Shown here in pieces: positions 1-64,000 of a DNA stretch of 64,000 nucleotides. Both the position numbers and the translations under genes were made by a program. This DNA is from a virus. The DNA lies in the IMG/VR virus record IMGVR_UViG_3300012984_000012, positions 65,881 through 129,880 of that record. One strand, 5' to 3'. Every line of letters starts with the position of its first letter. Positions within the stretch are counted from its first letter, which is position 1. The notes below the pieces were generated by a model, which saw nothing but the letters and a program-made list of their open reading frames with translations, searched no databases and was not told the origin of the DNA.

Positions 1-438
1 GACCCTCATCTTGAGGTAGTCCTCACACTTGATTCCGAGGCTGTCACACTTGATGCGTACGTTGATGTCCTTCGACACCAAGACGCCTTCGGTGCCTTTC
101 AACGAAAGCATGAAGGCGATGATCAGGTTGTCAACTTTGTCGGCTTGAAGCTCTGTCGGAACGTCCTTCAAGGTGCCCTTGTCGATGGACACGATCTTTA
201 ACGTTCCACCTTCACGAAGAGGCACCCCACTCACTAGACTGTTGCCACTCGAGCGCATGTCATCTAGTGTTCTGCTTACCTGTCTGGCGTTACGCCCCAC
301 CTCGTCTGACCTGCTCTTATGGCGATCTAGCTCTTCTAGGACAGCCATGGGAATGATCAGATCGTTCTCTTGAAACGAAAAGATCGAGTTTGGGTCGCTC
401 AAGAGCACATTCGTATCTAAGACGTACGTCTTCTTCAT
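1..438 (-). CDS. PIN-domain N-terminus of a PhoH-family (YlaK/PhoH2-type) protein, runs off the window edge
   Basis: Not in the ORF track. Manual translation from ATG 438 gives MKKTYVLDTNVLLSDPNSIF...IIPMAVLEELDRHK...GRNAR...VDNLII...LVSKDINVRIKCDSLGIKCEDY, with the PIN motifs DTNV, EELD, DN and SKD-N-RIK of PIN-PhoH proteins. Confidence 0.85.
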   Translation of the reverse strand, partial: MKKTYVLDTNVLLSDPNSIFSFQENDLIIPMAVLEELDRHKSRSDEVGRNARQVSRTLDDMRSSGNSLVSGVPLREGGTLKIVSIDKGTLKDVPTELQADKVDNLIIAFMLSLKGTEGVLVSKDINVRIKCDSLGIKCEDYLKMRV

Positions 439-483
439 GTAATCGTGACTCCGGTTTTCAAAGAGAGGGTTCTAGTTGATTTC

Positions 484-512
484 TTGTACATGAACGCCGC
501 TGTTACTACCTT
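484..512 (+). promoter_or_regulatory. Putative promoter TTGTAC-N17-TACCTT
   Basis: Matches the -35 NTGWAC / -10 TANNNT pattern that recurs through the window; lies upstream of ORF 537. Confidence 0.5.
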
Positions 513-536
513 ATACCAGGTAGGACCAAACAGGCA

Positions 537-824
537 ATGCAAGAGAGTAAAAGACGCCTCACAGTCATCCAAGGGAAGACTGAAGGTAAGCGTATCGTTG
601 AAGGAACTACGTGCTTTGCTGCACAGTCCAAACACAACGTTGACTGTCAACGAAACAACTGTCCTCAGTGGATCAGTCATTCCCAGAGTCACAACTGTGT
701 GTTGCTCGCTGCTCAGGAAGGTCCTCACACGTTACAAAAGATAGGTCAAATCTACGGTCTGACACGGATGAGAATCTGTCAGATTGAGAAGGGGATCTTC
801 GAGAAGATTAGAGAAATCAGCTAG
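537..824 (+). CDS. Stand-alone sigma-70 region-4 HTH protein with Cys-rich N-terminus
   Basis: C-terminal TLQKIGQIYGLTRMRICQIEKGIFEKIR resembles region 4.2 (TLEEVG..F.VTRERIRQIE.KAL.KLR); four upstream Cys could bind Zn. Confidence 0.75.
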   Translation: MQESKRRLTVIQGKTEGKRIVEGTTCFAAQSKHNVDCQRNNCPQWISHSQSHNCVLLAAQEGPHTLQKIGQIYGLTRMRICQIEKGIFEKIREIS

Positions 825-1203
825 CAGCTGGTTCTTCTGCTTTCTTTTCGTCCTTCTCTTCTTTCTTGACTGCAGCCTTCACAGGCGGGGTCTTATCATC
901 CTTCTTCGCTTCGACCTTGGGCTCTGATTTTTCTGGCTCAGGTCTGACCTCTGTCTTCATTGGCTCATCATCTTTTTTAGCCGGGGGAGACTTTGGAGGG
1001 TCAACCTTCACGGGTTTCTTGACGTCAGCTTCGACAACAGGGACCTTGGGTTCTTCAACGTGTCGTGGGACAACGAGCGCTGGGGCGGGCACGCTGGTTG
1101 CGACGTGCTTCAAGCGACCAGCGCGAGCAATCTCTCGGTGGTGTGTCTTGGGATCGAGCTTCAGGTCGTGGATGTCTCTTAGCACAGCTTTGGGTGACGG
1201 CAT
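817..1203 (-). CDS. Hypothetical protein with Lys/Glu/Pro-rich low-complexity C-terminus
   Basis: 128-aa ORF with SD GAGG and CCTACTTAC motif upstream. Confidence 0.65.
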   Translation of the reverse strand: MPSPKAVLRDIHDLKLDPKTHHREIARAGRLKHVATSVPAPALVVPRHVEEPKVPVVEADVKKPVKVDPPKSPPAKKDDEPMKTEVRPEPEKSEPKVEAKKDDKTPPVKAAVKKEEKDEKKAEEPAAS

Positions 1204-1222
1204 GTCTCTTGTTCCTCAATGA

Positions 1223-1231
1223 GTAAGTAGG
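1223..1231 (-). promoter_or_regulatory. Putative late-promoter motif CCTACTTAC
   Basis: Same TAYTTA core at 4992 (+), 24436 (-) and 38637 (+), each just upstream of a gene start. Confidence 0.45.
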
Positions 1232-1248
1232 TCTCTAGAGACGACGAA

Positions 1249-1268
1249 GCCCTGACAATTGCCAGGGC
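1249..1268 (-). terminator. Hairpin downstream of Hc1 gene, possible intrinsic terminator
   Basis: Minus strand GCCCTGGC-AATT-GTCAGGGC followed by TTCGTCGT (weak U tract). Confidence 0.45.
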
Positions 1269-1300
1269 CACTTGTGTCGTTCAGTTTTGAAGCGCTGAAA

Positions 1301-1525
1301 TCAGGCCTTGGGAGCCTTCGGCGGCTTGGCCGCTTTCTTGGCCTTGTCGAGTTCGACGGTCGTCTTGACGAGATCGGCAGCGCGACCCTTCAGGTCGCGA
1401 AGGCCCTTGCGAACCCTGACGCCAGCGGCGGCGACGCCGCGTGCGCTCTTCTGCAGGTCGAGCTCCAGAGTCTCAACGAGCGTCTTCAGTTCACCCCATT
1501 TTGCTAGCACTGTATTGTCATCCAT
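1301..1525 (-). CDS. Histone H1-like protein, Hc1 family
   Basis: WGELKTLVETLELDLQKSARGVAAAGVRVRKGLRDLK matches the Hc1 pattern (..K.AAG.R.RK.L.DLK); Lys/Ala/Pro tail; strong SD GGAGGT. Confidence 0.8.
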   Translation of the reverse strand: MDDNTVLAKWGELKTLVETLELDLQKSARGVAAAGVRVRKGLRDLKGRAADLVKTTVELDKAKKAAKPPKAPKA

Positions 1526-1596
1526 TGGTCATTACCTCCGAGCATAAGTATACACACCAGGGTGGGTGAGTAAACTAAAAGCTCTGCTAACGCACG

Positions 1597-3276
1597 TCAG
1601 GGACTAGAAAGCGACTTCGAAAAGTCTGATGGAAACAGCGACTTGTTGCGCTGGTAGAAGTAGTCCCAATCCTCATCGAGGATGTATGAAGTGGCGTGAT
1701 CCGTGTCGTTTCTGATGCTACGACCCATCGCCTGGATGACAGACTTGACCGTCTGGAACGGGTACCACTTTGGGTCTCGTGACTTTCTCTTCTTGACAAC
1801 CTTGTCTCCCAGGTAAGGAAACGGGACCTTGCAAAGTATCTGGAAACGGCTTGCGTCGTCAGCCAGGTCGACTCCTTCCATCATGCTCGGTGACAGCAAC
1901 ACAGTCGGCTTCGTTCCGTTGACATGGTTCTTGAGGACCTGATCCCTGTTCTCTGAGTTATGAATCAGCAACCTGTCTGACTTCACGTTCTCATACAGGT
2001 ACTGAGCGATCTTGAAATTGACACAATGAACGATCCCCTTGTCGTTAGCATGCTGTTCCATGAGCATCTTGACGACCTCTGTCATCTTGGGTAGCGTCGA
2101 CTGTATGTTGTCCATCGACATCTTACCGGTCGGCAAGAAGTGTATGGGTCTGTTCTCGACCGGAAACGGTGACGGGATCCTGAGAAACGCAACGTCAGAC
2201 GGGTTTAAGCCTATCGTCCTGCAGAACACGTCGCGGTCGACGACGGTCGCTGACATCAGCAACACTCGCGATCCGAACCCATACAACATGTCGTACCCGT
2301 AGCTCGAGACGTCGATCGGTTTGAACTCATACCGGCGCTGGGCGCGAGCTCCAGCTGGTGGCTCGACGACGTTCATCACCCAGTTCTCAGCATTGAACGA
2401 TGTGATGAACCGATTGACCTTACAGATGTGCTTGTCAAGCATCTCGTATTGTTTGCTGTACTCTCCGAACCCAGCCATGCCCGAGCTAAAACGACTCTCG
2501 AGTGCCTTTTCGAGTCTCTGGAGGTGCTTCGCCAGCGTAGGTTGGTATGTCTTCCTGATCCATTCGAACACGATCAGCGCTCGCTTCTCTTCGTCGCCCT
2601 TCAGGGTCGGCAGCTTGCATTTCAGGACCTCCTTTGCGAACTTTTCAGAGAAGGTTACTTCGATGAACTTGCCGAGCTCGGCCTCGATGTTGTGACACTC
2701 GTCGATGACTAACATCTGTCGAGGCTTGATCGTTTTAGCGTACATCGTTTCAGCCAAGAAGTACGAGAAGTTCGTGATGCTGATCATCGATTGCATGAAA
2801 GCATCTTTCTCAATCTTGTACGGGCACTGTTGTTGACAACACTTCCAAAAGTCAGTGCCGACTAATTGCTTGCCCAGTTTGCTCAGGATCCTTCGTGACT
2901 CACCGCAATTTTGGTCCTTGTAAAAGTTGCACGTGAAATTGCTGCTCGACTTGATGCTGCACAGCAGGTTTTTCCTGCCAGGGCCAAAGTCGTTAACGTA
3001 CTGCTCTTGAAGGACTTTTTGGGTCGTCAACACGTACGCGCCAGCGGCGTTGCTTGCCTCTTCCGTGCTCATGAGATCCGGACGAGGGTTTGCAGCTAGG
3101 TATCGCGCGATCGTTATCCCTGTTGCTGACTTCCCACAGCCGGTTCCCATCTCAAGGATGACGAACCTCTTTCCTTCGACAAGATACGCGTCAAGAGCAA
3201 ACTCGATAGCCTGTCGTTGTTCGTCTCTGATTTTTGAGAACGGAAAGAAACCATCGTAGCTGTGCTTTGACACCAT
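1597..3276 (-). CDS. DinG/XPD-family SF2 helicase with Fe-S cluster
   Basis: Q-motif (RDEQ), Walker A GTGCGKS, Cys cluster C..C..C..CPY, DECH box, SMMEGVD, KVPFP, QAMGRSIR motif VI. Confidence 0.9.
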   Translation of the reverse strand: MVSKHSYDGFFPFSKIRDEQRQAIEFALDAYLVEGKRFVILEMGTGCGKSATGITIARYLAANPRPDLMSTEEASNAAGAYVLTTQKVLQEQYVNDFGPGRKNLLCSIKSSSNFTCNFYKDQNCGESRRILSKLGKQLVGTDFWKCCQQQCPYKIEKDAFMQSMISITNFSYFLAETMYAKTIKPRQMLVIDECHNIEAELGKFIEVTFSEKFAKEVLKCKLPTLKGDEEKRALIVFEWIRKTYQPTLAKHLQRLEKALESRFSSGMAGFGEYSKQYEMLDKHICKVNRFITSFNAENWVMNVVEPPAGARAQRRYEFKPIDVSSYGYDMLYGFGSRVLLMSATVVDRDVFCRTIGLNPSDVAFLRIPSPFPVENRPIHFLPTGKMSMDNIQSTLPKMTEVVKMLMEQHANDKGIVHCVNFKIAQYLYENVKSDRLLIHNSENRDQVLKNHVNGTKPTVLLSPSMMEGVDLADDASRFQILCKVPFPYLGDKVVKKRKSRDPKWYPFQTVKSVIQAMGRSIRNDTDHATSYILDEDWDYFYQRNKSLFPSDFSKSLSSP

Positions 3277-3311
3277 GCAGTCACACTACATCACGTCAAG
3301 GCGGTACTACA

Positions 3312-3932
3312 CTACTTCTTTAGCTTGACATCGCCGATAATGCGATCGACGATTCCCATCCGAATTGCTTCATCGGCGGTGATGTAATAATCGTGACCAG
3401 CTTTCATGATATCTTCGATCTCTTCGAGCTTTAGGTTCGTCTCCGCGGCGAGCGAGTTGACCATCAGATCATGAAGTCGACGGTGTTCTTTCGTCTCATG
3501 CATCACTTCAAAGACGTTTCCGATCGCACCACCAGAAACTGGGTGCATCATGATGCGAGCAGACTTTCCGATCATTCGCTTACCTTTTTCGCCAGCTGCG
3601 AGCAACAGGACTCCTGCAGACATCACCTTGCCCAGGGCGATCGTGTGAACCTGGCACGGTAGGAATTTCACCGTGTCATAAAGGCTGAACATCTCATCGA
3701 CGGAACCTCCGTACGTTGACACGACCATGTATATCGGATCCCTGCTGATGTTAGCGAGGTGTAGAAGTTGGGCGATGACCGCAGAGATCGTATGTTCGTT
3801 AACGTCACCATGCAACACGACGATCCTTGAGTTGTCGGGCTGCTGGGCCATCATGAACTGTTCTAACGCATCAGGACCGTTTGCGCTAGGAACGTTTCGT
3901 TTCGTGGCGCTCTCAAGTGTTGGACGACCCAT
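3312..3932 (-). CDS. clpP: ClpP-family protease
   Basis: STYGGSV, KVMSAG (catalytic Ser), MMHP (His), HDYYITADEA.RMGIVD (Asp region). Confidence 0.9.
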   Translation of the reverse strand: MGRPTLESATKRNVPSANGPDALEQFMMAQQPDNSRIVVLHGDVNEHTISAVIAQLLHLANISRDPIYMVVSTYGGSVDEMFSLYDTVKFLPCQVHTIALGKVMSAGVLLLAAGEKGKRMIGKSARIMMHPVSGGAIGNVFEVMHETKEHRRLHDLMVNSLAAETNLKLEEIEDIMKAGHDYYITADEAIRMGIVDRIIGDVKLKK

Positions 3933-4173
3933 TTAACTCTCCCTCTTCGACTTGACCTGACAGGAAGATCCTCTTTCCAGTTACGTCATTGACGACTGAC
4001 GTTATCGCTTGTGCGTGTTCGTGATTTTCAAGCTCCTGTGCTAGGAGATATATGATGAACGTCTTCTGGCGTTCAGTGATTCCAAGCAACGAGATCTCTC
4101 TGACCAGTTGTCGACAGATCAAGTTTTCTTCAGCTAGCTTTTCAGAGTTTAGCTTACCATACATCGTTGTCAT
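3913..4173 (-). CDS. Hypothetical protein
   Basis: 86-aa ORF translationally coupled to its neighbours. Confidence 0.7.
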   Translation of the reverse strand: MTTMYGKLNSEKLAEENLICRQLVREISLLGITERQKTFIIYLLAQELENHEHAQAITSVVNDVTGKRIFLSGQVEEGELNGSSNT

Positions 4174-4637
4174 TTGACGACCTCGGCTCGTTCGTATGTT
4201 TCGATCTTGAACATCTTTTCTCCCAGCAAACGAATGTACTTTCCTTGCTTCGTGTCGCCTTCAGTGTCTGACGTTAACACGACAAAGTTGCCCCATTGTT
4301 GGGTCTCAAAAATGAACTGCACGGCCTCCCAAGTGGGAAGGTCAGCATGATTGTTTTCCAGCACGGCAACAAGTTGTTCGGGCAGTGATGACTTGATGTC
4401 ATCGACTGACAGTATGGAACCCATCGCTTCACGACCTTGGATGATCTCAGAGCGACCTATTTCCGTGACTCGGTGTATCACGCCGCAGTTTGTGCATTGG
4501 GCAAATTTGGGTTTGACGACGTTGTCGTCGCCAATGACAGAGAAAACAGTGAACTGGTGTTGCAAGGGATGGACGGCATGTTTGAACTGTGGCAACACAC
4601 ACCGACACTTGACCAGATGTTTTTGACCCGAACTCAC
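4170..4637 (-). CDS. Hypothetical protein with possible Zn ribbon
   Basis: CRC...CTNCG motifs; GTG start with SD GAGGT; ATGA overlap with next gene. Confidence 0.7.
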   Translation of the reverse strand: MSSGQKHLVKCRCVLPQFKHAVHPLQHQFTVFSVIGDDNVVKPKFAQCTNCGVIHRVTEIGRSEIIQGREAMGSILSVDDIKSSLPEQLVAVLENNHADLPTWEAVQFIFETQQWGNFVVLTSDTEGDTKQGKYIRLLGEKMFKIETYERAEVVK

Positions 4638-4691
4638 GTTCGTACCTCTACTGTTTCAGAAACGCAAAGAGACCCTTGAAGGGTTTGAAGG

Positions 4692-4961
4692 TCACTTTTT
4701 TTTCGCGGTCAGCGGAGGCAACTCTGCCTCAGACACGGCCTCAGAGATGCACGTGTTGACGCTATTCATGAAGTTCTTGTGACCGCGATGGTAGCCTTCG
4801 TCTGCAGACGCTGCGATGAGTGACAGCAGTTTTTCGACGCTGGCAGCTTCGATCTTCAGCTGACCCCCGCGAATCGCGTTGACCAGATTTTGAGCCACGG
4901 TGTCCTTGACGCTCTCGTGGAGTGTCCATGATGTTTTACCGATCTTGTCTCGAGGTTGCAT
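4692..4961 (-). CDS. Hypothetical protein
   Basis: Start moved to ATG 4961 (MQPRDK), which has an AAGGGA SD-like sequence. Confidence 0.6.
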   Translation of the reverse strand: MQPRDKIGKTSWTLHESVKDTVAQNLVNAIRGGQLKIEAASVEKLLSLIAASADEGYHRGHKNFMNSVNTCISEAVSEAELPPLTAKKK

Positions 4962-4991
4962 GTTGGATCCCTTACTGTCTGATAGTACCTG

Positions 4992-5000
4992 CCTACTTAG
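4992..5000 (+). promoter_or_regulatory. Putative late-promoter motif CCTACTTAG
   Basis: About 28 nt before ATG 5028; recurrent motif. Confidence 0.45.
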
Positions 5001-5027
5001 AAGAAGTAAACACTCGGAGAACCGTTG

Positions 5028-6017
5028 ATGGCAAGAACGCTCAAAGAACAGTACGAAATCAAGAAGCTTCAACAGCGACTGAGGCCAATCGATCAGAAAC
5101 TGATGATCGAGCTGAGCATGTCAGACAACGATATGCTGATCTTTGAGGCATTCAACAAGCAACAGATGAGTGACGCAATCAAGATCGTCAAGCAGCTGAA
5201 AGCGATTAACTTCGGTCCCCTGACGACGCTTTCACAGGCACGGGACGCCGCAGTCAATGACGTGACCAAGGCGCTGGCTGGTAGTAAGGATCAAGGAATC
5301 ATTCGAAAGATCGTCAACCTTTTCAAGGGAGGAAAAGAGAACCCTCTCGTCGATGCGTTAGCATTTTGTGACGCGCTCAACAACTTCTTTGGCCAGTTCT
5401 CACAGTACGTCACCGCTTTGGGTAGTGACAAAGCAGACCAACCCCTGTCGACCATCGTCACAGGCAAAGATCCTGAGGAGCTCGCAGACCTTACAGCTGT
5501 TAATAGCCTCGGTGGAAAAGAGAAGGGTAATCTCAGGAACATGCAAAAGGTCATCGTCAACGGTTTGAAGCCGAATGGCGCGATCGGCAAACTTAGTAAA
5601 AACTGGATCGACAAATACCTTAAGGGAAAGAAGGGGCTTCAGACCCTAGCACGGGATCTACTCAAGATGTCACCTAACGACATCAACAAGATCAGCGAGA
5701 CGGTGACAAGCAATCTAAAAAACGCAGAAGCGATCGGACAGGCGGCAGCAGGCGCGTCCCAACAAGCGACCGTCGGCTCGAACCCTACCACTGGTAGCAA
5801 CGCATCAGGAGCATCACAGCCTGAGCAAGGAAGCGTCAGCAGCAAGCCTGGCTCGACAGCACCTGGAGCTCAGATCCCACCAGGGACATCCAAGGGCGCA
5901 GTGGACGTCGACAAGGTCATCGCAAGGATCAAGCCGGCGATGGAAGACATGGGTGTCAGGGACGTGAACAAGCTCGTCGCTAGCCTTGATGACCTGGGCG
6001 TTCTCAAGAATCCTTGA
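5028..6017 (+). CDS. Hypothetical helical protein, possibly virion/internal head protein
   Basis: 329 aa; SD GGAG; late-type motif upstream; S/G/P/Q-rich linker near the C-terminus. Confidence 0.7.
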   Translation: MARTLKEQYEIKKLQQRLRPIDQKLMIELSMSDNDMLIFEAFNKQQMSDAIKIVKQLKAINFGPLTTLSQARDAAVNDVTKALAGSKDQGIIRKIVNLFKGGKENPLVDALAFCDALNNFFGQFSQYVTALGSDKADQPLSTIVTGKDPEELADLTAVNSLGGKEKGNLRNMQKVIVNGLKPNGAIGKLSKNWIDKYLKGKKGLQTLARDLLKMSPNDINKISETVTSNLKNAEAIGQAAAGASQQATVGSNPTTGSNASGASQPEQGSVSSKPGSTAPGAQIPPGTSKGAVDVDKVIARIKPAMEDMGVRDVNKLVASLDDLGVLKNP

Positions 6018-7254
6018 TGACAGCTCCGAGTGACCTGAGTGTTTCGTAACACCTGGTCGCATGTAACTGTGACGCTACGAGCGATGCTGCGAGCATCTTC
6101 CTGTCATCAATGACGATCGATCCGTAGTCAACTAAGGCCCTGATCGCCCTTAAGGCGTAATCGATCGACTGGGTTGACGTGACGTAATTCTTATCATCAG
6201 GCAACCGGATGACCACATGGTTGGGTGACAACGACTTGATGCGAACGTCGATCAGGTTTGCAACGTCATCGACTTTTTCGTCGAGCCTCTTTTTTCGAAG
6301 GAATGCTACGTGTGTTTCTACGGCTTGCCGAGATCCGGTGTGAGTAACGACAACTTTCGTCGGATAGACGATCGCCTCGTCGATGTACACGGCATCAGCG
6401 AGTCTCGTGTTGCTGATCAAGTCACCCAAATTGCTCGACACCAGTCGAGCGCCAGTAGCTATGGTGATGTCATTAATGGCATTGATGCCCTGCAAGTCGA
6501 ACTTGACGATGACCGGAATCACTCGTAACGAACCACGGTCGTAGTTAACACGTAACGTGTTCTTCACGTCGTCTGACATGCCCCTGACGAACAACACCAG
6601 GGGCTCTTTCGTCTCTGAGGCTCCCTCAAGCAACTGGTGTATCTCAGAGACCGTTTCAATGAAACCATCGATGCAAACGACGTGGGGCCTCTCGAGCCGT
6701 ACGCTACACGGCCAGGCAGGAGCTTGGTCGAAAGCGTATCCCCTGACTAGCTCCACGGACGGGCGAGCCATCGTTTTTTCGACCATGACACGCCCGGCGA
6801 ATCCCGCCAGGCCCAAAGCAACGTTCACGATCGACCTGATCGTGTCCTGAGAGTCTGACATGTAACGTGACAGGACCCAATCGACATCAGCACGGTCAGG
6901 AACCTTCACCCCAGACCCAAGGATGTCGCTAGAATTAAACTCGTGAGCTGCGATTGGGGTTACACCATCTTTATCGTTGAGTTTTTTGAGAAGGAACTCG
7001 ATGCAAAGGTCAAAACCACCCGGACCCATGCGCTCGGCAGCATGAGCGTGGTTCATGATTATCTCATGGATCGATTGCTCCAATCTATCAGGGAACCTCA
7101 TTCCAAACATCGCCTGTAAACGAGTGTGAACCAGCACGCCTTTCCCAGACGAGACTAGAACGCTGTCACGTACGTTAGATCGCAACAACTGGATGCTGTT
7201 GGTGACGTTGGATATTGCGTTGTCGACGTCAGATTGTAGGTGAACCTGAGACAC
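6004..7254 (-). CDS. Divergent GroEL/Cpn60-like chaperonin
   Basis: Apical-domain similarity: VVCIDGFIETVSEIHQLLEGASETKEPLVLFVRGMSDDVKNTLRVNYDRGSLRV and DITIATGARLVSSNLGD; lacks GDGTTT; only 416 aa. Confidence 0.75.
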   Translation of the reverse strand: MSQVHLQSDVDNAISNVTNSIQLLRSNVRDSVLVSSGKGVLVHTRLQAMFGMRFPDRLEQSIHEIIMNHAHAAERMGPGGFDLCIEFLLKKLNDKDGVTPIAAHEFNSSDILGSGVKVPDRADVDWVLSRYMSDSQDTIRSIVNVALGLAGFAGRVMVEKTMARPSVELVRGYAFDQAPAWPCSVRLERPHVVCIDGFIETVSEIHQLLEGASETKEPLVLFVRGMSDDVKNTLRVNYDRGSLRVIPVIVKFDLQGINAINDITIATGARLVSSNLGDLISNTRLADAVYIDEAIVYPTKVVVTHTGSRQAVETHVAFLRKKRLDEKVDDVANLIDVRIKSLSPNHVVIRLPDDKNYVTSTQSIDYALRAIRALVDYGSIVIDDRKMLAASLVASQLHATRCYETLRSLGAVIKDS

Positions 7255-7259
7255 GTTTC

Positions 7260-7289
7260 ATTGTAACCAGCACGAACAGCAAGGTTCAA
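7260..7289 (-). promoter_or_regulatory. Putative promoter TTGAAC-N18-TACAAT, leaderless
   Basis: -10 lies 5 nt upstream of the GTG start of the chaperonin gene; no SD. Confidence 0.6.
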
Positions 7290-7825
7290 TTGATGGTAAC
7301 GTGGCCATGAATGAAATCGTACAGGAGCTTTCCGATGCCAGCCAACAACCCGGTGCCCAGCGAGACGGCGAGCCACTTAGCAGCTGCTGCTACGCGGGCC
7401 TTAAAAGCGACCAGGTCCTTGAGCTGATCAGCGTGATCTTTCACCATCTTGTTGTGGTCTTCCAACATCTTGGCTTCTTTTTCGACGTGTCTCTCTTCGG
7501 ACTCGTGCCATGCCTGGAGCTCTGTGACGTCGTTGTTTAGCTTTTCGATGCTGGCTGCGTTGGCCTTGACGTGCTCGATGTCCTTGACCCTTGCGAACAA
7601 TCCATCGTCTGGGTGATACACGGCCTCATGGATCGAATCGACCTTCGCTTCGATCTTTTCGACCTTTTCGATCATGGTGTCAAAGCCACCGTTAAGGACC
7701 TTTGATGACATCACCTTCTGTGACAAACAGTTCAACAGATCCAACACTTGTGACTCTGAAGCGATGTCGAGAGTCTTTCTCTCAGTTTCACTCATGAAAG
7801 ATTTGCCTGATTTATTTCTTGCCAT
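7286..7825 (-). CDS. Coiled-coil protein with one C-terminal transmembrane helix (holin-like architecture)
   Basis: Heptad-like middle region, hydrophobic WLAVSLGTGLLAGIGKLLY tail. Confidence 0.6.
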   Translation of the reverse strand: MARNKSGKSFMSETERKTLDIASESQVLDLLNCLSQKVMSSKVLNGGFDTMIEKVEKIEAKVDSIHEAVYHPDDGLFARVKDIEHVKANAASIEKLNNDVTELQAWHESEERHVEKEAKMLEDHNKMVKDHADQLKDLVAFKARVAAAAKWLAVSLGTGLLAGIGKLLYDFIHGHVTIN

Positions 7826-7851
7826 CAGTTGAACATCCCGCGCGACGCATT

Positions 7852-7933
7852 GATCTTAGGGCTAGTAAATTAGGATCACGAAAGAAAGAAATGAGAGATC
7901 AGGATCTGATCTAGATCTAGATCCTCATTGATC
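7852..7933. repeat. GATC-dense palindromic intergenic element
   Basis: 8 GATC sites (7852, 7874, 7897, 7903, 7908, 7914, 7920, 7930); core AGATCAGGATCTGATCTAGATCTAGATC flanked by the inverted pair AATGAG/CTCATT. Confidence 0.75.
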
Positions 7934-7974
7934 CTTAAGTACTAACGTCGAGCACGCTCGTGAGAAAACTTATA

Positions 7975-8003
7975 GTGAACAGTTCCCCTTCAGGGGCTAG
8001 AAT
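7975..8003 (+). promoter_or_regulatory. Putative promoter GTGAAC-N17-TAGAAT for the glycosylation island
   Basis: Recurrent promoter pattern; spacer contains the inverted repeat CCCCTTCAGGGG. Confidence 0.6.
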
Positions 8004-8021
8004 CTCCTCGAGGTGATCTGA

Positions 8022-10040
8022 GTGTTCGATTTCAACAGCAACGTTTTTGGCGGGAAACCCGCCTTGCAGATTCCAGCCTCTGCGAAGGTCGTTTTCGTTT
8101 CTGACATGTTTGCAGATGAGTATGCTGGAGGAGCTGAGCTCACGAGCCAAGCTCTCATCGATTCCAGCCCGTTTGAGGTCTTCAAGCTGCACTCTAGGGA
8201 CGTCAGCCTTTCCCTGTTGCAGCAAGGCGTCGACAAGTTCTGGATCTTTGGCAACTTCACTCAGATGAACGCTCAGCTAATCCCCAGCATCGTCGGCAAC
8301 GTTCGATACTCGATCCTAGAGTACGACTACAAGTACTGCAAGGCTCGATCACCTGAGAAACACTTCGACCTTGAACATACTGCATGTGACTGTCACAACC
8401 AGATGAACGGAAAGATCATTTCCGCGTTCTTCTACGGTTCGATGCACATCTGGTGGATGTCAGAGAAGCAACGTGACAGATACATCACGTTGTTCCCATT
8501 TTTGGCCGAACGTGACAACACCGTGTTGTCCAGCGTCTTCGATGACACAACGCTAGCGTTCATCAAATCGCTTCGAAGCAAGCAATCAGACCAAGAGCGA
8601 AAGGGGTGGATCGTCTTAGGCAGCAACTCTTGGATCAAAGGCGCTGATGCTGCGAAACATTGGTGTGACGAGAACGGCAAGGAGTGTGAGGTCGTCTGGA
8701 ACGTCCCGTACAACCAGCTGCTCGAGAAGCTCTCGAAAGCAGAGGGTTTTGTTTACCTGCCTCTCGGTGGCGACACCTGTCCGCGAATGGTCATCGAGGC
8801 TAAGCTGCTCGGGTGCAAGCTACACCTCAACGATTTTGTCCAACACAAGAACGAGGAATGGTTCACCACGGATAATCCCCAGGAGATCGAAGAGTACTTG
8901 TACACGGCTCGCAAGACTTTCTGGTCTGGCATCACTGCTGCAATGAATTACAAGGCGACGATCAGCGGTTACACGACGACGTTCAACTGCGTCAAGCAAC
9001 AGTACCCGTTCGAACAGTGCATCCAATCGATGCTGCAGTTCTGTGATGAGGTTTGTGTCGTCGATGGCGGTTCGAGCGATGAAACGTTACACAGGCTCGC
9101 TGCGTTAGCGTACCCTAGTCTCTCGTTTGCTCAAAAGGTAGACTTTGAAGTGTTGTCTCCTTCATGGGCATCGCTCGGAAACTATGAATTTCCTGATGAG
9201 CACCAAGGAATCAAAAAGGACCCTAGGATCAGGGTCAAAGTTGTTCTACGCGACTGGAACCATCCAAGGTTCGCGGTTTTTGACGGGCAACAGAAAGCTG
9301 AGGCTCGTGCCATGTGTACGAAGGATTTCTGTTGGCAGATGGATTCCGATGAGGTCGTCCATGAAGATGACGCTGTTCGCATCCCAGAACTCTGTCGCTC
9401 GATGCCACAAGGTGCCGACGTCCTATCGTTGCCTGTCATCGAGTTCTGGGGTGGTCCCGACAAGGTCCGGCTTGACACCCAACCATGGAAATGGAGGTTG
9501 AGTCGTAACAAGCCGAACATCACACATGGCATTCCTGGCGAGCTTCGTCGGACAGACGAAAACGGCGACCTTTATGCTACCGAAGGCACCGACGGTTGTG
9601 ACATGATCGACAGGGAGACCCTCGAGAGGTTGCCTCACATCTCTTTTTACACCCAGGACGTCGAGAACGCCCGTCGAGTGGCGATGTTGGGTAACCCGCA
9701 GGCGAAGAAAGAGTACGAACAGTGGTTCAACGCCGTCGCGAACGGCCTACCGGGAGTGTTTCACTACAGTTGGTATGACCTTCCTCGTAAGATCAGATTG
9801 TACCGAGACTACTGGACGAAGCACTGGAACTCGCTTTACGGCAAGAGTCTTGAAGACACTGCTGAGAACAACATGATGTTTGACGTGCCTTGGTCGCAGG
9901 TCACAGAAGAGATGATCGAAGAACGTGCCAAGCTGATGAAGGCCAAGCTGGGCGGATGGATCTGGCATCGCAAGTGGGACGGAGTCACCACGACCGATCA
10001 CGTCACTGTCGCCAAGACGCAACCGAAGATCATGCTATGA
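8022..10040 (+). CDS. Two-domain glycosyltransferase (GT-B/GT4-like plus GT2/GT-A)
   Basis: N-half DTCPRMVIEAKLLGC (GT4-type E motif); C-half VCVVDGGSSDET and WQMDSDE (GT2 DxD). Confidence 0.85.
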   Translation: MFDFNSNVFGGKPALQIPASAKVVFVSDMFADEYAGGAELTSQALIDSSPFEVFKLHSRDVSLSLLQQGVDKFWIFGNFTQMNAQLIPSIVGNVRYSILEYDYKYCKARSPEKHFDLEHTACDCHNQMNGKIISAFFYGSMHIWWMSEKQRDRYITLFPFLAERDNTVLSSVFDDTTLAFIKSLRSKQSDQERKGWIVLGSNSWIKGADAAKHWCDENGKECEVVWNVPYNQLLEKLSKAEGFVYLPLGGDTCPRMVIEAKLLGCKLHLNDFVQHKNEEWFTTDNPQEIEEYLYTARKTFWSGITAAMNYKATISGYTTTFNCVKQQYPFEQCIQSMLQFCDEVCVVDGGSSDETLHRLAALAYPSLSFAQKVDFEVLSPSWASLGNYEFPDEHQGIKKDPRIRVKVVLRDWNHPRFAVFDGQQKAEARAMCTKDFCWQMDSDEVVHEDDAVRIPELCRSMPQGADVLSLPVIEFWGGPDKVRLDTQPWKWRLSRNKPNITHGIPGELRRTDENGDLYATEGTDGCDMIDRETLERLPHISFYTQDVENARRVAMLGNPQAKKEYEQWFNAVANGLPGVFHYSWYDLPRKIRLYRDYWTKHWNSLYGKSLEDTAENNMMFDVPWSQVTEEMIEERAKLMKAKLGGWIWHRKWDGVTTTDHVTVAKTQPKIML

Positions 10041-10264
10041 GTCGTATCAAGCTGGTCAGTGACCTGTTGTCAGACGGCGTGACTCGCACTGCCTCTGATG
10101 TCTTTTATGCGTTATACTCTGAGTTTCAAGGAAGGTCATCAAAGATGACGCTCGCGTCGCTGTCTGGCACTCTCAAGCAGATGACAGACTGTGGTTACGT
10201 TGAAAGAGTTGAGAACTTTGGCCCTCGCGGAGGTTATGGTTACTATCGCACGAGGAACACATGA
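10037..10264 (+). CDS. Small winged-helix-like protein
   Basis: MSRIKLVSDLLSDG...SLSGTLKQMTDCGYVERVENFGPRGGYGY; ATGA overlaps at both ends. Confidence 0.55.
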   Translation: MSRIKLVSDLLSDGVTRTASDVFYALYSEFQGRSSKMTLASLSGTLKQMTDCGYVERVENFGPRGGYGYYRTRNT

Positions 10265-10989
10265 AGCAAGTTCACATCAAACAAAAGCTCGAGGAAATGG
10301 GCGTCGCCGTTGACGGCATCGTCATGGGTGATTTCGATCAGATCGGTGAGTTCACTGCCAAGCGTGACCGAAAACCTGACGATCCGAACTACAAGAAGTA
10401 CGGCGCCTTCTACCGAGCCAACTACGAGCGCGGCATCCTGATTTACCACCTCATCCGCCAGTACAACCTGACCTCGATGCTTGAGATCGGGTTTGGTCGT
10501 GGATATGCTACGTTTTGTGCAGCTCGAGCGTTTCACGATGCCGGCGTGGTTGGCAAGATCGTCACCATCGACCCATCGCTAGACGAGAATTACATCAGGG
10601 CGTTACAGAGCGTGTTACCTAACGACTGGTTCACGTACGTCACCTTCATGAAAGGTCGCTCACAAGAGGTCTTGCAAAAGGTCGAAGGTCAGTTCGATCT
10701 CGTGTACATCGACGGCGACCATTCTTACGCTGCCACAAAGGCTGACTGGGAACTCACCAAAGACAAGTACAACAAGTTCCTCCTGTTTGACGACTATCAC
10801 CTTCCCTCGAAAGAGGATAAGGGAACGATCCAGTGCAGCGTCGCCATCGACGAAGTCGATGACCCAAGCAAGGAACTGATCATCATGGATCGACGATTGT
10901 TTCTCGATGATCGTCAGTTCACTGACGACAAGATCAATTACGGTCAGGTCCTGCTCTCAAAACCAGGTGTCGAACGTGACGACTGGTGA
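10261..10989 (+). CDS. Class I SAM-dependent methyltransferase (Methyltransf_24-like)
   Basis: LEIGFGRG motif I; FDLVYIDGDHSY; FDDY. Confidence 0.88.
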   Translation: MKQVHIKQKLEEMGVAVDGIVMGDFDQIGEFTAKRDRKPDDPNYKKYGAFYRANYERGILIYHLIRQYNLTSMLEIGFGRGYATFCAARAFHDAGVVGKIVTIDPSLDENYIRALQSVLPNDWFTYVTFMKGRSQEVLQKVEGQFDLVYIDGDHSYAATKADWELTKDKYNKFLLFDDYHLPSKEDKGTIQCSVAIDEVDDPSKELIIMDRRLFLDDRQFTDDKINYGQVLLSKPGVERDDW

Positions 10990-11362
10990 ACCAGAGAATC
11001 GAGCGTGCTTTCGACCGCCTGTCGGTTGGTACTGCACGCGAAAACCTGATCACGAGGGTCCCTGTGCTGCGCATCCTGATCCACGAGTGACCGCAGCAAA
11101 GGACGTGTGCATCAGTTGTGAAACATACACGGAATACACGAACGTGTTTGGGCTTTACAAGGAACAGCTCGAAGCGATAAAAACCTGGCAAAAGAGTCAC
11201 GACGTCGAAAAACACATGGAACCAGGTCAGACACGTAGGTACTCTGGAGCGATAGGTGGAGCATACACGTATGAGTTCACCAGAACCAGCATAGGAACGT
11301 GTGTACACGTCCGTTGTGTTTGTGGAGAAGGCATTGATGTCTCAGACTACGACAACTGGTGA
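10976..11362 (+). CDS. Hypothetical Cys/His-rich protein
   Basis: Probable GTG start 10976; C..WYC..H.GPC, CISC, GAIGGAYTYEF..TSIG..V.VRCVCG. Confidence 0.6.
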   Translation: MTTGEPENRACFRPPVGWYCTRKPDHEGPCAAHPDPRVTAAKDVCISCETYTEYTNVFGLYKEQLEAIKTWQKSHDVEKHMEPGQTRRYSGAIGGAYTYEFTRTSIGTCVHVRCVCGEGIDVSDYDNW

Positions 11363-11513
11363 CCAAAAAGTCACAGTCGAAACAAAACAAGAACCCATCT
11401 CATCGATCTGCGACGCTTGGTTTCTTAAAAACGGTGACTTACATCTGTTAGTCAAGTGCTCAGATGGTGCCGTCCGTTCTGCCATACTCACGCTCAAGAT
11501 GGGAACGCCATGA
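11337..11513 (+). CDS. Small hypothetical protein
   Basis: ATG 11337 with GGAG upstream; ATGA overlap into next GT. Confidence 0.45.
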   Translation: MSQTTTTGDQKVTVETKQEPISSICDAWFLKNGDLHLLVKCSDGAVRSAILTLKMGTP

Positions 11514-12265
11514 ATAACCGATTCGTGTTTGTCGCGCCCATGTTCAACGCCTCGGCCTACGTGGGCCAGATGTTGGCGTCAATCGTGGGCCAGTCATACG
11601 ATGACTGGCGAGTCATTCTGATCGATGATGTCTCATCACCAGAGGAACAGATTACGAGCAACAGGATCATCTTCACGTATCAGGAGCTGCTCGGTCGCAT
11701 GGGAAAGGATCCCTCTCGGCTGCAGGTCATCTGGAACGGTGACAACCCAGAGCGTGGAAAGCAATGGGAGGTCTCGAACGTCCTTCATGGCATCAAGATG
11801 TGTGATGACAACGACGTCGTCTGTCGCATCGATGCGGACGATTGGTTGACTGACCTAGACTGTCTCAGCTTTCTCAATCACGTTTACAATCAAACAGGGG
11901 CTGAGGCCCTGTGGACGGCTCACCGTTGGGCATTCACTGACAAGAACATCAGCGGTCCAATACCTTATGGCGCTGACGTGTACACCTACCCGTGGGTCTC
12001 TAGTCACCTCAAGACGTTTCGCAAGAGGCTCATCAACAACGTTAACGACGAGAATTTCAGGGGTGAGGATGGTAACTACGTCCGCCGCGCGGGCGACCAA
12101 GCCGTGTACTTGCCCGTCCTTCACAACACACAAAAGCGGGGATACGTGCCACGATGCATGTACCACTACACCATCAAAGACGAACCTGCAACGTACCAGA
12201 CGCCCGACGCAATCTTCCAGCGCGATGAGGCACTCTTCTTACGTGCGAGAGGTTACGTCAAATAG
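11510..12265 (+). CDS. Glycosyltransferase family 2
   Basis: FVAPMFNA, ILIDDVSS, RIDADDWL, AGDQ. Confidence 0.88.
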   Translation: MNNRFVFVAPMFNASAYVGQMLASIVGQSYDDWRVILIDDVSSPEEQITSNRIIFTYQELLGRMGKDPSRLQVIWNGDNPERGKQWEVSNVLHGIKMCDDNDVVCRIDADDWLTDLDCLSFLNHVYNQTGAEALWTAHRWAFTDKNISGPIPYGADVYTYPWVSSHLKTFRKRLINNVNDENFRGEDGNYVRRAGDQAVYLPVLHNTQKRGYVPRCMYHYTIKDEPATYQTPDAIFQRDEALFLRARGYVK

Positions 12266-12274
12266 CGAGGAACC

Positions 12275-12544
12275 ATGAAAAAATCTGCACGAATTACACA
12301 AACACAAGTCTTCTTGACGAAGAGCGGCCAACTGCAACTGAGCGTTCTCCTGAACCAAGGCGTTGACTATGTCATCAAGGAAGGCGCTGTCACGTTCAAG
12401 TTTGCCTTGAGCAAGGACGATCAGATCAACATCAATACGTTCAAGAATGAGCGGATGGTGCAACACTTGATCCGTCTCGGTCGTTTCTACAAACCAAACG
12501 AAGAGATCAAATATGAAACGCTTCTATCTTCAAAGAAACACTGA
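12275..12544 (+). CDS. Hypothetical protein
   Basis: 89 aa, SD GAGGA. Confidence 0.55.
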   Translation: MKKSARITQTQVFLTKSGQLQLSVLLNQGVDYVIKEGAVTFKFALSKDDQININTFKNERMVQHLIRLGRFYKPNEEIKYETLLSSKKH

Positions 12545-12812
12545 CGCTTCTGGCGTTTCAGGTTGCGGCAAGGTCGCCGAAGGGTGTCAGTTCGACACCG
12601 GGTGGTGCGCGCTCGTCTGGCTCACCGGGAAGGCAGCGATGAGCTACTATCCTGACATCGAGACGCTCGACAACATCCATGGTCACCAGGGAATGACACA
12701 GATCGTGTGGATCGATGACGAATCATCGAACTTCGTTGTCAAGACGGTCACAGAATCGTCCGAAAAGACGCCAGCAAAAACCCAGCGCACGAAGTGTTTT
12801 CCCGGTCATTGA
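12513..12812 (+). CDS. Hypothetical phage protein
   Basis: RFYLQRNTDASGVSGCGKVAEGCQFDTG...IHGHQG pattern, recalled from small phage proteins. Confidence 0.65.
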   Translation: MKRFYLQRNTDASGVSGCGKVAEGCQFDTGWCALVWLTGKAAMSYYPDIETLDNIHGHQGMTQIVWIDDESSNFVVKTVTESSEKTPAKTQRTKCFPGH

Positions 12813-12829
12813 TGTGGTAACATGCTAGC

Positions 12830-13753
12830 ATGAAGCTCTACATCAATCGTTCGCAGATCCACGGGCCTTGGGGTGGAGGCGCCCACTTCATCAACGCTTT
12901 CCATCATTTCGTTCCGGAACTGGGTCACGAATTGGTCTCGTCAGAGTCAATGAAGGACGTGCCAGCAGCGATCCTGCTCGCTGGCCTGGACGCTGACAAC
13001 GACGGTGGAATCTCTGTCGAACAAGCAGTGATGTACAAGCTGTACCAGCCCGACGTCAAGCTGGTGTTGCGCGTCAACGAAAACGATGCTCGTAAGGGAA
13101 CTCGACACGTTGACAACTTCCTGTTGAAACTCGCTCCTCACATTGACGTGACCGTCTTCGTTTCTGAGTGGTTGCGCGATTACTTCATGGAGAAGGGATG
13201 GTCGTGCCCGACGAACGCTGTCATCGTCAACGGCGTCAGGAAGGACGTCTTCCAACCACAACCTAAGCTCGACAACGGAAAGCTCAACATCGTTGCCCAT
13301 CACTGGTCGAACAACGAGTTGAAAGGGTTCGATATCTACGAAAAGATCGACGCGCTCGTCGGAAAACACTCGGACCAGCTAGCCTTCACGTACATCGGTC
13401 GCGAGCGACAGACGTTCAAGAACACCAAGGTCATCAGACCCCTGGCGGGCAAGTCATTGGGCGAAGAGCTGGGAAAGCATGACGTGTACGTGTCAGCGAG
13501 CCGGTTCGATCCGGGTCCCAACCACGTCATTGAAGCCATCGCGTGTGGGCTGCCCACGTACGTCCATGCAGACGGGGGTGGTTGCGTTGAGTTTGCTGGC
13601 TCGGATCACGTGTACCAAGACTGGGACGAGTTGGAGCTATTGCTCCTTTCCGGGTTCGTTACCTCTAACGGAACGCAATTTCCCGAGTGGAAGGCATGCA
13701 TCGAGGAGTATATTCGTCTCCTAGAAGCATCATGCCAGAGAGAAAACAAGTAA
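12830..13753 (+). CDS. Glycosyltransferase family 4 (GT-B)
   Basis: PWGGG, FVSEW, IVNGV, KGFD, SRFDPGPNHVIEAIACGLP; preceded by GTGTTT-N18-TAACAT 6 nt before ATG. Confidence 0.88.
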   Translation: MKLYINRSQIHGPWGGGAHFINAFHHFVPELGHELVSSESMKDVPAAILLAGLDADNDGGISVEQAVMYKLYQPDVKLVLRVNENDARKGTRHVDNFLLKLAPHIDVTVFVSEWLRDYFMEKGWSCPTNAVIVNGVRKDVFQPQPKLDNGKLNIVAHHWSNNELKGFDIYEKIDALVGKHSDQLAFTYIGRERQTFKNTKVIRPLAGKSLGEELGKHDVYVSASRFDPGPNHVIEAIACGLPTYVHADGGGCVEFAGSDHVYQDWDELELLLLSGFVTSNGTQFPEWKACIEEYIRLLEASCQRENK

Positions 13754-14115
13754 GGTTCTACGCTCTCCTAGAAGAGAGCCTCAACAAGTCAATCGGCAAG
13801 TTCTGCAATGAAGCCCTGACCCCGGGCCTCATGCGTCAGATCCGTGAGGAGATCAAGGGTCAGATCACGAGGCTCTTCGAGGCGAGCAGTCACAAGCTGT
13901 CGTTTAACGCTCAGACCTGGCTGACTGACCAGTACTTCAAGAACATCAAGGTCAATGACGATCAATCAATGTCTGATCTTGTCGTCATCAATGAGTACAC
14001 CCTTACTGAGCTGGAGTTTGATGATATCAAGCTGCTCCATGACCTTTTCTTGGACACGAAGATGGGACCGGGCTTGGTCACAGAGCTCAAGCGAAGGAAC
14101 TCATTGTTGTCATGA
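13732..14115 (+). CDS. Hypothetical protein, paralog of next gene
   Basis: Start MPERKQ at 13732; aligns end to end by eye with 14112-14474. Confidence 0.65.
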   Translation: MPERKQVRFYALLEESLNKSIGKFCNEALTPGLMRQIREEIKGQITRLFEASSHKLSFNAQTWLTDQYFKNIKVNDDQSMSDLVVINEYTLTELEFDDIKLLHDLFLDTKMGPGLVTELKRRNSLLS

Positions 14116-14474
14116 AAGTCTCAAACTTCAACGAAACGATCACAAAACTGCTGTCTGAACGTCTGAAAAAGTACAAGGACAAGAACCTTGATCTGGTTGT
14201 TTGTGTCGAGATCTATCAAACGGTCTTCGATAGTCTTGTCGAGATCTTTGAGACGGCGAAGACCGGCCTGACCAACGAGGCCATGAACTACCTAGCCCAG
14301 CAGTACTACGATGCGATCCTCATCAATGGAAAAGAGGAGCTCGATCCCAACATTTTCACCCAACGTGCCAAGATGGAGCTCATTGAGACGAAGGAGCTCG
14401 CCTTGCTCGCCGTGATGCTGTCCGGCACTGACTTCGCGATACCGCTGATCCAAGAAGTGAAAAAGCGTGGCTGA
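14112..14474 (+). CDS. Hypothetical protein, paralog of previous gene
   Basis: Shared pattern FE.....L+..A..+L..QY+..I.+N ... LL ... T ... L+.E+K+R. Confidence 0.7.
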   Translation: MKVSNFNETITKLLSERLKKYKDKNLDLVVCVEIYQTVFDSLVEIFETAKTGLTNEAMNYLAQQYYDAILINGKEELDPNIFTQRAKMELIETKELALLAVMLSGTDFAIPLIQEVKKRG

Positions 14475-15427
14475 TGATCGTACAGTTTGACAACGTCGAC
14501 CTAGGATCCCGTTCAGGGCCCAACACGTTCGCCTCTCGGCTCGCTCGTGGCCTGATCGAACAAGGACATCAGGTCACTAGCGACGCAACGAGTGCTGACG
14601 TGTCGTTGGTCTTCATCGAGCCCTCGGGTCGACCTTTGACGAAAAGGGTCGTCCAACGGCTAGATGGAATTTGGTTTCGCCCCCAGGATTTTCACACCAA
14701 GAACGCGAGAATCAAGGCAACATATGATTCAGCGTCTGCTGTCGTGTTCCAGTCTCGTTTCGACATGGCGATGGTCGAAAGGTGGTGGGGCTCAAACGAC
14801 GAGCGTCAACGCCCGTGCGAGATCATCAGCAATGGAGTTGACCTGACCCGCGTCACTGAAGTGACGATTCCTGAGCTCGCAAAGATCAGAACGACGTATG
14901 AAAAGCTTTTCGTCTGTTCGTCAAATTGGCATCCTCAGAAACGCTTGAAGGCAAACATCAGGTTGTTCGATCACCTAAGAAAGACCCAGTTTCCCAATAG
15001 TTGTCTCTTCGTCATGGGTGCGAACCCAGACGCTATGACGACTGACCCACACGTCTTTTACACGGGATCGCAACCTCCTGAAGTCTACATGCAAGTCTTC
15101 GCTGTTGCTGACTGGATGCTACACCTAGCATGGGCCGATCACTGTCCTAATGTCGTCATCGAAGCGTTGTCGCAAGGCACTCCGATCGTGTGTACTGAAG
15201 TGGGTGGCACCAAGGAACTGATCGGTCACGGCGCGTATGGTCTAGTCCTGAAAGAAGCAGCCTACGATTACGAGCTATACGATTATGACAACCCACCCGA
15301 CATTGACGTGACGCAGGTCACGTTCCTACCCACTCGTCACGAGCTGCAGTACGATGCGATACCTAACATCGACATCAAGGTCGTCGTCGCCCACTACGTC
15401 AAGCTGTTCCAGAAGGTGATCGGATGA
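14474..15427 (+). CDS. Glycosyltransferase family 4
   Basis: SGPNTF, QRLDG, FQSRF, ISNGVD, DHCPNVVIEALSQGTPIV. Confidence 0.88.
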   Translation: MIVQFDNVDLGSRSGPNTFASRLARGLIEQGHQVTSDATSADVSLVFIEPSGRPLTKRVVQRLDGIWFRPQDFHTKNARIKATYDSASAVVFQSRFDMAMVERWWGSNDERQRPCEIISNGVDLTRVTEVTIPELAKIRTTYEKLFVCSSNWHPQKRLKANIRLFDHLRKTQFPNSCLFVMGANPDAMTTDPHVFYTGSQPPEVYMQVFAVADWMLHLAWADHCPNVVIEALSQGTPIVCTEVGGTKELIGHGAYGLVLKEAAYDYELYDYDNPPDIDVTQVTFLPTRHELQYDAIPNIDIKVVVAHYVKLFQKVIG

Positions 15428-16335
15428 ATCAGGTCTACGTGTTGCCTCCAAACGAGAGTTGGATCGTCGATCGCTTTGTCAAAGAGTGGAATGAGGACAA
15501 CGCTGACATCAGCGTACCTCACCCGTCACAGGCTGACGTGATCTGGGCCTTAGCAGACTGGTGCATCGACCGGCTTCCTCAGTCCCTTCTCGTGAAGAAG
15601 AAGGTCATAACGACAGTCCATCACATCGTACCAGAAAAATTCGGTCCTGGTGACCTAGCTAACTTCCAACAGCGCGACGCTGTCACCACGGTGTACCACG
15701 TCTATAACCGACGCACGTTCGATTTCATCAGGCCCCTGACCATCAAGCCCATTCACCTGATCCAGTACTGGGCGAACCAGAAGATCTGGCGGCCGACAGG
15801 GACACGAGATGACCTCAGGAAAAAACACGGCTTACCGTTGGACAAGTACCTCATTGGCTCCTTTCAAAGGGACACGGAAGGTTCTGGAATCCCGATGGGA
15901 ATCTTCTCACCGAAGCTAGAGAAGGGACCCGATCTCCTTGCAGACGCGATCATCTCATTCAAAGAGAAGAACGCCGACGTTGAGGTCGTCCTTGCTGGTT
16001 GGCGCCGGCAGTACATCATGCAACGACTCGATACGGCGGGGGTGAAGTATCACTACCTCGAGCTACCAGGCCAGCGCGCCATCAACGAGCTTTACCAGAC
16101 GCTGGACCTGTATCCCGTCACCGCGCGAACGGAAGGCGGCCCTCAAGCCCTGATCGAGTGTGGGCTCCTGAACGTGCCTGTCGTGTCACGCCCGGTTGGA
16201 ATTGCTGAGCAGGTACTCCCGTCAGAGGCCATCAGTGACAACGTCGTTGAAGCTACGCCCAGCGTTCCGAACGTTGAGTCGTGGAAGCTTCCAGCGGGTT
16301 ACGACCTGTACAGGAGACTGATCGCAGGACTATGA
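15424..16335 (+). CDS. Glycosyltransferase family 4
   Basis: EKGPD, RTEGGPQALIECGLLNVPVVSRPVG. Confidence 0.85.
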   Translation: MNQVYVLPPNESWIVDRFVKEWNEDNADISVPHPSQADVIWALADWCIDRLPQSLLVKKKVITTVHHIVPEKFGPGDLANFQQRDAVTTVYHVYNRRTFDFIRPLTIKPIHLIQYWANQKIWRPTGTRDDLRKKHGLPLDKYLIGSFQRDTEGSGIPMGIFSPKLEKGPDLLADAIISFKEKNADVEVVLAGWRRQYIMQRLDTAGVKYHYLELPGQRAINELYQTLDLYPVTARTEGGPQALIECGLLNVPVVSRPVGIAEQVLPSEAISDNVVEATPSVPNVESWKLPAGYDLYRRLIAGL

Positions 16336-17138
16336 CAGTCGCGTTTCTGCTGGTGTCATGCTGTCTTGAACCCTCTAGGACAAGGATCCTCGAGCGTGTC
16401 GTTGACAACCTGTGCACGCATGTCCCGAGCATCGTGCCTGCCTTGACTGTCTTTGATAACGCGTCAACGGACGCTGGCGTCGTCAGCCTGCTCAAGAACA
16501 GATTTCCGAATTTCTTTCAAGCAGATCGTAACGTGGGTTACTGGACAGCTATCAACTGGTGGGTCGAACAGCTCTCGAACGCTCCACCCAAGTACACGTA
16601 CATCATCGAGTCTGACATGATCCATCACAACTTTGAAAGGCTGTGGACGTGTGCAGAATACCTCGATGCTAACCCAGACGTCGGTTCGGTCAGATTGCAC
16701 GAGTACTCAGTCGCCCAGCGCCATCTTTACAACAAGGACGTGCCTCGTTCTGATTCTCGTCGTAACCTGTGGCAGTCTCACGTGAACAAGGTCACTGGAA
16801 AACCTGTCAAGCTCGATCACTCGTCAGGTGACATCTGGTCGACGACGTTCTTGACACAGCTGCCAGCTCTCAATCGTTATCCAGCGATGAGAGAGGTGTT
16901 CAGTGAGCTTCGAAACCTTGACCAATTCAGTGAGCTAGATTTTCAGTCTCGTTACTGGCAACGATACCAGCGAACTGGCATCTTAGACGGTGGGATCTTC
17001 AAGTGTGACCTGAACCCACCTGGGGCGAAAGAGATCACGGGTTCATGGACAAGCGAGCACGACCTGAGACGGTTAGGTTACCAGACAACGAGGCGTGCGG
17101 CCATCCTTCCGAAAGACCAGTACATCGTCAAGAGGTGA
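16332..17138 (+). CDS. Glycosyltransferase family 2-like
   Basis: VFDNASTD, NVGYWTAIN, IIESDM (DxD variant). Confidence 0.75.
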   Translation: MTVAFLLVSCCLEPSRTRILERVVDNLCTHVPSIVPALTVFDNASTDAGVVSLLKNRFPNFFQADRNVGYWTAINWWVEQLSNAPPKYTYIIESDMIHHNFERLWTCAEYLDANPDVGSVRLHEYSVAQRHLYNKDVPRSDSRRNLWQSHVNKVTGKPVKLDHSSGDIWSTTFLTQLPALNRYPAMREVFSELRNLDQFSELDFQSRYWQRYQRTGILDGGIFKCDLNPPGAKEITGSWTSEHDLRRLGYQTTRRAAILPKDQYIVKR

Positions 17139-17153
17139 GGTACATTGACGCCA

Positions 17154-18182
17154 ATGGCGCGTTATCTCATCTTCGGAGGCACTGGTTCTCTTGGCAAAAA
17201 ATTGATTGATCGGCTCTTGCCTGAAAACTCGGTAGCAGTGTACTCACGTGACGAGGCCAAGCACTGGACGATCAAGAACGACCTCGCTGATCATTCTAAC
17301 ATCAAGGATCTCGAGTTCTACGTTGGTGACATCAGAGACATCAATCGTGTCAGGGACGTGATCAGACAGGTCGATCCCACGCACATCATCATTGCCGCGG
17401 CTCTCAAACAGGTCGACACGTGTGAGCTAAGTCCTAACGAGAGCGTGTCAACGAACTTGCTTGGCACCCAAAACGTCGTCGCCGTCGTCAACGAGAGCAC
17501 GCCTCAATCGTCGCTCAAAGCAGTGCTGTTCGTCAGCACCGATAAGGCATGCTCGCCAGTCAACGTATACGGGATGTGTAAGGCAGTCTCGGAACGTATC
17601 GTGACGAGCCAGGCTCGAACAGGCGTCAAGCACGTCAGTTTCCACGCTGTTCGATATGGCAACGTTCTCGAGTCGCGAGGTAGCATCATCCCGCTGTTCA
17701 AGCACCAGGCTGAAAATGCAGAGTTCTTGACCGTGACCGATCCCAACATGACGCGCTTCGTCATGACACTCGACGACAGCGTCGATCTGATCCTGGCGAC
17801 GCTCAGCATGGGAAACAACGGGTGGACGTGGATCCCGAAGCTGCCTGCGATGAGGATCGGCGACCTTGCCGAGATTTTTTCAGAGCAGTCGGGTAAGCCC
17901 ATCAAGATCATCGGGTTGCGCCCGGGTGAGAAGTCACACGAAGACCTGATCAACGAGTCAGAATCAGTTCGGACGTGCTCTGACGGAGCAAATGAACACT
18001 ACCTGATCGCTCCTGCGTTTTTAGCTGGCGACAACAAACCTTTTACGTACACCAGCGCTGATTCTGTGATGACGAAAGATCAGCTGCTCGCGCACCTAAG
18101 CAAGCTTGGCATTCTCAACGCTCCTCTTGAGCAGTTCAAAGGCCTGGCGATCGAAGAGATCGTAACGAAACGTAAGAAATAA
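17154..18182 (+). CDS. UDP-GlcNAc 4,6-dehydratase (PseB/FlaA1/CapD family)
   Basis: GGTGSLG, SRDEAK, GDIRD, AAALKQV, STDKA.SP.NVYGMCK, RYGNVLESRGS, MTRF, GLRPGEK. Confidence 0.92.
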   Translation: MARYLIFGGTGSLGKKLIDRLLPENSVAVYSRDEAKHWTIKNDLADHSNIKDLEFYVGDIRDINRVRDVIRQVDPTHIIIAAALKQVDTCELSPNESVSTNLLGTQNVVAVVNESTPQSSLKAVLFVSTDKACSPVNVYGMCKAVSERIVTSQARTGVKHVSFHAVRYGNVLESRGSIIPLFKHQAENAEFLTVTDPNMTRFVMTLDDSVDLILATLSMGNNGWTWIPKLPAMRIGDLAEIFSEQSGKPIKIIGLRPGEKSHEDLINESESVRTCSDGANEHYLIAPAFLAGDNKPFTYTSADSVMTKDQLLAHLSKLGILNAPLEQFKGLAIEEIVTKRKK

Positions 18183-18183
18183 C

Positions 18184-19326
18184 ATGAAAACGTACCCACT
18201 TTTCAAGGTCCACGTGCCCGTTGACCAGGCCCTCTCGAACATCAAGGACGTGTTCTCTTCGGGTTTCATCAACGAAGGAGAGCAAGTCACCAAGCTGACA
18301 ACTGAGCTGCAACGTGTCTTACGCTCAAACCGACTGATACTGATGAACTCATGCACGTCTGCCTTGACGTTGGCCTTGCACCTTGCAGGCGTTGGCCCAC
18401 GAGATGAAGTGATCGCGACACCCATGACGTGTGTAGCGTCAAACACTCCAATCGCCGCCGCGGGCGCTCGGATCGTGTGGGCTGACATCAACCCAAACAC
18501 AGGCATGATCGATCCTCTCGACATCATCAAAAAAATCACGCATCGAACGAAGGCTGTGATGGCGGTCGCTTGGGCCGGGACCCCTCCTGAGCTCGAGGCC
18601 ATCAAGTCAATCTGTGCCGCCCAAGGAATCAAGCTGATCCTGGACGCCGCTCATGCTTTTGCAGCTGGTTACAAGAAAAAGCCCATACACGAATGGGCTG
18701 ACTACACCTGTTACAGCTTCCAAGCTATCAAGCACTTCACTACTGGCGACGGTGGTGCGTTGATTTGCGCTGACGATGACGACTATCGTCGCTCAAAATC
18801 GTTGAAATGGTTCGGTCTCGATCGTGACCATGCCAAAAACGAAAAAGGCGAGTGGAAAGGCCAACAGTGGGACGTTGACATCGTCGAAATCGGCTACAAG
18901 TTCAACATGAACAACGTCGCAGCAGCGATCGGCCTGGCACAGCTCGACTACATCGACGACATCCTCGGCATGCACCAGTTCCACGCTCATGTATACGACC
19001 TCCTGTTCACAGACAACCGGTTCATCGCTCCTGTCGAGCGCCCACTCGGAGGCGAGTCTAGCTTCTGGGTGTACACCATGAAGGTCAGCAAGGAGTCTTG
19101 TTTGTCACGTGACGAGCTGCTTAAAGCGTTGAACGCTGAAGGCATCATGGCTGGTGTCGTTCACGTGCCCAATGACGATTACACAGCATTTCGTGAGTTC
19201 AAAAGCGACCTGCCTGGCGTCCGTGAGTTCTCATCGAACCAACTCTCGATCCCATGCGGATGGTGGTTGAACAGAGGCGACATTGAACACATCGCCGCTC
19301 GCGTCAAGGGACTGACCCAGCGATGA
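18184..19326 (+). CDS. DegT/DnrJ/EryC1/StrS (PseC-like) sugar aminotransferase
   Basis: NSCTSAL, DAAHAF, SFQAIKHFTTGDGG (PLP Lys), GYKFNM. Confidence 0.93.
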   Translation: MKTYPLFKVHVPVDQALSNIKDVFSSGFINEGEQVTKLTTELQRVLRSNRLILMNSCTSALTLALHLAGVGPRDEVIATPMTCVASNTPIAAAGARIVWADINPNTGMIDPLDIIKKITHRTKAVMAVAWAGTPPELEAIKSICAAQGIKLILDAAHAFAAGYKKKPIHEWADYTCYSFQAIKHFTTGDGGALICADDDDYRRSKSLKWFGLDRDHAKNEKGEWKGQQWDVDIVEIGYKFNMNNVAAAIGLAQLDYIDDILGMHQFHAHVYDLLFTDNRFIAPVERPLGGESSFWVYTMKVSKESCLSRDELLKALNAEGIMAGVVHVPNDDYTAFREFKSDLPGVREFSSNQLSIPCGWWLNRGDIEHIAARVKGLTQR

Positions 19327-19850
19327 ACGTCGTCCCAAACAACATGAAATTGAGAAAAATCGTGGATGACGACCATCCATGGTTGATCGAGTTACACAAC
19401 GACCCACAGGTGTTGCGAAACCTCACGGACCCTAGGCCCATCACGTTGTTCAGTCACGTAGCCTGGTGGCTCAATACGCAAAACAACCCAAGACAACGTC
19501 GGTACATCTTCACCGTCAATGACGAACGAGTCGGCCTGGCTAAGATCAGCGACCTTGACGTCGTCAATTCTAACTGTCTTCTCGGGGGTGACATTCACGT
19601 CCTTCACCGAGGCAAGGGATACGCCAAACACATGTGGTCCCTCTTGCTCGACGTCGTCTTTTTAGAACACGGTCTCAACAGGGCAGGACTGACGACAGCT
19701 GAGTACAACGTCTTGGGCCAGCGCGTCTACCGAGGTCTGGGTTTCAAGGAAGAGGGTCGCCTGATCAAACACCTGTATCGTGACGGAGCGTTTCACGATC
19801 AGATCTGCATGTACATGCTTCGTAGCGATTGGGTGAACCAAGATGAGTAA
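19323..19850 (+). CDS. GNAT N-acetyltransferase (PseH/RimJ-like)
   Basis: HRGKGYA acetyl-CoA motif; N...QRVYRGLGFKEEGRL; follows the aminotransferase. Confidence 0.85.
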   Translation: MNVVPNNMKLRKIVDDDHPWLIELHNDPQVLRNLTDPRPITLFSHVAWWLNTQNNPRQRRYIFTVNDERVGLAKISDLDVVNSNCLLGGDIHVLHRGKGYAKHMWSLLLDVVFLEHGLNRAGLTTAEYNVLGQRVYRGLGFKEEGRLIKHLYRDGAFHDQICMYMLRSDWVNQDE

Positions 19851-20586
19851 AGAGACACCGGTAATCTTTGTTGGTACGATGCATTGCGGCGAGGGCGACT
19901 TCAAGGAGTGTTGCAAGGCGATCGCAGCCCAACGCGGTGTGGCCATCACGCATACGGTCATTGCCAACCAGCCTGAAAGAGAGGCACACAATCGCCTGTG
20001 GCAATCGTGGCGTGATTGCAAGGATTCACATGACGTCTTCGTCAAGGTCGACGCTGACACCGTGTTACGATCGCCTGACACGCTGAGGCTGATCTACGAT
20101 CAGTTCAAAAACGATGCTCGGGTGACAGGTCTCCAGGCTCCCTTGCACGATTACATGACTGACGGTCACATCAATGGTCTCAATGCGTTCAGTCCCAGGG
20201 TGACGTTCAATGACACCAAGGACGACCTGTATTGCGACCGAGCTGTCGACACCGGTCACGACCTGGTCTTGCGTGAAAAACTGTTGCCGTTGGACCTGGT
20301 GCCTGCCGGAAATCACTGTCACTTCTCTTCTGAGATCCAAGCCTTCCATTATGGCGTTCACCGGATGCTGAAAGGACAGGTCAACGTCATGGATCGTGTC
20401 TTCAATGCATGGAGCAAGCACCAAGATCGAGTTCGCCTCTTTGCTCTCATCGGAGCCCACATGGCAAACAGATTCGCGAACAACAGGCGATACAACTACA
20501 CGGACCCAGAGCTCGTGACCTCGTTTGACGAGGCGACCTCGAGGTTCGATGAACTTCAAGCGAACTATGGAGCTCTCGTCAAATGA
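19843..20586 (+). CDS. GT-A-like protein
   Basis: FVKVDADT DxD motif; operon context. Confidence 0.6.
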   Translation: MSKETPVIFVGTMHCGEGDFKECCKAIAAQRGVAITHTVIANQPEREAHNRLWQSWRDCKDSHDVFVKVDADTVLRSPDTLRLIYDQFKNDARVTGLQAPLHDYMTDGHINGLNAFSPRVTFNDTKDDLYCDRAVDTGHDLVLREKLLPLDLVPAGNHCHFSSEIQAFHYGVHRMLKGQVNVMDRVFNAWSKHQDRVRLFALIGAHMANRFANNRRYNYTDPELVTSFDEATSRFDELQANYGALVK

Positions 20587-21536
20587 CAAAACACGTCTTT
20601 GCGCTCGTCGCGGGCTCAGGCAACGTCACGGGATACGGCGTCATCTCAGCGATACACCAGGCGAAGTGGCCCGTGCCGCTCAAAAACCTTGTCGTCGGTT
20701 ACGATTGCTGTGAACCAGAGGCCAACCCCTCGAACCAGTTTTGCGAGAACTTTCAGGTGCCTCGTGCATCTGACATCTCCAACTACGCGCAGTGGGTCAT
20801 GACCTTAGTACGGGAGTTTCGACCCAGGGTCATAATCCCCAGCAATGATCACGATCTTCGGGCGTTGCTCACGCTTGAGAACGATCTGAAAGATCACGGT
20901 GTGACGCTTAACGGCGTTGGGCCCAACACCCATCACTTTCTTGACAAGCTTGCGACGGCTCGCTTGTTTGTCGATCACGAGATCCGAACGCCCGCTATCA
21001 TATGCGACAATCCAGCGAGACACCCGTACGTGGTTCGCAAGCGTCACGTAGGAACGGGTAAGAAATTCACATACGTCTCTAAAAAAGTTGAAGACGATAG
21101 ATCGATCCCGTGGGAAAGAATTCACGAATCTATCATTACCAAATTCATCGAAGGTGAAGAGTACACCATCGACATTTTGTGTGACCAACACTCTAACGTG
21201 TTGTCGATAGTGCCACGCTTGCGTCGACAGGTGACCGCTGGAATCGTGACGTTCGCGGAGATCGTCAATAATCAAACCATCATTGAGAGGTCAAGAGACC
21301 TAGCGACGCGCTTGCAACTGCGAGGTCTCAACTGCGTCCAGTGCATCAAGAACGATCAAGACGTCTATTTCTTTGAGGTCAATCCACGCCCAGGCAGCGG
21401 GATGAGCCTGACGACCGCCGCAGGCGTCAACATGCCCAGCCTCTGGATCAGGTCACTATCACAAACAGTCGTTGCACCAGAACCCGAGTGGGGGATGAAG
21501 ATGGTGCGCTACCACGCAGGCAGGTACTTCAAGTGA
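20583..21536 (+). CDS. ATP-grasp enzyme (carbamoyl-phosphate-synthase-like, sugar-cluster type)
   Basis: LDKLAT, FIEGEEYTID, FEVNPR, AAGVN. Confidence 0.85.
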   Translation: MTKHVFALVAGSGNVTGYGVISAIHQAKWPVPLKNLVVGYDCCEPEANPSNQFCENFQVPRASDISNYAQWVMTLVREFRPRVIIPSNDHDLRALLTLENDLKDHGVTLNGVGPNTHHFLDKLATARLFVDHEIRTPAIICDNPARHPYVVRKRHVGTGKKFTYVSKKVEDDRSIPWERIHESIITKFIEGEEYTIDILCDQHSNVLSIVPRLRRQVTAGIVTFAEIVNNQTIIERSRDLATRLQLRGLNCVQCIKNDQDVYFFEVNPRPGSGMSLTTAAGVNMPSLWIRSLSQTVVAPEPEWGMKMVRYHAGRYFK

Positions 21537-22150
21537 AAAAGCTCGTCCTAGACTTTGATGGTACGTTGGTCGATGCCTCACGGCGCGACTACATGCTGTA
21601 CCATGACATCCTGAACGTCTTGCTCAGGCCCGCTCTGACGTTTGAGGAGTACTGGCCTGAGCGTCGCGAGGCTCGAGACATCAACGAGCTGTTAGCGCTT
21701 TCAGGTTGTTCGAGGTCTGACGTCAGTGATTTTCTCGAAATGAGACGTCAGCTCTCCGAGTGCAAGCGCTACCAGAGGTTTGACGTCCCTCTTCCTAACG
21801 TGAAGAACACGTTATCGCTGCTCTCATGCGAGTTTGAATGTTGCGTCGTCACCGCTCGCGTGAACTACAAGAACTTCATTGACGAGCTCGTGAACACTGG
21901 CTTGAACACCTACGTCACGAGAGCGGTTCACACGTCAGGTCCCAAGCTCGAGACCATCAGGTCGCTGAGCGACGTCGTTGCCGTGGTCGGAGACACCGAA
22001 CACGACATCCTGCCAGCGAAAGAGCTTGGGATAAGGTCGATCGGCCTGACAACGGGGATCAGGTCTGAGCGCTTTTTACGAGGTCTCGGCGCCGACGTGG
22101 TGCTCAATGACTTCGCGGACGTACCACATGCGATTAGTTCAGCTCGTTGA
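21533..22150 (+). CDS. HAD-family phosphatase
   Basis: GTG start 21533; LDFDGTLVD, VTAR, VGDTEHD. Confidence 0.85.
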   Translation: MKKLVLDFDGTLVDASRRDYMLYHDILNVLLRPALTFEEYWPERREARDINELLALSGCSRSDVSDFLEMRRQLSECKRYQRFDVPLPNVKNTLSLLSCEFECCVVTARVNYKNFIDELVNTGLNTYVTRAVHTSGPKLETIRSLSDVVAVVGDTEHDILPAKELGIRSIGLTTGIRSERFLRGLGADVVLNDFADVPHAISSAR

Positions 22151-23027
22151 CACGAGAGCCTACGCTCAAAGCAACTGCTGGCAACACCAGCTGCTTTCTT
22201 GCCTGCGTTCGCAATGTGACGATCACCTGATCATCGAGGCCAACAGCCTGTCGCAACACAACTTCGTCATGCCCAAAGCTGACGTGTACCTGTCTACGCT
22301 CAAGCTTCGAACGCTAAACCGAACCCGTGAAAGGATCCAACGGTGCTTGAATGATCGACTGTTGTACGTATACGATCAGGACCCATGGGAAAACTTCATT
22401 GATCAAGGTTCCTGTCACGGCACGTACGAGTGGTTTCGAGAGAACGTTAACGTCGGATCGTTCATCCTGACGTCAAGGTGGTGGACCGATTACGTGGCCT
22501 CTCTGGGCTTTAAGACGACATTCACGCAGATGTGGTTGGATTCCTCATTATGTGATTACGGGATTACGTGGCAGTCACGTCCGGTCACCGTGGGCTTCAT
22601 GGGAACCCTACATCCCTATCGTAAAAGGTCGATAGAAGAGTTGCAAAAGATGAACGTAGAAGTGAAAGTCTTTTCGTCAAAGGGTTACGGAGACTACCTC
22701 AAGACCGTCTCTCAGATGAAGTTTTTCTTTCACGAAGAGGCCCAATCGTCCTGGACGATCAGGGGCGTCCCAGTCGGACAAAACGCCCTGTGGGCAAAAG
22801 AGATTGAGATCGCGGCACAAGGATGCTTTCCGTTACGACAGTACGAACCTGAGGCAGAAGCGTACTTCGCTTCTCAGATCCCAGGGATCAAGACCTTTCA
22901 ATCTATCAATGACGTTCCTGGGATCATTCAACAGGCGCTTAACGATCCGTTAGCGAACGAGCGCTCACGAGCGTCAGTGGACTTCATCAAGTCACATCGA
23001 GGTTGGTTTTCGTTGTCCGACCTCTGA
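22128..23027 (+). CDS. GT-B-like (CgeB-type) protein
   Basis: YDQDPW, VGFMGTLHPYR, E.AAQGCF; operon context. Confidence 0.6.
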   Translation: MRLVQLVDTRAYAQSNCWQHQLLSCLRSQCDDHLIIEANSLSQHNFVMPKADVYLSTLKLRTLNRTRERIQRCLNDRLLYVYDQDPWENFIDQGSCHGTYEWFRENVNVGSFILTSRWWTDYVASLGFKTTFTQMWLDSSLCDYGITWQSRPVTVGFMGTLHPYRKRSIEELQKMNVEVKVFSSKGYGDYLKTVSQMKFFFHEEAQSSWTIRGVPVGQNALWAKEIEIAAQGCFPLRQYEPEAEAYFASQIPGIKTFQSINDVPGIIQQALNDPLANERSRASVDFIKSHRGWFSLSDL

Positions 23028-23047
23028 TCAAGGGATAAGATGGCAGC

Positions 23048-24052
23048 ATGAAAAGCGTCGCAGTCATAGGCCAAGGTTTCGTCGGAGGATCATTAACGAC
23101 CGTCCTTTCTGAGCGTGGACTGAAGGTCTACACGTTTGACATTACCGGTCGACAGGCCACGGGTGGAACACACCCGAAGGAAAAGATCGTTCAATCTCCA
23201 GTTGTGATGGGTCCAGGACCAGCTCTCTATTGGAATGAGCCAATTCCCGCCGCCACGCTCACCGAATTCGTCCAGCTTTGTGAAGCGTCATCGTCATTTT
23301 CTGGGATCTTTTTCGTCTGTCTTCCGACTCCGATGTACGAAGGCGGTGCAGCCGACGTTTCGATCGTCGAAGAAACGCTGAAAAGTCTAGCATCAATTCC
23401 GAGCCCGGCGAGCTTGCGACGCATCGCTGTCATCAAAAGCACGGTCCCGCCTGGTTCTACTGAGCGATGGAACAGCCTGTTTGAGTTCACAAAACTTCGG
23501 GTCGTTTTCAATCCAGAGTTCTTACGAGAGGCGACAGCGCTTGACGACATGCGCAACCAATCGCGCATCATCCTCGGAGGACCACGACCTTACATCAACA
23601 AGGTCAAGCAGCTGTTTGAAGGCGCGTTTCCCAACGTTCCTGTCATCAAGACATCGTCAACGACGGCAGAAATGGTCAAGTACGTGACGAACGTTCACCT
23701 CGCTGTCAAGGTCGCGCTAGCGAACGAGTTCTATCAGATCTGCGAGAACCTCGACGCAGCGGGAGCGAACATCGATTATGACAAAGTCGTTGAGTATGCC
23801 TTGCACGACCAACGCCTGGGTAGCTCACACTGGAAGGTCCCAGGGCCCATGCCTGCTGACGACTCGGGCGATCCGGCGTTTGGGTTTGGAGGCAGTTGTT
23901 TCGTCAAGGACATCAACGCCTTGATGCATGTCGCCCGAAAGCTCGGCATCGATCCCAAGGTCATGTCAGGTGCCTGGGAGAAGAACCTCGAGGTCAGGCC
24001 ACAACGTGATTGGGAGAGGCTTGTCGGGCGAGCGATCAGCAAGAAGCCTTAG
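23048..24052 (+). CDS. UDP-glucose/GDP-mannose dehydrogenase family, lacking the C-terminal UDP-binding domain
   Basis: GQGFVG, CLPTP, KSTVPPG, NPEFLRE, AEMVKY, GFGGSCFVKD; ends after the central domain. Confidence 0.9.
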   Translation: MKSVAVIGQGFVGGSLTTVLSERGLKVYTFDITGRQATGGTHPKEKIVQSPVVMGPGPALYWNEPIPAATLTEFVQLCEASSSFSGIFFVCLPTPMYEGGAADVSIVEETLKSLASIPSPASLRRIAVIKSTVPPGSTERWNSLFEFTKLRVVFNPEFLREATALDDMRNQSRIILGGPRPYINKVKQLFEGAFPNVPVIKTSSTTAEMVKYVTNVHLAVKVALANEFYQICENLDAAGANIDYDKVVEYALHDQRLGSSHWKVPGPMPADDSGDPAFGFGGSCFVKDINALMHVARKLGIDPKVMSGAWEKNLEVRPQRDWERLVGRAISKKP

Positions 24053-24423
24053 TTCGAGCTGATGCCGAGCACGTTGGTCGCAAATTCAGTCGCGATTTCT
24101 TCGGGATCAGTGATGAATATCTCTTGAGGATCCATCTTCTCAATGAACGGCAAGAGCTCGTGAACGACGCGCTTCTTGTTAGCTGCGTCTGAGGTCACGC
24201 CTGTCGCAGACAGGATCTTTTCGACCTGTTTTGCTTTAACCTTCGCTGGAGAGCTGACACCACTCGTTTCTTTGGCGCGAGAGCTACCCCAATGAGGGTG
24301 CTTTGCAGCAAGCGTTTTTTCATTGGGATCTAAGTCAGAGGAGATTGTCGGTCGTTGCACAGGCATCTCTTCCTTCAAGACTTCCCTGACAACGCGACGC
24401 AATTCCTTAAGCGGTACTCTCAT
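24049..24423 (-). CDS. Hypothetical protein, possible internal head protein
   Basis: N-terminus MRVPLKELRRVVREVLKEE; CCTATTTAA motif immediately upstream. Confidence 0.65.
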   Translation of the reverse strand: MRVPLKELRRVVREVLKEEMPVQRPTISSDLDPNEKTLAAKHPHWGSSRAKETSGVSSPAKVKAKQVEKILSATGVTSDAANKKRVVHELLPFIEKMDPQEIFITDPEEIATEFATNVLGISSN

Positions 24424-24522
24424 GACTTTAAATAGGTGTACACTGTCTCTTGAGTTGAATACTCTATTGTCAGATGGTACATTGCCATCCTGACTTAGAC
24501 CCAGTGAGGGTTGTCAGAACTT

Positions 24523-24535
24523 ACACGGAGAGTGT
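24523..24535 (+). promoter_or_regulatory. 13-mer ACACGGAGAGTGT (SD in a hairpin loop), copy 1
   Basis: Identical copy at 25905-25917 in front of NAMPT. Confidence 0.6.
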
Positions 24536-24536
24536 C

Positions 24537-25550
24537 ATGCACGAGTTTGGGATTTACATCGGACGTTTTCAACCTGCGCACCTCGCTCACATCGCGACTG
24601 TGCGTTTTGCGCTTTCTCAGGCCAAGCGTGTCCTGATCGTCATCGGTAGCGACAACCAAGCAAGAACGATCAAGAACCCATGGACGACTGCTGAGCGCAT
24701 TGCCATGATTGTCGGCGCTCTCACCCTCGAAGAGCAAGGTAGGATCACCTTCATCCCGATGCGTGATTACCTCTACAACGACAACCTCTGGATCGCTGAG
24801 ATCCAACGCACCATCACGGCACACACCGGTCCCTCAAAGGACGTCGTCCTCATCGGTCACGAAAAGGACGCTTCAAGCTTTTACTTGAAGCTGTTTCCTC
24901 AATGGACACTCATCCAGTCTGGTGTGAACATGCCAGGCGTTGACGCGACCAAGATCAGGGAGCTCATGTTTTCGCTCGACAAGATCGGCATCAAAAACTT
25001 CCTCCCAGAGAGCATTTACAACGACGTGTGTCACTTCATGGAAATGCCTGAATTCGACAGGCTCCATGCTGAGCACCACCACATCAAAGACTATAGGTCG
25101 CAGTGGGATAGCGCTCCATTTGCACCGATGTTCGTCACGGTCGATGCGATCTGCGTCTGCAGCGGTCACGTCTTGGTCGTACGAAGGGGAGGCGAACTCG
25201 GAAGGGGCCTAATCGCATTACCTGGCGGTTATCTCAACGGAAACGAACGAATCGTCGATGGCGCGGTACGTGAGCTTAAGGAGGAGACGGCGATCAAGAT
25301 GCCCGCTCTCGAACTCAAGAAACTCATCGTTGATGAAAAGGTGTTCGATCACCCGAACAGGTCGCTTCGCGGGCGCACGATCACACATGCGTTTTGCATC
25401 AATTTGGGTCGTGGCGAGCTTCCCAAGGTAAAAGGTTCAGACGACGCCGATAAGGCGTGGTGGATGCCTCTCGACACGGTGTACTCGCAAGAGGCAAGTT
25501 TCTTCGAGGATCACTTTCACATCATCACGTACTTCATCAACAGGATCTGA
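24537..25550 (+). CDS. nadM: Bifunctional NMN adenylyltransferase / Nudix ADP-ribose pyrophosphatase
   Basis: IGRFQPAHLAH, KNPWT..ER, DYLYND..W, GHEKDASSFYL..FPQW; Nudix box PGG...E....A.RELKEET; SDDA; alternative start at 24474. Confidence 0.93.
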   Translation: MHEFGIYIGRFQPAHLAHIATVRFALSQAKRVLIVIGSDNQARTIKNPWTTAERIAMIVGALTLEEQGRITFIPMRDYLYNDNLWIAEIQRTITAHTGPSKDVVLIGHEKDASSFYLKLFPQWTLIQSGVNMPGVDATKIRELMFSLDKIGIKNFLPESIYNDVCHFMEMPEFDRLHAEHHHIKDYRSQWDSAPFAPMFVTVDAICVCSGHVLVVRRGGELGRGLIALPGGYLNGNERIVDGAVRELKEETAIKMPALELKKLIVDEKVFDHPNRSLRGRTITHAFCINLGRGELPKVKGSDDADKAWWMPLDTVYSQEASFFEDHFHIITYFINRI

Positions 25551-25927
25551 TGAAACACCTGACTTGTTTCGTCGCTGGGCCATACTCGTCCAAGTACGGT
25601 TGGCCGGGCAGGGTCTATAATGTCGCCAAGATGCTGGTGTTCGTCCGTCGCATCCTGAAGATGGGAATCATGCCAATCGGTCCGAACGCCATGTACTTTT
25701 GGTTCTCAAAGTGCCAGCCTTACGAGTTCTGGCTGCCAGGGACCCGAAGCATCCAAGAGAAGTGTGACGTCATCTTTTTCATCCCGGGTTGGAAGGTCTC
25801 TGGCGGCGCTCGTCAGGAATATGAGCACGCAGAATCAATCAGCCAACCCATCTTCACATCGCTACTGTCGCTAAAGGTCTTCAGTGAGAGGACCTCATCA
25901 CAAAACACGGAGAGTGTGTCATCATGA
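25550..25927 (+). CDS. DUF4406 / nucleoside-deoxyribosyltransferase-like protein
   Basis: FVAGPY...CDVIFFIPGWKVSGGARQE. Confidence 0.7.
   Translation: MKHLTCFVAGPYSSKYGWPGRVYNVAKMLVFVRRILKMGIMPIGPNAMYFWFSKCQPYEFWLPGTRSIQEKCDVIFFIPGWKVSGGARQEYEHAESISQPIFTSLLSLKVFSERTSSQNTESVSS
25905..25917 (+). promoter_or_regulatory. 13-mer ACACGGAGAGTGT, copy 2
   Basis: Identical to 24523-24535. Confidence 0.6.
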
Positions 25928-27363
25928 AATACGCAAGAAAAAAGGACCTGGTCCTCAACAACATCAACGATACCGACAGCTATAAGTTCAGTCACTACCT
26001 TCTGTACCCAGACGACATGGAGTACATGGAGAGTTACTTCGAATCCCGAGGCGGCGAGTTCGATGAGTGCACCCTGTTTGGGATGCAGTACATCTGTCAC
26101 AAGTACCTCTCGAAGAAGATCACGTTGGAGGACATCAGCGAGATCGAGCGCGATGCGCTAGCACATGGCGAACCTTTCAATCTCGCGGGATGGCTTCACA
26201 TTCTGGACAAGTACGACGGTAACCTGCCTGTGACGATCCGAGGCATCCCTGAAGGCATGATCGTGCCGGTCAAGAACGCCATCCTCGTCGTCAGAAGTCC
26301 CAGGGATAAGAGGTGTGCTTGGATCACCAATTGGATCGAGACGCTGCTGACGCGTGTTTGGTACCCGTCTGTCGTCGCCATCGGTAGCCGCGAGGTCAAG
26401 AAAGTCTGGCTGCACTACCTCCAGCTGTCCAGTGACGACCCAGCCGCAGAAATCTCTTTTAAGCACCACGATTTTGGCGGTCGTGGTGTCACGTGTCAAG
26501 AACAGGCGATGCTCGGCGGGGGAGCCCACTTGATGAGCTTCTTGGGCAGCGACACCATGGCAGGCATCAAGTGGGTGAATCACTACTACGATTGCTTGAT
26601 GTCAGGATTCTCGATCCCAGCGACCGAACACTCCACGATGACGATCCGCGGCGAGGAAAACGAAGAGGAGACTGTCGTCACCTGGGTCACCAAGACGCTC
26701 GTCGAGCGCCAGGTCCCAACCGGGATGCCCAAGCTTTCTGCTTGCGTGGGCGACAGCTGGAACATGTTCAGGTTCACGAGGATGGTCTGCCAACCTCGCA
26801 TCCGAGAGCTCGTCAAAGGTTCTGGTGGCACTCTCATCGTCCGCCCGGACAGCGGTGACCCGGTCACCACGCTTCAAAAGATCTTCGACATCTTCGAAGA
26901 GTGCCTGCCTGAAGGTGAGATCACCGTCAATCGCAAGGGTTACAAGGTTTTACCAGATTACTTCAGGATCATCTGGGGCGATGGCATCAACCGTCGTTCG
27001 ATGAAGAAGATCCTACAAACAGTCGTTGACTATGGTTGGAGCGTGTCGAACATCGCTCTAGGTTCGGGTGGAGGCCTGCTCATGGATTTCAATCGTGACA
27101 CCCAGAAGCATGCCTTCAAGTGTTGCGCAGCCTGGGTCGGCGGGCGGTTGGTGCGGGTCTCGAAGAACCCAATCACCGATCCTGGCAAGAGGTCGAAAGA
27201 AGGTCGTCTAGACCTGATCAGGACTGAGAATGGTTTTGAGACCGTCATCCTCGACGATGGCGTCGACGTGCACCCGAATAGCGTCTACGTCACGTACTTT
27301 GACATCGGCGATATCTGTTACAACACTACGGCAGACGAAGTTCGTGCCCGTATGGCAATCTGA
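25924..27363 (+). CDS. nadV: Nicotinamide phosphoribosyltransferase (NAMPT)
   Basis: TDSYKFSH, YFESRGG, WYPS, HDFGGRG, SIPATEHS, RPDSGDP, GDG, GSGGGLL, NRDT, DPGKRSKEGR. Confidence 0.93.
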   Translation: MKYARKKDLVLNNINDTDSYKFSHYLLYPDDMEYMESYFESRGGEFDECTLFGMQYICHKYLSKKITLEDISEIERDALAHGEPFNLAGWLHILDKYDGNLPVTIRGIPEGMIVPVKNAILVVRSPRDKRCAWITNWIETLLTRVWYPSVVAIGSREVKKVWLHYLQLSSDDPAAEISFKHHDFGGRGVTCQEQAMLGGGAHLMSFLGSDTMAGIKWVNHYYDCLMSGFSIPATEHSTMTIRGEENEEETVVTWVTKTLVERQVPTGMPKLSACVGDSWNMFRFTRMVCQPRIRELVKGSGGTLIVRPDSGDPVTTLQKIFDIFEECLPEGEITVNRKGYKVLPDYFRIIWGDGINRRSMKKILQTVVDYGWSVSNIALGSGGGLLMDFNRDTQKHAFKCCAAWVGGRLVRVSKNPITDPGKRSKEGRLDLIRTENGFETVILDDGVDVHPNSVYVTYFDIGDICYNTTADEVRARMAI

Positions 27364-27377
27364 AACGGACAAACAAA

Positions 27378-27884
27378 ATGATAGAATACCTCGTGGGTGA
27401 CGCCACCCATCCCAACGGCCCAGACGTCAAGATCATCGCACACGTTGTCAATGACATCGGTCGTTGGGGACGAGGTTTCGTCCTGTCAGTGACCAAGCGA
27501 TACCCGGTCGCTGAACACGCTTATCGTGAATGGAGCAAGGGAGAAGGAGAACACCCTTCTCCGTTTGCGCTAGGTGAGACACAACTCGTGCACGTGGGTG
27601 ATGGCATTCACGTTGCCAACATGGTCGGACAGCACGATGTCATGACAGTGAATGGCGTGCCTCCCATCAGGTACGATGCTCTAGAAAGCTGCCTGACAAA
27701 GCTAAGGATCTTTGCCAAGCTGTTGGATGCCTCTGTTCACATGCCCAGGATAGGATGTGGCCTAGCAGGTGGAAAATGGTCAGAGGTGGAGGCGATCGTC
27801 AACCGTGTCCTTGCTCACGACGTAAGAACAGTCGTGTACGACTTCGACACGAAGGACAACAGAACGGTGCCATGGAACAAGTAG
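27378..27884 (+). CDS. Macro-domain protein (Poa1p/TARG1/DarG-like)
   Basis: GDAT, IAHVVND.G.WGRGF, ANMVGQ, HMPRIGCGLAGGKW. Confidence 0.9.
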   Translation: MIEYLVGDATHPNGPDVKIIAHVVNDIGRWGRGFVLSVTKRYPVAEHAYREWSKGEGEHPSPFALGETQLVHVGDGIHVANMVGQHDVMTVNGVPPIRYDALESCLTKLRIFAKLLDASVHMPRIGCGLAGGKWSEVEAIVNRVLAHDVRTVVYDFDTKDNRTVPWNK

Positions 27885-28066
27885 GGCTCACGGTTGAGGA
27901 CACCGTGAAACAACTGTTACAACAACGGTGTGATTTCTCAAAGCAGTTTGCGGCTGGTAACCAGAACGTCCAGGTCGGCATCGAGTTCATCGATAACATC
28001 CTGGGACAGATGGTCCCAGGATACGCGCCGCCCAAGGGCTGTGGGTGTGGTTGCGATGACAAGTGA
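27872..28066 (+). CDS. Small hypothetical protein ending in GCGCGCDDK
   Basis: ATG 27872, 64 aa. Confidence 0.5.
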   Translation: MEQVGLTVEDTVKQLLQQRCDFSKQFAAGNQNVQVGIEFIDNILGQMVPGYAPPKGCGCGCDDK

Positions 28067-28075
28067 ATCTTGGGC

Positions 28076-28231
28076 CTGTACAACGGCACGAAGAAGGATT
28101 ACTTACTAGACATGCTACGAGAGTTGTGAATGCAAGGCGGTTGAACCGCAGTGTCTTGCGCGAGGACCTCCTCGACTAACACGTTCCGATCAGTTCGCTG
28201 TACGTGTTTTGTTTTGAGATGAAAGAGGTCT
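28076..28231 (+). promoter_or_regulatory. Putative promoter plus leader peptide/attenuator (uORF MLREL-UGA; +1 frame encodes ARGPP; anti-SD)
   Basis: CTGTAC-N18-TACTTA, ATG 28112 six nt later; TGA-A at 28127-28130; CGA GGA CCT CCT at 28161-28172; GGACCTC (28164-28170) complementary to GAGGTCT (28225-28231). Confidence 0.45.
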
Positions 28232-28234
28232 ATT

Positions 28235-28627
28235 ATGCTCACTGGTATTCAAGTTCTTCGTGCTAAGGTTCGTGGCCTGCAAGCTGCAGGTATTTCCATT
28301 CACAATCGTATTCGTAAGGCAAAAGGTCCGAAGCGAAACAAGCTGTGGGATGACAAGCGTACGCTCGGCAGTTACAGTCGGGAACACCTGATTGCTTACG
28401 GGTTGATGCGTGGCGTCCCGTATGATAGGATCGAAAGATGCGCAAAGGGAAACCAACCAAACGCTCGAACACTGTTCGAGCTGATGAAGGCTCACGCCGA
28501 TTGGAAAATGGCAAGGGAGCTCACCCTCGAAAAGGTCGAGGCGCTGCTGACGCCGTCAACCGAGCCAGTTCCTCGGTCAAACAGGCTCATGCGAAGGGCT
28601 CAAAAGGCCCTCGAAAAAAGCGCGTGA
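28235..28627 (+). CDS. Basic hypothetical protein heading the Pth2 operon
   Basis: SD GAGGT; R.HLIAYGLMRG.PY..IE motif. Confidence 0.75.
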   Translation: MLTGIQVLRAKVRGLQAAGISIHNRIRKAKGPKRNKLWDDKRTLGSYSREHLIAYGLMRGVPYDRIERCAKGNQPNARTLFELMKAHADWKMARELTLEKVEALLTPSTEPVPRSNRLMRRAQKALEKSA

Positions 28628-28635
28628 GGCAAGCC

Positions 28636-28977
28636 ATGGCCACCATTAAGATGGGCGACAAGCTCTTTCTAGTGACACGTCGTGACATCGCGCCTGGTTA
28701 TCAGGCCGTCCAGTCGTGTCACGCCATGAGGCAGTTCACCGCTGATCATCCTGAGGTCGATAACGACTGGTTCGCGAAATCAAATTACCTAGCGCTGTTG
28801 TCAGTCGACAACGAGATCGAGCTGATGAGGCTCCTCGTTGCCGCTACCGATGCTGGGTTAAGGTCATCTGCGTTTCGCGAACCAGACGTCGGTGGAGCCA
28901 TCACCGCTATCGCCATCGAGCCACACCCAAAAGCAGCAGAGTTGTGTAAATCGTTACCCCTGGCCCTTAAGGTCTGA
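28636..28977 (+). CDS. Peptidyl-tRNA hydrolase type 2 (Pth2)-like protein
   Basis: KLFLVTRRDIAPGYQAVQSCHA...L.V.NE.EL...FREPDVGGAITAIAIEP...LPL follows the PTH2-family layout. Confidence 0.8.
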   Translation: MATIKMGDKLFLVTRRDIAPGYQAVQSCHAMRQFTADHPEVDNDWFAKSNYLALLSVDNEIELMRLLVAATDAGLRSSAFREPDVGGAITAIAIEPHPKAAELCKSLPLALKV

Positions 28978-28992
28978 TCAGGTAACGAGAAA

Positions 28993-29628
28993 ATGATGAC
29001 CGAGCTCGATCGCACTTCGTTGAAGGTTTTTGGCCTGACTGGTGGGATTGCTAGCGGCAAGAGCACCGTCAGTCGGCTCTGGGCAAAGTGGGGAGTTCCC
29101 ATCGTTGACGCTGACCTGGTGTCACGCCAGGTGATGGTCCCGGGAGCTCCCGCCTTCAATGCTATCATCGAGTGTTTTGGGCTCGAGATAGTGACACCCA
29201 CGGGTGAGATCGACAGGAAGGCTTTGGGAAGCATCGTTTTTAGCGACAGCAAGAAACGAGCGTTGCTCAACTCAATAGTACACCCGAGGATCGCAAGCCA
29301 GACTCGAGCCATGTTCTCAGAGCTTCGTAGCAGCGGTGAAAAGCTAGCGTGTTATGACGCCCCGCTGTTGATCGAAGGCGGATTTGCAGCCGCTTTCAGG
29401 CCACTCGTCGTCGTCACGGTCCCGCCTGACGTTCAATTAAACAGGGTCATGGCCCGAGATGACCTGACTGAACAAGAGGCAAGATCTCGGATCTCGGCTC
29501 AGATGTCGCAGGACGCAAAGGTCGAGAAGGCTGACATCGTGATCAACAACGATGACGACCTATCAATGTTGATGTTTCGTGCTCGTCAGGCTCTTGACAG
29601 GGTGATGCAGATGGTTTCGGTCCCGTAG
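28993..29628 (+). CDS. coaE: Dephospho-CoA kinase
   Basis: GLTGGIASGKSTV, DAD, IDRKALG..VF, HPRI, DAPLLIE, R..AQM, ADIVINN. Confidence 0.95.
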   Translation: MMTELDRTSLKVFGLTGGIASGKSTVSRLWAKWGVPIVDADLVSRQVMVPGAPAFNAIIECFGLEIVTPTGEIDRKALGSIVFSDSKKRALLNSIVHPRIASQTRAMFSELRSSGEKLACYDAPLLIEGGFAAAFRPLVVVTVPPDVQLNRVMARDDLTEQEARSRISAQMSQDAKVEKADIVINNDDDLSMLMFRARQALDRVMQMVSVP

Positions 29629-29691
29629 CTCAGCGGTAGAGCATTCGGATTTCAACCCGATTTGTCGTGGGTTCGACCCCCACCGGGATCA
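29619..29691 (+). tRNA. tRNA with 8-nt anticodon loop ATTTCAAC (Glu-UUC plus 1 nt, or quadruplet UUCA); non-Glu-like body
   Basis: GGTCCCG/CGGGATC acceptor, GCTC/GAGC D-stem, TCGG/CCGA anticodon stem, 5-nt variable loop, GTGGG-TTCGACC-CCCAC, A73. Confidence 0.85.
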
Positions 29692-29694
29692 CAC

Positions 29695-29766
29695 GCTCTC
29701 ATAGCCTAGAGGTCAGGCAATCGGATTTCAACCCGAGTGACACAGGTTCGAACCCTGTTGAGAGCG
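29695..29766 (+). tRNA. tRNA-Glu-like with 8-nt anticodon loop ATTTCAAC
   Basis: GCTCTCA/TGAGAGC acceptor, GCCT/AGGC D-stem, TCGG/CCGA, 4-nt variable loop, ACAGG-TTCGAAC-CCTGT, G73. Confidence 0.85.
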
Positions 29767-29770
29767 CAAG

Positions 29771-30064
29771 ATGGACGACAAGGCATACATCTGCGACGGG
29801 TGTGGTGAGAGGATCACTGACGAAGAGCTGGTCATCTCTGAGACAGATCCTGACCTGTGGAAACACCCGTTCCGTGAGGTGTGCCTGAAGATCCGAGAGC
29901 AGAACAGTGAGCCAACCCCTCCAGCCCAGCTGTACCACCAGCGTCACGGCTATAACCGGTTAACCCGTCGCACAGAGCCCTATTTATGTGGGACGTTGCA
30001 TCTCGAGACTGAGCAAGAGTACTTCATCCACTGGATTGGGTATGGGATGAAGATTGATACCTGA
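29771..30064 (+). CDS. Hypothetical protein
   Basis: 97 aa, CDGC motif. Confidence 0.55.
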   Translation: MDDKAYICDGCGERITDEELVISETDPDLWKHPFREVCLKIREQNSEPTPPAQLYHQRHGYNRLTRRTEPYLCGTLHLETEQEYFIHWIGYGMKIDT

Positions 30065-30070
30065 CGATCG

Positions 30071-30100
30071 TTGAACTAAGCGTCAGATCAAAGTTACGAT
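30071..30100 (+). promoter_or_regulatory. Putative promoter TTGAAC-N18-TACGAT, leaderless
   Basis: ATG 30107 is 6 nt after the -10. Confidence 0.6.
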
Positions 30101-30106
30101 CAGGGG

Positions 30107-30922
30107 ATGAGCGATCCCTCTCCTGAGTTCGAAGACTTGCCAACCGGAAAACCCCACGTTTCTTTCTCTGAAATCCGTGAATGGAAGGATTGCTCGTACC
30201 GTCACAAGCTACGACACGTCCTGAAAATCGATCTTAGCAAACCTGGTCCCCTCATGGACTTTGGCACCGCGTGCCACGCTGCGTGTGAAAGGTTCTTGAA
30301 GACGCGCGTCATGGACGTCTCGATCGCCACGGACATGATCCGAAGGGTGTGGGAAAAGAACAAAGACGTCCCGGGATTCGAAGCGCAAGGTCTAGACAAG
30401 TACCTTGCCGAGGCCGAAGCTATCCTTGCTGACGTTCCTAAGTGGATGGAAGAAACGTTTCCTGACTGGGAGTACGTTGACGCTGAACACTACTTGTACG
30501 AACCCATCGAAGGCAGCAAACACGCGTTCAAGGGTTTCATTGACGGCGTCATCAAGTGCAAGGGACCAAAAAACAAAACGTTGATCTGGTTGATCGATTG
30601 GAAAACCACCTCCTGGGGGTGGAGTATGGATAAAAAATCTGACGTCATGGTTCGAGCACAGCTCGTCCTTTACAAGAACTTCTGGTCTAACAAGACGGGA
30701 ACGAATCCCAAGGACGTCAGGTGTGGGTTCGTCCTCCTCAAGAGGACGGCAAAACCCGGAGCACATTGCGAGTTGATCACCACGTCTGTCGGCGACGTGA
30801 CGACAGAACGCTCGCTGAAAGTGATCAACAACATGCTCTCCAGCGTCAAAAAGGGTATTGCCATCAAGAATCGTGCATCATGCACGTACTGTGACTATCG
30901 TGACACCGAACACTGCACCTGA
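30107..30922 (+). CDS. Cas4-like / AddB-type PD-(D/E)XK exonuclease
   Basis: SFSEI..W.DC, FGTACH, GFIDGV, IDWKT, QL.LY, C-terminal CTYCDYRDTEHC Fe-S ligands. Confidence 0.88.
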   Translation: MSDPSPEFEDLPTGKPHVSFSEIREWKDCSYRHKLRHVLKIDLSKPGPLMDFGTACHAACERFLKTRVMDVSIATDMIRRVWEKNKDVPGFEAQGLDKYLAEAEAILADVPKWMEETFPDWEYVDAEHYLYEPIEGSKHAFKGFIDGVIKCKGPKNKTLIWLIDWKTTSWGWSMDKKSDVMVRAQLVLYKNFWSNKTGTNPKDVRCGFVLLKRTAKPGAHCELITTSVGDVTTERSLKVINNMLSSVKKGIAIKNRASCTYCDYRDTEHCT

Positions 30923-30965
30923 TCTACATAAATGACGCTTACCAGATATTACACAGCGCTGAGAG

Positions 30966-32234
30966 ATGAATATGATGACGTCAATGGCTGACAAAAAGAA
31001 GAAGGTCTTGATGCTGTGCGATCACCCGCTCTCTACCAGCGGCGTCGGAACGCAAGCAAGGTGGTTGATCAACGGCTTGGTGCAGACGGGTAAGTACTCG
31101 TTCAAGGTCTTTGGTGGTGCTGTCAAACACGACAACTACGACACGGTGACGGTTAACCCTGACTTCATCATCAAGCCCACCAATGGGTTTGGAGACAAGA
31201 ACATGCTCAGGCAAGCGTTGGCACAAGAGCAACCTGACATCCTGTTGCTGTTCACCGATCCTCGGTTTTTCATCTGGGTGTGGGAGATGGAGGACGAGGT
31301 TCACCAGATGTGTCCGATCGCGTACAACCACCTGTGGGACAACCCGCCGTGGCCCGAGTTCAATCGCGTCCTTTACGAATCGACGGACCTGATCAATTGC
31401 ATCAACTACCCGACCTACGACATGGTTCACCAGAGGTTCCCAGAAAAGACGAACTACATACCGCACGCAGTTCCCAAAGAGATCTTCTTTCCGATGGCTC
31501 CCGTTGAGGCAGCTCGCTTCAAGTCACAGATCCTCGGAAACGAGCGTTCAGATCACTTCATCATCACCTTCGTCAGTCGTAACGCTCGCCGCAAGATGCC
31601 CAGCGACATCATCATCTCGTTCAAGCAATTTCTCACTGAGCTCGAGACGAAGCACGGCCATCGCAAGTCGACCCTCGTAATGCACACGGATCCGATGGAT
31701 CCAGAGGGTCCCAACCTTCACCATGTCATCGACATGTTACACCTCAAGGACAACGTCGTCTTTTCAAAGGACAGGGTCGGATTCTCTGAGATGAACGCTC
31801 TCTATAACATGTCAGACACCATCGTTAACCGTAGCTGCAACGAGGGGTTTGGATTGGGCACCCTTGAGGCGATGATGGGAGGAAAGCCCATCATCGCACT
31901 GAAAACAGGCGGTCTGACACGACAGGTCGAGGACCCTGAGACGGGCGAACAGTATGGTATCGGTCTAGAACCTGAGGTCAAGACGTTGGTCGGTAACCAG
32001 ATGGTCCCGTACATCTATGAGGACTTCGTCTCTCATGAGACGCTGGCGCAAGCGTTCATGACCATGTACGATTGGGGACCAGAAAAACGAGCCGAGGTGG
32101 GTAAGAAAGCATACGCTCACGCTCTCAAGGATTACGACATGAGCAGAATGATCTCTGATTGGGACAGGACGTTAACCAACCTGACAGAAAACTGGCGCAC
32201 GTCACAACAGCGTTGGGTGAGGATCGAGCTATGA
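30966..32234 (+). CDS. Glycosyltransferase family 4
   Basis: SGVGTQ, YIPHAV, RNARRK, NEGFGLGTLEAMMGGKPII. Confidence 0.9.
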   Translation: MNMMTSMADKKKKVLMLCDHPLSTSGVGTQARWLINGLVQTGKYSFKVFGGAVKHDNYDTVTVNPDFIIKPTNGFGDKNMLRQALAQEQPDILLLFTDPRFFIWVWEMEDEVHQMCPIAYNHLWDNPPWPEFNRVLYESTDLINCINYPTYDMVHQRFPEKTNYIPHAVPKEIFFPMAPVEAARFKSQILGNERSDHFIITFVSRNARRKMPSDIIISFKQFLTELETKHGHRKSTLVMHTDPMDPEGPNLHHVIDMLHLKDNVVFSKDRVGFSEMNALYNMSDTIVNRSCNEGFGLGTLEAMMGGKPIIALKTGGLTRQVEDPETGEQYGIGLEPEVKTLVGNQMVPYIYEDFVSHETLAQAFMTMYDWGPEKRAEVGKKAYAHALKDYDMSRMISDWDRTLTNLTENWRTSQQRWVRIEL

Positions 32235-33415
32235 ACACTCCTAACATGAAATCAGTCGTCCTTCGGGGCCCAGTGTTGACGCAATCAGGTTACGGCGTTC
32301 ACTGTCGTCAGATCGCAAAGTACCTGCTCAATCGTGGCGACGTTGACGTCAAGTTCCTAGCCACGCCCTGGGGCGACACTCCTTGGATTGTCAATCCCAA
32401 TGCGTCAGAAGGTCTAGCGGGTCAGATCATGCAGCGCTGTGTGTCTCCTGACGTGACCTCAAACTTTGACGTGTCAATTCAATTACAATTACCTAACGAG
32501 TGGGACCCGAAATTGTCTCGTGTCAACGTGGGTGTCACTGCTGCCGTCGAGACGGATCGTTGCCACCCAGAGTGGGTGACAGCCTGTAATGCGATGCACT
32601 CTGTCATCGTTCCATCAAGTCACGCAAGGCAGTGCATCTTAAATTCGGGCAACGTGACTCGACCCATTGTCGTCGTCCCAGAATCGTACTCAGAGTCGAT
32701 CGATGATTCATCTGACTTGTACGCTTTCGAGAGCTTTCCCACGTCGTTTAACTTTTTGGTTTTCGGTCAGCTAACAGGTAACAACCCACACAGCGACAGG
32801 AAGAACATTTTCTACACTGTCAAGTGGCTGTGTGAAACGTTCAAGAACGATAAGGATGTCGGCATCGTCGTCAAGACCAACGCAGGTCGAAACTCAAAGA
32901 TCGATCGAAACATAGTGCTCAACACGTTCAAGCAACTGTTGACAGAGGTCAGGCCAGCAGGTGCCATAGGTCCCAAGTTTTATTTGCTTCATGGTGACAT
33001 GAATGACCTAGAGGTCGCGTCGCTGTACAAGCACCCTCAGATCAAGGCGTTAGTCGCTCTAACGAGGGGTGAAGGTTACGGACTTCCGATCCTAGAGGCC
33101 GCAGCCTCTGGCTTGCCCGTCATCGCGACCAACTGGTCGGGTCACCTTGACTTTCTGAAGCACGGTAAGTTCATCAGTGTGTACTATCAACTCAATGAAG
33201 TACATCCTTCTCGCATCGACAACAAGATCTTCGTCAAGGGATCACGTTGGGCCAACCCCTCCGAGGAGGATTTCAAGAAGCGAGCTCTCAAGTTTCGAGA
33301 GAGCCCATCAACTCCAAAACAGTGGGCGCTCGAGCTCAAACAAAAGATCAAAGAACCTTACAGTTTCAAGGCGATCTGTCGTGCATATGACGAGGCCTTA
33401 CGAGAGGTGCTTTGA
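32231..33415 (+). CDS. Glycosyltransferase family 4
   Basis: SGYGVH, VETD, RKN, TRGEGYGLPILEAAASGLPVIATNWSGHLDF. Confidence 0.9.
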   Translation: MNTPNMKSVVLRGPVLTQSGYGVHCRQIAKYLLNRGDVDVKFLATPWGDTPWIVNPNASEGLAGQIMQRCVSPDVTSNFDVSIQLQLPNEWDPKLSRVNVGVTAAVETDRCHPEWVTACNAMHSVIVPSSHARQCILNSGNVTRPIVVVPESYSESIDDSSDLYAFESFPTSFNFLVFGQLTGNNPHSDRKNIFYTVKWLCETFKNDKDVGIVVKTNAGRNSKIDRNIVLNTFKQLLTEVRPAGAIGPKFYLLHGDMNDLEVASLYKHPQIKALVALTRGEGYGLPILEAAASGLPVIATNWSGHLDFLKHGKFISVYYQLNEVHPSRIDNKIFVKGSRWANPSEEDFKKRALKFRESPSTPKQWALELKQKIKEPYSFKAICRAYDEALREVL

Positions 33416-33418
33416 AGC

Positions 33419-33724
33419 ATGTTAGCGTTAGTCATTGGCCTCAGCGTGGCCGTCGTAGTGTTGGGCCTGCTGCTGTTTTTTAGCGTCAGGCACAACCTAC
33501 AGCTCGAAGATCGTTTTGAGGAGGTCGGCATACAGGTAGAAGAATCGCTCGACATCATCAATGACTGTTACCAGCGAATCGCTAAGGTCGCTGAGATGCC
33601 AGTCGGATCTGACGATCCGTTCGTTCAGCAGCTGATCGCTGACATTAAGCACACCAAACACGCCATTCTCCTCGTGGCGAACAAGGTCATAACCTTCGAT
33701 CGCGACGAGGATGAACAGGAGTAA
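33419..33724 (+). CDS. Small protein with N-terminal membrane anchor
   Basis: Hydrophobic first ~23 aa followed by a helical domain. Confidence 0.65.
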   Translation: MLALVIGLSVAVVVLGLLLFFSVRHNLQLEDRFEEVGIQVEESLDIINDCYQRIAKVAEMPVGSDDPFVQQLIADIKHTKHAILLVANKVITFDRDEDEQE

Positions 33725-33726
33725 CA

Positions 33727-34545
33727 ATGGCGTTCAGTCGTAAAAAAGCAGCAGAGGCACAGATCGTCCCGACCAAAAAATCGATGGAGGCAAAGACAGA
33801 CGTTCCAGCTGTCGAGCTCACGCCCGAGGAAAAAGAAGCTGCAGCAAAAGCCGCTAAGGCGTTGCGAATGTATTTCAACGCTGGGACGCAAGCCGCCATC
33901 GTTGCTTACCAACAGTCTGATGTCAAAAAAGACAAGGACAAGCTCTACGTTGACAAGATCCTGCCTGCGTTTGAGAAGCTGGTCGAGAACCTGATCAACA
34001 TTCACAAGTTCACTAGCTTGCATGACACGTTTGACGACCTGAAGAACGATTGCGTCAATTTTTTGTTTGAGACCATCGGAAAGTTCGATGCGACACGTGG
34101 GACTAACGCCTTCTCGTATTTCAACGTCGTGGCCAAGAACTGGCTCATCATCAAGACCAAACAGAAATCACAACGCATCAAGCGTAGCGTCAGCCTTGAC
34201 GATCCCGACTCACTAAGCGCAAACGAACAGCGTATCATTGAGGACTATAACATCGTCCCTGCACAGGACGAGCTGTTGATGAGCAAGGGATCAGCGGCTA
34301 ACGTCATCAACGTCTTACAAGAGATCCGAAGCAAGGTCAAGACAGAGAACGAGCTCGCTTGCATCAATTCGATCATCATCATCTTTGAGAACATCGATGA
34401 TATTGATCTTCTCAACAAGAGCGCCATCCTGCTTTACATGCGTGAGTTGTCAGGCCTCAGTCCCAAGCAGCTGACGACGACGATGCAATCCGTGAAAAAA
34501 CTGTATCGTCGCTCTAAGATCGACACGAAATTCAAGCTGTTTTGA
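33727..34545 (+). CDS. Phage late-transcription sigma factor (T4 gp55-like)
   Basis: MYF...AIVAY, DDLKNDCVNFLFETIGKFDATRGTNAFSYFNVVAKNWL = sigma region 2; no recognisable region 4; sits upstream of structural genes. Confidence 0.75.
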   Translation: MAFSRKKAAEAQIVPTKKSMEAKTDVPAVELTPEEKEAAAKAAKALRMYFNAGTQAAIVAYQQSDVKKDKDKLYVDKILPAFEKLVENLINIHKFTSLHDTFDDLKNDCVNFLFETIGKFDATRGTNAFSYFNVVAKNWLIIKTKQKSQRIKRSVSLDDPDSLSANEQRIIEDYNIVPAQDELLMSKGSAANVINVLQEIRSKVKTENELACINSIIIIFENIDDIDLLNKSAILLYMRELSGLSPKQLTTTMQSVKKLYRRSKIDTKFKLF

Positions 34546-34552
34546 GGTTGAC

Positions 34553-34933
34553 ATGCCTGACAACGCAGAAACGGGTGACATCGTCGAGCTTGAAGCACGA
34601 AACGTCGAAGAACGTCTTCGTGATTTTTCAGATCTACTAAAGGACATCAACAACCTCAGCGACAAGAAAAGACAGCTATGGAAGGAGATCTACGAGAACG
34701 CGATCTCTGATCGCCAGAACTCGTACGTGATGTTTGCCAAGCTTGTCAAGATCGCTGCTGACAAGAGCACTGAACATGCCGTGCATGGCAAGACCATCGC
34801 TACGTACATCGAGCGCATGTCACGTGCTAACGATCAGCTCATTAAGCTGGCTGAGTTAATTGCGAAGGCTGATCAAAAGAGCGAGTCGATAGATCCTGAG
34901 GATATGTTTTCCCGCATCAGCGAAAACAAGTGA
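34553..34933 (+). CDS. Helical hypothetical protein
   Basis: 126 aa, SD GAGGT. Confidence 0.7.
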   Translation: MPDNAETGDIVELEARNVEERLRDFSDLLKDINNLSDKKRQLWKEIYENAISDRQNSYVMFAKLVKIAADKSTEHAVHGKTIATYIERMSRANDQLIKLAELIAKADQKSESIDPEDMFSRISENK

Positions 34934-34945
34934 CCCACAGGAACC

Positions 34946-36487
34946 ATGACCAACGAGCAGTACAAGCCGATAAGAGACATCGCAGAAGGTGTTTCTGGTG
35001 AGATACAGAAACAGCGAGCGTACTACGAACACGGCTTCCGAGGCGACCTTCCCCTGTTCTACAGGTACGTCGTCATCGAGACCATCTTCGATCCGACGAT
35101 CATCGACGACAATAAGGTGTCGTACTTCGAACACGCGTTACAGGTGTCGAACATCCACCTCGCAAAGGTCCTACCTCGGAACACGATCGTCGCCCAGCGC
35201 GTCATGACACCGGGAACGTCTGCTGCGACGCCCGCGATGTTCCTGTTTCCGTTCTTTCCTCCCACGGTATCGTTCCCATGCCAACCGGGCGAGCACGTCT
35301 GGGTCATGTTCGAGAACCAATCAGGCACCAAGAACGACCTTGGTTACTGGATGTGTCGCATCGTTGAGCCGGGTTTTGTCGAGGACGTCAATCACACCCA
35401 CCCGCCCCGAGGCCTAGACGCTAGCTTCGTTCCAGGATCTCGAGACCAGTTCGATGGCACTGACTCTCCAAAGTATGAATTTCGAAATGGTCGTGCTGAC
35501 ACTCGAGAGGACGGTCGGTACACCCTTGCCGAGAGCGCGACACTGAACGGTGATGAAAATGCGTACGAAAAACTATTGACAGACACTGATGGGGGAAAGC
35601 TTTCCGTTCTAGAGCCGGTTCCGAGGTACCGAAAACGTCCCAGTGAGTTTGCGTTCGAAGGAACGAACAATACCCTGATCGTGATGGGTCGTGATCGAAC
35701 AGGCGCTGTTGCTAGGTACAAGTCAGACGAAACGTCACAAGCAACCGTCGTCGCCGGCATACCAGACGAAGACGACCAAAAGCCAGGCGCAGGATCGATC
35801 GACCTGGTCGCCGGCCGCGGGCAAACAGACGGCACCGGTGGTGCAGAGGCCAGCTCTACGAACATCGACGGTTCACCGACTGGTAAAAAAGAGCTTGGAA
35901 AGTCGCTAAAGGAGCTGGTACCTAACGAGGGTGACCCTGACTTCATTAACGATCGAAGCCGCGTCTTGATCTCACAACGCACGAAGGTTGACAGGAATTT
36001 TGGCCTGAATCGGTTTAATTCTGATCTAAGCAAGGGAAAGTTCCAAGGCGGTGATCCTGCGAAAGCAGACGTCAAGGACAGTGACGAAGGAGACGGCGCC
36101 ATCGTCATCAAGACTGACAAGATCAGGTTGATCGCTCGTTCTGATCTTGAGATCGTCGTAACGGGATTCGTGACTCGTGATGACAAGGGAAGGATAGTCG
36201 AAGACCAAGATAGCGACAACTGGGCCGTGGTCGCGATCAAGGCTAACGGTGACATCGTTTTTCAACCTTCGAAAAAAGGATACGTGAAACTTGGAGGAGA
36301 TGACGCTCAGTTCGGTCTCGTGTGTAGCGACGTGCCTGTCGTCGCTGCTGATGGTGGCGTGACCGGAGCGCCCTTGTCTACGACGATGGGCGGATTTTTT
36401 GCTGGTGCGAAACCCGCAGGGTCAGACAACGGCCCAGCGCTCGCTCCCTCACAAGGCAAATTTGCAAATAAGATCTTGGTGAAATGA
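34946..36487 (+). CDS. Baseplate hub/spike protein (gp5/VgrG OB-fold-like N-terminus)
   Basis: FPCQPGEHVWVMFE...GYWM OB-fold motif; beta-repeat-like C-half (EGTNNTLIVMG, SIDLVAGRG, IKTDKIRLIAR); position before gp25/gp6. Confidence 0.65.
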   Translation: MTNEQYKPIRDIAEGVSGEIQKQRAYYEHGFRGDLPLFYRYVVIETIFDPTIIDDNKVSYFEHALQVSNIHLAKVLPRNTIVAQRVMTPGTSAATPAMFLFPFFPPTVSFPCQPGEHVWVMFENQSGTKNDLGYWMCRIVEPGFVEDVNHTHPPRGLDASFVPGSRDQFDGTDSPKYEFRNGRADTREDGRYTLAESATLNGDENAYEKLLTDTDGGKLSVLEPVPRYRKRPSEFAFEGTNNTLIVMGRDRTGAVARYKSDETSQATVVAGIPDEDDQKPGAGSIDLVAGRGQTDGTGGAEASSTNIDGSPTGKKELGKSLKELVPNEGDPDFINDRSRVLISQRTKVDRNFGLNRFNSDLSKGKFQGGDPAKADVKDSDEGDGAIVIKTDKIRLIARSDLEIVVTGFVTRDDKGRIVEDQDSDNWAVVAIKANGDIVFQPSKKGYVKLGGDDAQFGLVCSDVPVVAADGGVTGAPLSTTMGGFFAGAKPAGSDNGPALAPSQGKFANKILVK

Positions 36488-36493
36488 GGCACA

Positions 36494-38164
36494 ATGGCTG
36501 AAGGAAGCGGATGTCAGGTGCACGCGGGGATCATTGACGACAAGTGCAAGCTCACGCCTAAGGCAAAGAAAAAATTCATACAGGCTGTCAAGGACGAGCT
36601 CACGTTCGGCACAGCAAACATGCCCGTGCCTCCTCTTTTCCCATGTGGCGATCCAGTGCCGCCTAACCCGTTTGCGGGTCTGCTGCTCCTCGAAGACGAA
36701 AAAAAGTACCCTGAGTTTCACAAGAACATCTTGGGAACGTACGAAAAGATCGCCTGTGCCCTTAACCTGAAATCAGACTTCAAGTTGCTTCCCATCTGTT
36801 GTCCTGTCTCGTTAGGCTTTAAGCTCGGCGTCAATTTCAAGATACCCAACTTTCCAAGCGGTTTCATACCTTTCATGATCCCAAATCCTCCGTTGCTTGC
36901 GTTGAAGATGAAGATCATGCCACCACCGAAGCTCATCGCAAAGTTCCCTGGGATCCCGGCAATTCCACCGCCTTTGCCCACGTTTCCAATTCCTCCTGAC
37001 ATCAAGGTCCCAGAGTTTAAGACGTTGTTCGATTTCTCGCTCTCCTTTGCGTTAAACGTGCCAAAGTTCCTGGTCACGCTCGTCGCAAACATTCCAAAAC
37101 TGGTGCTTAAGCTACCGAACCTTCCAGACCTGTTTAAGTCGATCTGCGATCTCGCTTTCGAGGCAAAGCTTTTTGGTGACATCAGGCCAGACGCCGTCAC
37201 GCAGATCGTCGCCATCAAGGTCCTGACGACAAAAATCGTTGAGATGGTCTTCATCGCAGCGATTGGATCCACGTTGGGCTCATCGCCTGGTGGGATAACA
37301 GGCGGCATCGGCAAGTTCTTGGGATATGACCCGCCCGAGGACGCTGCAGACCCGCAACCCGAGTCGCCTCGTGACAAGATCGTGAGCTACGCGAAAGAGA
37401 TGATCGACACGGGTTACGGCGCTGGAGCAGCCAAGCAAGACACGTATGCGTCACACCTGTTGTTAGTAGAGTATGCTGAACCTGGAAAAGGCCCTCAGGC
37501 TGACCCACGTGCCCTTGGAAAATCAAGGACACTGGCTAAATTAAAGAGCGCATCAAGTTGTGGTCTCGTGGCCCGAGCGTGTCTCGCGAACGGCGGAGCG
37601 AGCTTTGTCTTTGACTCAAAGGTCGACACCAGCAAGCAGGACCCATCTGTCAACCTCTATTATGATTTCTTTCTCGATCGATATCGTGATGGCACAGCGA
37701 TTGCTGGCATCTACACTGCGGCAAAGAAAAAGGACGCGATCATCCCATACAAGAGCGGCGACCTGCCTCCTCTCAAGAAAGGTGACGTCATCATCATTGA
37801 GAAACGAGGAAAGCTGGGTAACGAACACGTTCTCGTTCTGATCAAGGACTACAAGCCCGGAAGCTTTTCAATGACCACGGTCGAAGGCGGTCAGTCTGAT
37901 CCGGGAAATGGTGGAAAACCGACCGCGGTAAAGCAGTGGGAGTACATTAACGCAAAATCCGTTCCCAAGAACTCAAAGAAACTTAGCATGTACATCGGGT
38001 CAGGAAACCAGATCTACATCGCAGGTCGCACAGTATTGGCATTGATCGATAGCGAGAAACTATGTACTGACCAGACTGGAGCTGACATGTCTAGGTCTCA
38101 CGGGTCGATCGACACCTCGATCGCGAAGGACGGGCCAGGCAGCGGGTTCCAGCCGGTGACGTGA
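36494..38164 (+). CDS. Baseplate-associated protein with Pro-rich N-terminus and CHAP/NlpC-like C-terminal domain
   Basis: SSCGLVARAC (Cys), KKGDVIII, EHVLVL (His), TTVEGG. Confidence 0.6.
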   Translation: MAEGSGCQVHAGIIDDKCKLTPKAKKKFIQAVKDELTFGTANMPVPPLFPCGDPVPPNPFAGLLLLEDEKKYPEFHKNILGTYEKIACALNLKSDFKLLPICCPVSLGFKLGVNFKIPNFPSGFIPFMIPNPPLLALKMKIMPPPKLIAKFPGIPAIPPPLPTFPIPPDIKVPEFKTLFDFSLSFALNVPKFLVTLVANIPKLVLKLPNLPDLFKSICDLAFEAKLFGDIRPDAVTQIVAIKVLTTKIVEMVFIAAIGSTLGSSPGGITGGIGKFLGYDPPEDAADPQPESPRDKIVSYAKEMIDTGYGAGAAKQDTYASHLLLVEYAEPGKGPQADPRALGKSRTLAKLKSASSCGLVARACLANGGASFVFDSKVDTSKQDPSVNLYYDFFLDRYRDGTAIAGIYTAAKKKDAIIPYKSGDLPPLKKGDVIIIEKRGKLGNEHVLVLIKDYKPGSFSMTTVEGGQSDPGNGGKPTAVKQWEYINAKSVPKNSKKLSMYIGSGNQIYIAGRTVLALIDSEKLCTDQTGADMSRSHGSIDTSIAKDGPGSGFQPVT

Positions 38165-38631
38165 TGGGAAGATTTTCTTTCAAGAGTTCTGGTCTGACAC
38201 GAGAGCAACAGATCGTCGAGGCGATCACCAAGTCGTCGCTGCCGATCGGCATCAAGACCCCTTTGCGTTTGGGAACCCAAGAGGGGATATTTGGCATGAA
38301 TTACAACCTGCCAGACCAGGTGCACGATAACCTGCGTAACCTGTTACAGACGAATTGGGGCGAACACCTTGGGATATATGATTTCGGAGCGAACCTGCGC
38401 CCGCTCGTCACAGAGTTCGCCTCACAGGAAGACTTTGACGCTGAGGCGATCAAGCGCATCAGCGCTGCAGTGTCAAGGTGGATGCCGTTTGTCAGCCTTG
38501 AGGACTTTCTCTCTGAGGTCGACCGAACGCAAAACAAGAACACGGGTGTCTTTAAGATCACCATCACGTACTCGATCCCAGCCTTACAAGCTGGCAAGCG
38601 AGCGCTACTGGTCACGCTGTACGTGATCTGA
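38164..38631 (+). CDS. Baseplate wedge subunit gp25-like
   Basis: DNLRNLLQTNWGE...DFGANLRPLVTE...I..AVSRWMPFV. Confidence 0.9.
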   Translation: MGRFSFKSSGLTREQQIVEAITKSSLPIGIKTPLRLGTQEGIFGMNYNLPDQVHDNLRNLLQTNWGEHLGIYDFGANLRPLVTEFASQEDFDAEAIKRISAAVSRWMPFVSLEDFLSEVDRTQNKNTGVFKITITYSIPALQAGKRALLVTLYVI

Positions 38632-38636
38632 GATCG

Positions 38637-38644
38637 ATACTTAA
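38637..38644 (+). promoter_or_regulatory. Putative late-promoter motif ATACTTAA
   Basis: About 21 nt before the gp6-like start. Confidence 0.45.
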
Positions 38645-38665
38645 CACAATCGGAACAGTGAACGC

Positions 38666-40510
38666 ATGGCCCTCAATCGTGATGATCTAAAAAGCGTACG
38701 TCAAAGGAAGTACCTAGCAAAAGACTTCGACAGTCTTCGTGCTCAGTTGCTGGAATACGCTCGTCTCTACTACCCGGATCGCATCCGTGATTTTAGCGAG
38801 AGCAGTCTCGGAGGCCTGTTCCTTGACTTCGCGGCTTATACCGGTGACGTGCTGTCGTTCTACCTCGATCACCAATACGCTGAGTTGAATTACGACACCG
38901 CCGTCGAAGCCCCAAACATCGAACGAGCGCTGCGAAACTCTGGCGTTCCTATCGTCGGAGCCTCACCTGCGATCGTACCAGTGACGATTTACGTATCAGT
39001 TCCAGCTGAAAAGACCCAGAACGTTCTGGGACCGTCGGTCGCGTGTCTTCCGAAGGTGATGGCGGGATCGATCTTTTCAGCTGACAATGGCGTTGAGTTC
39101 ATCCTTCTTGAGGACGTCGATTTCAATCGCAAAAAGTCAGACGGTAGCTTCGCGGCCCAAATCAAGGTTGGCAACAAGACGTCGTCAGGCACGCCAACCA
39201 CATTCATCATGGCACAATCGGGCATGTGTGTCTCTGGTAAGGAGGTCACTGAAAACATCTCGATCGGAAAGGATTTCATCCCGTTTCGTCGGATCACCCT
39301 GTCAAACGCTAACGTCTCAGAGATCACGTCGGTGATTGATGGATTTGGAAACGTCTATTACCAGGTCGCGTCGCTTAGCCATGACGTCGTCTATCGTAAC
39401 GTCCTGAACACCGCAAAGGATAATGAGCTCGTCAAGGACGCGATCAAGGTCATCCCAGCTCCGTTTCGTTATTCTGCTGATGCCGATCTCAACACTAGGA
39501 AGATGACGCTGACATTCGGTAGCGGCAACGCTAACACGCTAGAGGACGACGTCATCCCAGATCCCTCGGATTTTGCCATCGCGTTCCCATACTCTAGGAC
39601 GTTCTCAAGGATCCCTGTCAACCCACAGCAGCTGTTGCAAACCAAGACGCTCGGAACTGCTGCATCAGACACGACGTTGCAGATCAACTATCGTTACAGC
39701 GGTGGACTGAATCACAACGTACCAGCGAACAACGTCAGGACCGTGAAGACCTTGAAGGTTTTCTTTCCAGGCAATCCTAGCGCAGCGCTCGCTGCAAACG
39801 TCAAAGGCAGCATCGAGATCACTAACAAGATCGCTGCTAGCGGCGGTGAAGACGCTCCCACGAGCGACGACCTTAAGGCTCAGATACCCGCGATTAAGAA
39901 CTCTCAGGAACGTATCGTCACCCGTGAGGACCTACTGGCTCGTGTTTACACGTTGCCATCGAACTTTGGCCGCGTCTTCAGAGCGTCAATCAGGTCAAAC
40001 CCAAACAACCCGCTAGCAACGCAACTCTTCATCGTGTCTCGTGACCCGCAGTCTAAGCTGATCACTTCTCCCGATACGTTAAAGAGGAACCTTCGATCGT
40101 ACCTCAATCCGTATCGCATGATTTCTGACGCCATCGACATCTTAGATGCTCGCGTCATCAACCTGACGATGTCATTTGACGTATTGATCGATCCTGCGTT
40201 AAATCGCAGCGTCGTTTTGCAAGGCGCCTTGACGAAACTTCAAACGTTCTTTGACATCAAGAACTTTCACATCGACCAACCGATCGTCATCTCTGACGTC
40301 GTTAACAACATCTTCACCGTCCCAGGTGTTGTGGCTGTCAATAACGTTACGTTTCAGAACATCGTAGGAACGAACTCAAACAGGGAATACAGCTCAAGCA
40401 CGTTTGACGTGCAAGCTAACACTCGCTTGGGCATCATGTTCCCAACGCCGGGCGCGATCTTTGAAATCAGGTTCCCAGAGTTTGACATCATGGGTAAGGC
40501 AGCAGTCTAA
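38666..40510 (+). CDS. Baseplate wedge protein gp6 / baseplate J-like
   Basis: YLAKDFDSLRAQL..YA..YYPD...DFSESS.G, AYTGDVLSFYLD, LTFGSG, ASGGED, SQERIVTRED. Confidence 0.9.
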   Translation: MALNRDDLKSVRQRKYLAKDFDSLRAQLLEYARLYYPDRIRDFSESSLGGLFLDFAAYTGDVLSFYLDHQYAELNYDTAVEAPNIERALRNSGVPIVGASPAIVPVTIYVSVPAEKTQNVLGPSVACLPKVMAGSIFSADNGVEFILLEDVDFNRKKSDGSFAAQIKVGNKTSSGTPTTFIMAQSGMCVSGKEVTENISIGKDFIPFRRITLSNANVSEITSVIDGFGNVYYQVASLSHDVVYRNVLNTAKDNELVKDAIKVIPAPFRYSADADLNTRKMTLTFGSGNANTLEDDVIPDPSDFAIAFPYSRTFSRIPVNPQQLLQTKTLGTAASDTTLQINYRYSGGLNHNVPANNVRTVKTLKVFFPGNPSAALAANVKGSIEITNKIAASGGEDAPTSDDLKAQIPAIKNSQERIVTREDLLARVYTLPSNFGRVFRASIRSNPNNPLATQLFIVSRDPQSKLITSPDTLKRNLRSYLNPYRMISDAIDILDARVINLTMSFDVLIDPALNRSVVLQGALTKLQTFFDIKNFHIDQPIVISDVVNNIFTVPGVVAVNNVTFQNIVGTNSNREYSSSTFDVQANTRLGIMFPTPGAIFEIRFPEFDIMGKAAV

Positions 40511-42033
40511 TGTATAAGGTTCTTCGACCCAGCAAAGACACGTACATCACTGATCGTGTCGTCAAAGGAAACAGGCAATACAACGCTAACGTTGGTGCCG
40601 CAGGTTCACTGGATCTGTTTAAGCTTTACGGTACGACATCGTCTGGCAGCGTTCCGAACGTTGAACTCAGTCGCCTCTTGGTTCAATTCGACCTACAACC
40701 CCTTCGTGACCTGGTTAGCGAGGGAAAGATCGATCCTGGTAACGCAAGCTTCAAAGTCAAGCTGAAGCTATTTGACGTGTATGGTGGGCAGCCCACTCCT
40801 TCAAACTTTCAGGTCAACGTGCATCCTCTCGGTCGTGCCTTCGATGAAGGCTTGGGACGTGACGTGGTGTACTATTCAGACTCTGACGCCAGCAATTTTC
40901 TCACCAGCTCATGGTCAGGCGGTCAGTGGCTAGTGAGTGGTTGTGGTCTTGGGGGTGGTTTACCCGGGACAGTCGATTACGTCACTGCCTCGACAAATGT
41001 TTCTAACGGAGCGAGCTTGTTGAGCTCGCAGCTCTTCGTCACCGGAGAGGAAGACCTCGAAGTCGACGTCACGTTAGCCGTCTCAGCGACGCTCGCAGGA
41101 GCCTTGTCAGACTATGGTTTTCGCATCTCGTTAGATGATGCCCTAGAGAACAACCAACACACGTACTTTGTCAAACGGTTCGCTTCACGAACAGCGTTCA
41201 ACTCAGACAAACGTCCTCGAATGATCGTTAAGTTCGATGACTCCATCCAAGATGACAGCCAGTCATTGGTCTTCGACACGCCCAGTAACCTATTTCTTTA
41301 CAATTACGTTCGGAACGTTCCTGGAAACCTAACAAGCGGTTCATCGCTGGCGCCCGTGACCGGCCCAAACAGCCTGGTCTTGAAACTAACGACTGAGATC
41401 TCTGGTGGTTGGCACACGTTGGTGTTCACCGGATCGCAACACGCTTACGGGATCTTTCCCGTGGTGGGAGTTTACTCTGCTTCGGTTCTGTTGCCTTCGA
41501 CGGATGCTGTGTTGCTCTCAAAGCTAGCTCAGTCTGGTTCTGTCAAGATGACGCCGATCTGGGGATCGCTTGATGACACGGTAGCGTACCTGACCGGTTC
41601 GAGCATTGACCTACGAGCTAGCTCTCGAGGGCCAACGAGCGTCAACTCTCATCCGTTTGTCGTGACCGTTCACGGCATGCAAAATCGCTACTTTAGCGAT
41701 GAAAAAACCGTGTTACGCGTTCACTTGTTTGACATAACCTCACCGTCGGTGTTGACAGCGACCAGGTTGCCGATCGAACATCCCGGGTCAGTTATCCGCG
41801 ACGTACATTTCCAGGTACGCGATGACGTTACTGGTCTCGTCGAGGTGCCCTTCGACACGGTGACAAACTCGACACGCCTGTCAAGCGATGCAAGCGGCAT
41901 GTACTTCAAGTTCGACATGTCTAACCTGACACCTGAACGTACGTATGTCATCGACATCATGGTGATCATGGGTGGTGATCGTCGTGTCTTCAAGAGCGCA
42001 TCACCAATTTTTCGTGTTAGCGACGCGAGGTAA
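40510..42033 (+). CDS. Virion structural protein (baseplate region)
   Basis: KDTYIT...SRLLVQFDL N-terminal motif; S/T-G-S rich; coupled to the gp6-like gene. Confidence 0.7.
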   Translation: MYKVLRPSKDTYITDRVVKGNRQYNANVGAAGSLDLFKLYGTTSSGSVPNVELSRLLVQFDLQPLRDLVSEGKIDPGNASFKVKLKLFDVYGGQPTPSNFQVNVHPLGRAFDEGLGRDVVYYSDSDASNFLTSSWSGGQWLVSGCGLGGGLPGTVDYVTASTNVSNGASLLSSQLFVTGEEDLEVDVTLAVSATLAGALSDYGFRISLDDALENNQHTYFVKRFASRTAFNSDKRPRMIVKFDDSIQDDSQSLVFDTPSNLFLYNYVRNVPGNLTSGSSLAPVTGPNSLVLKLTTEISGGWHTLVFTGSQHAYGIFPVVGVYSASVLLPSTDAVLLSKLAQSGSVKMTPIWGSLDDTVAYLTGSSIDLRASSRGPTSVNSHPFVVTVHGMQNRYFSDEKTVLRVHLFDITSPSVLTATRLPIEHPGSVIRDVHFQVRDDVTGLVEVPFDTVTNSTRLSSDASGMYFKFDMSNLTPERTYVIDIMVIMGGDRRVFKSASPIFRVSDAR

Positions 42034-42085
42034 GGTAGTCTGAGGTGTCGCCTTCCACGATACCTAGACTGTAGATTGAGACCTC

Positions 42086-45000
42086 ATGACGACGAAACAA
42101 ATCTCACCATACGTCCCAGCCTTCCTAAAGGCTGCTGTCGAAGGAAACAGGCCTCTTCAGCTGACGTTCAGTGAGGTCAAGGACACTAACATCCTGAGTA
42201 CGTCATCGTTCATTTACGATGACCAAGACGCTCCCTTGAAGTCAACTCAACAGCTAAACGTTGACTGGTCTCGGTTCGAGAATCACACGTTTTTCATGTC
42301 CGCTGAGGCAAAAGTCAACCTAGCATTCGAACAGGTCATCAATGGGTTTCCTTTCGATGGCACCAAACAGGAGGTTGAGGTCTTCTTCGAGAAGATGACA
42401 GGCTATGACAGGTACGTCTTTGACAATTTCCCGAAGTTTCATGGACAACTGATGTTCTCAGGGACCCGGGTCGGCGAGACGTCACCTGCAGCAGGTTCGT
42501 ACATCATCGTCAAAGATGCAGCGGGTTCGTTGTATCCCGACCTGTCAAAGGACCCTCACGGTGGTTCTGTCTTGAACCCGACAAATGGTTCATCACTGAG
42601 CATTGAGATGCACCTGTTCTTACCTGCGACGGCTACGGTGGGTACGCAGGTCGTTTGTCAAAAGATCAATGGCACATCACAAGGTTTTTCGTTATACCTG
42701 ACGCCCACGACGTCAACCTCAAGCGTCGAAGCCCGATTCAGTGTCGCTTCAGGTTCGTTTTCGCTGACAGTTCCTTGTAACCTTGACAAGGGTCGTTTCA
42801 ATCACATCTGCGTGACTCTGAATCGAGAGACCGGAACTCACTACCTTGAGTTCTTTAAAGGAGGCACGAGTGCGAACGTCACCAAGGCACGTTACACGTT
42901 TGGTGATTTTAACATTGACGCATCAGACTTCACGATCGGTTCAGGTACTGTCATGGCACTCGGTTCGACGACGGTCACACCAAACCAGACTCTGTCAGGC
43001 ACGATCGATGAGTTGCGGTTGTTTCACAGCGCCCGCAGCGCTGACCTCCAACAGCAATTTGCTCCCAAGGCGATCTTTGCTCAACCCGACCTAAAGCTTT
43101 ACTATCGCTTCAATGAGCCCCCACCGCCGCTAGCAACTGATACCAACGACCAAGCTAACGCTATCGTCATTGACAGCTCAGGAAACTCGCTTCATTCTGT
43201 GATCAGCAACTTCCTAACCTACGCACAGTTTGACGACGTAGGAAACCTAACGGGCAGTTTCCTGAGACAAGACGCCTCTCTCGATCCGACGAGCGACGTG
43301 ATCTATGAGCGTGAAGAAAGCGTTCCCGTGCTGTTCCCAGCATACCAAAGCGTCGTCGACCTTAACGCTACCTTGCTCGCTAGCGCCACGACATACGATC
43401 AGGCGAACCCTAACCTGATAACCCGATTGGTCCCACAACACTACCTCCTAGAAGGAACGTTGTTTGATGGGTTCGATGAACCTGAGGGCGCCGGAAACGA
43501 CCCCTATTCTGGCACTGGCATGCCCGGTCAAGGCAAATTGGGTAACGTCCAGCTGATCCTGTCGATGCTTTACATTTGGGCGAGGTTCTTTGACGAGATG
43601 AAGCTGTTCGTTGACGCCTTCAGCTCGGTGAGGACGGTGAATTATGACACCAACGTCAGCACCCCGAACAACTTCCTAAGAGACCTGGTCAGGCAGTATG
43701 GTTTTCACATGCCCGTGCTGTTCAACGATAGCACGATAGAGCAATACATCAAAGGAGAGAACGTCGATCCAGAGATCAGCTCTAGCGAGACACCGATAAA
43801 ACATGTCCAGAACGAGCTGCTCCGTCGGATCATCATCAACTTACCTGAGGTGATACGCTCTAAGGGAACGCAACACAGCATCAAGGTTTTTCTACGTGCC
43901 ATCGGCATCGATCCTGAGAACAGCCTGAGGTTGCGTGAGTTCGGTGGACCCACTGTCAAACAACTGTCATTCACTCGAGAGCAAAAACGTGAGACAGGCA
44001 CGATGGTCGAGTTCATCACCTCGTCGCTTGCTGTATCTCCGTTTCTGACAGCGTCACGCTACGAGCCTGGCTATCCACAGATCAGAGGAACGTTCGTCCA
44101 AGCAAATAGGTTCCCGCCAAATGGCATCAGCAACAACCCAAGCGATGGATTGCTGACGTCGGGCTCTTGGACTGTCGAAACGATCGTCAAGTACACACCG
44201 TATCACATCAAATCGATGACGAGCTCAACGCAATCGCTGGCTCGCATGTGCGTCACGGGGTCGACGAGTTTCATGTCAGGAGGGTTGGGTCTCGTCGCAA
44301 ACCTACTAGCAATCTCTTCGTCAGCGGACCCAAAGCTCGTACTGTACCTCAGGCCAGGCACCAACGCCACGAGCCCGTTGTTACACATGTCGATGAGCGT
44401 TCCTGATAACGCAATTTTCGATGGTGACAAGTGGAATGTATCGTTCGGTTGCGTACGTAACGACAGCATCGACTCACGTGTTTCGTCGTCATACTTCTTA
44501 CGCTTGGGAACGCAAAACAATGGCGAGATCACGTACCTGCAGACGACAGCGTCGTTCTTTTACGAACTAATCACCTCTGAGTCAAACTCGTTCCGAACGT
44601 TAAGCTCGAGCTTCAACCAATCAGGAAGCTTTCTAGCCATTGGCGAGAATCAATCAATTCCGTCTGGGGTAGGTAACAGCTACCTTTACCTGAACAATAT
44701 TTCTGTGGCCGATCCTGAGTCACGAGTGACGGCTTTTACTGGCTTGCAGACCGCTCTCAGATTCTGGTCGAAAGGCTTGACAGAACAAGAGTGGACTGAG
44801 CACATTCGTAATCACAAGTCCCTCGGCGTCGAGGATCCGACAGTCAATTACAATTTCGTCACGACTCGTAGCGGTTCGTTCGAAAAGGTTCGCATGGACA
44901 GCTTCGGAAAACAGGACACGCGCCGGGCCAACGCCACGGGATCGTATGGGCCCCTGGGAACGATGACGTTCTTGGACTTCAGCCAGAACGGGATGCACAT

Positions 45001-45631
45001 GACCGGAACGGGATTTCCCATTGATCGTGATTGCCTGAGAGGCGAGCTCTTCGACGTCAGCTACCTGTCGCCTTACTTTGATGAAGCAGCTTCTAACGAG
45101 AAGGTTCGAATCCGTAGCTTTTTGAACCAGGATCTCGTAGATGCCACGCCGTGGGCCGGAGTAGCGCCCGTCTACGAGATCGTCAAGAGCGAACAACCAA
45201 CAGACGACGTCCGCTTTGCGATCGAGTTCTCTCTGATCGATGCACTTAACCGTGACATCGTCACGCTGTTTTCGACCTTTGACGCTCTCGATAACGCTCT
45301 AGGATCACCAGAGCTTGTGTACTCACCTGATTACCCGAACCTGGAGACGTTACGAAACGTTTACTTCAATCGTATCAAAGAGAAGCTTAACTTCAAGGCG
45401 TTTTTCGAGTTCTTCAGGTGGTTCGATTCGTCGATTGGGACGTTCATCGAGCAACTGATACCCAGGAAAACGAACTTCAAAGGGACAAACTTCGTCATCG
45501 AGTCTCACATGTTAGAGAGACACAAGCTCGAGTACTTCTCGAGCGAGATATATTTGGGCGAGGAGGATCGCAGTAGGATCCGTGACGTCCTGTTATTGCA
45601 ACAACTCGCTGGCGTGATCAGAAAGTGGTGA
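42086..45631 (+). CDS. Large baseplate protein (gp7-like) with LamG/concanavalin-like domains
   Basis: FNHICVT, SGTIDELRLF, LYYRFNE, DKWNVSF; N.P...RSKGT..SIK.FLRAIGI wedge motif; ESHMLERHK. Confidence 0.7.
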   Translation: MTTKQISPYVPAFLKAAVEGNRPLQLTFSEVKDTNILSTSSFIYDDQDAPLKSTQQLNVDWSRFENHTFFMSAEAKVNLAFEQVINGFPFDGTKQEVEVFFEKMTGYDRYVFDNFPKFHGQLMFSGTRVGETSPAAGSYIIVKDAAGSLYPDLSKDPHGGSVLNPTNGSSLSIEMHLFLPATATVGTQVVCQKINGTSQGFSLYLTPTTSTSSVEARFSVASGSFSLTVPCNLDKGRFNHICVTLNRETGTHYLEFFKGGTSANVTKARYTFGDFNIDASDFTIGSGTVMALGSTTVTPNQTLSGTIDELRLFHSARSADLQQQFAPKAIFAQPDLKLYYRFNEPPPPLATDTNDQANAIVIDSSGNSLHSVISNFLTYAQFDDVGNLTGSFLRQDASLDPTSDVIYEREESVPVLFPAYQSVVDLNATLLASATTYDQANPNLITRLVPQHYLLEGTLFDGFDEPEGAGNDPYSGTGMPGQGKLGNVQLILSMLYIWARFFDEMKLFVDAFSSVRTVNYDTNVSTPNNFLRDLVRQYGFHMPVLFNDSTIEQYIKGENVDPEISSSETPIKHVQNELLRRIIINLPEVIRSKGTQHSIKVFLRAIGIDPENSLRLREFGGPTVKQLSFTREQKRETGTMVEFITSSLAVSPFLTASRYEPGYPQIRGTFVQANRFPPNGISNNPSDGLLTSGSWTVETIVKYTPYHIKSMTSSTQSLARMCVTGSTSFMSGGLGLVANLLAISSSADPKLVLYLRPGTNATSPLLHMSMSVPDNAIFDGDKWNVSFGCVRNDSIDSRVSSSYFLRLGTQNNGEITYLQTTASFFYELITSESNSFRTLSSSFNQSGSFLAIGENQSIPSGVGNSYLYLNNISVADPESRVTAFTGLQTALRFWSKGLTEQEWTEHIRNHKSLGVEDPTVNYNFVTTRSGSFEKVRMDSFGKQDTRRANATGSYGPLGTMTFLDFSQNGMHMTGTGFPIDRDCLRGELFDVSYLSPYFDEAASNEKVRIRSFLNQDLVDATPWAGVAPVYEIVKSEQPTDDVRFAIEFSLIDALNRDIVTLFSTFDALDNALGSPELVYSPDYPNLETLRNVYFNRIKEKLNFKAFFEFFRWFDSSIGTFIEQLIPRKTNFKGTNFVIESHMLERHKLEYFSSEIYLGEEDRSRIRDVLLLQQLAGVIRKW

Positions 45632-45632
45632 C

Positions 45633-46883
45633 ATGGCAACCTTAGACTTTTTCAGAAACGTCCTACATGAGGACCCAAACTTTTTTGACGAGGGTCCAGC
45701 CGTCGCATCGCCCAAGCCAAACCAGTTCATCACAGGTACGTTTCCGGTCGCTACGTGGACAGCTAGCACCCCCCAACACGCTGTGTTTCCTCAGTCGTCG
45801 TCTGGACAGTCGACCAACAAGGCACAACGTGTTAGACTTAACGTCCTTGCCAAACAAGCCCAAGGAGAATCGCTTGCTTTCGAGGCTGGACAGGACGCAG
45901 TCAACTGGTCACCGATCCCAACGTTCGATCGGTTTGAGCTGACGTCGTTCTCTCCTCAGGATGACGGCGCGACGACGTCGTTCACTTTCGACGTGACGAA
46001 CGTCAGGTACTTTAGGGTCAGACTAAACCAGGCGTTTTCATCTGGCTCAAAAGGAAACATCAGCCTCAGCTTGATCTCTGGTAGCTTTAACGTTGAAGGC
46101 ATCGACACGTCAGAGATCGATGGCTATCGACAAGGTGTCGAGCTCACGCAACAGAAACACTTTGACGCAGGTCTGGCAAAGATCCATGCTGGCGAACCCG
46201 GACACGTCTTACGTCGTAACCGTTACGGCATGGACAAGAACTTTAGGACGGACGCAGCCTTTGAGGAACTCGATTACTTTGACCCGGTCGATTTCATTCG
46301 AGCACAGGACGTTAGTTCTCCCCTGTTCAGCAGCGTCATTACATTTCCCATCATCACAAGTGATAACGATCAGATCGAAAATTACGTTTTCGATGGCGTG
46401 ATCGAACCGTTGACCATCAGGTCGAAGGCATCGTTCTTTAGCATCGAGGTTCCGTTTGAGTCTCATGACGTGAAAGGAGCTGTGATGGGAGGCAACACTG
46501 ACACGACGTTTGCCTCAGACCAAGTGCAGACTGTATACCTTTACGATCTCAAGCAACAGATCGGATTCTTAGACCAATATGCCGACGGGGTGACGTTCCC
46601 AGGTCAGGTCTCTGGCTCTCACAATGCGTCATCAAACGTCGGATTTTTCCTTCACGAGAAACCTCAACTCTCGCCGTTCGTTGACGTTCGGTACCCACGT
46701 AACGCTCCGTTGGCCACGAACTATGATTCTGCGATGAGCGCAGCCTTGAGCCTGATGACCGGTTCAACGGACAGCTACATCAATTTGGCCATCGGAAAGC
46801 GTTCAGCTACCTCAGGATGGGATTACGATACTAATTCCGGAGTAGGTACTGATTCACTGTCTTTCGGAGGAATGGTTCACTAA
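45633..46883 (+). CDS. Putative virion structural protein
   Basis: 416 aa in the structural operon; beta-rich N-domain. Confidence 0.65.
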   Translation: MATLDFFRNVLHEDPNFFDEGPAVASPKPNQFITGTFPVATWTASTPQHAVFPQSSSGQSTNKAQRVRLNVLAKQAQGESLAFEAGQDAVNWSPIPTFDRFELTSFSPQDDGATTSFTFDVTNVRYFRVRLNQAFSSGSKGNISLSLISGSFNVEGIDTSEIDGYRQGVELTQQKHFDAGLAKIHAGEPGHVLRRNRYGMDKNFRTDAAFEELDYFDPVDFIRAQDVSSPLFSSVITFPIITSDNDQIENYVFDGVIEPLTIRSKASFFSIEVPFESHDVKGAVMGGNTDTTFASDQVQTVYLYDLKQQIGFLDQYADGVTFPGQVSGSHNASSNVGFFLHEKPQLSPFVDVRYPRNAPLATNYDSAMSAALSLMTGSTDSYINLAIGKRSATSGWDYDTNSGVGTDSLSFGGMVH

Positions 46884-49800
46884 TGGCTGCTACGCCAAAA
46901 ACCCTAAGAAGCTCACCGCCCCGTCGGTTTGAGAACTACGTCTTAACTCGCTCGACTGCAGCGTCTGTTAACTTGACGAGGGTTCCTGACAACCTGTTTT
47001 TGCCCTGCAGCCCAGGCAGCTCGACAGAGTCTGGCGTCGGTGGTGATAAGGATCCGGGACGTGGATACTCAGATGACGGCATCAGCGTTCCCATCGATAT
47101 CGGATTTGACTTTCAGATCGATGGGATCACGTACAAAAAATTCGCCGTTTGCACGAACGGTTGGATGGTGCTCGTCGATCCGACGACGGGAACGTTCAAC
47201 TCAACAGAGGTCCTCAGCAATCAGGTCTGGACAAACTCTGCTATCAAGCCCATCTTTTCATCGAACGCTGTCTTGTTAGCGCCTTGGTTCGATGACTTAC
47301 GAAACGTCGCTGCCACCACGTCACAGTACATCGCATCCAGCTCTCTATCGTCTGAAAAGGTCGATCGCATCAACAGGGGACTAGAAACGCCTCCTACGTT
47401 CATTAACGCTGGCCAAAACAGTGTCAAGTTCTTTCGCGATGTTCGATCGACAGACGGCCGACGGCTCATCGTTCGTTGGAACTCGTTGTCTGATTTTTCA
47501 ACTCCCAGCACCATCCTGAGATTTGAGGTCGTGATCTACGAAAACGGAAAGATCGAGTTTCGTTACACCCCACGACAAAGCATCAACCTGGTCTTGAATC
47601 CATCGTCGCCCGAAGACGCGACCATCGGTATCTTCATGCCTAACGGAACCGATCGGTTCCGTGATTTTTCGTACGGTCTTGGGTACAGAGACACTGAACG
47701 ACAACAATATCGTTACGGAGGCGCTGTTGTCACCTCAACGTACACCGACACCGACGACCAAGCATTCACCTCAAATTACACCTGTAATCTCAAGCCTTTC
47801 ATTCACTGGCCCGGCCTCAATGCCGCAGGCACTGTTTTCACGTTTTTGCCTCCGATGAATAGGCGAAAGGTGTTACCTCGCTCAGAGATTCGTCGCTTGG
47901 ACAATCGATTAGTCCTACCGACGGTCGCCCGCACGGGAGACAGCCGGCTTGGTAACGACGGGATATCATTTGACGATCGTCGAACGCTGAACTATGTCAC
48001 GTCTAGCACGACACGTGGCATCATGTCCGGGGTGCTTGTCAACGCTCCGTCGATGTTGCAACGTTTTTATGGTGACTCTGAACCTACGTCAATGACGCGA
48101 CAAGACTTGTTTGCGGGTGACTTTGAGTTCACAGCCAGCGTCGTCCAGTCCGTCGTCGACCAGTTTCTTCAAGGCGACGTTCCAAAATCGATCGAACCGT
48201 TTTCAGAATACAAGCTGTTTGAGAACGACGCCGCTGCAGCAACTGATTCGTTTTACGTCAGCGGATCGAGCATTGACGCCTTAGGCGACGGCCTGTCACA
48301 ACCTCTCAAGGCAAAGACGCAGATCAGGATATCGTTTCCAGTCAACAACAACGTCGTGTTGTTCGGCACCGCGTCAACGATTCACTACTACAACATCCGA
48401 GCTGGAGCGTGGGAGGTACCACAAAACTCGAGCTACATCATCGCTAACGGCGCGGTGACTAACAACTCTGGAAAGTCAAAGGGCGACATCGTTATCGATC
48501 GTTCGGCTGATGCCAGTTCGTTACGAATCATTGAAGATCACAAGGGCTTCGGTCCAATTGGTAACACCGTTGCTTCGGGTTCACACGTCAGGACGACGAC
48601 GGGTGACCAGAGCGATGCTAGCATCGGATCTAACTACACCACTGACAACGTCACTCTGGCGCTCAACAAGTCATACGCCAAGTCGATAACGGTCAATGAA
48701 GACTATCGAGCCAACGCTGACGAGGTCTTCAAGCTGCCGATCAATCACTCGTTTTTGATCGAGCGAGCGGTGATCGAGTTACCGTTCGCAGCTGGTAACG
48801 GTTGGTTCGCTGACAAGACGACGTGTATGTCAACGCTAGAAAACAACCCTGCCGGCGGGTTCGATTTTGGTGGACCAGGTCTGACTGTCGCTCTGTTTAA
48901 CCAGTCTGTCATCGGTAACTCGACGCGTCGAGACCTAATCATGTCTGGCGTGATCACACACGCAAATGACAACATCAGCAACATCACGTTTTCTAGCTTT
49001 TCACCGATCACATCGACCTATCAGATCAGGCCCCAAGGTTACCTAGCGTACGGTGGGACGCCTGGGGCGATCGTCACTCCCAGGTCGTCATCAACAGCTG
49101 GTAACTATTTCACGGGTTCGGTGGCTGTCAAGTGTGAGGCGCAGGTCTCAAACGGCGTCATCGTAAAACTCGAGCTAGCGATGACGTCAAGCGACGTTCA
49201 AGCTAACAAGTCAGGCGTCATCGACGTGTTCAATACACCTCAGTTGCCGTTGGTCAATCGAGTGACCAGTCACTACAGCCAGAGCTGTTACATCGCGTAC
49301 GTCAATAACTTTGGACGCGGCGGCACCGGTTTCGATCCTTCTGGGCGAAGCATCTTTGGCAAAGAGTTCATCACGTCCCAGTTGTTGAATGAAAAGGGAA
49401 GGATCGATAACCCGTTCTACTTGACTGGGACAAAAGGTGGAGCGACTAGCCCGTTGTTCAATGGCGTTCCAACGCAGTACGTCAACGGTATCACGGCAGG
49501 TAACACCTTCAAGTTTGAGATGGCATTGCCTCTACAAAACTTCCAACCGTCGCCGTACCTTGTCAATCCCAATGACACGTTGGTGTTAGCTGTCTCGAAG
49601 TCAAGGCCCGTCTTTCTTGGCAGCCAAACGCCGCTACCAAAAACGTCTGGTTCGATTGAGCATGACGTTCAATTGATCACGGGATCGATTAACGTCGTTC
49701 TCTATGGTTGTCTGTTGCGTGAGAACAAGGAATACCATGACACGCTCAATCAACCGTTAGCTTCTGACGCGCTACATGAGATTGTCGTGGGCAACGAACC

Positions 49801-51094
49801 CATCGTTGACCAGTTTGAGGTAGCGTATAGGGACCAGTACATCAACGGTTTTTCTGATGATTTCGTGACCGGGTCACTCATCACAAAAAGCACCCGACCT
49901 GGCAGGCGCCTGACGCTCGCGACGGGTTCACGAGGTCGGGTGTTCAGCGAGTTTAGTGCCAGATTGCAGCCCAGTCCTGACACGTCTTCAGCAGAACTTA
50001 CCGCTAACCCGTCCAAGAACTTTAGATTGCAACCGTGGTGGGAACGATGTGGCTCTCCTCGCGTGTCGAATCACTTCGATGACTCTGAGCGTTACTGGGA
50101 CACGTTGATGCCTGATGTCTCTGTGGCGTTCTCTCAGGACTCCATGCAACTATTCACGATCGCGTCGTCTGATGAGACGATCATCGGTGGAGGCATCGGC
50201 GGGTCGAGCAGGATCAAGGTCAACAACACGGCGTTCGTGATGTTCGATTACAACGATAACCCACCTCGATCTCAAGACAACAGCTGGTCAAGATCGTTCC
50301 CGTACGAACCCAGGTACGCGCCTGCGACGAGGCAGGTCAACATACAAGCCTCGTTCGTCGCCACTGCTCGTCTGGATTCTAGCGCATCACTGCCTCCCGG
50401 CCAGTACCTCGAAGTGACTGACCCGGTGCGATGTGATCTGTTGATGGTAGGTTTTAGCACGTACCAGGCCTACAGCGGGTTTTTTGCATTCACCATCGCA
50501 CAAAAACGAGGTTGGTACGTTGACACTGACCTCAGGACGAACGTCACTGGAGCGATGAGCATCAACGATACTGCCAAGGTTTTGTTTGGATTTGGAGACC
50601 TGAACACGTGTTACAATCTCAACGACACTGACCCGTACGGATCAAACCATTACGCTGAAGGTCGAGTGATCGAGAAGCCAGACGGCATCGTCAATAGCGA
50701 GTGTCATTTTCATTTCGCTCCAGTCATCAGAGGTTGGAAATACGGTGTTCGCAGCGGGATAGCTGAGTATAGTCGTGTGACCTTTCGTCAGGGTCGATAC
50801 GGTCAGTTTCGAGACATGCTTGAACAAAAACCATACACGAAATTCTATCTCGAGACGACTTCGGGTCGTCCTGCTCGCGTTTCAACCTCCGTTGTCAACG
50901 TTAAGTTTGTTGACTCTCTAGGAAACATCACAACCCCTCAGAACACGTCATCGCAAAACTTGAGCACGGAAGTAACCTCGTCAGTGCCATTTTTTGATGG
51001 CGAAATTAGGAACAGAACTAGCATCAACGTGAATACGTTGAATCAGTCAGTTCTTTCCCTCAAGTCTGACCAGTTTGACAACGTGTCGCTTTAA
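46883..51094 (+). CDS. Large virion protein with NIDO-like N-terminal domain
   Basis: DDG.S.PIDIGFDF..DG..Y......TNGW, APWFDDL, FEVVIYENGKIEFRY; C-terminal YGQFRDMLEQ. Confidence 0.65.
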   Translation: MAATPKTLRSSPPRRFENYVLTRSTAASVNLTRVPDNLFLPCSPGSSTESGVGGDKDPGRGYSDDGISVPIDIGFDFQIDGITYKKFAVCTNGWMVLVDPTTGTFNSTEVLSNQVWTNSAIKPIFSSNAVLLAPWFDDLRNVAATTSQYIASSSLSSEKVDRINRGLETPPTFINAGQNSVKFFRDVRSTDGRRLIVRWNSLSDFSTPSTILRFEVVIYENGKIEFRYTPRQSINLVLNPSSPEDATIGIFMPNGTDRFRDFSYGLGYRDTERQQYRYGGAVVTSTYTDTDDQAFTSNYTCNLKPFIHWPGLNAAGTVFTFLPPMNRRKVLPRSEIRRLDNRLVLPTVARTGDSRLGNDGISFDDRRTLNYVTSSTTRGIMSGVLVNAPSMLQRFYGDSEPTSMTRQDLFAGDFEFTASVVQSVVDQFLQGDVPKSIEPFSEYKLFENDAAAATDSFYVSGSSIDALGDGLSQPLKAKTQIRISFPVNNNVVLFGTASTIHYYNIRAGAWEVPQNSSYIIANGAVTNNSGKSKGDIVIDRSADASSLRIIEDHKGFGPIGNTVASGSHVRTTTGDQSDASIGSNYTTDNVTLALNKSYAKSITVNEDYRANADEVFKLPINHSFLIERAVIELPFAAGNGWFADKTTCMSTLENNPAGGFDFGGPGLTVALFNQSVIGNSTRRDLIMSGVITHANDNISNITFSSFSPITSTYQIRPQGYLAYGGTPGAIVTPRSSSTAGNYFTGSVAVKCEAQVSNGVIVKLELAMTSSDVQANKSGVIDVFNTPQLPLVNRVTSHYSQSCYIAYVNNFGRGGTGFDPSGRSIFGKEFITSQLLNEKGRIDNPFYLTGTKGGATSPLFNGVPTQYVNGITAGNTFKFEMALPLQNFQPSPYLVNPNDTLVLAVSKSRPVFLGSQTPLPKTSGSIEHDVQLITGSINVVLYGCLLRENKEYHDTLNQPLASDALHEIVVGNEPIVDQFEVAYRDQYINGFSDDFVTGSLITKSTRPGRRLTLATGSRGRVFSEFSARLQPSPDTSSAELTANPSKNFRLQPWWERCGSPRVSNHFDDSERYWDTLMPDVSVAFSQDSMQLFTIASSDETIIGGGIGGSSRIKVNNTAFVMFDYNDNPPRSQDNSWSRSFPYEPRYAPATRQVNIQASFVATARLDSSASLPPGQYLEVTDPVRCDLLMVGFSTYQAYSGFFAFTIAQKRGWYVDTDLRTNVTGAMSINDTAKVLFGFGDLNTCYNLNDTDPYGSNHYAEGRVIEKPDGIVNSECHFHFAPVIRGWKYGVRSGIAEYSRVTFRQGRYGQFRDMLEQKPYTKFYLETTSGRPARVSTSVVNVKFVDSLGNITTPQNTSSQNLSTEVTSSVPFFDGEIRNRTSINVNTLNQSVLSLKSDQFDNVSL

Positions 51095-51106
51095 CGTGAG
51101 AATTCA

Positions 51107-54100
51107 ATGACGCTTCCGACAAGAGATGAAACGACCAGATCGTTTTTTGTGTTTGCACGAGACACAAACACGGGCGTGATTAAACGCGTCGCCGTACCCT
51201 CAGACCTACAAGTCGGTCTCATCGATAACCCTGCGTCGTTAGACCTGTTTGGCGGGCTGTCTCTTTCAACGAAAGAGTTCTCAACGACTAATGAGAACAT
51301 GGGCGTCATCAAGATCGGAAACCATGACACTGTAGCAGTGGTTTCAAATTCTGTGGCGCCTCCGTCGGGTAGGATTTCGGTGTACCTGCCCGTGAGTCCT
51401 AGAAACGGTCAGCTTCACTTCATCAAAGATGCATCAGGAACTGCGTTAAGCACTCCCATCGACATCTATCCCGCCCCAGGGGTGTTCATTGATGATGAAA
51501 CGACGAAAAGCATCTTTGATAACTTTGGCACGCTCGTGCTTTTTTGGTCGGGCGATCGTTGGCGTGTGCTCATCACGGGCTCAGGATCGGGATCTGGCAT
51601 CGTTCTCACTGCTGATGATTACATCACAATCTTATCAGGATCATCCGGTCCAGTTACGATCAAAAACGGTTACAGCACGGACGCTAGGATTTTTAGCGTG
51701 GGACAGGACTCGTCTATGTTCCCATCTGTTCAAGCGGCCATCAGTGCAATCAATAGCGACCCCGTGCCGCCTGCTGCTGGCAACCGCGTCGTGATCCTCG
51801 TCTGGCCGGGTTATTACGCGTCGACCTCTGTCTGCACGTTGCCAGCGTTTGTTGGCGTTCAAGGCATCAACAAGGGACTCGTTGAGTTCTTCAACTCTAC
51901 GTCTGACATCTTCAAGTTTACGCATGACAACTGGGTTCATGACATCCTGATTGAAGGTTCTGCTAACCCAAACATCTACGCATTCAACGGAAACAACGCA
52001 TCACGTTGTCACATCAGAAACGTTGACATGCTGAGCAACGGCGGTGCGAACCAACAAGGGTTCTTGGTGCAAAGCGGATCGACGTGGGGAACCTGGTTCT
52101 TAGAACACGTCATCGTTGACAGCTACAGGTCATCATCGTACACCTGCCTGATCAAGAACACGGGCGCCGCCGCTCGTTTCGTTGATCTAGTTCTCAATGA
52201 CGTCTTTTTTGACGCATATCACCTGACAGGTTTCGGTGGTTCGTTCGAACTTCAAGGATGTCAGGACATCCGTTTCAAGAACTCAACGATCAGGGGAGGA
52301 AACCAGGCAGGTGGTTCTAGTTTCCATACGGGAATCAGACACGAGCTTGGAGGCGTCTCCGGTATTCCCTCGATCGCTGTCAGACACACCTACGTCGAAG
52401 GCGGCGTCGCCATCTACACTGAACCAGGTTGTGCCATTTCATTGATCAACTCAGATGCAGCTGGCAGCATCTTTGACGGCGGCGATCCGAGTCCTTGGCA
52501 CAACAGCTTTCCATACAATCCAGTCGAAGGGGGCAGCGGATCAGGCGCTGATCCAGGAGCTGCGTTTGTAACGATTGGTAACACCGGATCGCTCTCAAGA
52601 GAGAGAGCCCTTGCTGTCGGATCGGGTCTTCGCCTTGTCGATGGCGGTGCAAATAGCTCAGTTACCCTCAGCTCGCCTTGGACTGAATCATCAACGATCG
52701 TATCGACGACAAGCTCTGTGACAGTCGGTCCAGGCATCACAAACTTTAGCACCACGGGTCCCTACATTGGACCAGCGTTACTCATAACTGCATCAAACCA
52801 GGTCGGGCTTTTTGTCGACGGTCCAGCAGGCGGTGCTGGTGGCGGCATGCAGTTACGCGCTATAGACAGGACTTCTTGGGAGTTGTTGAGCACTGCTGAC
52901 ACGTCTGCGCAAGGCGTGAACAAATTCAACATCAGAAACGTAACGCTCACGATTGATTGTTTCACGATCCTATCGAGCGGTTTCACAGGCATCAGAAACA
53001 CGAACCCACAGTCTGCGTTAGACGTTAACGGTGACATCAACATCGGGGGCAACACGCGTTCGTTGTTTTTCAATGGTACGTCTGGGTCGATCAGGATCGC
53101 AAAGGTTGGCAATGACCTCAAGTTCTTCGACACCTATAACGCTGCAGGCCAGACGCTGTCTCAGCTCGCTGGTGGGGCTGACGTCTCAGCCTCGTACATC
53201 ATCATCGGTAATACTGGTTCGCTTCCTAACGAACGAGCGTTGGTCGCCGGCGCAGGTATCTCGCTCACCGACGGTGGCGCTGGAGGCACGTTAACGATCA
53301 CGAACACGGGCACGCCTGGCAGCGGTGCTGACGTCTCAGCCTCGTACATCGTGGTTGGCGTAACAGGTTCTCTTCCAAACGAACGAGCGCTCACAGCTGG
53401 CACTGGAATCTCGTTTACTGACGGAGGGCCAGGCGGGACTTTCACGATCAACAACACAGGAACCGTCCAAGGTTCTGCTGACGTGTCTGCGTCTTACATC
53501 ACGATCAACAACACGGGCTCGCTCCCTAACGAACGTGCGATAGTAGCAGGTTACGGCATCAATTTTCAGGACGGCGGTGCTAATGACAAATTCATCATCT
53601 CGTTCGCAGGCAGCATCAGCGGTTCGAGCGGTGGAGGCGGAGCTGACGTCTCAGCCTCGTACGTTCTCATCGGAAACACCGGTTCGTTACCAAACGAACG
53701 AGCACTCACTGCCGGATCTGGCATCAGCATCACGGACAATGGCTCTAACAACACTGTTGTGATTAGCGCAACTGGTGGTATCGTCACCGGTTCGTCGATC
53801 AGGGGACAAGCGGCATACCAGGGCTTCACGTCATCTAGCGTTTTCTGGTCTGTGACGAGTTCATGGACAGCCTTTACCGGTGCCATTTCAAGCAACTTCA
53901 CAGACGTTGTCAACCAAAGCATCTCTCGTAACGGTTCATTGTTTCAAACATTGAACGGAGGACTTTATTACTTTCACGCTGGTTTCAATGCGTACGGAAA
54001 CGATGCATACGTCTCTCTAAGACTTCGAAACACTACGACGAATTTTGTCGCACTACAACGTGCGACGTATCGATCGAATCCAACTGACCAAAACCTGGTC

Positions 54101-55483
54101 GTGCTTGATGGTGTCGTGTCATCAACGATCGGTGACACCTGGCAGTTGGAGTACGTGTCATCCGGAACCATACTTCCGTGGACATCATCTAACCCAACCC
54201 CTGATGGGACCAACATGTGCACCGGTGAGGTCAGCATGTTCTTGCTACCTACGCCTTCTGTTTTGTCACAGACGAGCTCGATCTTAACCCGACGCATCGC
54301 GCCAGACTCATTTGATGCAGCTGTTTGGTTGTTCAATGACGCGTCCGGATCGAGCATTTACGCAAACACGGGCGTCTCATCATCCTTTGCGATGACAGCC
54401 TCGTCAGCGACCACGGCGTACACCGGAGCACGACAGTTCTTTGGTAACGTTGGTGAAACTCGGACCAACGGTTACTTTTCGTCCGCAGGCAGCGCAACGA
54501 TGCATTCAACCGGCTCACTGAGCCAGCTGTTCACCCTGTCGACGTGGGTGTACCTCAAGACGTACATCTCGTTCGGTAAGCTGCTCATCAAGGAGTGGCA
54601 GACGACCACCTGGGCGTCTCCTTTCTACATTGGCATGGGCATGCTCAACACCGGCGATGGTAGGTGGGAGATCGTTCACATCAGCAGCACGGGAGCTGGC
54701 GTGTCGTATAGCACGCCTTCTGGCGACGAGGTCGGTCGCATCCCACTGAACGAATGGTGTCACGTGGGTTACACGTATGACGGAGCGTCGCTCAAGGCGT
54801 ACTTGAACGGCGTCATGGTCATCTCACAATCAAGAACCGGCGACACTGGATGGGGATTTAACGGTGACGGTGGGACTTGGAACGTTGGTGGACACAGCCA
54901 ACTCTCGTCTGAGTATGGAAACTGCTTTGTAACTGACGCCCGCGTCGCTTTTGGTATCGCTCGAAACCAAAAATGGTTTGCTGACGTATACGCCAACGGC
55001 GTCGGTTTCTTTACGGGAAGCATCGGAAACTCGTTAAGCACGAACGTAGGTAACGTAACCCCGATCTTTAGCACGCCCATTCTCGCAGGCACTGTAACGA
55101 CGAACACTGCACACTCTGCTAGCAAACAATCGCTTGGCATGGCGTATTTCAACCCTCAGATCGTTCAGAACTTTGGTGGAACTTCTAGGAGGTACTTTTA
55201 CCGCGCGATCGTCGACACGACCTCCATCGAGGCAAACTTGTCAGCCTCGGTCGATCTTTACGATCTGAACGGCATCGTGACGTTCCCGCCGGGCGTCATC
55301 ACAGGTTCGATCATGTCATCTTCGAGCGGGACTTCCGTCCAACTCCAGGCTGAATTGACGACCCTCTTGCAAAACGTCAGCGGCTCGGGCATCCTTGAGG
55401 CTCGCCTGTGGAGGACGGTTTCTGGGACGTTGGCTAGCTCAGTCGCCTGTCGTAACGCTCGTCTTGATGTAGAATTTTCGTGA
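51107..55483 (+). CDS. Tail fibre / receptor-binding protein (beta-helix-like domain, internal repeats, LamG)
   Basis: FPSVQAAISAI...ILVWPGYY (pectin-lyase-like start), GIRNTNPQSALDVNG fibre motif, five ~50-aa repeats, LNEWCHVGYTYDG.SLKAYLNG LamG. Confidence 0.8.
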   Translation: MTLPTRDETTRSFFVFARDTNTGVIKRVAVPSDLQVGLIDNPASLDLFGGLSLSTKEFSTTNENMGVIKIGNHDTVAVVSNSVAPPSGRISVYLPVSPRNGQLHFIKDASGTALSTPIDIYPAPGVFIDDETTKSIFDNFGTLVLFWSGDRWRVLITGSGSGSGIVLTADDYITILSGSSGPVTIKNGYSTDARIFSVGQDSSMFPSVQAAISAINSDPVPPAAGNRVVILVWPGYYASTSVCTLPAFVGVQGINKGLVEFFNSTSDIFKFTHDNWVHDILIEGSANPNIYAFNGNNASRCHIRNVDMLSNGGANQQGFLVQSGSTWGTWFLEHVIVDSYRSSSYTCLIKNTGAAARFVDLVLNDVFFDAYHLTGFGGSFELQGCQDIRFKNSTIRGGNQAGGSSFHTGIRHELGGVSGIPSIAVRHTYVEGGVAIYTEPGCAISLINSDAAGSIFDGGDPSPWHNSFPYNPVEGGSGSGADPGAAFVTIGNTGSLSRERALAVGSGLRLVDGGANSSVTLSSPWTESSTIVSTTSSVTVGPGITNFSTTGPYIGPALLITASNQVGLFVDGPAGGAGGGMQLRAIDRTSWELLSTADTSAQGVNKFNIRNVTLTIDCFTILSSGFTGIRNTNPQSALDVNGDINIGGNTRSLFFNGTSGSIRIAKVGNDLKFFDTYNAAGQTLSQLAGGADVSASYIIIGNTGSLPNERALVAGAGISLTDGGAGGTLTITNTGTPGSGADVSASYIVVGVTGSLPNERALTAGTGISFTDGGPGGTFTINNTGTVQGSADVSASYITINNTGSLPNERAIVAGYGINFQDGGANDKFIISFAGSISGSSGGGGADVSASYVLIGNTGSLPNERALTAGSGISITDNGSNNTVVISATGGIVTGSSIRGQAAYQGFTSSSVFWSVTSSWTAFTGAISSNFTDVVNQSISRNGSLFQTLNGGLYYFHAGFNAYGNDAYVSLRLRNTTTNFVALQRATYRSNPTDQNLVVLDGVVSSTIGDTWQLEYVSSGTILPWTSSNPTPDGTNMCTGEVSMFLLPTPSVLSQTSSILTRRIAPDSFDAAVWLFNDASGSSIYANTGVSSSFAMTASSATTAYTGARQFFGNVGETRTNGYFSSAGSATMHSTGSLSQLFTLSTWVYLKTYISFGKLLIKEWQTTTWASPFYIGMGMLNTGDGRWEIVHISSTGAGVSYSTPSGDEVGRIPLNEWCHVGYTYDGASLKAYLNGVMVISQSRTGDTGWGFNGDGGTWNVGGHSQLSSEYGNCFVTDARVAFGIARNQKWFADVYANGVGFFTGSIGNSLSTNVGNVTPIFSTPILAGTVTTNTAHSASKQSLGMAYFNPQIVQNFGGTSRRYFYRAIVDTTSIEANLSASVDLYDLNGIVTFPPGVITGSIMSSSSGTSVQLQAELTTLLQNVSGSGILEARLWRTVSGTLASSVACRNARLDVEFS
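52544..53770 (+). repeat. Five coding repeats GADVSASY....TGSLPNERAL.AG.GI...DGG
   Basis: Copies at ~52544, 53174, 53324, 53474, 53639; the 21-mer GCTGACGTCTCAGCCTCGTAC is identical at 53177, 53327 and 53642. Confidence 0.9.
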
Positions 55484-55491
55484 GGTAACGA

Positions 55492-57099
55492 ATGAGTGGA
55501 ATGGGAAAACCTTCTGGTGACCAACAGACGTGGGTCTACCGCACAGCACAGGACTCCTGGCAGGCTGGATCTACGAGCGGTAGCAGTGGCCTTTCGGTTG
55601 AAGAGCGAAACCCAATCGACCTAGACTTGCATGAGATCAGTGACCAGCAGGTCTTCAACTTCATGCCCACGGCGTTACTGAACGTGAACGATGATATGTC
55701 GATCACCACGCTAACGCGCTTCACAACGCTGTCAGAAGGCACGCCACAGACACCGACAATCAGCGGCGGTCAGATGACGTTAGCACACCCAGCCTCAGGC
55801 GACAAGAACACGGGATTACAAGAGGGTCCTGATATCGGCATCTGTCAGGTTGCTTCAAGCGTCAACATCGTCTCTAGGACAGGCAACGCTGGCAACACGT
55901 ATGAAAACGTGGGTGTCGGCATCGCGAAGGACAGCAACAACTTCATCCTTGCGCTCTGGAGGAGGCTCGATAACCTCGCCAGCATCCAAGTCAAGATCGG
56001 CGGCAGCGCGAATTTTCGAGCAGACGTGTCTGCGACAGGTTGGACGCCGCCGTTTGAGATCGGCTTCAGCATGGTCGCTAACTCTCTGACCATGTGGCGT
56101 CGGGTTCCAGGCGGCCTGTGGACGAAGATCACGAGCTATGACGTCACGTCCACGATCAACTTCAAGACCTCTAGCTTGACTGGCTGGAAAGGTGTGTTCT
56201 GGCTTGCCACCCAGAGCAGCCAAAGCGTGACATTCGTTTTTGATGACTTCAAGGTGGGAAGGTTTGGCTCGGTCGGTTTCCGCGACCCTTTCATCGTCTC
56301 AAACGAGGACGGGACAGCGAGGTTCAACGGCAGCGTTGTCGGACTGACGGCGACGTGTACCGACCCTCAGGCTGCAGCGTATTGTGGCGTCTTCACGCTC
56401 GACCTGGTGTCTCGCGCTCTTACGCAGACCGGCGTGATCATGGTCAACCGAAGTAGCTCGATACAGAACGACAACGCTACGCACCTCATCGCGTATGATG
56501 ACGGGACGTATCGGATGTGGATCACGTCGTGGGGTAACTCAGGCCTCGGCGCGAACACGATCCAGATCCTGTACAAGAACGAAACGTCACTGAACCTGCT
56601 CTCGGGATCGAACCTGGTCAGCGGCACGACACAACTGACGATGCCTTTCACCGGTAGTGGTGGAGCGTACGATGCCTCGGTCGTGAAGATAGGATCGACA
56701 TGGTACCTAGCGTACATCGTCGGTCCCTCGACGCCGAACACGTTCTTCCCAGCGCTGGCCTCGTCATCTGACCTCTCGACGTGGAGCCTCGTTGGGATGG
56801 ACTCGAACTCTTTCCCGTACGAAGGATCGCGCATCGTGAAGCTCGCGAACCAGTACTGGGTGTTGGCAGCGACCAGCGGTAGCACCAACGTCTACGACAT
56901 GACGATGGCGTACCAGGGAAAGATGAACTCGTTACAGGTCGTCGGCGTGAACCCGCCTCATCCGACCCTGGTCCCATACGGGCAATACACATACCAGGTG
57001 ACGTTTGACACCCAGCTGTATTCTGGATCAGCTAACACGCTCGGACACTTCCGTGAGTTCAGGGCTCGACGGTATGCCGTGCTCGGTTCAGGTCTCTAG
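55492..57099 (+). CDS. Putative receptor-binding / carbohydrate-active virion protein
   Basis: Lectin-like N-half; C-half with FRDPFIV, YDASVVKIGSTWYLAY, SSDLSTWS, YEG (GH32/43-like beta-propeller motifs). Confidence 0.6.
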   Translation: MSGMGKPSGDQQTWVYRTAQDSWQAGSTSGSSGLSVEERNPIDLDLHEISDQQVFNFMPTALLNVNDDMSITTLTRFTTLSEGTPQTPTISGGQMTLAHPASGDKNTGLQEGPDIGICQVASSVNIVSRTGNAGNTYENVGVGIAKDSNNFILALWRRLDNLASIQVKIGGSANFRADVSATGWTPPFEIGFSMVANSLTMWRRVPGGLWTKITSYDVTSTINFKTSSLTGWKGVFWLATQSSQSVTFVFDDFKVGRFGSVGFRDPFIVSNEDGTARFNGSVVGLTATCTDPQAAAYCGVFTLDLVSRALTQTGVIMVNRSSSIQNDNATHLIAYDDGTYRMWITSWGNSGLGANTIQILYKNETSLNLLSGSNLVSGTTQLTMPFTGSGGAYDASVVKIGSTWYLAYIVGPSTPNTFFPALASSSDLSTWSLVGMDSNSFPYEGSRIVKLANQYWVLAATSGSTNVYDMTMAYQGKMNSLQVVGVNPPHPTLVPYGQYTYQVTFDTQLYSGSANTLGHFREFRARRYAVLGSGL

Positions 57100-57234
57100 G
57101 ATCTGAAGGGCTGGTTCGGGAACCAGGTCCTCCCACTTGACGAGCTGCTCGTGAGCGTCTTTTTGTTCTTTGACGGAGGGATCGCCCACCACGATTGTCT
57201 CTTCGTCACCCAACAGATCGATTATGACATACAT
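57088..57234 (-). CDS. 48-aa acidic hypothetical protein
   Basis: Below the ORF-track cut-off: MYVIIDLLGDEETIVVGDPSVKEQKDAHEQLVKWEDLVPEPALQILET; SD GGAGGT; promoter CTGTAC-N18-TAAGCT at 57308-57279. Confidence 0.6.
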   Translation of the reverse strand: MYVIIDLLGDEETIVVGDPSVKEQKDAHEQLVKWEDLVPEPALQILET

Positions 57235-57324
57235 GACGCTACCTCCGGTTCGTACCTATCAAGCTGAACCCTGTTTTAAGCTTAACCATCGAGACAGGCT
57301 CTGTACAGGCTAAAAGAGGCCCAC

Positions 57325-57356
57325 TCGTGGCCCACAGAAAAACTCGTGGGCCACGA
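57325..57356 (-). terminator. Hairpin after the RNA ligase gene
   Basis: Perfect 11-bp inverted repeat TCGTGGCCCAC-N10-GTGGGCCACGA. Confidence 0.55.
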
Positions 57357-57373
57357 ACCTTGGCTACTACCTC

Positions 57374-58600
57374 TCACCTCTTGATTTTACCCAAGAGGAC
57401 ATCAAGTGAGCTGTCGGTTAGTTTGTTCGCCGCTGCCATGTTTTGCACCCACTCACCTGCGCTCGCCGCGGCATTCGCCCACAGCTTGAAGTAAACGGGC
57501 GTCCAGTCACCTGAGGCGGTGACCGCGAGGGCGAACGTTTTCTTGTCAGCACCACCTGAAATTGCGATGAACTTAGCGAAATTAGCATCGACGCTCTTCA
57601 GGTACGCCTGAAGCCTCACACGCATGTCACAGAGCTCGTCGGCGACGTCCTTTTCAACGAGCGGAAGAACGTCATCGATCTCGCCTTTGATGATAGCGAG
57701 CAGCGCAGACCGACGCGAGACGGTGACGAGATCCTTCGCCTTTGAAGACAGGACCCAAGCCTTGTTCTTGACCTTGAGCCGACGGAACTGAGAGTCGCAA
57801 ACGACAGCTCCTTCAAGTTCTGCTGGGTTTGCAGAATTGACGAACGCGTCGAGCGCCGCAGCAGACGAGAGGTTCCAAGTCTTCGGCAGTGGAAAGCGAC
57901 GGTGAAACGATTCGATCGTCACCTCTTGGCCCGTTTCAGTGTGTCGCGCCGCGAGCAGCGTCACCTTCGGTTCATCGTACTTGACGACGATGCGGTTGTA
58001 CGGTGACGTCAGCTCGAACACGTACGTGAACTTCTTGTCGAAGAGAGAAAGAGGACCGAACTCGAGCACGCTCGAGGCCATCGTCGCGTTCAACGTCTTG
58101 AAAAAGAGGTCAGAGAACGTATCGTCGCCGATCTGCATGTGACCAGCCTTGATCGGCAGGTCCGCCTCGGGCACGGCTCGCGTCGCCGCGTGCCAGCGCC
58201 CGTGAAGCTCGTCCCAATAGACGATCATGCACGTGCCGTCGAGCTTCTCGTAGACCCGCAGCATGGGATCCGACCAATCGACAGCGGCACCCGAAGCGTC
58301 GCCATGGTTGTAGAACCGATTCATGGGCCAGGCCAGAACAGTAGCGTCCCCTACGCAGATGTCCTTCCACGTCTTGTTCGTGAAGGTCTGCACCATGTCG
58401 AACCAATCAAATTCAACCGGGCGAACGATCAGCCCTCGACACTGCTCCGCAAGCAGGTCGCCGCTCTTCACCATGATCTGGTCGTAATTGAGGCTGAATT
58501 TGTCCTGGGTAGCGTTGGGCCTGGCACACACGCCGTGCTCGTCTTCAAGCTGTTGAAAGGTGTGGGTTTTCAGGTACTCGATGACTAACGGAAGGACCAT
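57374..58600 (-). CDS. T4 Rnl1-like RNA ligase
   Basis: CRGL, RFYN, YEKLDGT (motif I), FELTSPYNRIVVKY, EGAVV, RLKVKN; promoter GTGTAT-N18-TAGGTT 7 nt before ATG 58600. Confidence 0.88.
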   Translation of the reverse strand: MVLPLVIEYLKTHTFQQLEDEHGVCARPNATQDKFSLNYDQIMVKSGDLLAEQCRGLIVRPVEFDWFDMVQTFTNKTWKDICVGDATVLAWPMNRFYNHGDASGAAVDWSDPMLRVYEKLDGTCMIVYWDELHGRWHAATRAVPEADLPIKAGHMQIGDDTFSDLFFKTLNATMASSVLEFGPLSLFDKKFTYVFELTSPYNRIVVKYDEPKVTLLAARHTETGQEVTIESFHRRFPLPKTWNLSSAAALDAFVNSANPAELEGAVVCDSQFRRLKVKNKAWVLSSKAKDLVTVSRRSALLAIIKGEIDDVLPLVEKDVADELCDMRVRLQAYLKSVDANFAKFIAISGGADKKTFALAVTASGDWTPVYFKLWANAAASAGEWVQNMAAANKLTDSSLDVLLGKIKR

Positions 58601-58663
58601 GAAATACAACCTACCATCTCGAGACCTCGTGATACACTTCGAGGATGATTGATAGAATTAAGC

Positions 58664-59284
58664 ATGAAATCGCAGAGGAAACTTGCCGCTCTCGTGAGAG
58701 AGTACGCCAGGGACCTGCTACGTGAGCCCACTGACGGCACAAGACGACTGAGAATCTTTGATTTTGATGACACTCTCGTGCTCACGGACGCAAAGATCTG
58801 GGTGACGACCGGCGATGGCAACAGGTTCTCACTGACCCCAGGAGAGTTCGCTCTTTACGAGAAGAACCCTGGAGAGGTCATGGACTTCACTGAGTTTAGT
58901 CAGCTCATTAACCCTCGTGTCATCGGCTGGATGGGTCAGATCCTTCGCATGGTGTATGACAGGTACAGTCACAAAGGAAGCATCATCCTGTCAGCTAGGA
59001 CGGCCCCTGAGCCGATCGTTCAGTTTTTAACCAGCGTCGGCATGTCAGACATCGAGGTCAAGGCTCTTAACAATGCTGATCCGACGATCAAGGCAGGTTG
59101 GGTCGATACTTGGATCCGTGAACGCGAGCTCGATCACGTTGAGTTCTTTGATGACTCACACAAGAACGTTGCTGCTGTCAGACAGCTACGAGAGCTGCAC
59201 CCAAATGTTAACATCGTGGTCCGTCATGTCGACCATGAATCAGGATTCGTGCCTACGCGCCTATCAAAGACAACACTGAAATGA
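58664..59284 (+). CDS. HAD-family phosphatase (RNA-repair 3'-phosphatase-like)
   Basis: IFDFDDTLV, LSART, K..W, FFDDSHKN. Confidence 0.75.
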   Translation: MKSQRKLAALVREYARDLLREPTDGTRRLRIFDFDDTLVLTDAKIWVTTGDGNRFSLTPGEFALYEKNPGEVMDFTEFSQLINPRVIGWMGQILRMVYDRYSHKGSIILSARTAPEPIVQFLTSVGMSDIEVKALNNADPTIKAGWVDTWIRERELDHVEFFDDSHKNVAAVRQLRELHPNVNIVVRHVDHESGFVPTRLSKTTLK

Positions 59285-59525
59285 CAGCGATTCCCACGCT
59301 ATCAAGGCACCAATACGCCGGTGACACCTTGTCTGCGTGTTCGGGCAGGTCATCAAGATCGTTTTGGCTTAGCGAACCCAGAACGACGAAAACGCCACAA
59401 GGCGACGAAGACGAATCAACGTATCCCTTTTGCGATTCTGGCCTGCAAGTAAGCAGTGGAAAATCAATCGAGAAGTACTTCGGATTGTACCTGACCAGGT
59501 CGCCTGGTTTGAAGTGTTTCATCAC
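59253..59525 (-). CDS. Hypothetical protein
   Basis: FKPGDLVRY start typical of small phage SH3-like proteins. Confidence 0.5.
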   Translation of the reverse strand: MMKHFKPGDLVRYNPKYFSIDFPLLTCRPESQKGYVDSSSSPCGVFVVLGSLSQNDLDDLPEHADKVSPAYWCLDSVGIAVISVLSLIGA

Positions 59526-59953
59526 TCTTCGTTGTTGTCTTTGAACAAGACGTCGAGGTCAAATTTCGCGTTCTCAGGCGCTAGCTCGGTGACCTCGATG
59601 TCATCATCATTGAACTGTCGGAAAGGCATGATGTGATCGCTGACCCATCCGTAATGGATGCTGACGAGCAACCCAGAGGCGTTTTGAGGCTGGCTCGCTT
59701 TTACGAGCCGGATCCAGTCGAGCCTGACATGACTCTGGTGCTTGTCGTCATAGACAAACTCACAACCCCTCCACTCGGCCTCGATGAACTCACCGGGTAG
59801 CAACGTGAGATGGTCAACGTTTGGGATCTCGTCAATGACAGACGGGTTATCATGGCCGCCTGTCAGCCACTCGTATGCGCTCTCTGGATCCGCGAACAGG
59901 AAGAACACTCGACCGGGTGAGCCTTCGTTGATGGCAACCTTGACCTTCTTCAC
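59522..59953 (-). CDS. Hypothetical protein
   Basis: 143 aa, coupled to neighbours. Confidence 0.6.
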   Translation of the reverse strand: MKKVKVAINEGSPGRVFFLFADPESAYEWLTGGHDNPSVIDEIPNVDHLTLLPGEFIEAEWRGCEFVYDDKHQSHVRLDWIRLVKASQPQNASGLLVSIHYGWVSDHIMPFRQFNDDDIEVTELAPENAKFDLDVLFKDNNEE

Positions 59954-59954
59954 G

Positions 59955-60347
59955 TCAGTGTGTCCGTTCCTGGGTGACGTCAGTTTCTTTGATGGCGTTA
60001 ACGAAGTCCGTCATTCGCCTGATCTTTTCAGCATCGTCGAGGTCGCGCCAGGCGTTTTCATCCATCATTGTTGAGAAGATTTCAGCGTAAGGATCGTTGG
60101 GATCGTGCTTGCAAACGCTGACATACGCCCGGCTCGCCTTGACGATCATTTCAGCTGCGCACCTGTCGCACAGTCTGGCCTTCAAGGCCGTGTGCTCGAC
60201 ACACGCAGGTTTCTTTTGGCACGTCATGCACCTGGGCACGTGTGGCTCGATCAGGCTCGCTTGGTCAGCTAGCTGCAGCGCCATCAACCTGATCTGGTAC
60301 GATTGATTCGCGATGACTTTTATCAATTCATCAGGATCGATTGTCAT
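59955..60347 (-). CDS. Hypothetical Zn-finger protein
   Basis: CMTC...CDRC; promoter GTGAAA-N17-TACCAT upstream. Confidence 0.65.
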   Translation of the reverse strand: MTIDPDELIKVIANQSYQIRLMALQLADQASLIEPHVPRCMTCQKKPACVEHTALKARLCDRCAAEMIVKASRAYVSVCKHDPNDPYAEIFSTMMDENAWRDLDDAEKIRRMTDFVNAIKETDVTQERTH

Positions 60348-60394
60348 GTGATACCATGGTAATCCGTTGTGACGTGATTTTCACTGAGAACAGG

Positions 60395-60465
60395 TCCGCC
60401 TGCTCGGAGTCGAACCGAGAGCGAAGCTTTATAAGAACTTCTGCGCCAACCGGGCACACAGGCAG
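60395..60465 (-). tRNA. tRNA-Ile (UAU)
   Basis: CTGCCTG/CAGGCGG acceptor, AAGTT-CTTATAA-AGCTT anticodon arm, CTCGG-TTCGACT-CCGAG, A73. Confidence 0.8.
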
Positions 60466-60489
60466 GTAATCATAAATGATACCTACCCT

Positions 60490-61188
60490 TCATATCAGCG
60501 CGTTGAACAGATCTTTGTTGTCACCGCAGTAGGCGCCGAGCTTGTCGAGCCAGGCCTTGCTCTTCTGCTTGAACATGATGGGTGCTTTCGTCTTCTTGTC
60601 GTTAGCAGCCTTACAAACGACGCCCTCGAACGTCATGCCGGGCAACGTGCTGGTGCGGACGCTGTTGATGAACTCAGGTGTCAGTTCGCCACGATATAAG
60701 ACCTTGGCCACGTCGAGGTGGCCAAACTGCCTCAGGAACAGCTCAGGCTCTAAGATCCCTTTCGTGAAAGGAGCGACGTCGAACAACGTCACGTCTTTCC
60801 ACTCGGTGGCATCGTGCATCCCAGCGAATGAACTCGGACCCCAAAACTCAAAAAAACACATCGCTCGTTCGTAACCTGCATCACGGAGCGCCTTGCCCAG
60901 CATGTCTCCGTACTTTGACTCGATCAACATGGGAACGCCACCAAAGATGGGATCGGTCGCGTCGACGAGCCTGTGTCGGGTGCCAAACTTGTGCCATCCC
61001 TTCTTTTTCGCCCACTCGGCACGGACGTTCGAGCCATCCAGCTTGTCGAAAGCGATGATGGGCAGGTGGCACTCGGTGGCGTACGGTAGCGATGGGTAAG
61101 ATTTCACGAGGTTCTCCGGTTCACGTTTTTCGTCGAGATCGTGCTGCTCGCGCTTGTCGCGGCGCTTGTAATGTTCACGCTTGTTCAT
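60490..61188 (-). CDS. RNA ligase-like nucleotidyltransferase (Rnl2-type adenylation domain)
   Basis: KSYPS, FDKLDGSNVR, FGTR, FEFWG, LFDV, EGVVCK, MFKQK. Confidence 0.8.
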   Translation of the reverse strand: MNKREHYKRRDKREQHDLDEKREPENLVKSYPSLPYATECHLPIIAFDKLDGSNVRAEWAKKKGWHKFGTRHRLVDATDPIFGGVPMLIESKYGDMLGKALRDAGYERAMCFFEFWGPSSFAGMHDATEWKDVTLFDVAPFTKGILEPELFLRQFGHLDVAKVLYRGELTPEFINSVRTSTLPGMTFEGVVCKAANDKKTKAPIMFKQKSKAWLDKLGAYCGDNKDLFNALI

Positions 61189-61468
61189 TTGCGATCCTTG
61201 CGAGCACGTCGCCGTGACACGCCTTCGGGTGACACCAACAACCGAGCACTTTTCCTTTGAGTTCTGTCTTGACACGTTCGATCATCGCTGGATCCTGTTG
61301 CAGGTACTCCTCAAAACAGGCGATCGCCTCTTCCCGAGAGTCGACCTTCACCTCGGCGAGGCTCTTGGGACTCTCGGAGAATGGGTTCCCCCAAGGTCCT
61401 GGACGTCCGATGTAGACATCGAACGGCTCCCTCTTGCAATGAACGACCCACCTGACGTTATCTGTCAC
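61175..61468 (-). CDS. DUF4326 family protein
   Basis: VVHCK...DVYIGRPGPWGNPF...L.GKVLGCWCHPKACHGDVL. Confidence 0.9.
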   Translation of the reverse strand: MTDNVRWVVHCKREPFDVYIGRPGPWGNPFSESPKSLAEVKVDSREEAIACFEEYLQQDPAMIERVKTELKGKVLGCWCHPKACHGDVLARIANEQA

Positions 61469-61486
61469 TGAAACCTACGTTCCTTG

Positions 61487-61711
61487 TCACGTGTCTAGGT
61501 TACAAACCTTGCAACGGTGCCCAGAAGTCGGACCTGACGGTCCATACGGATCGTCGTCGTGCCATTCTTCTAATGCTGACCTGCCGTCAGCGTACGTGTG
61601 ATTGCATTGGGATCTGATTACGCTCTCTTGGCGTTCCAACGCCTTGATCTGGTCCTTCACGTCCTTGAGCTTTTGCTCCGTGACGTCTGCCCACACGATC
61701 CTTTTCGTCAT
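61487..61711 (-). CDS. Hypothetical protein
   Basis: MTKRIVWAD start at 61711; CNH...CKVC. Confidence 0.6.
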   Translation of the reverse strand: MTKRIVWADVTEQKLKDVKDQIKALERQESVIRSQCNHTYADGRSALEEWHDDDPYGPSGPTSGHRCKVCNLDT

Positions 61712-62029
61712 TTCAGTCGCTCGGCCGCTTTGAAAGCCTGATCGTACGACGAACCGATCATGGTGTACAGGTCGTCTGGCGAGAATCCTGCGACGGGAGT
61801 CCCGGTGCTGTGAAACACCTCTGCCCTCTCGTGACACTCAGGACACAACGAGATGCCGTTTTGGGGTTACATAACCTCCGTTGGGCATGAGGTTCCTGTC
61901 GGTCACATGGTGGGCATCGAGCGGCTTCTCGACCGAGGCTGGAGACCCACAGGCCCGACACTTGTACCTGTCACGAGTGAAGACAGCGTCACGGAACCGT
62001 GCGCGGACGATTTTCTTATTAGACGACAT
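61708..62029 (-). pseudogene. HNH endonuclease interrupted by a single +1 frameshift
   Basis: Frame 0 RDRYKCRACG...LDAHH...NGGYV; +1 frame QNGISLCPECHERAE...; one extra base in ACCCCAAAA (61859-61867). Confidence 0.8.
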
Positions 62030-62103
62030 CTTTCGTACTCAGCGCAGCGACGTCTCGCTTCAAGACAGCACCGTACCATGACGTGTTGGTCGTGTACATC
62101 CAG

Positions 62104-62175
62104 AGCGAGTTACCGGGATCGAACCGGTGTCTCCTGGTTGGAAGCCAGGGGCACAGCCCACTATACCAAACTCGC
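62104..62175 (-). tRNA. tRNA-Gly (UCC)
   Basis: GCGAGTT/AACTCGC, CCTGG-CTTCCAA-CCAGG, ACCGG-TTCGATC-CCGGT, U73. Confidence 0.92.
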
Positions 62176-62254
62176 ATACGATTTCACCTGCACGCTTTTA
62201 TTGATCGCATACACGACCGCGTCTCGACGACTAGCGTCTATGGTTACTCTGCGG

Positions 62255-62327
62255 AGCAACCTCCGGGCTTTGCTCCCGGCGCCTTCACGTTGGCAACGTG
62301 ACGTTCTACTAACTGAACTAAGGTTGC
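62255..62327 (-). tRNA. tRNA-Gly (GCC) with non-canonical D- and T-loops
   Basis: GCAACCT/AGGTTGC, TCACG-TTGCCAA-CGTGA, T-arm CCGGG-AGCAAAG-CCCGG, D-loop AGTTAGTA, U73. Confidence 0.8.
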
Positions 62328-63094
62328 GTAAATTGCTGTATCTCTTGAAGAGATCGTAGCACGATGAGTTTAACGTTGTTTCTAGCTTGAGCATCACACA
62401 TTTTGTGTTCTGTCGCAAGCGTTGCATACCCCTTTACTTCTACGTAGGTATCTGTCAACGGAAGATAAAAATCTGGGTAATAACGTCGTGACCTTCCAAC
62501 ATCGTCAACATACAACAATGATCGAGAGGTGTTTCGTTCCCAAGTTACTTTTAACGCATCAAGTCGAATTGCAAGCGCTACTTCCCACTTACTGTCAAAC
62601 GCTTGACCGTTATAAGTCTGCGTGTTTCGTGGTCGATAACCGCCCGTTTTTCCTTGTGCAGCAATTGAACGTGAAATTTTTCGACACGTAGCTTTTAAAC
62701 ACGTGTTTGTTTTTCTGTTTCTACGTCGTTGGAAGACACTGTCACAAACTTTGCATGTTTCAATCGTGAATTCTGTGACATACTTGCGTCCAAGAAGCGC
62801 TAAACTTTGTTTAGCGCGAGTTTCAGACGAAGGTTGACGTTCGTTAGCACAACTACGAGAACAGTGTTTCGCGTGTTTTCCTAACGAAAACTGTTTCTCT
62901 GTCAATTTCAAAACGAAGCTTACGTGACACTTAGCACACGTAAACTGATATGAGTTACGTTGCTTAACGCGTTTCGCATTACGTTTCGCAAGCATCTCAA
63001 CGTATTTGGGATTGCATTTACAGTGTAACAGGTGTGAACCCAAAGATCGCCCGGATCTAAATTCAAGATCACAAAACCTACATGTGTGCTGCAC
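62318..63094 (-). mobile_element. Free-standing homing-type endonuclease (Zn fingers plus PD-(D/E)XK) inside the tRNA array
   Basis: CRFC..H..C, CAKC, HCSRSCA, CKVC; FDSKWE, YYPDFYL....YVEVKGY; visibly more AT-rich than flanks. Confidence 0.8.
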
Positions 63095-63110
63095 AGCTCA
63101 ACATCTCTAG

Positions 63111-63199
63111 AGGAAGGAGAGGGATTCGGACCCTCGAGCCCGCTTTCGCCGGCTACCGTCTTTCCAGGACGGCCGTTTAAACCACTCACGCACCCTTCC
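63111..63199 (-). tRNA. tRNA-Ser (GGA)
   Basis: GGAAGGG/TCCTTCC, loop CTGGAAA, long variable arm, T-loop TCCGAAT. Confidence 0.9.
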
Positions 63200-63203
63200 A
63201 TTA

Positions 63204-63398
63204 TCACATCTCTCGAGACAGGACGTATTGCTCTTCTCTCAGCTTCTTGACCTCGATGTCGGCAACATCACACGTCTGGAGCTCTTCCGCTTTTTTCAGC
63301 AGGTTTTTGATTTCTTGCAGCCTGTGTCGCTTGCGTTCAGCGGTGGTCGGAGGCTTGAACGCAAAAGGATCGTCTTGCAAAAAGCAGAGGTAACACAT
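63204..63398 (-). CDS. Small hypothetical protein
   Basis: 64 aa MCYLC..., between tRNAs. Confidence 0.55.
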   Translation of the reverse strand: MCYLCFLQDDPFAFKPPTTAERKRHRLQEIKNLLKKAEELQTCDVADIEVKKLREEQYVLSREM

Positions 63399-63419
63399 GC
63401 TCTTCTTACCTATTCCGAG

Positions 63420-63506
63420 CGGAAGCGGTAGGATTCGAACCTACGGGACCCTTGCGGGTCCGCCTGTTTTCGAGACAGGTGCCTTAAGCCTCTCGGCCAC
63501 GCTTCC
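63420..63506 (-). tRNA. tRNA-Ser (CGA)
   Basis: GGAAGCG/CGCTTCC, CCTGT-CTCGAAA-ACAGG, long variable arm. Confidence 0.92.
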
Positions 63507-63511
63507 AAAAT

Positions 63512-63769
63512 TTATCGTGACGGTTCCCACTTGACCCAATCGTCAGACGTGTCATTTGCTTGAGGCGTCCTAGACGCGTCTGGTTCTCGGAGTGAGACAA
63601 GGTATTTTCCGTCGACCTTGAAGACCTGGGTGTGACCGCATGCAGGGCACTCGTGCTCGTACAACCCAGGCTCAAAGACACGCATCGAAGGCGGGTTGTG
63701 CTCAGGGTGCCTGCAGACCTTGCGATTGTCCCAACAGCTTTCTTTAGTGTCAATCCTTCGTGTGGGCAT
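63512..63769 (-). CDS. Small Zn-ribbon hypothetical protein
   Basis: CRHPEHNPP...HECPACG; SD AAGGA. Confidence 0.6.
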   Translation of the reverse strand: MPTRRIDTKESCWDNRKVCRHPEHNPPSMRVFEPGLYEHECPACGHTQVFKVDGKYLVSLREPDASRTPQANDTSDDWVKWEPSR

Positions 63770-63783
63770 GTGATTTCTCTCGG

Positions 63784-63866
63784 AGGAGGGCGGGGGATTC
63801 GAACCCCCGGAACTTTCGTCCTTCCGCTTTCAAGGCGGACGCAATCGACCACTCTGCCAGCCCTCC
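63784..63866 (-). tRNA. tRNA-Ser (UGA)
   Basis: GGAGGGC/GCCCTCC, TCCGC-CTTGAAA-GCGGA, long variable arm. Confidence 0.92.
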
Positions 63867-63877
63867 GTAACAGTCTG

Positions 63878-64000
63878 TCACTTCTTTTTCGGTTTCTTGA
63901 TCTCTTTCGTCATCTCTGGGTGCTTGTCCCTCGAGTGCTGGTGATAGCAATCAACACAGACGATCGCATCACACCTCAGGCAGACCCACGCTTCCGACCC
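63878..64000 (-). CDS. 3' end of a Cys/His-rich small protein (start outside window)
   Basis: ...WVCLRCDAIVCVDCYHQHSRDKHPEMTKEIKKPKKK*. Confidence 0.55.
   Translation of the reverse strand, partial: GSEAWVCLRCDAIVCVDCYHQHSRDKHPEMTKEIKKPKKK

What the first reader, a model, noticed from the sequence alone, without database searches (positions are those of the whole stretch)
28076..29766. Candidate new system: UGA-A +1 recoding leader with RGPP arrest motif controlling a Pth2 / quadruplet-tRNA operon
Seen: (1) a promoter-like CTGTAC-N18-TACTTA puts ATG 28112 at the leaderless position; (2) the uORF reads ATG CTA CGA GAG TTG TGA-A, and skipping one base at the stop gives MLREL(E)CKAVEPQCLARGPPRLTRSDQFAVRVLF*, ending at 28217 just before the next SD; this +1 frame has no start codon of its own; (3) the G-P-P codons contain GGACCTC, complementary to GAGGTCT covering the SD of gene 28235, and can alternatively form the local hairpin CGAGG-ACCT-CCTCG; (4) the operon encodes a basic hypothetical, a Pth2-like hydrolase, coaE and two tRNAs whose 8-nt loops present UUCA, the complement of UGAA. 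Known: RAPP/RAGP/RGPP motifs stall ribosomes (SecM, ApdA/ApdP class); prfB senses RF2 by +1 frameshifting at UGA; stalled leaders unmask SDs; 8-nt anticodon loops suppress +1 frameshifts. Inference: a sensor of failing UGA termination that switches on peptidyl-tRNA rescue, with the tRNAs possibly feeding back on the leader. The pieces are short, so coincidence cannot be excluded.
Basis: partly seen in the sequence, partly recalled or inferred. Interest (0 to 1): 0.92.

Follow-up and report, generated by a model that had tools for sequence, protein, structure and literature searches.

The report
Phage leader sensing its four-base-codon tRNA
A large soil phage starts a small operon with a tiny leader gene that seems to reach a ribosome-stalling Arg-Gly-Pro-Pro motif only if the four bases UGAA are read as one codon by the operon's own odd tRNAs, which would make it a natural four-base codon used as a genetic switch.

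Summary

- **Conservation.** Across 43 unique homologous leaders from viral and metagenome contigs, the stall motif R-(G/S)-P-P lies on the sequence that pairs with the Shine-Dalgarno site and start of the next gene.
- **Frame.** In 26 of 43 the motif is reached only by a +1 shift at UGA-A. The UGAA-to-Arg distance is 19-58 nt and always 1 mod 3. A 0-frame backstop is always present, and the last sense codon is not slippery.
- **Match to the tRNA.** The recoding site tracks the operon's tRNAs:
  - UGAA/+1 with 8-nt loops carrying UUCA: 21 of 21.
  - In-frame UAG with CUA: 9 of 10.
  - In-frame UAA with UUA: 2 of 2.
  - In-frame UGA with a symmetric-loop UCA tRNA: 1 of 1.
  - One locus pairs AUAA with UUAU.

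**Best reading.** The leader reports the activity of the phage's own stop- or quadruplet-decoding tRNA. Decoding leads to RGPP arrest, which frees the ribosome-binding site, so the unknown 130-aa protein and a Pth2-like hydrolase are made. It is not mainly an RF2 sensor.

**Limits.** All evidence is comparative; nothing shows stalling, frame or charging directly. One locus (L072) breaks the loop-size rule.

This scan found amber and UAGA versions earlier on other genomes. I found no paper describing the system.

The parts
28075..28105 (+). Promoter-like pair: CCTGTACA (28075-28082), 17-nt spacer, TACTTA (28100-28105). It ends 6 nt before the uORF ATG, so the uORF would be leaderless or nearly so.
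   Evidence: Sequence. CCTGTACA occurs 6 times in the window against 1.17 expected. The same octamer or a near copy stands upstream of the uORF in many relatives. The sigma-70 consensus scan did not call it. Function is inferred.
28112..28129 (+). uORF1: ATG CTA CGA GAG TTG TGA (MLREL-stop).
   Evidence: Homologous short uORFs of variable length and sequence all end at the recoding site.
28127..28130 (+). UGAA, the proposed four-base codon or +1 recoding site.
   Evidence: TGAA followed by TG or CG in 26 of 26 unique +1-type leaders. The fourth base is always A. It is complementary to UUCA in the tRNA loops.
28130..28145 (+). 0-frame mini-ORF ATG CAA GGC GGT TGA. Its stop (28142-28144) is the backstop for triplet read-through. 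With A at 28145 it is a second TGAA that also opens into the RGPP frame.
   Evidence: A 0-frame stop lies before the Arg codon in 26 of 26 leaders (TGA 12, TAA 9, TAG 5). The second TGAA in the window was found.
28137..28149 (+). Hairpin GCGG-TTGAA-CCGC. It starts 7 nt after the UGA and carries the backstop in its loop.
   Evidence: It is present in the +1-type leaders with stem changes (GCGG/CCGC, GCGC/GCGC, GTGC/GCAC) and absent from the in-frame-stop leaders. A role as stimulator is inferred.
28131..28217 (+). +1-frame continuation CKAVEPQCLARGPPRLTRSDQFAVRVLF-stop. It has no start codon of its own.
   Evidence: There are no stops in the +1 frame between UGAA and the Arg codon in any of the 26 leaders (for the 23 read from the right site; for L087, L122 and L124). 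The spacing is always 1 mod 3.
28161..28172 (+). CGA GGA CCT CCT = Arg-Gly-Pro-Pro arrest core. The same bases are the anti-SD.
   Evidence: Arg is kept through six codons (CGT 20, CGA 12, AGG 4, CGC 3, AGA 2, CGG 2). RGPP is reported as the most robust arrest core and refractory to EF-P (PMC12992588, abstract and section 8). It pairs with the SD region in the MFE fold.
28179..28207 (+). Inner hairpin ACACGT...ACGTGT. It forms the top of the long stem-loop whose base is the anti-SD:SD helix.
   Evidence: RNAfold of 28158-28240. An inner hairpin of different sequence is present in the relatives.
28225..28237 (+). Shine-Dalgarno GAGGTCT (28225-28231) and start codon (28235-28237) of the 130-aa gene.
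   Evidence: 10 anti-SD:SD pairs in the MFE fold of the window. At least 5 such pairs in 42 of 42 relatives with distinct 130-aa proteins.
28235..28627 (+). 130-aa basic protein of no known family. The model is a long helical hairpin plus short helices.
   Evidence: No Pfam or PHROG hit. Model pLDDT 93.7. Fold searches gave only generic helical-hairpin matches. Conserved directly before Pth2.
28636..28977 (+). Pth2-like protein (113 aa), starting 8 nt after the stop of the 130-aa gene.
   Evidence: PF01981 E 6.7e-7, 30 bits against cut-off 23. phrog_1866 E 1.5e-16. The family profile matches solved archaeal Pth2 and human Bit1 at E 3.8e-5 to 3.6e-4.
28993..29628 (+). Dephospho-CoA kinase (CoaE). 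It is variable cargo between Pth2 and the tRNAs.
   Evidence: PF01121, 192 bits. Among the 18 loci it is found only in L023 and L024. Its stop codon overlaps the 5' end of tRNA 1.
29619..29692 (+). tRNA 1. Anticodon stem TTCGG/CCGAT, 8-nt loop AUUUCAAC (29649-29656), UUCA at 29651-29654.
   Evidence: ARAGORN gives an odd loop. Rfam tRNA 55.2 bits. Sequence.
29695..29767 (+). tRNA 2, a different body with the same 16-nt anticodon arm core. 8-nt loop AUUUCAAC (29725-29732), UUCA at 29727-29730.
   Evidence: A relative in run X6 has T>C at 29721 and A>G at 29736, a compensatory change in the anticodon stem. No difference is listed in the loop; that table was cut, with 42 rows not shown.

Best explanation
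The leader is a translational sensor of the operon's own stop- or quadruplet-decoding tRNA.

**Off state.** A ribosome starts at the (near) leaderless uORF and meets UGA-A after five codons. If release factor wins, it terminates. At most it re-starts on the abutting AUG and stops again five codons later. The RGPP/anti-SD segment stays paired with the SD and start of the next gene, so that gene is not translated.

**On state.** One of the two phage tRNAs, with an 8-nt loop carrying UUCA, decodes UGAA as one step. The ribosome enters the +1 frame, translates about ten codons and arrests on Arg-Gly-Pro-Pro. The arrested ribosome sits on the anti-SD. That frees the SD and AUG, so the 130-aa protein is translated, along with the closely following Pth2-like hydrolase.

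**What is shown.** The anatomy, its conservation, the frame constraint, the predicted pairing, and the co-variation of recoding site with tRNA anticodon and loop size.

**What is inferred.** The stall itself, four-base decoding (as opposed to triplet reading followed by a shift), the amino acid inserted, and what the two proteins do. My guess for the output is recycling or release of peptidyl-tRNA produced by read-through. It may include release of the leader's own stalled complex, which would close a feedback loop as in SecM/SecA.
For: 1. **Conservation.** The order 130-aa gene, Pth2-like gene, odd tRNA(s) is kept in all 18 first loci and in further loci. 77 loci give 43 unique leaders.

2. 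**Coding constraint in the +1 frame.**
   - The nearest TGAA[TC]G lies 19, 22, 25, 28, 34 or 58 nt before the Arg codon, always 1 mod 3, in 26 of 26.
   - There is no +1-frame stop between them in any of the 26 (for 23 of them; for L087, L122 and L124).
   - A 0-frame backstop is present in 26 of 26.
   - A relative in run X6 differs by a 12-nt, in-frame deletion there.
   - Arg is encoded by six different codons.

3. **No slippery site.** The last sense codon is CTC, TTC, TTG, GGC, TAC or GCC.

4. **Predictions made from the tRNAs alone were met.**
   - L048 (CUA tRNAs) has an in-frame TAG, then RGPP.
   - L063 and L064 (UUA tRNAs) have an in-frame TAA, then RSPP or RGPPP.
   - L126 (UCA in a symmetric loop) has an in-frame TGA, then RGPP.

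5. **Overall match.** 34 of 35 unique leaders with a tRNA on the same contig have a cognate one. +1 leaders go with 8-nt N-Y-UUCA-A-N loops in 21 of 21. 0-frame leaders go with 7- or 9-nt loops in 11 of 12.

6. **Pairing.** The anti-SD:SD helix appears in the MFE fold in 42 of 42, with sequence changes on both strands. In L031, for example, CCTCCTAAAA pairs with TTTTAGGAGG.

7. **Arrest motif.** RGPP is a published strong arrest core, refractory to EF-P (PMC12992588, abstract and section 8).

8. **A second route to the same dependence.** In more distant phages the Pth2-like gene itself carries TAG at codon 3 (L065/67, L068/120/121/125, L100, L102).

9. **Not an assembly error.** An independent soil run holds the leader letter for letter.
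Against: - Nothing is experimental. There is no toeprint, ribosome profile, peptide or charged-tRNA measurement.
- L072 has only an 8-nt-loop tRNA (ACUCUAAG), yet its leader has an in-frame TAG-C with RGPP in the 0 frame. Its contig ends 128 nt after the tRNA, so a second tRNA cannot be excluded.
- L102 has no cognate tRNA on the 3.9-kb contig. L068/L125 have none in the 3.5 kb held.
- The leaders were collected with a regex for R-(G/S/A)-P-P codons, so the presence of the motif in the set is partly built in. Only its frame, position and pairing are independent observations.
- The anti-SD needs CCUCC, which by itself encodes Pro-Pro in one frame.
- The Pth2 tree is too poorly resolved to count independent switches. 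Five states need at least four changes, and starred branches force no more than that.
- No other gene in this genome needs UGAA decoding, so the wider purpose of the tRNAs is unknown.
- The 130-aa protein has no recognisable fold relative.
Confidence: 0.75

Rival explanations
1. A termination-efficiency (RF2) sensor of the prfB or antizyme type. When UGA termination is slow, host machinery shifts +1 at UGA-A and the stall switches on rescue genes. The phage tRNAs play no essential part.
For: A stop codon sits at the shift site, and competition with release factor must influence any read-through. UGA is this phage's commonest stop (75 of 128 ORFs). The +1 codon GAA could in principle be read out of frame by host tRNA-Glu.
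Against: Relatives have UAG, UAA or in-frame UGA at the site, each matching the anticodon of the tRNA in the same operon (34 of 35). There is no slippery P-site codon, and I saw no conserved internal SD before the stop in the leaders. Amber and ochre leaders would sense RF1, or RF1 and RF2, instead, yet they keep the same output genes.
Confidence: 0.1
2. The tRNAs read the stop as an ordinary triplet, or serve another purpose such as decoys against anticodon nucleases. The +1 entry into the RGPP frame is then caused by the downstream hairpin and host factors, and the match between UUCA and UGAA is incidental to the frame.
For: L072 shows an 8-nt-loop CUA tRNA beside a 0-frame leader. The loop can also be parsed as A-Y-U33-[UCA]-A-N, a triplet anticodon with an extra 5' base. 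Classic 8-nt-loop frameshift suppressors are thought to shift after triplet pairing (abstracts of 10.1101/2020.12.31.424971 and PMC8464047 in the listing).
Against: Loop size tracks the frame: 8 nt with +1 in 21 of 21, and 7 or 9 nt with the 0 frame in 11 of 12. The fourth base is A in 26 of 26 +1 leaders but is A, C, G or T in amber leaders. The hairpin alone cannot explain why the stop type follows the anticodon. Whether four bases pair at once or the shift follows triplet pairing does not change the circuit.
Confidence: 0.1
3. An RNA-only element. The anti-SD hairpin simply holds down translation of the 130-aa gene, for example as a thermometer or a target of an RNA-binding protein. The uORF, the stop and the RGPP reading are by-products of the CCUCC anti-SD.
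For: The anti-SD:SD helix is strong and universal (42 of 42). CCUCC necessarily encodes Pro-Pro in one frame.
Against: The spacing from recoding site to motif is frame-locked across six length classes. Arg is kept through six synonymous codons. The +1 frame is always open while the 0 frame is always closed. Leader stops co-vary with tRNA genes 1-2.5 kb away.
Confidence: 0.04

Closest known systems
RAPP/RGPP-type regulatory arrest peptides (ApdA, ApdP, ApcA; SecM with RAGP; RAPP/RGPP uORFs of Streptomyces lividans). Source: PMC12992588 (abstract and section 8 read); PMC10951233, PMC7897499 and PMC10987492 seen in a search listing only.
   Same: A short upstream ORF ends in, or contains, an Arg-(Ala/Gly)-Pro-Pro core. 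A stalled ribosome would open a structure that hides the ribosome-binding site of the next gene.
   Different: The known ones monitor protein export or membrane insertion, and the arrest is relieved by pulling on the nascent chain. Here the motif lies behind a stop or a four-base codon. The signal is therefore whether a particular tRNA decodes that site. The peptide is about 17 residues with no signal or membrane segment. The motif's codons are themselves the anti-SD.
prfB (RF2) autoregulatory +1 frameshift at CUU UGA C (recalled from general knowledge; no paper read here).
   Same: A +1 shift at an in-frame UGA, used as a sensor in competition with release factor.
   Different: prfB needs a slippery CUU-U and an internal SD and uses ordinary tRNAs. 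Here the preceding codon is not slippery and varies. The shift product is an arrest peptide, not the protein itself. The site co-varies with a dedicated tRNA.
Frameshift-suppressor tRNAs with 8-nt anticodon loops (sufD, sufA6, SufB2) and engineered quadruplet tRNAs. Source: PMC9094753 (passages read); 10.1101/2020.12.31.424971 and PMC8481270 (abstracts in listing).
   Same: An 8-nt anticodon loop with four bases complementary to the four-base site, and a +1 outcome.
   Different: Those are laboratory mutants or designs that rescue frameshift mutations. PMC9094753 expects natural quadruplet tRNAs to be very rare. Here wild-type phage tRNAs and their target site are conserved together across many phages and serve regulation.
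Suppressor tRNAs of stop-codon-recoded phages (crAss-like, Lak and others). Source: bioRxiv 10.1101/2021.08.26.457843 and PMC10879173 (abstracts in listing).
   Same: Phage-encoded CUA, UUA or UCA tRNAs, and the idea that read-through times gene expression.
   Different: This genome is not recoded. Table 11 gives 95.8% coverage, TGA is the commonest stop, and there is no excess of extensions after TGAA. Close amber-type relatives show no in-frame TAG in the flanking genes compared, apart from one doubtful case in L048. The only client found is the leader.
Synthetic leader-peptide switches with an inserted UAG (Liu, Qi, Yanofsky and Arkin 2011, as described in review PMC6412442, section 6 and Figure 8 legend).
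   Same: Read-through of a stop in a leader peptide by a suppressor tRNA decides expression of the downstream gene.
   Different: That is an engineered tna/trp-type transcriptional device. This one is natural, translational (SD unmasking by an arrest peptide) and, in this phage, uses a four-base codon.
[quoted passage not shown]
   Same: A natural tRNA with an enlarged anticodon loop, proposed to read a stop codon.
   Different: That is a single case, proposed to rescue a protein-coding gene. There is no sensor, no arrest peptide and no co-variation data.

Membership tests
RAPP/RGPP-type regulatory arrest peptide | Arg-(Ala/Gly)-Pro-Pro core near the end of a small upstream ORF | tested here: met
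   CGA GGA CCT CCT at 28161-28172 in the +1 continuation of the uORF. R-(G/S)-P-P sits at the homologous place in 43 unique leaders. The set was gathered with a regex for this motif, so only its frame and position are independent.
RAPP/RGPP-type regulatory arrest peptide | A ribosome actually stalls at the motif | not testable with these tools
   Needs toeprinting, ribosome profiling or detection of peptidyl-tRNA.
RAPP/RGPP-type regulatory arrest peptide | The stall site overlaps a structure that hides the downstream ribosome-binding site | tested here: met
   In the MFE fold the motif pairs with the SD region in the window (10 pairs) and in 42 of 42 relatives (at least 5 pairs). This is prediction only.
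RAPP/RGPP-type regulatory arrest peptide | Monitoring-substrate design: signal or membrane segment, downstream Sec/YidC-type gene | tested here: not met
   The leader product is about 17 residues to the motif, with no hydrophobic segment. The downstream genes are an unknown protein and a Pth2-like protein.
prfB-type programmed +1 frameshift | Slippery P-site codon allowing re-pairing in +1 (CUU-U) | tested here: not met
   The last sense codon is CTC 11, TTC 7, TTG 3, GGC 2, TAC 2, GCC 1 among 26 leaders. None re-pairs in +1.
prfB-type programmed +1 frameshift | Conserved internal Shine-Dalgarno a few bases before the shift site | tested here: not met
   By inspection of the leaders. The uORF sequences before the stop vary and share no GGAGG-like element. 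No formal scan was run.
Quadruplet-decoding / frameshift-suppressor tRNA | 8-nt anticodon loop closed by a normal stem | tested here: met
   Both window tRNAs. The stems co-vary among relatives (gccgg/ccggt, gtccg/cggat, gctcg/cgagt, gctgg/ccagc, gccag/ctggt) while the loop stays constant. There is a compensatory change in run X6.
Quadruplet-decoding / frameshift-suppressor tRNA | Four loop bases complementary to a four-base site whose reading gives a +1 product | tested here: met
   UUCA against UGAA. 21 of 21 +1-type leaders with a tRNA on the contig have such a loop. The +1 product is inferred from the frame constraint and has not been seen.
Quadruplet-decoding / frameshift-suppressor tRNA | Aminoacylation and decoding shown | not testable with these tools
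   Needs tRNA charging assays and mass spectrometry.
Pth2 peptidyl-tRNA hydrolase (PF01981) | Sequence match above the curated threshold | tested here: met
   30 bits against cut-off 23, E 6.7e-7. The family profile hits solved Pth2 chains 2zv3 and 1wn2 at E 3.8e-5 and Bit1 (1q7s) at 3.6e-4.
Pth2 peptidyl-tRNA hydrolase (PF01981) | Catalytic residues kept | tested here: inconclusive
   In the alignment the invariant E82 falls opposite the Asp of the RDAG stretch of archaeal Pth2. The Lys-rich GKGK loop has no clear counterpart. Which residues are catalytic is recalled, not checked here.
Stop-codon-recoded phage with suppressor tRNA | In-frame stops of the suppressed kind inside many phage genes | tested here: not met
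   128 ORFs cover 95.8% of the genome under table 11, and TGA ends 75 of them. There is no excess of 0- or +1-frame extensions after TGA or TGAA.

The most novel reading that the evidence does not exclude
These phages have evolved a private decoding channel. It consists of a wild-type tRNA with an 8-nt anticodon loop and a matching four-base codon (UGAA here; UAGA and AUAA in relatives). Its only conserved client is a leader that converts 'my tRNA is working' into an arrest-peptide switch. This would be a naturally selected quadruplet codon/tRNA pair used for regulation. The Pth2-like/130-aa pair may act back on the stalled complex or on the tRNA, closing a homeostatic loop.
Probability: 0.55. 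Interest if true: 0.93.

Novelty: categorically new. Interest (0 to 1): 0.88.

Why it matters
- **Natural four-base decoding.** Natural quadruplet decoding has been regarded as essentially confined to laboratory suppressors and designs (PMC9094753, passages read). A conserved phage tRNA and codon pair would show that evolution uses it. It would also hand synthetic biology tRNA scaffolds already tuned for UGAA.
- **A new input for arrest peptides.** The leader would add tRNA decoding activity to the signals sensed by arrest peptides. It is a natural counterpart of engineered amber-gated leader switches.
- **A link to follow.** The system ties suppressor tRNAs, a Pth2-like enzyme and, in this genome, a phage tmRNA into one theme. 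Large phages that keep the standard code still tamper with termination and appear to monitor it. That bears on how stop-codon recoding in phages begins.
- **Testable.** The system is compact, about 1.7 kb, and can be tested directly with reporters.

Tried and rejected
1. **16-mer search.** An exact search for the tRNAs' 16-nt anticodon arm in IMG/VR gave 22 loci, none with a tRNA. These are chance matches.

2. **130-aa protein as a query.** As a single query in viral contigs it found nothing. The Pth2-like protein worked.

3. **Genome-wide need for UGAA decoding.**
   - 12 of 128 ORFs end in TGAA, and their +1 extensions are no longer than after other stops.
   - Of all long open frames ending in TGAA, 8 of 60 have a +1 extension of 60 codons or more, against 12 of 69, 9 of 54 and 11 of 75 for TGAC, TGAG and TGAT.
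   - The ORF at 10261-10989 is simply followed by an overlapping ORF with its own ATG.

4. **A second TGAA-then-RGPP candidate.** It lies at genome position 31027 on the minus strand. Both frames there are off the real acidic coding frame, so it is chance.

5. **Function of the 130-aa protein.** Pfam, PHROGs, the ESM Atlas, Foldseek against PDB and VIA-align wide gave nothing informative. The best Z of 8.8 is below what helical hairpins reach by chance.

6. **Counting class switches.** The Pth2 tree could not count them: 22 of 36 inner branches are open.

7. **Sigma-70 and terminator scan.** It called neither the conserved promoter-like site nor a terminator in the leader.

8. **Motif-defined spacing.** Taking the farthest TGAA[TC]G gave 23 of 26 at 1 mod 3. 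The three misses (L087, L122, L124) have a second chance match further upstream. The nearest motif gives 26 of 26.

9. **RNA evidence.** Run X6 is an RNA library holding a roughly 90%-alike relative. Contigs cannot show transcription, ends or stalls, and DNA carry-over is possible. I take nothing about expression from it.

10. **Literature.** Searches found no description of a suppressor-tRNA- or quadruplet-gated arrest leader, or of a Pth2/suppressor-tRNA module in phages. Subscription journals and supplements were not visible.

11. **Rows dropped.**
    - L141 (motif inside a long ORF, no 130-aa gene) was dropped.
    - Loci without upstream sequence or without the motif are not among the 77.
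    - In one search, 4 of 43 leaders were left out because their Pth2 hit covered fewer than 96 residues.
    - L065 and L068 were left out of alignment A2 because of an in-frame stop.

Full report
**What the window is.** The window is the second half of a single 129,880-bp virus record with 52.7% G+C and nine RNA genes, including a tmRNA. Under the standard bacterial code, 128 non-overlapping ORFs cover 95.8% of it. TGA is the commonest stop (75, against TAG 31 and TAA 22), and 12 ORFs end in TGAA. No close relative is in the cultured-phage collection. The stretch occurs in several soil metagenome runs.

**The observation.**
- Both tRNAs are good tRNAs by Rfam (55.2 and 51.4 bits).
- Both have the same 8-nt anticodon loop AUUUCAAC on different bodies.
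- tRNA 1 overlaps the CoaE stop codon. That leaves no room for a promoter of its own between CoaE and the tRNAs.

**Relatives.**
- The Pth2-like protein found 18 IMG/VR loci at 70-88% identity.
- An alignment of these found 10 more distinct loci.
- The order 130-aa gene, Pth2-like gene, variable insert, tRNA(s), nuclease is kept.
- The stretch before the 130-aa gene is strikingly conserved. It has a promoter-like CCTGTACA, a short uORF of variable sequence, then (C/T)T(C/G) TGA ATG CAA, a small hairpin, GGACCTCC, a second hairpin, and the SD.

**Evidence that the +1 frame is translated.**
- Among 43 unique leaders, 26 are of the window's type.
- The sequence-defined motif TGAA[TC]G lies 19, 22, 25, 28, 34 or 58 nt before the Arg codon. 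That is 1 mod 3 in 26 of 26 with the nearest motif. With the farthest motif it is 23 of 26; the three others have a chance copy further upstream.
- Between the two points the +1 frame has no stop in any of the 26 (for 23; for L087, L122 and L124). The 0 frame always has a backstop, which varies as TGA, TAA or TAG.
- Arg is kept through six codons, and Gly through four, with one Ser.
- A roughly 90%-alike relative in run X6 differs from the window by a 12-nt deletion exactly in this spacer.
- The +1 frame has no start codon of its own in the window.
- The codon before the stop is not slippery and varies. P-site slippage of the prfB kind therefore does not explain entry into the frame.

**The link to the tRNAs.** ARAGORN showed that nearly all relatives carry tRNAs with odd loops just downstream. 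A few carry CUA or UUA anticodons instead. That gave predictions, which I checked afterwards.
- L031 and L048 (CUA tRNAs) have an in-frame TAG followed two to three codons later by RGPP in the same frame.
- L063 and L064 (UUA) have an in-frame TAA followed by RSPP or RGPPP.
- The metagenome set added more amber leaders. It also added L126, whose two UCA tRNAs have a symmetric loop (7 nt flanked by a U-U mismatch). Its leader has TGA in the 0 frame.
- L039 has an 8-nt loop GGUUAUGU. Its leader has AUA-A entering the RGPPP frame by +1 from the promoter-proximal AUG. It could also be read as an in-frame TAA from an AUG lying inside the promoter-like spacer.
- Overall, 34 of 35 unique leaders with a tRNA on the same contig have a cognate one. 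The miss is L102.
- +1 leaders go with 8-nt N-Y-UUCA-A-N loops in 21 of 21. 0-frame leaders go with 7- or 9-nt loops in 11 of 12.
- The exception is L072. Its only visible tRNA has the 8-nt loop ACUCUAAG beside an in-frame TAG-C, and its contig ends 128 nt later. One speculative way out is that a non-complementary fourth base forces triplet reading.
- The fourth base is A in all 26 +1 leaders but any base in amber leaders.

**The switch.**
- In the minimum-energy fold of the stretch from the Arg codon to the start codon, the RGPP codons pair with the SD region in the window and in 42 of 42 relatives with distinct 130-aa proteins.
- Both strands change together. In L031, CCTCCTAAAA pairs with TTTTAGGAGG.
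- RGPP is reported to give the most robust arrest among RAPP-like cores and to resist EF-P (PMC12992588, abstract and section 8).
- A ribosome held on these codons would cover the anti-SD and free the SD about 60 nt downstream. This is the logic of SecM-secA or ermC, stated from general knowledge.
- The Pth2-like gene starts 8 nt after the 130-aa gene, so it is probably coupled to it.
- The window also has a second TGAA, the backstop at 28142, that opens into the same frame. It would give a second chance after re-initiation at the abutting AUG. This last point is inference.

**The output.**
- The 113-aa protein passes the Pfam Pth2 threshold weakly. As a family profile it matches solved archaeal Pth2 and human Bit1.
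- The 130-aa protein models confidently (pLDDT 93.7) as a helical hairpin with small helices. It has only generic fold matches.
- In more distant phages the Pth2-like gene itself has TAG at codon 3, in four distinct sequence types.
- Some distant loci (L144, L146) have leaders of the form M-x-x-TAG-...-K-P-P-stop before CUA tRNAs.
- Making this protein dependent on suppression is therefore a recurrent theme, reached in more than one way.
- Why is open. Recycling of peptidyl-tRNA lost after read-through, release of the leader's own stalled complex, and limiting the tRNA's charge are all guesses.

**What the tRNAs are for.**
- I found no gene in this genome that needs UGAA decoding.
- Flanking genes of the amber-type close relatives have no in-frame TAG in the regions compared. 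115 of 124 loci have none. The exceptions are the codon-3 TAGs and one doubtful case in L048.
- So these are standard-code phages that nevertheless carry stop-reading tRNAs and monitor them.

**Prior knowledge.**
- Six literature searches found no description of such a system.
- The nearest items are RAPP/RGPP arrest peptides, laboratory frameshift-suppressor and engineered quadruplet tRNAs, suppressor tRNAs of recoded phages, and a synthetic amber-gated leader switch.
- Earlier notes of this scan, all AI notes, report amber-gated versions in other genomes and one UAGA/UCUA version. I saw them after reaching my reading. They agree with it but are not independent evidence.

**Verdict.** The evidence is comparative and internally consistent, with one unexplained exception and no experiment.

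Noticed in passing
genome positions 25321-25688, minus strand (outside the window, first half of the record): ARAGORN calls a tmRNA with tag ANDNGTAPLALVA. A phage that carries stop-reading tRNAs and a Pth2-like gene therefore also brings a ribosome-rescue RNA.
   Followed up: no
L065/L067 3001-3336; L068/L120/L121/L125; L100 2622-2957; L102 1123-1455; L112 near 3492: Distant Pth2-like genes start M-x-TAG (codon 3; codon 4 in L112), next to CUA tRNAs where tRNAs are seen. The hydrolase is gated directly by amber suppression.
   Followed up: partly
L072 2584-2657 and leader near 870: An 8-nt-loop tRNA (ACUCUAAG, UCUA) stands beside a leader with in-frame TAG-C and RGPP in the 0 frame. This is the one break of the loop-size rule. 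The contig ends 128 nt after the tRNA.
   Followed up: partly
L039 leader near 3480-3525 and tRNA 5318-5391: The tRNA loop GGUUAUGU (UUAU) matches AUA-A in the leader, a possible sense-codon quadruplet (AUAA) version of the switch. There is only one example, and it can also be read as an in-frame TAA.
   Followed up: partly
L144 near 3120-3215; L146 near 1060-1140: Distant loci have leaders M-K-K-TAG-...-K-P-P-TAA and M-L-TAG-V-F-K-P-P-TAA before a hairpin to the SD. The motif is KPP-stop instead of RGPP, with CUA tRNAs nearby.
   Followed up: no
window 28993-29628 and 29619: CoaE sits between Pth2 and the tRNAs only in the window and its closest relatives (L023, L024). Other loci carry different inserts there. 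The CoaE stop overlaps the first base pairs of tRNA 1.
   Followed up: partly
window 60393-63866, minus strand: A cluster of six ordinary tRNAs: Ile-UAU, Gly-UCC, Gly-GCC, Ser-GGA, Ser-CGA and Ser-UGA.
   Followed up: no
window 16305-16314, 56568, 57302, 61764: CCTGTACA, the promoter-like octamer before the leader, occurs 6 times in the window against 1.17 expected.
   Followed up: partly
L048 4551-4796: The homologue of the small Cys-rich ORF after the tRNAs shows one in-frame TAG in the tblastn alignment. The part before it aligns poorly, so the gene may simply start after it.
   Followed up: no
window 28146 (run X6): A contig from an RNA-seq library of sediment holds a roughly 90%-alike relative of the leader, with a 12-nt in-frame deletion in the spacer. 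It also has a compensatory change in the anticodon stem of tRNA 2.
   Followed up: partly

What the first reader, a model, noticed from the sequence alone, without database searches (positions are those of the whole stretch)
29619..29766. Two unrelated tRNA bodies share one 16-nt anticodon arm with an 8-nt loop
Seen: TCGG-ATTTCAAC-CCGA is identical in both tandem tRNAs, while acceptor, D, variable and T arms differ (second is Glu-like with 4-nt variable loop and G73; first has a GCTC/GAGC D-stem, 5-nt variable loop and A73). The loop parses as A32-U33-[UUCA]-A37-C38. Two copies make a sequencing error unlikely. Inference: natural quadruplet/frameshift or opal suppressors charged with two different amino acids. 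Alternatively they are Glu(UUC) tRNAs with a bulged C whose remodelled loop resists host anticodon nucleases, or decoy substrates.
Basis: partly seen in the sequence, partly recalled or inferred. Interest (0 to 1): 0.85.

Follow-up and report, generated by a model that had tools for sequence, protein, structure and literature searches.

The report
Phage four-base tRNAs unlock a gene
Two phage transfer RNAs with one extra base in the anticodon loop look built to read the four letters UGAA in a tiny leader, which would shift the ribosome into a stalling peptide and switch on the neighbouring gene; four-letter decoding of this kind was known to me only from laboratory mutants and engineered systems.

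Summary
Two tandem tRNA genes (29619-29691, 29695-29766) share an identical 16-nt anticodon arm with the 8-nt loop AUUUCAAC on different bodies.

What they are for lies 1.5 kb upstream. A short uORF (ATG 28112) ends in TGA-A (28127-28130). The +1 frame has no start of its own and encodes an RGPP arrest-like peptide whose codons can pair with the Shine-Dalgarno of an unannotated 130-aa gene, "X" (28235-28627).

The trio of odd tRNA, leader and X recurs in many otherwise unrelated phage contigs, and anticodon and leader co-vary:
- 8-nt UUCA loop: 41 of 42 loci have a TGAA/+1 leader.
- 8-nt UCUA loop: TAGA/+1 in 3 of 3, plus a fourth case.
- Ordinary 7-nt CUA suppressors: in-frame TAG in 11 of 13 loci.

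Best reading: these are natural quadruplet (UGAA) decoders that act as a translational key for X. What X does is unknown.

The opal-suppressor, nuclease-resistant-Glu and decoy readings are not supported. No experiment exists. Seven literature searches found no description.

Earlier first-reader notes on this same genome flagged the tRNAs and the leader. None concerned other DNA.

The parts
28076..28105 (+). Promoter-like CTGTAC-N18-TACTTA, ending 6 nt before the uORF ATG. This would give a leaderless or near-leaderless transcript.
   Evidence: Read by eye. Similar CCTGTACA...TAnnTA-N6-ATG spacing in L028, L042/L051 and L046. Not found by the sigma-70 consensus scan. Inference only.
28112..28130 (+). 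uORF ATG CTA CGA GAG TTG (MLREL) ending in the quadruplet TGA-A (28127-28130).
   Evidence: The same design appears in 52 distinct leaders; the uORF is mostly 2-5 codons, and the base after TGAA is T in 46 of 52.
28131..28217 (+). +1-frame arrest ORF CKAVEPQCLARGPPRLTRSDQFAVRVLF, stop 28215-28217. The RGPP codons are 28161-28172, and their GACCTC is complementary to the SD of X.
   Evidence: There is no ATG/GTG/TTG in this frame upstream of the quadruplet, as in 49 of 52 leaders. The MFE and centroid folds pair this stretch with the SD.
28222..28230 (+). Shine-Dalgarno region AAAGAGGTC of gene X.
   Evidence: Sequence. Paired with the RGPP-coding stretch in the predicted fold.
28235..28627 (+). 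Gene X, 130 aa: a helical protein of an unannotated family, the gene gated by the leader.
   Evidence: Neighbour clustering and hmmsearch. No Pfam or PHROG match. 4431 cluster representatives at E<=1e-3. AF2 pLDDT 91.8, helical hairpin. No informative fold match.
28636..28977 (+). Peptidyl-tRNA hydrolase Pth2-like gene. The start at ATG 28636 is inferred from the conserved MATIKMGDKLF.
   Evidence: Pfam PF01981, E 2e-6. Present next to X in 7 loci of this phage group.
28993..29628 (+). Dephospho-CoA kinase (CoaE) gene. Its last 10 nt overlap tRNA1.
   Evidence: Pfam PF01121, E 8.4e-57. ORF list.
29619..29691 (+). tRNA1. Anticodon arm 29645-29660, 8-nt loop 29649-29656, proposed 4-base anticodon UUCA at 29651-29654, A73, no encoded CCA.
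29695..29766 (+). tRNA2, with a Glu-like D arm and a 4-nt variable region. Arm 29721-29736, loop 29725-29732, UUCA at 29727-29730, G73, no encoded CCA.
   Evidence: Compensatory T29721C/A29736G in a relative's contig.

Best explanation
Both genes encode functional tRNAs with an expanded 8-nt anticodon loop N-Y-UUCA-A-N. That is the loop of a tRNA-Glu(UUC) plus one inserted nucleotide, so U34-U35-C36-A can pair with the four bases U-G-A-A.

Their selected target is the leader of the operon that also carries them.
1. A 5-codon uORF ends in UGA-A.
2. If release factor wins, translation ends there and the Shine-Dalgarno of gene X stays paired with the upstream CCUCC-containing stretch.
3. If the phage tRNA decodes UGAA as one step (probably inserting Glu), the ribosome enters the +1 frame.
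4. It translates about 10 more codons and stalls on R-G-P/P, a RAPP/SecM-type arrest motif.
5. The stalled ribosome sits on the anti-SD stretch, which frees the SD, and X is translated.

The tRNAs thus act as a translational key for X.

Shown here by computation: the anatomy, its recurrence, the covariation of anticodon and leader, the absence of a +1-frame start, and the predicted pairing.

Inferred: aminoacylation, four-base decoding (it could also be triplet pairing followed by a +1 shift, as reported for SufB2), the arrest, SD unmasking, and any role of X. My best guess for X is a regulator or effector whose synthesis is licensed or timed by the phage's own tRNA.
For: (1) The tRNAs are real and conserved with the extra base.
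- 27 UUCA tRNAs from different contigs fit the cloverleaf with 93.1% of cells paired, against 70.7% in shuffles. 20 of 21 pairs have changes on both sides.
- The three loop-proximal anticodon-stem pairs are paired in 27 of 27 with many double changes, while TTCAA is invariant.

(2) The odd tRNAs sit next to X.
- X lies next to the odd tRNA in 12 of 18 loci found through the tRNA pattern.
- hmmsearch added 4 loci where ARAGORN had missed a deviant tRNA.
- X is present in 5 of 5 further contigs once more DNA was fetched, each with a TGAA/+1 RGPP leader.

(3) The leader is specific.
- The composite motif uORF-TGAA-(+1)-R[AGDP]PP gives 18 hits in 1.14 Mb of held DNA, against 0-1 in each of 5 shuffles. 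16 of the 18 lie at X leaders.
- Arg codons vary (CGA, CGT, AGA, CGC, AGG), so the conservation is at the amino-acid level.

(4) An independent test used 77 non-duplicate loci found through X, not through the tRNA.
- 41 of 42 loci with an 8-nt UUCA arm have a TGAA/+1 PP leader, against 2 of 13 with a 7-nt CUA arm (Fisher p = 7.5e-9).
- 11 of 13 CUA loci have TAG in frame 0.
- 3 of 3 UCUA arms have TAGA/+1 and none has TGAA. A fourth UCUA/TAGA case is L155.
- UUA goes with TAA/0 (L066) and 7-nt UCA with TGA/0 (L105).

(5) 49 of 52 distinct TGAA leaders have no ATG/GTG/TTG in the +1 frame upstream. The motif starts 1-5 residues after the quadruplet in 50 of 52.

(6) In four CUA loci the TAG is codon 3 of X itself (L074, L089, L093, L119). 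X needs suppression by either architecture.

(7) Anti-SD:SD pairing appears in the MFE and centroid folds of the window leader. It amounts to 7-12 bp in 7 of 13 leaders folded.

(8) The complete relative G007 has an ordinary tRNA-Glu(UUC) as well as the two UUCA tRNAs.

(9) From the literature, seen as passages only:
- Engineered quadruplet tRNAs built on Glu and Arg scaffolds keep cognate charging (PMC9094753).
Against: - No experiment: expression, charging, +1 decoding and stalling are all inferred.
- TGAA is an ordinary stop codon of 14 of 127 crude gene calls in this record and 99 of 514 in G007, and it is not depleted. An efficient UGAA decoder would also hit those stops, so it must be weak or dependent on context.
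- The anticodon stem is odd: pair 27:43 is unpaired in 17 of 27 tRNAs and 28:42 in 8 of 27.
- Some family members have deviant D arms that ARAGORN rejects, which raises doubt about normal charging.
- One UUCA locus (L121) lacks a clean TGAA/+1 leader, and 2 of 13 CUA loci scored TGAA/+1. Both of those sites lie inside X and look spurious.
- The fold z-score of the window leader is unremarkable (-0.57). Anti-SD pairing is weak or absent in 6 of 13 leaders.
- The only RNA-library evidence is one contig of a ~90% relative, which may be DNA carry-over.
- The function of X is unknown, so the purpose of the circuit is a guess.
Confidence: 0.78

Rival explanations
1. They are triplet opal suppressors: anticodon UCA with an extra 5' loop base, reading UGA in frame.
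For: ARAGORN offers SeC/UCA as one reading. The loop can be parsed as x-U32-U33-UCA-A37-C38. The second loop type ACUUCAAG fits U33 only in this parse.
Against: In the window, frame 0 after TGA gives only MQGG-stop, and the RGPP lies in +1. 41 of 42 UUCA loci have the PP motif in +1. The locus with a true 7-nt UCA tRNA (L105) has a frame-0 TGA leader.
Confidence: 0.04
2. They are Glu(UUC) decoders or decoys. The remodelled arm (a bulged C) resists or soaks up host anticodon nucleases, and the leader is unrelated.
For: The loop equals that of ordinary phage tRNA-Glu (ATTTCAA in L030, L033, L054) plus one base. ARAGORN labels several members tRNA-Glu. The genes lie among NAD-salvage, Pth2 and other genes that look like counter-defence.
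Against: This reading does not explain any of the following:
- the co-occurrence with X and the leader;
- the UUCA/TGAA, UCUA/TAGA and CUA/TAG covariation;
- why X-linked tRNAs are always suppressor-type.
G007 also has its own normal tRNA-Glu(UUC) and Glu(CUC). I found no Glu-specific bacterial anticodon nuclease in the papers I read; that is not a thorough search.
Confidence: 0.07
3. The +1 shift at the leader is made by the ribosome or by host tRNAs, either by prfB-like slippage or by out-of-frame binding of host tRNA-Glu. The 8-nt-loop tRNAs are linked passengers.
For: Programmed +1 shifting at UGA without a special tRNA exists in prfB (recalled).
Against: Codons before TGAA are ACC, AAC, ACG, TTG and others, which cannot re-pair in +1. 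The anticodon type switches together with the leader quadruplet.
Confidence: 0.04
4. They are decaying or non-functional tRNA genes (a slippage insertion in a C run).
For: The extra base lies in or next to a C run in the window copies.
Against: The 8-nt loop is conserved across dozens of divergent contigs with different stems and with compensatory changes, including loops such as CTTTCAAT where no C run exists. It is identical in an independent DNA run.
Confidence: 0.01

Closest known systems
+1 frameshift-suppressor tRNAs (sufD, sufA6/SufB2, sufJ) and engineered quadruplet tRNAs
   Same: An 8-nt anticodon loop with one inserted base, decoding four bases as one step. UCUA/UAGA pairs are also used in engineered systems (PMC4764823: abstract start in the listing). 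Glu and Arg scaffolds keep cognate charging when made quadruplet (PMC9094753: passages).
   Different: Those are spontaneous laboratory mutants of cellular tRNAs, or designs. These are wild-type phage genes, conserved over many lineages, with a dedicated cis target and a partner gene.
prfB (RF2) autoregulatory +1 frameshift at an in-frame UGA (recalled)
   Same: Competition between termination at UGA and a +1 event decides the expression of a gene.
   Different: prfB uses P-site slippage on a slippery codon plus an internal SD, with no special tRNA, and its product is RF2 itself. Here the codons before TGAA are not slippery, a dedicated tRNA is encoded alongside, and the shifted frame encodes an arrest peptide rather than the protein.
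Arrest-peptide leaders: SecM, ApdA, ApdP (RAPP, RAG/P)
   Same: R-A/G-P followed by P; a stalled ribosome is thought to open the start site of the next gene (PMC10951233: passages; PMC7897499: abstract start in the listing).
   Different: Known ones are long monitoring substrates read in frame, and their arrest is relieved by secretion. Here the peptide is roughly 8-15 residues, is reached only after a recoding event, and the input is tRNA activity.
bldA tRNA-Leu(UAA) gating of TTA-containing regulators in Streptomyces (recalled)
   Same: A single dedicated tRNA licenses translation of particular genes.
   Different: bldA reads a rare sense triplet. Here a stop or quadruplet is read, by a phage tRNA, at a leader.
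Suppressor tRNAs and 'code change modules' of stop-codon-recoded phages (bioRxiv 10.1101/2021.08.26.457843: passages)
   Same: Phage-encoded suppressor tRNAs. The idea that suppression times gene expression.
   Different: There many genes carry in-frame stops. Here the genomes use the standard code and a single leader or gene (X) is the evident target. X and the leader are not mentioned in the passages I saw.
Yeast mitochondrial tRNA-Thr1 with an 8-nt anticodon loop (PMC3113583: abstract start in the listing)
   Same: A natural tRNA with an 8-nt loop.
   Different: It reads CUN triplets in frame. No frameshift and no leader are involved.

Membership tests
tRNA (Rfam RF00005) | Score above the gathering threshold | tested here: met
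   55.2 and 51.4 bits against 29.
tRNA (Rfam RF00005) | Cloverleaf kept by compensatory change | tested here: met
   93.1% of cells paired against 70.7% in shuffles; 20 of 21 pairs with double changes.
tRNA (Rfam RF00005) | Seven-nucleotide anticodon loop | tested here: not met
   One extra nucleotide in every drawing of the arm.
tRNA (Rfam RF00005) | Processing, CCA addition and aminoacylation | not testable with these tools
   CCA is not encoded in the window copies. It is encoded in several relatives.
Quadruplet-decoding / +1 frameshift-suppressor tRNA | 8-nt loop with a 4-base anticodon flanked by Y33 and a purine | tested here: met
   Loops N-Y-UUCA-A-N in 34 distinct tRNAs. TTCAA is invariant in the 27 aligned.
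Quadruplet-decoding / +1 frameshift-suppressor tRNA | A complementary quadruplet at a site that requires a +1 shift | tested here: met
   41 of 42 UUCA loci have TGAA/+1. UCUA loci have TAGA/+1 in 3 of 3, plus 1 more. 49 of 52 leaders have no +1-frame start.
Quadruplet-decoding / +1 frameshift-suppressor tRNA | Demonstrated +1 decoding in cells or in vitro | not testable with these tools
   Needs reporters or mass spectrometry.
Opal suppressor tRNA | UCA anticodon in a 7-nt loop reading in-frame UGA | tested here: not met
   8-nt loop; the conserved peptide is in +1.
tRNA-Glu(UUC) | 7-nt loop with UUC at 34-36; Glu-type D arm and 4-nt variable region | tested here: inconclusive
   UUC-A is present. 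tRNA2 has a 4-nt variable region and a Glu-like D arm by eye; tRNA1 does not. The loop has 8 nt. GluRS recognition was not tested.
RAPP / RAG-P arrest peptides | R-(A/G)-P with P in the A site | tested here: met
   Window RGPP. Among 52 leaders: RGPP 20, RAPP 11, RSPP 6, RDPP 6, TGPP 4, other 5.
RAPP / RAG-P arrest peptides | Ribosome stalling shown | not testable with these tools
   Needs toeprinting or profiling.
RAPP / RAG-P arrest peptides | Long nascent chain with a secretion or membrane signal that relieves arrest | tested here: not met
   The uORF is mostly 2-5 codons and the motif starts 1-5 residues after the quadruplet.
prfB-type programmed +1 frameshift | Slippery P-site codon that re-pairs in +1 | tested here: not met
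   Codons before TGAA: ACC 10, AAC 8, ACG 8, TTG 4 and others.

The most novel reading that the evidence does not exclude
A widespread phage module (X family: 4431 cluster representatives) consists of an orthogonal suppressor tRNA, a recoding-dependent arrest leader and gene X. In one large branch the tRNA is a natural four-base decoder (UUCA for UGAA, UCUA for UAGA). This would be the first natural, selected use of quadruplet decoding, used as a regulatory key, and a source of naturally evolved quadruplet tRNA/codon-context pairs.
Probability: 0.7. Interest if true: 0.95.

Novelty: categorically new. Interest (0 to 1): 0.92.

Why it matters
Four-base decoding has been treated as a laboratory phenomenon. 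Passages of PMC9094753 call natural quadruplet tRNAs spontaneous suppressor mutants and expect natural instances to be very rare.

Here evolution appears to have kept such tRNAs in many phage lineages, gave them a dedicated codon context (short uORF, UGAA followed by U), and coupled them to the shortest RAPP-type arrest peptides I know of. If confirmed, this offers four things:
1. A new kind of gene switch, in which a tRNA acts as a trans-acting key.
2. Natural parts for genetic-code expansion.
3. A direct handle on how 8-nt loops compete with release factors.
4. A function-linked entry point to a large unannotated phage protein family (X).

Isolated phages carry the module, so it can be tested: Stenotrophomonas DLP_5 has the amber type and Phage NCTB has a TGAA leader.

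Tried and rejected
- **Exact 16-nt arm in IMG/VR.** 22 matches, 0 of 22 in a tRNA by ARAGORN. These are chance hits.
- **CoaE as a probe for related loci.** 18 pattern hits, none confirmed.
- **BLAST of each tRNA against GenBank phages.** Only ordinary tRNAs (Gly, Lys, Val, Asn; CcrColossus and Tunturi_3 inspected). No isotype could be assigned.
- **Global recoding.** Standard-code ORFs of 100 codons or more cover 97% of the record. TGA is the commonest stop, at 73 of 127 crude gene calls.
- **A second UGAA target.** The methyltransferase at 10261-10989 ends in TGAA and has a 123-codon +1 ORF. I rejected it: the relative G001 has TAA-T there and a GTG start for the downstream ORF.
- **Further UGAA targets in the complete relative G007.** Long +1 continuations without an early start follow 4 of 99 TGAA stops, against 9 of 88 TGAC, 9 of 89 TGAG and 10 of 104 TGAT. 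There is no enrichment.
- **Function of X.**
  - No Pfam or PHROG match.
  - Foldseek against PDB gave nothing at E<=1e-3.
  - VIA wide gave a best Z of 9.0, on generic helical hairpins.
  - BFVD gave only uncharacterized phage proteins.
  - The ESM Atlas gave no usable hit.
- **Conserved neighbours.** No gene other than X itself recurs across the 80 X-derived loci.
- **Sigma-70 promoter and terminator scan.** Nothing informative.
- **RNA evidence.** One metatranscriptome run (X6) holds a contig of a ~90% relative across coaE and both tRNAs. As the tool warns, this does not show transcription. Parts of the stretch without cover in X4, X5 and X6 mean nothing.
- **Not used.** Complex prediction: no binding claim is made. 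Supplementary files of papers were closed. Table S2 of the recoding preprint, and tRNA tables of phage papers, might list such tRNAs.
Full report
**Observation.** The window holds two tandem tRNA genes at 29619-29691 and 29695-29766 on the + strand (sequence). Rfam's tRNA model scores them 55.2 and 51.4 bits against a gathering score of 29. ARAGORN finds both but cannot name them: 'tRNA-?(Glu|SeC)(tc)'.

The 16-mer TCGGATTTCAACCCGA is present exactly twice, at 29645-29660 and 29721-29736. Chance expectation is 0.02, and 0 of 100 shuffles reach two matches. Whichever way the arm is drawn (4 bp plus an 8-nt loop, an A.C mismatch plus a 6-nt loop, or a 7-nt loop plus a bulged C), there is one nucleotide too many.

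An independent soil DNA run has a contig identical over 29605-29900. The extra base is therefore real.

**Context.** The window is the second half of a 129,880-bp virus record. Relatives are rated 6-38% complete by CheckV. One relative, G007, is a complete 369,475-bp phage with terminal repeats, so this is probably a fragment of a jumbo phage.

Upstream of the tRNAs, on the same strand, lie the following genes:
- an NMN adenylyltransferase/Nudix gene and a NAMPT gene;
- an unassigned ORF;
- a 130-aa ORF with no Pfam or PHROG match, which I call X (28235-28627);
- a Pth2-like peptidyl-tRNA hydrolase;
- dephospho-CoA kinase, whose last 10 nt overlap tRNA1.

The record uses the standard code. ORFs of at least 100 codons cover 97% of it, and TGA is the commonest stop at 73 of 127 crude gene calls, 14 of them TGAA.

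**Relatives of the tRNAs.**
- The exact arm gave only chance hits in IMG/VR: 22 hits, 0 of 22 in tRNAs.
- A pattern that keeps the D arm and the loop but frees the stem found 5 loci. All 5 have tRNAs with the loop ATTTCAAC on different stems.
- A looser pattern (loop plus T loop) found 32 loci. They break down as follows:
  - 17 hold ARAGORN-called tRNAs with the 8-nt loop;
  - 3 (L030, L033, L054) hold ordinary tRNA-Glu(UUC) with the 7-nt loop ATTTCAA;
  - 6 hold tRNA-like genes with deviant D arms that ARAGORN rejects;
  - 6 are chance matches.
- Tandem pairs of two different bodies recur (L026, L037, L040, L042/L051, L052). In L040 and L052 one partner has the loop ACTTCAAG.

An alignment of 27 such tRNAs supports the cloverleaf. 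93.1% of cells are paired against 70.7% in shuffles, and 20 of 21 pairs show changes on both sides. The three loop-proximal anticodon-stem pairs are paired in all 27, and TTCAA is invariant. Pair 27:43 is unpaired in 17 of 27.

So the expanded loop N-Y-UUCA-A-N is a conserved, selected feature. The identity of the two stems in this window is not: relatives have different stems, and a ~90% relative has a compensatory T29721C/A29736G in tRNA2 only.

**The partner gene.** I clustered the ORFs that flank the odd tRNAs. One small protein family is present in 12 of 18 loci, including contigs that share nothing else. In the window it is X.
- A profile search added 4 loci.
- When more DNA was fetched for 5 contigs where X seemed absent, X was present in 5 of 5.
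- The family is large and unnamed: at least 563 hits, with no Pfam domain among the 120 listed, and 4431 representatives of 50% clusters at E<=1e-3.
- AlphaFold gives a confident helical hairpin plus small helices, pLDDT 91.8, without an informative structural match.
- It is rare in cellular genomes: 9 loci in one genome each of about 185,000 species.

**The leader.** An earlier first-reader note on this same genome (e1-6169547) proposed a uORF ending in UGA-A with an RGPP motif in the +1 frame upstream of X. I tested this against the relatives.

In the window the reading is ATG 28112, MLREL, TGA-A at 28127-28130, then in +1 CKAVEPQCLARGPPRL... to a stop at 28215-28217. The SD and ATG of X (28235) follow directly.

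The same design stands upstream of X in all 12 pattern-derived loci. A scripted motif found 11. The twelfth, L048, reads MY-TGAA-CFKPP-stop by eye.

The Arg codons differ between loci (CGA, CGT, AGA, CGC, AGG), so it is the peptide that is conserved. The composite motif is specific: 18 hits in 1.14 Mb of held DNA against 0-1 in each of 5 shuffles. 16 of the 18 are at X leaders, including three loci where it led me to tRNA-like genes that ARAGORN had missed. The five newly fetched X loci all have it as well.

**Independent test and covariation.** Searching IMG/VR with an alignment of X, not with the tRNA, returned 153 relatives, of which 80 loci were kept. With scripted, anticodon-blind rules on the 77 non-duplicate loci:

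| Anticodon arm | Loci | Leader found |
|---|---|---|
| 8-nt UUCA | 42 | TGAA/+1 with PP in 41 |
| 7-nt CUA | 13 | TGAA/+1 in 2 (both inside X, apparently spurious; Fisher p = 7.5e-9); TAG in frame 0 in 11 |
| 8-nt UCUA (L084, L097, L103) | 3 | TAGA/+1 in all 3, TGAA in none |
| none found | 14 | mixed types (TGAA/+1 in 8) |

The other 5 of the 77 loci carried other or mixed arm types.

- A fourth UCUA/TAGA pair turned up in a genome contig, L155.
- L066 pairs a UUA tRNA with MT-TAA-ITGPP-stop. L105 pairs a 7-nt UCA tRNA with MK-TGA-VHKPP-stop.
- In four CUA loci the TAG is simply the third codon of X (L074, L089, L093, L119).
- Across 52 distinct TGAA leaders:
  - 49 have no ATG/GTG/TTG in the +1 frame upstream;
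  - the uORF is mostly 2-5 codons;
  - the base after TGAA is T in 46;
  - the motif begins 1-5 residues after the quadruplet in 50;
  - the motifs are RGPP 20, RAPP 11, RSPP 6, RDPP 6, TGPP 4 and other 5.
- Isolated phages carry the module:
  - Stenotrophomonas DLP_5: X followed by an annotated tRNA-Sup-CTA, with the leader MK-TAG-VYKPP-stop.
  - DSS3_MAL1: CUA type.
  - Phage NCTB: leader MLNN-TGAA-CNRGPP.

**Mechanism.** X is a gene whose translation depends on the adjacent suppressor-type tRNA, either directly (a stop codon inside X) or through a leader.

For the window I propose the following sequence.
1. The 8-nt loop presents U34-U35-C36-A. This is the anticodon plus A37 of a tRNA-Glu(UUC), with one base inserted 3' of it, as the comparison with ordinary phage tRNA-Glu loops suggests.
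2. It pairs with U-G-A-A in competition with release factor.
3. The ribosome then reads the +1 frame and stalls at RGP/P.
4. The stall covers the GACCUC stretch, which the MFE and centroid folds pair with the SD GAGGUC of X. Seven of 13 leaders folded show 7-12 such pairs.
5. X is translated.

RAP/P and RAG/P motifs are established arrest sequences (passages of PMC10951233). Quadruplet tRNAs built on Glu and Arg scaffolds keep cognate charging in E. coli (passages of PMC9094753), which fits UUCA (Glu-derived) and UCUA (Arg-derived).

Whether four bases truly pair in the A site, or a triplet pairs and the shift comes later as reported for SufB2 (abstract start only, listing), cannot be told here.

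The codons before TGAA are not slippery, which argues against prfB-like slippage.

**What the circuit is for.** No gene other than X recurs next to these tRNAs. The complete relative G007 has 55 ordinary tRNAs, including tRNA-Glu(UUC) and Glu(CUC), one amber suppressor, a tmRNA, and the two UUCA tRNAs about 2 kb downstream of X.

In G007, TGAA ends 99 of 514 crude gene calls. Long +1 continuations are no commoner after TGAA than after TGAC, TGAG or TGAT. One candidate second target in the window was rejected. So the leader of X is the only evident target.

I favour a key-and-lock or timer reading: X is made only once the phage's own tRNA is mature and charged. A homeostatic loop, in which X damps suppression, is about equally possible. 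A checkpoint for recoded late genes is disfavoured for this lineage.

The Pth2 gene beside X in this phage group may recycle peptidyl-tRNA dropped from the 2-5 codon uORF. That is inference only.

**Rivals.**
- Triplet opal suppression is contradicted by the frame of the conserved peptide.
- Glu decoding, nuclease resistance or a decoy role explains neither X, nor the leader, nor the covariation.
- Passenger tRNAs are contradicted by the covariation.
- Gene decay is contradicted by conservation.

**Weaknesses.**
- There is no experimental evidence.
- TGAA is also an ordinary stop in these genomes.
- The upper anticodon stem is odd, and some D arms are deviant.
- There is one exception (L121).
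- The RNA evidence is weak.

**Novelty.** Seven full-text searches found no description of natural phage quadruplet tRNAs, of recoding-dependent arrest leaders, or of the X family. The library lacks most subscription journals, and supplements were closed.

The components are known kinds: 8-nt-loop suppressors as laboratory mutants and designs, RAPP arrest, and leader control. Their natural combination, and a selected natural use of four-base decoding, appear to be new.

Noticed in passing
G000:C1 25321-25688 (- strand; outside the window); also G007 265088-265457: The phage record encodes a tmRNA (tag ANDNGTAPLALVA), and the complete relative G007 has one too. It might deal with ribosomes that run off after read-through or frameshifting.
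   Followed up: no
window 24474-27363 and 27378-27884: An NMN adenylyltransferase/Nudix fusion and a NAMPT (NAD salvage), followed by a 168-aa ORF without a Pfam match. Together with Pth2 and CoaE they form an island of metabolic or counter-defence-like genes just upstream of the tRNAs.
   Followed up: partly
L074, L089, L093, L119 (X loci from IMG/VR): In these loci X itself starts M-T-TAG-I..., with an in-frame amber codon as codon 3, next to an ordinary CUA suppressor tRNA. There is no arrest leader.
   Followed up: partly
L032, L034, L038, L043, L049, L055: tRNA-like genes with the ATTTCAAC loop and good acceptor and T arms, but deviant or missing D arms. ARAGORN does not call them. Several sit next to X and a TGAA leader.
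   Followed up: partly
window 28076-28114; L028, L042/L051, L046 upstream of the uORF: A conserved CCTGTACA-N17/18-TAnnTA-N6-ATG. It may be a phage-specific promoter giving a leaderless uORF. It is not a sigma-70 consensus match.
   Followed up: no
alignment A3 (27 UUCA tRNAs), anticodon stem: Pair 27:43 is unpaired in 17 of 27 and 28:42 in 8 of 27. Several can instead be drawn with a bulged base in the 3' strand. This may matter for four-base decoding.
   Followed up: no
52 TGAA leaders: The base after UGAA is U in 46 of 52, and the next +1 codon is Cys (TGC/TGT) in 26 of 52. UGAAUG also creates an in-frame AUG after the stop. The reason is unknown.
   Followed up: no
G007 36781-36856 (- strand): The complete relative also has an amber suppressor (CUA) inside its large tRNA array, but only one X gene was found in it.
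   Followed up: no
L121 (IMG/VR): A UUCA-type arm, but the leader reads ...TTGATGAATTTAGAGCACCTCCTTAA. FRAPP-stop follows a TGA-TGA-A arrangement with no clean uORF start. This exception is unresolved.
   Followed up: no
window 10976-11362: An ORF with a GW.C.R..HEGPCAA-type Cys/His motif overlaps the end of a methyltransferase gene in the +1 frame. It has its own GTG start and is conserved in G001.
   Followed up: yes
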